A stretch of DNA of 16,100 nucleotides from Candidatus Diapherotrites archaeon CG10_big_fil_rev_8_21_14_0_10_31_34 (GTDB lineage: Archaea; Iainarchaeota; Iainarchaeia; Iainarchaeales; 1-14-0-10-31-34): positions 1 to 16,100 of the forward strand of contig PFAI01000004.1 of assembly GCA_002763225.1 (NCBI GenBank). The letters are read 5' to 3'. Positions 1 through 16,100 of the stretch are shown here, piece by piece. The position numbers and the translations under genes are program-made. Within the stretch, counting starts at the first letter, position 1. Each line of letters opens with the position of its first letter. The notes under the pieces were generated by a model that was not told where the DNA came from, ran no database searches, and was given only the letters and a program-made list of their open reading frames with translations.

Positions 1-423
1 TGTTTCTCCGTTGATTACTGCTTTGACTTCTTTTACTGTAAAACGGATTTGAGTGTATTTTCCTGTTTCAAGTGTTTTTTCTCCTAACAAGTCTTTTAGT
101 CCTTGAGTTGAATCCAAAGACATAATATCAAAAGTTTTTTCTTCTGAAGAAAACAAAATCCAGCCAGCGTTTTCATTTTGTTCTTGTTCCTGATTTGTGT
201 CAGAGTTTACATCTGCATTCTGGTTTTGTTCTTGTTCTTGAGCTGCCATATGCAATTCAACAGAAGAAATAGTAACATATAATGATTCTAATCCATCAAC
301 TTTTTTGTCTGTAATGCTTAACATTAGTTTTCCTGTTTTTTCTGTTGGAGGAGGCAAAGGCCCTGTACATCCAGCAAAAAGTAAAACAGAAAAAACTAAT
401 CCTATTATTATTAAATTTTTCAT
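1..423 (-). CDS. Lipoprotein, DUF4382-like; partial, 3' end runs off the window
   Basis: Manual translation from ATG at 423: MKNLIIIGLVFSVLLFAGCTGPLPPPTEKTGKLMLSITDKKVDGLESLYVTISSVELH...GEKTLETGKYTQIRFTV. Lipobox FAGC; G-x-L-x-x-x-ITD, 'VTISSVELH' and 'GKYTQIR' resemble DUF4382; GAGGTG SD upstream (431-436). Not in the ORF track because it is truncated. Confidence 0.8.
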   Translation of the reverse strand, partial: MKNLIIIGLVFSVLLFAGCTGPLPPPTEKTGKLMLSITDKKVDGLESLYVTISSVELHMAAQEQEQNQNADVNSDTNQEQEQNENAGWILFSSEEKTFDIMSLDSTQGLKDLLGEKTLETGKYTQIRFTVKEVKAVINGET

Positions 424-529
424 TTAATTCCACCTCAAAAATTAATTTAAATAAAATAACTGTTTACTGATTAATAATAGCTGAGAGTTAAAAAAGCTAA
501 CTGAATTCAAAGGAATTAAGCTAAAAATT

Positions 530-585
530 AAAAAAACAAAAAAAAGAGAAAAAAAGAGAAAAAAAGGAAAAAAAAAGGAAAAAAA
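530..585 (-). terminator. Oligo-T tract (archaeal-type terminator) downstream of the 600-1538 gene
   Basis: Repeated A6-9 runs on + (T runs on -) just after the stop codon at 600. Confidence 0.45.
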
Positions 586-599
586 TCCTTCTGATTAAT

Positions 600-1538
600 T
601 TATTTCTTTTCAACCGGAATAATAATTATTTCTTTCCATTCAAAGTCAACTGGTAAATCAGTTTTCTTTATTTTAACTAATTCATATGGTTGAACTGTAA
701 CTTGAATCGCTCCTGTTCCAGGAGCTGGTTTATTGTATGTTTCCTGAACATAAACTATGAACCCGCTTTTTGTTCTCACAATTTTGTTTATTTCAACTCC
801 ATAGTTTCCATTCATTTTTTCTCCTGCAAACACTCCAATCACAGTGTATCTGTCAAAGTCAATGAAAGGCAAAACCATTGGAGCACATTCAACTCCTTCT
901 TCTTGAAAGCATTGCCATGACCGAATTTCACTGTAAAGATTTTCCCATTCATCTAAATTATTAACTACAATTTCTTTTCTTTCAGTGATTCCTGATCTGA
1001 TTTCTTTTTCAACTACAGAAAAATCTATTTGTTCTTCTGTGTGACCAGGAATTACTTCAATTGTTTTTCTGATAACTTCTATATCTAAATCAGTTTTCTT
1101 TATCTGAATTATTTCAAATGGCTGAACTGAATTATATTCAACAACAAGGTTTCCTTGGGGAACTCTTTCCTGAACATAAACATTAATGTATTTTTTTATT
1201 CCAGTTAAACCCATTACTCTGTCAACTTTAAGTTCATAATCTTTTGAAGGTTGTTCTCCCATAAAAACTGCAATTAAAGTGTATTTAGAGAAATCAACTT
1301 CAGGAACATCATAATTCATTTTAGTGTAATTATGAATTTTTTGATATAATTCATTCATTTCGTTTTCATTATTAATAACAAAATAAGTTTTTTCAGTTAC
1401 TCCTGATTCAATTCCTTCCTGAAACACATTAAAACTAATTGGATATTCATCATGCGGTTCAGGAACTGGCCCTGGACCAATACAACCAGCAAAAAATAAT
1501 ACTGGTAAAATTAAACTAATTAAAATTAATTTCTTCAT
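600..1538 (-). CDS. Lipoprotein with two tandem PrcB C-terminal-like domains (protease complex subunit PrcB family)
   Basis: Signal peptide with lipobox FAGC; two homologous halves (VDFSKYTLIAVFMGEQPSKDYELKV...VQPFEIIQIKKTDL and IDFDRYTVIGVFAGEKMNGNYGVEI...VQPYELVKIKKTDL); GAGGTG SD upstream. Confidence 0.8.
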   Translation of the reverse strand: MKKLILISLILPVLFFAGCIGPGPVPEPHDEYPISFNVFQEGIESGVTEKTYFVINNENEMNELYQKIHNYTKMNYDVPEVDFSKYTLIAVFMGEQPSKDYELKVDRVMGLTGIKKYINVYVQERVPQGNLVVEYNSVQPFEIIQIKKTDLDIEVIRKTIEVIPGHTEEQIDFSVVEKEIRSGITERKEIVVNNLDEWENLYSEIRSWQCFQEEGVECAPMVLPFIDFDRYTVIGVFAGEKMNGNYGVEINKIVRTKSGFIVYVQETYNKPAPGTGAIQVTVQPYELVKIKKTDLPVDFEWKEIIIIPVEKK

Positions 1539-1686
1539 TTATTCACCTCAAAGATTATACATAAAAGTATTTTTTGTTCTATTATTTTAAACGTGTTTGT
1601 GCTTTAAAAATCTTTTCTTTTGTTAGGAATTTACCTCAAAAACCTAAAAAAATACTCTTAAAAACCGCTTTTTGTATTATTATATA

Positions 1687-2072
1687 GGGTAGTGGAAGAC
1701 CGGCTGACGGTACCATTGTCTGTAAGCAAAGTAAGGCAGTCCAGCTTTATGCTGGACGCTCTACCAACGCGAGCAGGCGTTGTGGCGCTGAGGAAAGTCC
1801 GCTCACTCATTCCCAAAAAACAAACCTGAGAAGGTTTCCCAAAGAGCAGAAACGATACCTTTCCAAAAATTACTATGACCAATTGTGAGATTTTTTGAAA
1901 AAGGATGAAACGTGCTTTGGGTTAAACAGAACTGAAATAAGTTCTGGGAGTGCAAGTCTTTAAGACGCTTAGGTGAATGCCGGCAACAGCCTTTTGAAAA
2001 AAGGCTGGCGAAAATTTTCGTCAACCTTTTGCTAAAAGGTTGAAACAAAAAGCGGCTTACTCTCCACAACCC
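1687..2072 (+). ncRNA. rnpB: RNase P RNA (archaeal type)
   Basis: CR-I GAGGAAAGTCCGC (1790-1802) pairs with CR-V AACAAAAAGCGGCTTA (2044-2059). P1 is GGGTAGTGGA (1687-1696) with TCCACAACCC (2063-2072); P2 is CCGGC/GCCGG. CR-II GCAGAAAC, CR-III TGAAAC and CR-IV TTAGGTGAATG are present. GC-richer than the flanks. Confidence 0.93.
1987..2042. repeat. Tail-to-tail doublet of family-A hairpin repeats within rnpB (P19 position)
   Basis: CAGCCTTTTGAAAAAAGGCTG-GCGAAAA (1987-2014) followed by TTTTCGT-CAACCTTTTGCTAAAAGGTTG (2015-2042). Confidence 0.7.
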
Positions 2073-2310
2073 CAAAAACCTTTTTTAGAAAAAAAGCTTT
2101 ACCAAAAAACTCAAAAAAATGCCTTCAGCTGAAAAGTTGTATCAAAATGCGTGGCATTCGTTGCGCTCAGTCCCGCTGTTTTTTACAAAAAGTTGTATCA
2201 AAAAAGCAACCTTTTTTTCAAAAAGGTTGAACAAAAACTGATTTTAAATAAACTATACTGCTTTATCGAGCGAAGCGAAGATAATGCGTTCCCTTCCAAA
2301 GCAACTTGGA
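2073..2310. repeat. Cluster of family-A (T/A-tract hairpin + CAAAA) and family-B (GA-GC-NNA-GC-GAA) repeats
   Basis: Family A at about 2076-2107, 2132-2147 (half), 2178-2203 and 2207-2236; AAAAGTTGTATCAAAA is exact at 2132-2147, 2188-2203 and 13574-13589. Family B at 2153-2180 (-) and 2260-2287 (+). Confidence 0.75.
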
Positions 2311-2332
2311 AAACCAATAAATTTAATTACTT
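2309..2332 (+). promoter_or_regulatory. BRE/TATA-like promoter, copy 1 of an exact 24-bp direct repeat
   Basis: GAAAACCAATAAATTTAATTACTT, identical to 2623-2646; TTTAAT lies about 24 nt upstream of ATG 2351 (leaderless spacing). Confidence 0.6.
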
Positions 2333-2350
2333 AAAACAACTAGTTATTTC

Positions 2351-2623
2351 ATGACGCCAAAAAGAGTTAGACAAAATACATCAAACAGGGTTAAATCAAG
2401 AAAACAAAAAAAAGGCAGAACAAGCAGAATACTTCTAAGAAAAGATCCTTTATATGCAGCTCTACAAAGAACAATTGATGGAGAAATAAACTTGATTAAA
2501 ATAGCGGGCAAAAAACCTGAAGTCCTTGAAAAAGCTAAAAAAAATTCATTTAAAAGAATCAAACAAAAAATGGCGCTTAAAAAAAAGCAAATGAAAGCAT
2601 ATTCTTCACTGGATTTTAGTTAG
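2351..2623 (+). CDS. Hypothetical Lys/Arg-rich 90-aa protein
   Basis: ATG-started ORF filling the space between the two 24-bp repeats, with a TATA box at leaderless spacing; no family recognised. Confidence 0.6.
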   Translation: MTPKRVRQNTSNRVKSRKQKKGRTSRILLRKDPLYAALQRTIDGEINLIKIAGKKPEVLEKAKKNSFKRIKQKMALKKKQMKAYSSLDFS

Positions 2624-2646
2624 AAAACCAATAAATTTAATTACTT
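2623..2646 (+). promoter_or_regulatory. Putative alaS promoter, copy 2 of the 24-bp direct repeat
   Basis: Same 24-mer; TTTAAT at 2636-2641, SD-like AGGCGA at 2669-2674, ATG at 2679. Confidence 0.6.
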
Positions 2647-2678
2647 GTACTTCTTCTTAATATAATTCAGGCGAGAAA

Positions 2679-5333
2679 ATGAGTGTATCAAAAAAAGAAT
2701 TAAGAGAAAAGTTTTCAAAGGACTGGAAAACACATTATGACTTAAAATTCTTTAAAGAAAAAGGTTTTGAAAGAAAGCAATGCAAGAGTTGCGGAAGAAA
2801 TTTTTGGACTGTTGATCATTCAAGAAAAACTTGTGCTGACTCAACTTGTGTTGGATATGAATTCATCGGACAAAAAACAACTAAATTAGAGTATGTAGAG
2901 ACATGGAAAGAAATTGAAAACTATTTTACAAAACACGGGCATACTTCAATCAAAAGATATCCAACTGTAAGCAGATGGCGGGACGACCTTTACTTTACTA
3001 ATGCATCAATAATTGATTTTCAGCCTTATGTGGTTAACGGAGAAATTGAACCTCCTGCAAACCCTTTAATTATTCCGCAGACAAGCATCAGGTTTGGAGA
3101 CGTAAACAATGTTGGGGTAACCGGAAGGCATTACACTTGTTTTGTAATGTTTGGCCAGCATGCATTTAACAAAAAAAATAAATTATTTTACTGGAAAGAA
3201 GAAGCAATAAAATATGATTATGAATATGTTTTGAAAGTTTTAGGGATAAAAGAAAAAGACTTGGTTTTTCAGGAAGATGTCTGGATGGGTGGAGGTTCTT
3301 TTGGACCATGCATTGAATATTGTTCTAAAGGAGTTGAATTAGGAAATATTGTTTTCATGCAATACAAGGACATGGGAAACGGAAAATTCAGGGAACTAGA
3401 CACAAAAGTAATTGACATGGGAGCAGGATTAGAAAGGCTTGCATGGTTTACTAATGGTTCTCCTACTTCATATGAATTAACTTTTGGAAAAGCAATTCAG
3501 GACATGAAAAAACAAACCGGAATAAAAGTAGATGAAAAAATGTTTTCAGATTACGCCAAGCTTTCAGGAATACTTGACAGCGAAATAAAAGATTATGAAA
3601 AACAAAAAACATTGATTACAAAAAAAATCGGGGCAGACAAAAAATTCTTTTCTGAATTAGAAAAATTACAGGCACTGTATGCTATTGCAGATCATCTGAA
3701 AAACATTTTATACACTACAAACGACGGAATGCTCCCGTCAAATTCAGGCGGGGGATATAATTTAAGAATGATTTTAAGAAGAGTTTTTGCTTTCAACAAA
3801 GAATTTGGGTTTGGATTAGATTATGGCAAAATAATTGAAAATCATGCACTGCATTTAACTGAACTTGATTCAGAAATAAGCTTAGGAGTTAGAACTGCAA
3901 TAGAAATAGTACAAGAAGAAGAAAAAAAATATAATTCAAGCAAAATAAACGCAGAAAAAAAATTAAGTGCAGTAATAGAAAAAACAAAAAAAGAAAAAAA
4001 AGAATTAAGCTCAAACGAATTAATGACTTTATATGAATCAGATGGTATTGCACCAGAAACAGTTAAAGAAATTGCAGCAAAAAAAGGTATTCAGGTAATC
4101 ATTCCGGCAAACTTTTACCAGATGATTGCAAAAGAAGATGAAATTGAAAAAGAAAAAACCCGGGAAATAAGAATTGACTTTGAAAAAACTTTTCCTTTAT
4201 ATTACGAAGACAGGTATATGCAGGAATTTCAGGCAAAAGTTTCAGGCAAAATGGATGATTACTTGATTTTAGATAAAACTGCTTTTTATCCTGAAGGCGG
4301 AGGACAAGTAGGAGACATTGGAGAAATAAACGGGATAAAAGTTTTGGATACACAGCAGCAGCATGGAGTAATAATGCATGAAATGGAAAAAATTAATAAA
4401 TTTAAAACAGGAATGACTGTAATAGGAAAAATTGACTGGAAAAGAAGGCATAACATAATGAAGCATCATACTGCTGCACATGTATTAAATGCTGCTGCAA
4501 GAGAAGTTTTAGGAAATCATATCTGGCAGGGTGGAAGCAAAAAAGAAGAAAATAAAGCGCATTTGGATTTAACTCATTTTAAGAGAATTACTTCTGAAGA
4601 AATCAAAAAAATTGAGTTTAATGCAAACAGAATAATACAGGAAAACGTTGAAGTGGAAAACTTTGAAATGGAAAGAGATAAAGCAGAACAAAAATTTGGT
4701 TTCAGATTATATCAAGGAGGAGCAGTTCCAGGAAAAAAATTAAGGATATTAAATGTTAAAGGATATGATGTTGAAGCCTGTGGAGGAACACACATTAAAA
4801 ACACCGGAGAAATAGGGTTATTTAAAATAATTAAAAGAGAAGGAATCAAAGACGGAATAGAAAGAATAACTTATTCTGTTGGATTAAATGCAATTAAATT
4901 AATTCAGGAAAAAGAACAAATAATCAAAGAAACCGCTGAACTGCTTGGATGCCCTGAAACAAAAATACTGGAATCAAATAAAAGAATAATTAATGAATGG
5001 AAACAATTAAGAAAACAAATAAATAAAGGAAATTTTTCAGAAAAAGAAATTAATGTAAAAAACCCTAAAGGAAGAAATTTTATTGAATTAAATGATGTTC
5101 CGGAAAAAGCAGTTATTTCTTTGGCTGACAAGCTGGCAAAAGAAAACCCTGAAGGAGAATTTATTTTAATTAATGAAGAAACTGTTTTGGTAATTGAAGG
5201 AATTAAATCAAAATACAAAGCAAACAAAACATTGCAGGAAATTTTTTCTAAAGCAAAAGGCAAAGGCGGGGGAAATGAAAAATTTGCCAGAGGAAAAGTT
5301 TTTGAAAAAGAAAAACTAAAAAAACTTTTTTAG
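2679..5333 (+). CDS. alaS: Alanine--tRNA ligase (archaeal type)
   Basis: N-terminal CxxC 'CKSCGRNFWT', 'RWRDDLYFTNASIIDFQP', 'VGVTGRHYTCFVM', 'IDMGAGLER', editing domain 'HHTAAH' and 'EACGGTH', C-terminal 'GKGGG'. Confidence 0.98.
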   Translation: MSVSKKELREKFSKDWKTHYDLKFFKEKGFERKQCKSCGRNFWTVDHSRKTCADSTCVGYEFIGQKTTKLEYVETWKEIENYFTKHGHTSIKRYPTVSRWRDDLYFTNASIIDFQPYVVNGEIEPPANPLIIPQTSIRFGDVNNVGVTGRHYTCFVMFGQHAFNKKNKLFYWKEEAIKYDYEYVLKVLGIKEKDLVFQEDVWMGGGSFGPCIEYCSKGVELGNIVFMQYKDMGNGKFRELDTKVIDMGAGLERLAWFTNGSPTSYELTFGKAIQDMKKQTGIKVDEKMFSDYAKLSGILDSEIKDYEKQKTLITKKIGADKKFFSELEKLQALYAIADHLKNILYTTNDGMLPSNSGGGYNLRMILRRVFAFNKEFGFGLDYGKIIENHALHLTELDSEISLGVRTAIEIVQEEEKKYNSSKINAEKKLSAVIEKTKKEKKELSSNELMTLYESDGIAPETVKEIAAKKGIQVIIPANFYQMIAKEDEIEKEKTREIRIDFEKTFPLYYEDRYMQEFQAKVSGKMDDYLILDKTAFYPEGGGQVGDIGEINGIKVLDTQQQHGVIMHEMEKINKFKTGMTVIGKIDWKRRHNIMKHHTAAHVLNAAAREVLGNHIWQGGSKKEENKAHLDLTHFKRITSEEIKKIEFNANRIIQENVEVENFEMERDKAEQKFGFRLYQGGAVPGKKLRILNVKGYDVEACGGTHIKNTGEIGLFKIIKREGIKDGIERITYSVGLNAIKLIQEKEQIIKETAELLGCPETKILESNKRIINEWKQLRKQINKGNFSEKEINVKNPKGRNFIELNDVPEKAVISLADKLAKENPEGEFILINEETVLVIEGIKSKYKANKTLQEIFSKAKGKGGGNEKFARGKVFEKEKLKKLF

Positions 5334-5342
5334 AATTAATTT

Positions 5343-5398
5343 GAACTCAAAGAGTTCCTTTTTTTTGGTAAAGCTTTTTTTTAAAAAAAGGTTTTTTG
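5343..5398. repeat. Hairpin plus T-run terminator candidate and an inverted family-A repeat
   Basis: GAACTC-AAA-GAGTTC (5343-5357) followed by a T run; 5361-5398 is nearly the exact reverse complement of 2073-2109. Confidence 0.65.
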
Positions 5399-5448
5399 CC
5401 AGAGGAAAAATAGAAAACAAAAAAGAATTAGAAAAAATGATTAAATGA
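5395..5448 (+). pseudogene. Orphan alternative 3' end of alaS (FARGKIENKKELEKMIK*)
   Basis: TTTGCCAGAGGAAAA is repeated from 5283-5297, which is in frame in alaS; this copy reads to a stop after a similar number of codons. Confidence 0.6.
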
Positions 5449-5456
5449 ATTGATTT

Positions 5457-5507
5457 CAGCTCGGCTGAGCACAGCGAATGCCGTGCATCGTGCTAAAACG
5501 GCGAAAC
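5457..5507 (+). repeat. Family-B GC-rich hairpin repeat between convergent alaS and the RSH gene
   Basis: CGGCT-GA-GC-ACA-GC-GAA-TGCCG (5462-5483) and ACGGCGAAAC (5498-5507), both matching 12256-12320. Confidence 0.7.
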
Positions 5508-5510
5508 GTT

Positions 5511-7313
5511 TTATTCGATGAACCTGGATTTAACATCTACTACTCCTTTGATTTTTTTGATTCTTTTTATTAGTTGTTCTAGTTTTATCGGGTCACTTAA
5601 TTCAATTGTAAAAGAATTTTTTCCAATTCTGCTTTCATAACTGGATTTTATTTCAGCAGAAAAAATGTTTGCATTAGCTTCAACAATTGCGTCAGCAAAA
5701 TCTTTTATTAAGCCAACCCTGTCAAAAGCCCTGAATTCAATTGAAACCAAAGGCATTCTTTGTTTTTTTTCTTTTTTTCTTCTTAAATGTTTTTGAATTT
5801 CTTCTCTTGCTTTAGCTGAAATAGCAAAATTATTCCAAAATTTTGAAACCTTAATATTTTTGCCTGCAATCACTTCAACTAAATCTCCGTTTCCAAGTTT
5901 CTGCCATATTGGAACATTTTTTCCGTTTACTTTGGCTTTCTTTAATCTGTCCCCTGTTTTTGAATCAACTGCATAAGCAAAATCAATTACTGATGCATCT
6001 TTTGGAAGTTCAGTTATTTTTCCTTGAGGAGTAAAAACAAGAATTCTGTCTTTCAAATAATCAGTTTTAAGTGAATCAATAAAAGATTCAGTTGAAAGTT
6101 CATCAATATTAATTGACATTAAATTATTCAGCAAAGAAAGATTTTTTCTGAAAACATTTTTATCTATCTCTGATTCTCTAAGCAGTTCAGCTACTCCTTT
6201 GTTAATCAATGACTGCATTTCTTTTGTTCTGATATAAATTTTGATTGGAGAATGCTTTGGCCCCAAAACAGTAGTATGAATTGATTTATACAAGTCAAGC
6301 TGAGAAATAGACATATGGTCTCTGAACTTTAATGGAATAGGAGAAAAAGTGTTATGCAGGATTCCCAAAAATTCATAGCATTGTTCTTTTGTATCAGTTA
6401 AAGCAATTAAAACAACTGAATCCTGTACTTCAGTAAAGGATTTGAAATTTTGAGTCATTTTTTTGAAAGTACTGTAAGTGGTTCTCCTGTATTTAGTGAA
6501 ATCAACTTTTAATTCTGCTTTAGAAAGTTTTTTTTCAAGTGTTTTAATCATTAAATTCATTTCATCTTCTTTTAGTTTAGTGCTGGTTTTCAGCCTGTTT
6601 CTTATTTTAACATAAATTTTTGGTTTAATTATTTTAAAACAAATTTCTTCAAAATCATCTTTTAAATCATGCAAACCAAGTTTTTTTGCTAAAGGAACAT
6701 AGAATTCTAATGCATGAGAAGCAATCATAATTTGTTTTTGTTTTGGAAGAAACTGCAGTGTTTTAAGATTATGGTATTTGTCTGCCAGTTTAATCAATAA
6801 AACCCTTACATCTTTTGTTGTAGCAAGCAATATTTTCTGTAAAGCAACATTGTATTCTTTTCTGTCGCTTATTGTTACAATCTGCCTTAATTTAGTTAAG
6901 CTTTCAACCAAAGAAGCAACTTCTTTTCCAAAAACTGTTTTAATTTCTTTTACTGCTGTTTCAGTGTCTTCAACTACATCGTGAAGCAATGCTGCTGCAA
7001 TAGACTGAGCATCCATTTTTAACTGAGTTAAATATAATGCAGTGTTATAAGGGTGAATAAAATAAGGTTCTCCTGAAACTCTTTTTTGTTTTAAATGCTT
7101 TTTCTTTGAATACCAGAATGCTTTAGAAATTAACTCTGAACCAAACTCTTCTTTTGAGTTTTTATTCAAAAACTTTAATCCAGTTTTCAATGCAAACCTT
7201 TCTTTTGAAATCTTTAAAGCTTTTTTGATAAAACTTGATTCTTTTTTATTGTAAGAATAATAATTATCCAAAAGTTTTTCAAGCATTTCATTGTAATTCA
7301 GTTTTTTTGACAT
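5511..7313 (-). CDS. Long RelA/SpoT homologue (HD hydrolase - degenerate synthetase - TGS - ACT)
   Basis: 'QKRVSGEPYFIHP', 'ALLHDVVEDT', 'IKLADKYHN' (HD domain); 'VFTPQG...LPKDASVIDFAYAV' (TGS); 'AFDRVGLIKD' (ACT). ATG 7313 is preferred over the track start (7331) because an SD-like AGTGAT precedes it. Confidence 0.92.
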   Translation of the reverse strand: MSKKLNYNEMLEKLLDNYYSYNKKESSFIKKALKISKERFALKTGLKFLNKNSKEEFGSELISKAFWYSKKKHLKQKRVSGEPYFIHPYNTALYLTQLKMDAQSIAAALLHDVVEDTETAVKEIKTVFGKEVASLVESLTKLRQIVTISDRKEYNVALQKILLATTKDVRVLLIKLADKYHNLKTLQFLPKQKQIMIASHALEFYVPLAKKLGLHDLKDDFEEICFKIIKPKIYVKIRNRLKTSTKLKEDEMNLMIKTLEKKLSKAELKVDFTKYRRTTYSTFKKMTQNFKSFTEVQDSVVLIALTDTKEQCYEFLGILHNTFSPIPLKFRDHMSISQLDLYKSIHTTVLGPKHSPIKIYIRTKEMQSLINKGVAELLRESEIDKNVFRKNLSLLNNLMSINIDELSTESFIDSLKTDYLKDRILVFTPQGKITELPKDASVIDFAYAVDSKTGDRLKKAKVNGKNVPIWQKLGNGDLVEVIAGKNIKVSKFWNNFAISAKAREEIQKHLRRKKEKKQRMPLVSIEFRAFDRVGLIKDFADAIVEANANIFSAEIKSSYESRIGKNSFTIELSDPIKLEQLIKRIKKIKGVVDVKSRFIE

Positions 7314-7327
7314 AAAAAAAATCACTT

Positions 7328-9040
7328 TCACATATTATCTAAAACTTGTATTCCTAATAAATTTAATCCTTTTTTTAAAACAATTGAAGTGCTTTCAACT
7401 AAAGCAATCCTTGAATCACTTGCTTTTTCTTTTTCATCAATTACCCTGCAGTTCTGGTAAAAAACATTAAACGTTGAAGTTAAATCCAAAAGATAATGAC
7501 ATAAAATGTGCGGAGACAAAGAATCAAAAGAAAAAGAAATTTTTTCCGGAAACAATGAAAGCTTTGAAATCAGGTTTTTTTCTTCTTCAGTTAAATCCCT
7601 GAATTCAAATAATTTTTTGTTTTTCTTTTTTTTGCTTGTCTTTTTTAAAATACTTTTGCATCTGGCAAAAGCATATTGAATAAACACAGAAGTTTCTCCT
7701 TCAAATGAAATGCTTTCTTTTGGATTAAAATAAATGTCTTTCATTGCATCAGTTTTCAGCAGGAAAAATTTTATTGCGCCTAAACCAATTATTTCTGATC
7801 TGAAATTTAATTCTTTTTCTTTTAGTTCAGGATTTCTTTTAGTTAATTCTTTTTTTGACAGTTCAATTAGTTCTTCAATTAAATCATCTGCATCAACTAC
7901 TGTTCCTTCTCTTGACTTCATTTTTCCTTCCGGGAGAAAAACCATTCCATAACTGTAATGCAGGCATTTGCTGACCCAGTCAAAGCCAAGCAGTTCAAGA
8001 GATTTAAATAACTGTTTAAAATAAAGGTTTTGTTCTGAGCCGACAACCCAAATACTTTTTTCCAAAGGAAACTTTCTGAACTTTTCAGGAGTCAAAATCA
8101 GGTCATTGGTTAAGTAAATTGCTGTCCCGTCTTTTCTTAACACAACTTTTTTTCCTAAACCAAATTTATCCAAATCAACCACAATGTTTTGTTCCTGGTC
8201 TTTAACAAAAACTTTTTTTGTTAAACCTAACTCAATTATTTTTTTTGATTCACCAAATAACTCTGATTCCCTGTAAATTACATCAAACTCAGAACCAAAT
8301 TTTTTATAAGTCTCAAAAATTCCTTTAACACTCCAGTCATTCATTTTCTTCCATAACAACCAGGTTTCTTTGTCTTTTTTTTCCCATTTTTCAAGCAATT
8401 CCAATGCTTCTTTTTCTAATTCAGGATTTTCTTTTGCTTTCTGGTTAAATAAAACATAATAATCTCCGACAAAATGATCAGACTTTTTTTCCGGTTTTTT
8501 TCTTTCACCAAATTTTTGGTATGCAAGCATTGACTTGCAGATATGCACTCCCCTGTCATTAATCAGAATTGCTTTAATTACATTAAACCCATTAACTGAA
8601 TACAAATGACTTAAACTCATTCCAATTGAATCATTTCTTAAATGACCTATATGCAATGGCTTGTTTGTGTTAGGAGAAGAATACTCTATCATTACTTTCT
8701 TGTTTTTTCCAATTGAAGTTAAACCAAACTTTTCTTTTTCTTTTAAAATTTCAGGGATTAATTTTTTTGCTAAAAAAGAATAATCCAAAAAAAGATTTAA
8801 GTAAGGGCCTTTAGTTTCAGTTGAATTAATTAAACTAATTTTTTTTAAATCAATTTTTTCTTTGAATTCTGAAGCAATTTGTTTTGGGTCTTTCTTTAAT
8901 TCTTTTGATAATTTAAAGCAAGGAAAAGAATAATCTCCTAGTTCTTTGGATGGAGGAACTTCAAGCAAATCAAAAACTTTTTCTTTTTCTAGGGAAAGGA
9001 TTTTTGACAGCTCTGAAACTATTTCTTTCTTTAAATTCAT
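7328..9040 (-). CDS. argS: Arginine--tRNA ligase
   Basis: 'EYSSPNTNKPLHIGHLRN' (HIGH), 'GKMKSREG', 'SFEGET...IQYAFAR', C-terminal 'LLGI...M'. ATG 9040 is preferred over the TTG at 9064. Confidence 0.97.
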   Translation of the reverse strand: MNLKKEIVSELSKILSLEKEKVFDLLEVPPSKELGDYSFPCFKLSKELKKDPKQIASEFKEKIDLKKISLINSTETKGPYLNLFLDYSFLAKKLIPEILKEKEKFGLTSIGKNKKVMIEYSSPNTNKPLHIGHLRNDSIGMSLSHLYSVNGFNVIKAILINDRGVHICKSMLAYQKFGERKKPEKKSDHFVGDYYVLFNQKAKENPELEKEALELLEKWEKKDKETWLLWKKMNDWSVKGIFETYKKFGSEFDVIYRESELFGESKKIIELGLTKKVFVKDQEQNIVVDLDKFGLGKKVVLRKDGTAIYLTNDLILTPEKFRKFPLEKSIWVVGSEQNLYFKQLFKSLELLGFDWVSKCLHYSYGMVFLPEGKMKSREGTVVDADDLIEELIELSKKELTKRNPELKEKELNFRSEIIGLGAIKFFLLKTDAMKDIYFNPKESISFEGETSVFIQYAFARCKSILKKTSKKKKNKKLFEFRDLTEEEKNLISKLSLFPEKISFSFDSLSPHILCHYLLDLTSTFNVFYQNCRVIDEKEKASDSRIALVESTSIVLKKGLNLLGIQVLDNM

Positions 9041-9137
9041 GTTACCCAAAATATCTTGAAGCAAAAAAGTTAATAAAGTAAAAGATTTGCTTTAGAATGT
9101 AAATAAGTTTTTATAGTAGTTTTAAAGTATTAATAAC

Positions 9138-10106
9138 ATGATCAACCAGACAGTGTTAAAGACACAGGATATTTCTAAGGCTTTTGGAAAACAAAAAGTT
9201 TTGGTTGACATTGACTTGGAAGTGTTTAAAGGAGAAATTTTTGGCTTGTTGGGGCCAAACGGAGCAGGCAAAAGCACTTTAATTAAAATCTTGAATGGGC
9301 TAAGCTCGCAGGATGCAGGCAAAGCAGTTTTTTTCGGAAAATTTAATCCAAAAGACTTGGAGTTAAGAAAAAAAGTTGCTTTTGTTCCGCAGGAAGACGC
9401 ATTTTACAGGTTTTTCACAGTAGAAGAAAACCTTTCTTTTTTTGGGTCATTGTATGGAATTAAAGGAAAAGAACTAAAAGAAAGAATTGATTTTTTATTG
9501 GGTTGGCTGAACTTAAGTTTTTTCAGGAAAAGAAAAGCAGAACATCTTTCAGGAGGATACAGAAAAATGCTGAATATAGCCTGTTCTTTGATTTATAACC
9601 CGTCATTTATTTTTTTGGATGAACCAACAGTTGGATTAGATCCTGATATGAGAAGATTGTTATGGAAAAAATTACTGGAATTAAAAGAAAAAGAAAAAAC
9701 CTTGTTTATTACAACGCATTACATGGATGAAGCACAAGAATTATGCAACAGAATTGCATTGATTTTAGAAGGAAAAATTGTTGTATGCAAAAGCCCTTAT
9801 GATTTAATTGAAAGTTTTGGAGGAGAAAAAAACTTTAAGTTTGAATTAGACAAGCCTCCGACAGAAAAAATTAAGTCAGACTTAAAGAAAGCTTTAGCAG
9901 GATCAGTTCACATTGAAGGACAAACAATAAGCATTGTGTATAAAGGAAAACAAGAAATGAATGCTTTATCTAAAATAAATAATTTGATTTCATTAAATGG
10001 TTTTACTATAACAAAAACAACAATAAAAGAACCAGACTTAGAAAACGTGTTTTTGAATTTAACCGGAAAAATTGAAGGAATAAAAAAAGCAGCCAAAGGA
10101 GAATAA
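9138..10106 (+). CDS. ABC-2 type exporter ATP-binding protein (DrrA/CcmA-like)
   Basis: Walker A GPNGAGKST, signature LSGGY, Walker B FIFLDEPT, H-loop TTH, C-terminal 'EPDLENVFL'. Confidence 0.95.
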   Translation: MINQTVLKTQDISKAFGKQKVLVDIDLEVFKGEIFGLLGPNGAGKSTLIKILNGLSSQDAGKAVFFGKFNPKDLELRKKVAFVPQEDAFYRFFTVEENLSFFGSLYGIKGKELKERIDFLLGWLNLSFFRKRKAEHLSGGYRKMLNIACSLIYNPSFIFLDEPTVGLDPDMRRLLWKKLLELKEKEKTLFITTHYMDEAQELCNRIALILEGKIVVCKSPYDLIESFGGEKNFKFELDKPPTEKIKSDLKKALAGSVHIEGQTISIVYKGKQEMNALSKINNLISLNGFTITKTTIKEPDLENVFLNLTGKIEGIKKAAKGE

Positions 10107-10174
10107 CAAATTTTTAGAAAAAAATTTTATCAAAAAAATGAAGAAAATGAAAAAAGAAAAAAAAGGAGAATAAA

Positions 10175-12040
10175 ATGAAATTATTTACAATAGCATTAAA
10201 AGAACTGAAATTAATTAAAACCCAAAAGATTTCTTTAATGTTGATATTCTTTTTTCCAATAATAACAATTCTTGCAATAGGCATTGCGTTTGGGAATGTT
10301 AATATTTTTACAGGAACTGGAACAGGTTTCTCTGAAGTTGAAATAGGAATTCTTGTTCCAGAAAACAATGACCAATCACAAGAACTTATTTCAAGTCTAA
10401 GACAATATGAAAGAAAAGCAGGAGAAGAAAAAGGTTTAATAAAATTAATTCAATTTGGTTCAGAAGCTGCATTAGAAGAAGCAATGAACAAACGAGATAT
10501 TAAAATTGGGATTATTGTAGGGAAAATAAATAAAACAGATGAATCAGTTGACCTGGAATTAATTTATGATAACTCTACTTTGCTTGAAACACAAGTCACT
10601 TTGTTTGTAACTGAAACAATTTTAAACGAAGTAAGCTACAGAAAAGCAACACAGATATTAAAGGAAATGATTTATAATATTGAAACAATTAAAACAACTG
10701 TAAGCCAGGAAATAAACACAATACAGAATTTCATTAATCAACTGGAAAGCACTAAAAACACTTTAGATAACCTTGAATACAAAGTTAATGCAATTGACTT
10801 GACTTCAATGAAATCCCAGTTAAATGAATTTGATTCATATTATGTTGACGCAAAAAACACTATTAGTAATACAAGAAATGAAATTTATCAAGCTCAGTCA
10901 AATCTATCTAATTATAAAACTAAAATCCAAAACGAAAGAAACAAATTAGTCAGCTACAGAGACCAGCTTCAGTCATTGAAAACCCAGTTAACCAGCATCA
11001 GAAACAATGCAAACTCATTAGGTGTTCCGGCTTACCTGATTAACCAGATTATTTCAGCTGAAAACCAGATTGATTCATTGATTTATGAAATGAGTCAAAC
11101 AATAAATGAATTAGATCAAGCAGTAATTGATATTGACACCACGCAGACAAAATTAAGCCAAACATTAAATGATTTAACTAAAGTTGGCTCTCAACTGGAT
11201 TCAGCTAATAAAAGTGTTCAGTCATTTAAAACCACAATTAATTCAATGGAATCCACTTTAAATGAAATCAAGTCAATGGTTTCAGAAACAAAAGCTTCAA
11301 GAGAATCAATTTTATCTGATTTGAAGAAAACAAAAAATCAGATGCAGGAGCTTTCAGCTAAACTGGATAATTTGAGTTCTGTTTCACCTGATGCAATTGT
11401 AAGGCCATTAAAAATAACCAAAGAACCATTATATGCTTCAACTGAAGTTTCAGTTATTACTCCGATGGCAATAGCAATAGTATTATTGTTAACTGCTTTA
11501 TTGTTGACTAGTATTTCAACTATTTTAGAGAGAAATCAGGGAGCAGAATTAAGAGCTAAACTTTCTCCTACAATGAATTTAACCTGGATTTTAGGAAAAA
11601 TTTTAGGACAAATAGTTTTTGCTTTATTTGAAACAGCATTAATTTTAATTGTAGCTTTTATTGGATTCGGAGTAGTGCCTTTGGGAAACCTTTTTGAATT
11701 GTTTTTGGTGTTGGTTTTAATTTCTTTTATTTTTATTTGTATTGGATTATTTATAACTAATTTTACCAGAACGCAGTCCACTGCAATCTTGTCTTCTTTA
11801 TTGATTAGTGTTCCATTAATTTTCTTAAGCGGAATGATTTTGCCAACTTCTTTTATGCCTAGTTTTGTCAGAGCGTTCAGCGAAGTTCTTCCGTTAACTG
11901 TTGCAATGAGTTTAATTACAGGCATTTTAGTGCGTGGCACTCCATTAATTTATTTACTGCCTGAAATCTTGCTTTTGCTTGTTCCTGCATTAGCAATAAT
12001 TGCTTTCACTTTAATCTGGCCAAAAATCCGGGAAAAATGA
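10175..12040 (+). CDS. ABC-2 type permease with a long extracellular coiled coil (YhgE/Pip-like architecture)
   Basis: N-terminal 'KELK' plus one TM helix, about 240 aa of heptad-like sequence, then about five TM helices with 'ERNQG', 'LGK', 'FLSG..LP..MP' and 'PLT' ABC-2 motifs; GGAGA SD. Confidence 0.88.
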   Translation: MKLFTIALKELKLIKTQKISLMLIFFFPIITILAIGIAFGNVNIFTGTGTGFSEVEIGILVPENNDQSQELISSLRQYERKAGEEKGLIKLIQFGSEAALEEAMNKRDIKIGIIVGKINKTDESVDLELIYDNSTLLETQVTLFVTETILNEVSYRKATQILKEMIYNIETIKTTVSQEINTIQNFINQLESTKNTLDNLEYKVNAIDLTSMKSQLNEFDSYYVDAKNTISNTRNEIYQAQSNLSNYKTKIQNERNKLVSYRDQLQSLKTQLTSIRNNANSLGVPAYLINQIISAENQIDSLIYEMSQTINELDQAVIDIDTTQTKLSQTLNDLTKVGSQLDSANKSVQSFKTTINSMESTLNEIKSMVSETKASRESILSDLKKTKNQMQELSAKLDNLSSVSPDAIVRPLKITKEPLYASTEVSVITPMAIAIVLLLTALLLTSISTILERNQGAELRAKLSPTMNLTWILGKILGQIVFALFETALILIVAFIGFGVVPLGNLFELFLVLVLISFIFICIGLFITNFTRTQSTAILSSLLISVPLIFLSGMILPTSFMPSFVRAFSEVLPLTVAMSLITGILVRGTPLIYLLPEILLLLVPALAIIAFTLIWPKIREK

Positions 12041-12053
12041 AAACAAAATATAA

Positions 12054-12146
12054 TTAATCCACTGAAGTAAACACTACAACAAAAATCATAAAAAAAACTA
12101 TAAAAATAATTAACGCAACCAAGGTAATCAAAGTATCTCTTCTCAT
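12054..12146 (-). CDS. Small single-pass membrane protein, 30 aa
   Basis: Manual translation MRRDTLITLVALIIFIVFFMIFVVVFTSVD*; TTATAAAA on - at 12172-12179, about 26 nt upstream of the ATG. Confidence 0.55.
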   Translation of the reverse strand: MRRDTLITLVALIIFIVFFMIFVVVFTSVD

Positions 12147-12208
12147 ATTCTTATTATTGTTTTAAGTAGTATTTTATAATTTCAGTCAAAAAGAATTAGG
12201 GTATGACA

Positions 12209-12320
12209 GCACTATCGAACGAAGTGAAGATAGCGCGCGTTGCTCGCGGGCGCAACAGCCGGACTGAGCAAAGCGAACGCCCTGTGCCGTTGCTCGCGAA
12301 TTGAACTGCGACGGCGAAAC
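12209..12320 (+). repeat. GC-rich composite of family-B hairpins
   Basis: GC-A-CTATC-GA-AC-GAA-GT-GAA-GATAG-C-GC (12209-12236); AACAGCCGGACTGAGCAAAGCGAACGCC (12254-12281); GTTGCTCGCG twice (12239, 12289); GCCGTTGC/GCGACGGC stem (12286-12315). Confidence 0.7.
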
Positions 12321-12386
12321 AGCCGGACAGAAGGTCGTGCATTTTGATTAAACTTTTCTTAAAAGTTTACGGGCCTGGGAGGATTC
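12317..12386 (-). repeat. att-like direct repeat: duplicated tRNA-Arg 3' end plus downstream flank
   Basis: 68/70 identical to 13472-13541, with 57 bp exact (12330-12386 = 13485-13541); includes the last 17 nt of the tRNA, breaking in the T-loop. Confidence 0.9.
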
Positions 12387-12401
12387 TCAATTAACTATTC
12401 A

Positions 12402-12474
12402 TTATAACTACTTTTCTTTCCGATATTGTAGTTATAAATTATAACTACTTTTTTTAAACTTTTTGTAGTTATAA
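12402..12474. promoter_or_regulatory. Double inverted-repeat operator-like array overlapping the fic promoter
   Basis: TTATAACTAC-N16-GTAGTTATAA occurs twice (12402-12437 and 12439-12474); TTTAAA at 12453-12458 lies in the second spacer, upstream of GTG 12481. Confidence 0.7.
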
Positions 12475-12480
12475 ATTTTT

Positions 12481-13449
12481 GTGGCTAAGGTAGTTAAAAG
12501 AAAAGTCAGCGAAAAAGAATACTTTTATTTAGAGAAGACGATCAGGATTGGAAAAAAGGTCAGAAAACTGTACAATTATTTAGGCAAAAAAATGCCTTCA
12601 AAAAAAGAGCTGGCTAAAAAAGAGAAGGAACTGGAAGAAAAGGCTTTGCTGAAATTTTATAAGAAAAGATTAAGTAAATTTAAGTTTTCTTTTCTTTCGG
12701 AAAAGGAAATAATTGAAGCCGAAATAATTAAAGCCAGTTTTTCTGAAAGATTCAGCAAATTAAGTGAAAAAAAGAAGAATGAATTCAATAAAAAACAAGT
12801 AATAGATTTTGTTTATACCACTTTAAGAACTGAAGGGGTTGATGTTGACTTTTCTGATGTCCAGACTGCGTTCACTATTCTCCAAAAGAAAAAAGGAGAA
12901 TTCACTTTTGACAAAAAAGTCATTATTTCTAGTGCAATGATTAGTGGACTGAATTTTCTGCCAAAAATTAAGATTAACGAAAAGGATGTGCTTAGATTAC
13001 ATGGGATTATTATGTCTTCTTTTGAAGATAAAAGTCCTGGACAGTTAAGGGATGACCAAAGAATTATTGCTAAATTTAATCCAGTAACATTTCAAAGCGA
13101 AGAAATAAAGTACAGGCCTCCGAATCCAAAAGATGCTGAAAAGAGATTTAAGGAATTTTTTGAATGGTTTAATGGAAACCAAGATATTTATCCTTTAGAG
13201 CTGGCCGCTCTGGTGCATCTAAAAATCTATTTAATTCATCCTTTTAAGGATGGAAACAAAAGAATCTGCAGGCTGCTTTTTAACAAAGTTTTACAGGATT
13301 CTGGTTATCCTTTACTTAACATTTCAAAAAAGACTTCTGATTATTTTAATGCTTTAATTAAATCAGTTGAAACAAAAGACGAAAAACATTTTGTTAAATT
13401 CTGCCATAAAACGTTTATTGAACAAGTGAAACACAAAAGAATCAAATAA
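12481..13449 (+). CDS. Fic/Doc family protein with an internal inhibitory motif and a basic N-terminal domain
   Basis: Fic motif HPFKDGNKRICR; (S/T)xxxE(G/N) motif TLRTEG; 'LHGII...PGQLR'; GTG start. Confidence 0.92.
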   Translation: MAKVVKRKVSEKEYFYLEKTIRIGKKVRKLYNYLGKKMPSKKELAKKEKELEEKALLKFYKKRLSKFKFSFLSEKEIIEAEIIKASFSERFSKLSEKKKNEFNKKQVIDFVYTTLRTEGVDVDFSDVQTAFTILQKKKGEFTFDKKVIISSAMISGLNFLPKIKINEKDVLRLHGIIMSSFEDKSPGQLRDDQRIIAKFNPVTFQSEEIKYRPPNPKDAEKRFKEFFEWFNGNQDIYPLELAALVHLKIYLIHPFKDGNKRICRLLFNKVLQDSGYPLLNISKKTSDYFNALIKSVETKDEKHFVKFCHKTFIEQVKHKRIK

Positions 13450-13524
13450 TTGAATTTCGTTAAGCAGAAAAAAACAGCAGGACCGAAGGTCGTGCATTTT
13501 GATTAAACTTTTCTTAAAAGTTTA

Positions 13525-13735
13525 CGGGCCTGGGAGGATTCGAACCCCCGATCCTCAGCTTACAACTTTTTCCAAAAGTTGTATCAAAAACAGTCCTTCG
13601 GACATCGCACAACAAAGTTGTGCGCCATAATAAAGATTGAAGGATTGCAGTGCGAGTTTATCTCGCACGTTTTGTTACACCTTTTGGAAAAAGTGTTTTA
13701 GAAGGCTGATACCTTATCCACTAGGCTACAGGCCC
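13525..13735 (-). tRNA. tRNA-Arg(UCU) interrupted by a 138-nt insert/intron in the anticodon loop (13561-13698 if at 37/38)
   Basis: Exon 1 GGGCCTG-TA-GCCTAGTGGATAAGGT-A-TCAGC-CT-TCT-A (13735-13699); exon 2 A-GCTGA-GGATC-GGGGG-TTCGAAT-CCTCC-CAGGCCC-G (13560-13525). All stems pair; CCA is not encoded. Confidence 0.92.
13563..13697. mobile_element. MITE/REPIN-like element forming the tRNA insert
   Basis: Inverted termini 13563-13589 and 13670-13696 (23/27 match), each self-palindromic; TTA direct repeats at 13560-13562 and 13698-13700; three internal hairpins. Confidence 0.55.
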
Positions 13736-13780
13736 TTGTATTAATTAAAAGTCATTGAAAAAATTTAAAAACAAGCGTTT

Positions 13781-14221
13781 TCATTTAACATTGAATATTT
13801 TATTGAATAAATCTTTTTCAGTGAATTTTCCGTTTTTTAGGTCTAAAAGCCAGACAAACAAGTTTTTGTCTGAAAATTCTTTTCCAAAGAATTTGAGTTT
13901 AGCTTTTTTGTGAAAAACTTTTTTTGTTGGTTTTCTGTAGAATTCCATTGAATTAAAAGGCAGAACAAAAATGAATTCATCTGCTTCTATTGCATATCTT
14001 AGTTTGTTTTTCATTTTGCCTTTTGAAGGCCTTGTTAAAACTTCTATTCCAATTAACTTGTTTTTTTTGGTTTCAACTAAAAAATCAAAACTTCCTTTAT
14101 TGCATAAATCAGGGTTGGTTTTTGATTGAATTAAAACAGTTTGTTCTGGACAGATTTTTTTTATTTCCAGTTCCTGATTGAAATGCATTTTGTTTAGTTC
14201 ATTGAAAGTGTATAAATGCAT
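13781..14221 (-). CDS. Hypothetical protein, PD-(D/E)xK nuclease-like fold; true start possibly upstream
   Basis: 'GSFDFLVETKKNKLIGIEVLT...KLRY...DEFIFVLP' fits a D...E-V-x restriction-endonuclease-like pattern but lacks the Lys; the frame is open upstream to 14293. Confidence 0.55.
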   Translation of the reverse strand: MHLYTFNELNKMHFNQELEIKKICPEQTVLIQSKTNPDLCNKGSFDFLVETKKNKLIGIEVLTRPSKGKMKNKLRYAIEADEFIFVLPFNSMEFYRKPTKKVFHKKAKLKFFGKEFSDKNLFVWLLDLKNGKFTEKDLFNKIFNVK

Positions 14222-14322
14222 TAAATTAGTTTTATTGTTGCCATTTATTTCGTTTCCGAATAAATTAATGCAAAATCCCTCAACAAATAAAACTCAAAAA
14301 AAGTATTTAAATCTTGCTTTAG

Positions 14323-14781
14323 TCATAAATTTAAAGCAAAGTCTTTTATCTGGGAAATTTTTTTGTCGTTTAATCCAAGAAAAGAGGAAACAATGATTGA
14401 GTCTTTTACTTTGCCTCCGTGAAAAGAAACAATCCCTGAAGCTTTTTTTAATGCATTTCCATGCAATCCAACGCATCCAATAAAAATTGCTGCTTGTTTG
14501 CCTGAAACATTCTGACATTGCCTTAAATAATCATTCATTAAATGAGAAGAAGAAATTCCTATTACAGGAAAACCTAATACAACTAAGTCAAATGGTTTCC
14601 AGTCAGTTATTCCTGATTTAAGTTTAACTGGTTTTCCTTTGTTTCCTTTAGGCTGTTTTTTGTGTTTAATTACTTCAGTTAAATTAACTGAATAATTTTT
14701 TTCTTCTAATTGTTCTTTAATTATTTCAGCCAGTTTAATTGTTTCAGCTGAACCAACAAAAGAAATTAATGCTTTCTTCAT
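14323..14781 (-). CDS. Flavodoxin-like protein
   Basis: MKKALISF...TIKLAEII, 'FDLVVLGFPV', 'VSGKQAAIF' match the flavodoxin fold pattern; ATG 14781 is preferred over the track start 14823. Confidence 0.75.
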   Translation of the reverse strand: MKKALISFVGSAETIKLAEIIKEQLEEKNYSVNLTEVIKHKKQPKGNKGKPVKLKSGITDWKPFDLVVLGFPVIGISSSHLMNDYLRQCQNVSGKQAAIFIGCVGLHGNALKKASGIVSFHGGKVKDSIIVSSFLGLNDKKISQIKDFALNL

Positions 14782-14867
14782 ACACATAAACATAAACAAA
14801 AATGTATTTAAATAATCAAACAAAAAGCATTAATAAAAAGAAATACATTATATTTATGGTGAAAAAA

Positions 14868-15800
14868 ATGAAGAAATTGACTTTATTGCTTTTAGTGCTG
14901 ATGCTTGGACTGGTTTCTGCTGCAGAAATTAATGCTCCAAAAGAGATTCCGGCTAACTTAAACTGGAGTTTTAGCGTTGATTTAAATCCTTCAAATGAAT
15001 TCACTGAAACAGAAATTTATTTTGATGATTTGCTGATAGTTACAGCATACAATGATAAAACACCAATAATTGAAGAAGACTTTGTTTTGAAAGCATTTTT
15101 GTTTGATAAACAACCTGAAGATAACACAGGGTTAACTGTATTTATTTCTTATTTTGGAATACAGGAAGGAAGTCATTCAATTAAAACAAAAACTTTTAAT
15201 CAAGGAAATTTAACTGAAGAAAAAGAATTTGAAGTAAAGTCAGTGGACACAATTACTGCAATACAGGAAATGCCTGAAACATTCAAAGAAGATGTAGGCA
15301 TTTTAATGAAAGAAATAATAAACAAAATAAATGACAGCAAACAGGAATTAGATTTATTAAAGAGTTCCACTGAACAAAATGTGCAGGAAAAAACCAGTGT
15401 ATTAGAACAGGAAATAACTGAATTAGAAAACGCTTTAAATGAATTAAATAAATTAAAAGAAGAAACAGAAAAACAAAATGAATTAACAGAACAAAACAAA
15501 AACTCAGTTACAGCAGCTGAAAACAAAACACAAGAAAATAGTGCTTTAACCGGTTTCTATGATTTTTCTGTAAACCATGCGTGGATGGGAGCAGTTTTTT
15601 TGATTGTTCTTTTGGTTTTGCTTGCTTTATTTCAGGTTTATAAAATGAAATCAAACCAGACTGTTTTTGAAGAAGTTTTAAGCGACAAAGACTTAGACAA
15701 AGAATTTGAAGACGAAACTTCTCTGGAAGATGTTGAAGAAGAAAGCAAACCAAAAAGAAAAGGGAAAAAATTCAGCATCAGAGATTTATTAAAACACTAA
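14868..15800 (+). CDS. Secreted, C-terminally membrane-anchored hypothetical protein with a coiled-coil stalk
   Basis: GGTGA SD at 14858-14862, signal peptide MKKLTLLLLVLMLGLVSA, beta-rich domain, E/K/Q coiled coil, 'ALTGFY' followed by a TM helix and an acidic-then-basic tail. Confidence 0.8.
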   Translation: MKKLTLLLLVLMLGLVSAAEINAPKEIPANLNWSFSVDLNPSNEFTETEIYFDDLLIVTAYNDKTPIIEEDFVLKAFLFDKQPEDNTGLTVFISYFGIQEGSHSIKTKTFNQGNLTEEKEFEVKSVDTITAIQEMPETFKEDVGILMKEIINKINDSKQELDLLKSSTEQNVQEKTSVLEQEITELENALNELNKLKEETEKQNELTEQNKNSVTAAENKTQENSALTGFYDFSVNHAWMGAVFLIVLLVLLALFQVYKMKSNQTVFEEVLSDKDLDKEFEDETSLEDVEEESKPKRKGKKFSIRDLLKH

Positions 15801-15884
15801 AAAAAATCTGAAAAAAAACAAATAATTCGTAACATTTAAATATCAGAAGAGTTTACTATATACAGCCTTTTGTTGTGAAGAATT

Positions 15885-16100
15885 ATGAAAATGAAATATT
15901 GCCCTGAATGCGGTTCAATTCAGTTACAGTGTTATGATAACAGATTAAAATGCAAGAAATGCAGTTATAATGGTTTAATGAAAGAAGATTCCATTGATGT
16001 AATTAATTCTTTTGTTACAGCAAAAAAAAGACAGCCAGCTGATTCTAATTCAACTTCTGTTTTTATTCCAAAAAGTGTTTCTCAAAGCATTCCCCAAAAA
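15885..16100 (+). CDS. CPxCG zinc-ribbon protein; partial, runs off the window
   Basis: Manual translation MKMKYCPECGSIQLQCYDNRLKCKKCSYNGLMKEDSIDVINSF...; two CxxC pairs; TTTAAATA at 15835-15842. Confidence 0.7.
   Translation, partial: MKMKYCPECGSIQLQCYDNRLKCKKCSYNGLMKEDSIDVINSFVTAKKRQPADSNSTSVFIPKSVSQSIPQK

Follow-up and report, generated by a model that had tools for sequence, protein, structure and literature searches.

The tRNA-Arg(UCU) gene of the groundwater archaeon analysed here, an Iainarchaeota-like member of the DPANN, is the only one found in its assembly and carries an intron of 138 nt. With a probability of about 70%, we consider this to be an old intron at the canonical site which was rebuilt from modules dispersed in the genome, and whose degenerate splicing motif is cut by a tRNA splicing endonuclease (EndA) of the plain alpha4 type. 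All positions refer to the window, i.e. the whole stretch of 16,100 nt. The host assembly (1.04 Mb, 31% GC, 81% complete) is termed G000, the other genomes of the genus G001 to G005; further related genomes are numbered in the same way, and contigs of the host assembly carry the letter C. The gene and its surroundings comprise the following features.

13525-13735, minus strand: tRNA-Arg(UCU) gene with intron, 211 nt; spliced in silico it gives a tRNA-Arg(tct) of 73 nt (ARAGORN)
13699-13735, minus strand: 5' exon, tRNA positions 1-37, with stem UCAGC/GCUGA and loop CUUCUA+A
13561-13698, minus strand: intron, 138 nt, at canonical position 37/38; TAA at both ends lets the junction slide by up to 3 nt
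13525-13560, minus strand: 3' exon, tRNA positions 38-73
13565-13589, no strand: arm 1 of the terminal inverted repeat, pairing with 13670-13694; 25 nt, 92% complementary
13670-13694, no strand: arm 2 of the terminal inverted repeat, pairing with 13565-13589
13701-13704, minus strand: exon side of the central helix, C32 U33 U34 C35
13563-13566, minus strand: GUUG, the intron strand of the central helix; pairing is limited to the two outer C-G pairs
13606-13624, minus strand: inner hairpin of 8 bp with a loop of 3; in the CCU paralog the stem is kept and the loop is different
13645-13696, minus strand: forward 53-nt bipartite element at the intron 5' end (nhmmer E=5e-17), from alignment and dispersed copies
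13561-13603, minus strand: inverted shorter unit of the same build at the intron 3' end, with a GC hairpin (13593-13603), a spacer and an AT hairpin (13561-13583)
13475-13523, minus strand: trailer copy of the bipartite element, beginning 2 nt past the tRNA 3' end (nhmmer E=0.0032)

Read on the minus strand from 13735 to 13525, the acceptor stem, D arm, T arm and the 5-bp anticodon stem (UCAGC/GCUGA) were all perfect. The initial annotation had described an insert of 138 nt in an otherwise perfect tRNA, and excision of 13561-13698 by script indeed left 73 nt that ARAGORN named tRNA-Arg(tct). Intronless orthologs read CAGCCTTCTAAGCTG, which fixes the mature loop as CUUCUAA, and the intron lies in this anticodon loop between positions 37 and 38. 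The inverted intron ends proposed in the same annotation are real, with 23 matches over 25 nt rather than over 27. Its TAA direct repeat is present at both junctions, and in a metagenome contig skipping exactly 138 nt three letters fit either side. Among the hairpins it had listed, 13606-13624 and 13650-13668 are perfect and 13593-13603 was seen in the fold, while a third perfect one was found at 13561-13583. Its count of two standard pairs out of four for CUUC against GUUG was reproduced. In default mode ARAGORN reported no tRNA in the window, and in intron mode it took the gene for a Tyr(gta) tRNA whose intron would lie at position 31. With Rfam at its gathering thresholds, RNase P RNA alone was reported over the window, so that the tRNA was missed. 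Consequently, genomes of this group may look as if they were devoid of tRNA-Arg(UCU). ARAGORN misnamed several tRNAs of G000, as for example those with loops reading CUG, UUG, CGG and UGU.

Two kinds of hairpin modules were recognised in the intron. The AT-rich hairpin comprises three variable pairs outside a C..G-closed T/A run and is usually followed by WATCAAAA. In the genome, 118 copies matched the strict pattern, compared to 1-9 in ten Markov-1 simulations. This family-specific pattern was used instead of a generic count of perfect hairpins, which gave 699 versus 450-474 simulated (1.5x). Just 49 of the 118 copies were located in stop-free frames of at least 100 codons, although such frames make up 88% of the genome. 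The second module is a bipartite element of 53 nt, in which an AT hairpin, AACAAAAY, a 7-bp GC-rich hairpin and CUGCAA follow each other. An HMM built from 11 copies gave 33 nhmmer matches at E <= 0.01, and in the 23 near-full-length copies the pairing of the GC hairpin was perfect through at least 8 different stem sequences.

Seven of the 33 matches begin 1-3 nt past a tRNA 3' end on the same strand, three lie within tRNA introns, two adjoin tRNA 5' ends on the opposite strand and three more are found less than 100 nt from a tRNA. A further group of 6/33 begins at most 3 nt from the stop codon of an upstream ORF in the same direction, and in 18 of the 26 matches outside long frames the upstream side was oriented toward a gene 3' end. 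Given this placement at the 3' ends of tRNAs and ORFs, with tRNA genes comprising just 0.46% of the genome, the bipartite element behaves as a gene-end module, be it a terminator, an RNA end-stabiliser or a repeat that is tolerated or targeted there.

In the intron of tRNA-Arg(UCU), the element at 13645-13696 shows the order AT hairpin, AACAAAAC spacer, GC hairpin GUGCGAG/CUCGCAC and UGCAA. At the other end, the AT hairpin of the inverted unit adjoins the 3' splice site; the 43 nt of this unit are identical in the CCU paralog, and an 89% copy is present at C32:2860-2896. A comparison of the intron and the modules with Rfam gave no family matches. This content of dispersed hairpin modules supports one of the two origins offered in the initial annotation, the invasion of an existing intron by repeats. 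The orthologous intron of G002 has an inverted bipartite element (98% over 46 nt) at its 3' end, and the intron of G004 comprises one extra hairpin-plus-spacer unit of 27 nt compared to G003 and G005. From these two cases, turnover of modules is apparent among the introns of the genus.

Hairpins of the family were also observed in the archaeal RNase P RNA of the window (1688-2071, plus strand, 96.6 bits), where an insertion outside the model holds two of them (1986-2007 and 2021-2042). In G039, which belongs to another family of the order, an AT hairpin of this kind stands at the start of the intron in a tRNA whose anticodon loop reads UCC (Gly), and the hairpin type thus reaches beyond the genus. 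Among the papers listed by full-text literature searches, none dealt with hairpin repeats in tRNA introns of DPANN or Iainarchaeota. No Y1 transposase (Y1_Tnp) was matched in the 81% of the genome represented by G000, and among nine genomes only G004 gave matches. A link of the modules to IS200/IS605-type transposases was considered and rejected, as the four Y1 matches of G004 are flanked by GC-rich hairpins unlike the modules. TnpB-like domains above the cut-off were not found in the nine genomes.

These observations are probably best explained as follows. Within the genus, the interior and both ends of the intron would have been replaced by short structured modules dispersed in the genome, one of them the AT-rich hairpin followed by an A-rich spacer, the other the 53-nt two-hairpin element that usually stands directly behind tRNA and protein genes. 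A full element in forward orientation at the 5' end together with a shorter one inverted at the 3' end would then appear as a terminal inverted repeat. The two Arg(YCU) paralogs would exchange intron sequence, and the module at the 3' end would have overwritten the intron half of the central helix. Left over would be a normal 3-nt 3' bulge, a helix consisting of C32-G and C35-G, a 5' bulge of 8 nt instead of 3 nt and a long helix between the modules. The plain alpha4 EndA would cut this degenerate motif, and the normal ligase would presumably join the exons.

The exchange between paralogs is indicated by the tRNA-Arg(CCU) gene on contig C16, which has an intron of 136 nt at the same site. The first 36 nt of the UCU and CCU introns are alike in 34 positions and the last 43 nt in all 43, while the 5' exons share only 30 of 37 positions. 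Two inner hairpins differ between the paralogs by compensatory changes, e.g. GUGCGAG/CUCGCAC versus GUACGAC/GUCGUAC. Within the genus, the UCU intron of G001 resembles the CCU intron of G002, and the 5' start common to the UCU introns of G002-G005 also opens the CCU introns in G001 and G003-G005. The simplest reading of these alignments would be a repeated exchange (gene conversion) between UCU and CCU introns, which would explain why the intron ends of the paralogs are more alike than their exons. At one position the paralogs differ by a U7 to C7 change, which strengthens the local 5' hairpin and disrupts the helix between the modules; this speaks against selection on the latter.

It is nevertheless conceivable that the modules are not mere passengers. 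The inverted pair could clamp the splice sites and thereby enable an alpha4 EndA to cut, or the excised intron could serve a separate function, be it as a stable or circular RNA or as a platform for protein binding. This would be in line with the AT hairpins that many Arg(YCU) introns of the genus have directly beside their splice sites, with the tRNA-Pro(UGG) intron, in which the halves of the terminal hairpins form a perfect inner helix, and with the compensatory changes in the inner hairpins. The stronger conservation of intron ends compared to exons would also fit, but recent gene conversion gives the same pattern. Moreover, orthologs within one genus differ wholly in their module content, so there is no need for a particular sequence, and such modules are missing from the introns spliced at this site in G001 and the more distant relatives. 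A function of the modules is regarded as unlikely.

How far the splicing motif deviates can be seen from a comparison with the standard geometry, in which positions 32-35 pair with the four intron bases before the last two. The strict hBHBh' motif has a central helix of 4 bp, compared to 2/4 here. Next to the anticodon stem, the 3' site has its 3-nt bulge (U-A-A beside G39-C31). At the 5' site, a bulge of 8 nt precedes 12 consecutive pairs, where the strict motif has a 3-nt bulge followed by the inner helix. The other junction registers allowed by the TAA ambiguity were checked by reading and gave no better central helix. When the RNA was forced into a splice-competent fold, the prediction contained the 5-bp anticodon stem, the U-A-A 3' bulge, C32-G and C35-G around two U.U mismatches (the CCU paralog has a C.U in the central helix where the UCU gene has U.U), the 8-nt 5' bulge and, beyond it, an uninterrupted helix of 12 pairs formed by the inverted modules. 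In the fold, the central helix is in competition with the outermost 4 pairs that the inverted modules can form. Relative to the best fold with a fixed anticodon stem, adopting the splice-competent register costs 6.8 kcal/mol. Since this cost ranged from 0 to 8.1 in other introns and amounted to 7.8 for the perfect motif of tRNA-Pro, the energy does not discriminate between good and poor motifs. The precursor of tRNA-Arg(UCU) is presumably spliced from a conformer close to the one modelled here.

Among 15 curated introns at the canonical position in this genome, the central helix comprised 4/4 pairs in ten, 3/4 in three and 2/4 in two, both of them Arg(YCU), with one solution per gene chosen by hand and with C13:9881-9977 (no convincing solution) and C23:21524-21842 (looks spurious) left out. 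The bulge-helix-bulge of tRNA-Arg(UCU) is thus the weakest of this set, consistent with the relaxed motif suggested before, while splicing as such is deduced. A textbook motif was obtained for tRNA-Pro(UGG). Within the genus, relaxed helices are the rule: of 12 Arg(YCU) introns, two showed 4/4, seven 3/4 and three 2/4 pairs. For UCU, the helix was 4/4 in G001, 3/4 in G002-G005 and 2/4 in G000; for CCU, it was 4/4 in G001, 3/4 in G003-G005 and 2/4 in G000 and G002. The C32 pair beside the 3' bulge was kept in all 16 Arg(YCU) introns compared, four of which are from outside the genus. Other tRNA introns of G000, on contigs C15, C58, C45 and C23, have lengths of 109-254 nt, the longest belonging to a tRNA on C15 whose anticodon loop reads GCA (Cys).

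One EndA gene was found at C6:1218-1736 of G000, encoding 172 aa with the domains PF02778 and PF01974. Residues 3-171 align without gaps to residues 2-170 of the alpha4 enzyme of M. jannaschii, which argues for a putative plain alpha4 enzyme without a loop insert, with the qualification that a second subunit could sit in the missing part of the 81%-complete assembly. In 10 out of 11 relatives, including a single-contig genome, one gene with the catalytic domain (open frame of 137-197 aa) was present; the one without a match is 89% complete. PMC5829648 describes relaxed motifs as being handled by enzymes with inserted loops L1, L2 and L3, and associates such motifs with (alpha-beta)2 enzymes, epsilon2 enzymes or alpha4 forms containing an L3 insert. 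According to PMC5829648, L3-bearing alpha4 forms occur in several DPANN lineages, and alpha4 enzymes devoid of the specificity loop are held to cut strict motifs only.

One way in which a loop-less alpha4 EndA might cope with the motif would be that the inverted gene-end modules clamp the splice sites for it, and the gene may even consist of two transcribed halves that are joined like the split tRNAs of Nanoarchaeum. If so, with the halves pairing via the 25-nt complementarity of the modules, the gene would represent a living intermediate between intron-containing and split tRNA genes. We regard this combination as quite improbable. A cut at another 3' site, or a joining of two transcripts in trans through module pairing as in split tRNAs, is likewise considered very improbable. 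A free scan for BHB motifs with at most one mismatch gave hundreds of chance matches in this AT-rich RNA, and its sole useful outcome was a motif in which the cut would lie 7 nt upstream of the proper 3' site, and which with 1 mismatch in 8 scored pairs has the better score on paper; in the CCU paralog, GUUGU can furthermore replace the 3' strand of the anticodon stem with 5/5 pairs. Such a cut would, however, leave 7 extra nt and a variable region of 12 nt, which are absent from every ortholog. For joining in trans, it could be said that stand-alone genes end in the very element found as the 5' module, but the TATA-like sequence midway through the intron is not conserved in the paralog. Cutting at the proper site by the plain alpha4 EndA is still assumed.

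The codon usage underlines the need for this tRNA. In stop-free frames of at least 200 codons, AGA accounted for 72.6% and AGG for 18.7% of 7848 Arg codons, together 91%, which confirms that AGA is the dominant Arg codon, as had been noticed from the sequence. ARAGORN, a search with the precursor and a stem-loop pattern scan (82 matches, none in a tRNA context by eye) revealed no second tRNA-Arg(UCU) in the assembly; at 81% completeness, a further copy could sit in the missing part. G005, which is 96% complete, was found to have one UCU locus, intron-bearing in the precursor search, and one CCU locus. In view of the 91% share of AGA and AGG and of the single gene found, the tRNA-Arg(UCU) gene is taken to be functional and to be spliced through its degenerate motif. 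In the neighbourhood of the gene, an arginyl-tRNA synthetase is encoded at 7328-9064 (minus strand), at a distance of 4.5 kb, besides an alanyl-tRNA synthetase (2679-5333) and a RelA/SpoT-like HD-TGS-ACT protein (5511-7331). The nearest sequences to the arginyl-tRNA synthetase came from metagenome genomes labelled Candidatus Iainarchaeum (52-55% identity) and from two further archaeal genomes (73-74%).

The opposite assumption would be that the gene is a pseudogene which is no longer spliced, with a working copy in the unassembled fifth of the genome. The incomplete assembly, the central helix of just 2/4 and the plain alpha4 type of EndA would agree with this. Yet the exons make a perfect cloverleaf, and as the intron ends are the same in the CCU paralog, the two major Arg tRNAs would both have to be dead, though 91% of the Arg codons need them. 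The single UCU locus listed for the nearly complete G005 likewise contains the intron, and the CCU gene of G002 also has a 2/4 helix. Finally, the sequence is fixed at full depth in the population: the intron-bearing form was recovered at the main depth (~47) in run X3 with 0-1 differing letters. Loss of function is accordingly considered very improbable.

The age of the intron was assessed by searching 41 related genomes with the precursor and reading the loci. An intron at the same site of tRNA-Arg(UCU) was present in all six genomes of the genus (G000-G005, 83-143 nt), in two other genera of the family (G006, 216 nt; G008, 102 nt) and in two other families of the order (G033, 72 nt; G023, 17 nt). 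In five of these ten genes the central helix has four perfect pairs, with GAAG, GAGG or GGGG opposite CUUC, and the short introns of the relatives are devoid of repeats. Intronless tRNA-Arg(UCU) genes were read in G009, G016, G022, G025, G034 and G040. Since the same site is occupied across the genus and in more distant relatives, the intron is, as far as these orthologs can be compared, an old one at the canonical site and not a new one. The idea of a transposon-derived intron caught at birth, put forward in the initial annotation, thus had to be abandoned: no empty site was found in the close relatives (6/6 genomes of the genus occupied), and intronless genes occurred only in more distant ones. 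The proposed analogy to target site duplications of IS5/Harbinger elements found no support either, as TAA/TAA was observed in the UCU and CCU genes of G000 only and shrinks to one or two A's in common in the orthologs; the dispersed copies of the bipartite element showed no flanking repeat. The insert as a whole, which had been likened to a miniature mobile element, gave 2 copies in a BLAST search against its own genome, both at the homologous site of the Arg(YCU) paralogs, while parts of it were matched at many locations.

In contigs assembled from two groundwater metagenome runs, position 13559 is joined to 13698, so that exactly 138 nt are skipped; the shorter side has 35 letters and the depth is 3.5-3.8. 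An interpretation as an empty site of the same species was rejected on account of this depth, the short side of 35 nt and contigs with other flanks that exit the tRNA at both ends. As the latter leave the tRNA at both ends, other organisms in these runs also possess it, and one of these is the most likely source of the skip.

The recent entry of a MITE-like miniature transposon with TAA target duplication into an intronless tRNA, for which the 25-nt inverted ends, the TAA at both junctions and the intronless tRNA-Arg(UCU) genes known from further families of the order and from this groundwater could be cited, is almost certainly not the origin of the intron, as all genomes of the genus and four more distant ones have an intron at this site, in some cases short and free of repeats, the complete element exists in only 2 copies at a homologous tRNA site, the TAA repeat is not kept in orthologs, neither a Y1 transposase nor a TnpB-like match above the curated cut-off was obtained in G000, and the intronless contigs, at their low depth, are accompanied by contigs of other organisms holding the tRNA.

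Some further observations were made in the trailer region. A direct repeat of 70 nt (97%), located at 12317-12386 and 13472-13541 and consisting of the last 17 nt of the tRNA and 53 nt of the trailer, brackets an ORF of 322 aa with a Fic/DOC domain (12481-13449, plus strand). In two of four metagenome runs, contigs join 13484 back to 12330 with 57 letters in common, and one of them has a length of 1185 nt, i.e. a unit of 1155 nt plus 30. These contigs fit a circular or tandem Fic cassette or an assembly loop; no integrase was seen. A GC-rich hairpin stretch without an Rfam match follows the second repeat copy (12200-12320, minus strand), and related GC-rich hairpins were found directly after the tRNA in G001-G004. 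This stretch looks like the original tRNA trailer that was displaced in G000 by the Fic cassette. In G008, the tRNA 3' end and trailer occur downstream of tRNA-Arg(UCU) about three times in tandem, in units of ~73 nt with degenerate T arm and acceptor end.

According to the accepted picture, the architecture of the archaeal endonuclease is coupled to the strictness of the intron motif, and here the two tRNAs responsible for 91% of the Arg codons rest on a helix with two mismatches. If a plain alpha4 EndA cuts the motif of tRNA-Arg(UCU), the substrate range of such enzymes would be wider than assumed. Furthermore, tRNA introns could grow from ~17 nt to more than 200 nt by taking up the gene-end hairpin modules of their own genome, and the present case shows a way in which paralogous tRNAs could share introns.

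The closest known systems are archaeal introns with relaxed BHB/BHL motifs (HBh' type). The intron described here shares with them the position 37/38, the 3-nt 3' bulge by the anticodon stem, the enlarged or missing 5' bulge and the presumed removal by EndA. In contrast to these, the enzyme is colinear with the loop-less alpha4 enzyme of M. jannaschii, whereas PMC5829648 ties relaxed motifs to other enzymes. A second difference concerns the defect itself, which lies inside the central helix (two U.U) and not in a bulge.

Bacterial REP and REPIN sequences are short palindromic hairpins of about a hundred copies, mostly extragenic and at gene 3' ends, which occur singly, in arrays and as inverted doublets. 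The present modules share these traits, and the AT-rich hairpin in particular resembles them as a short palindromic high-copy sequence with a mostly extragenic location (118 copies versus 1-9 simulated, 49/118 in frames). Unlike REP sequences, the modules are archaeal and AT-rich and are present inside tRNA introns and RNase P RNA; in addition, no RAYT/Y1 transposase was matched in G000, and these hairpins are absent from the flanks of the G004 Y1 genes. In Thermoproteales, transposition among tRNA genes has brought short introns to numerous sites and tRNAs. In both cases, different tRNA genes within a genome have related introns, but the sharing described here involves two paralogs and the same site and looks like gene conversion. 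The palindromic elements of Rickettsia are small repeats tolerated inside RNA and protein genes; they belong to a bacterial lineage and are probably unrelated in sequence to the present modules. Compared to MITEs and other small DNA transposons, terminal inverted repeats are likewise present, yet they consist of two oriented copies of a dispersed module and not of the two ends of one element.
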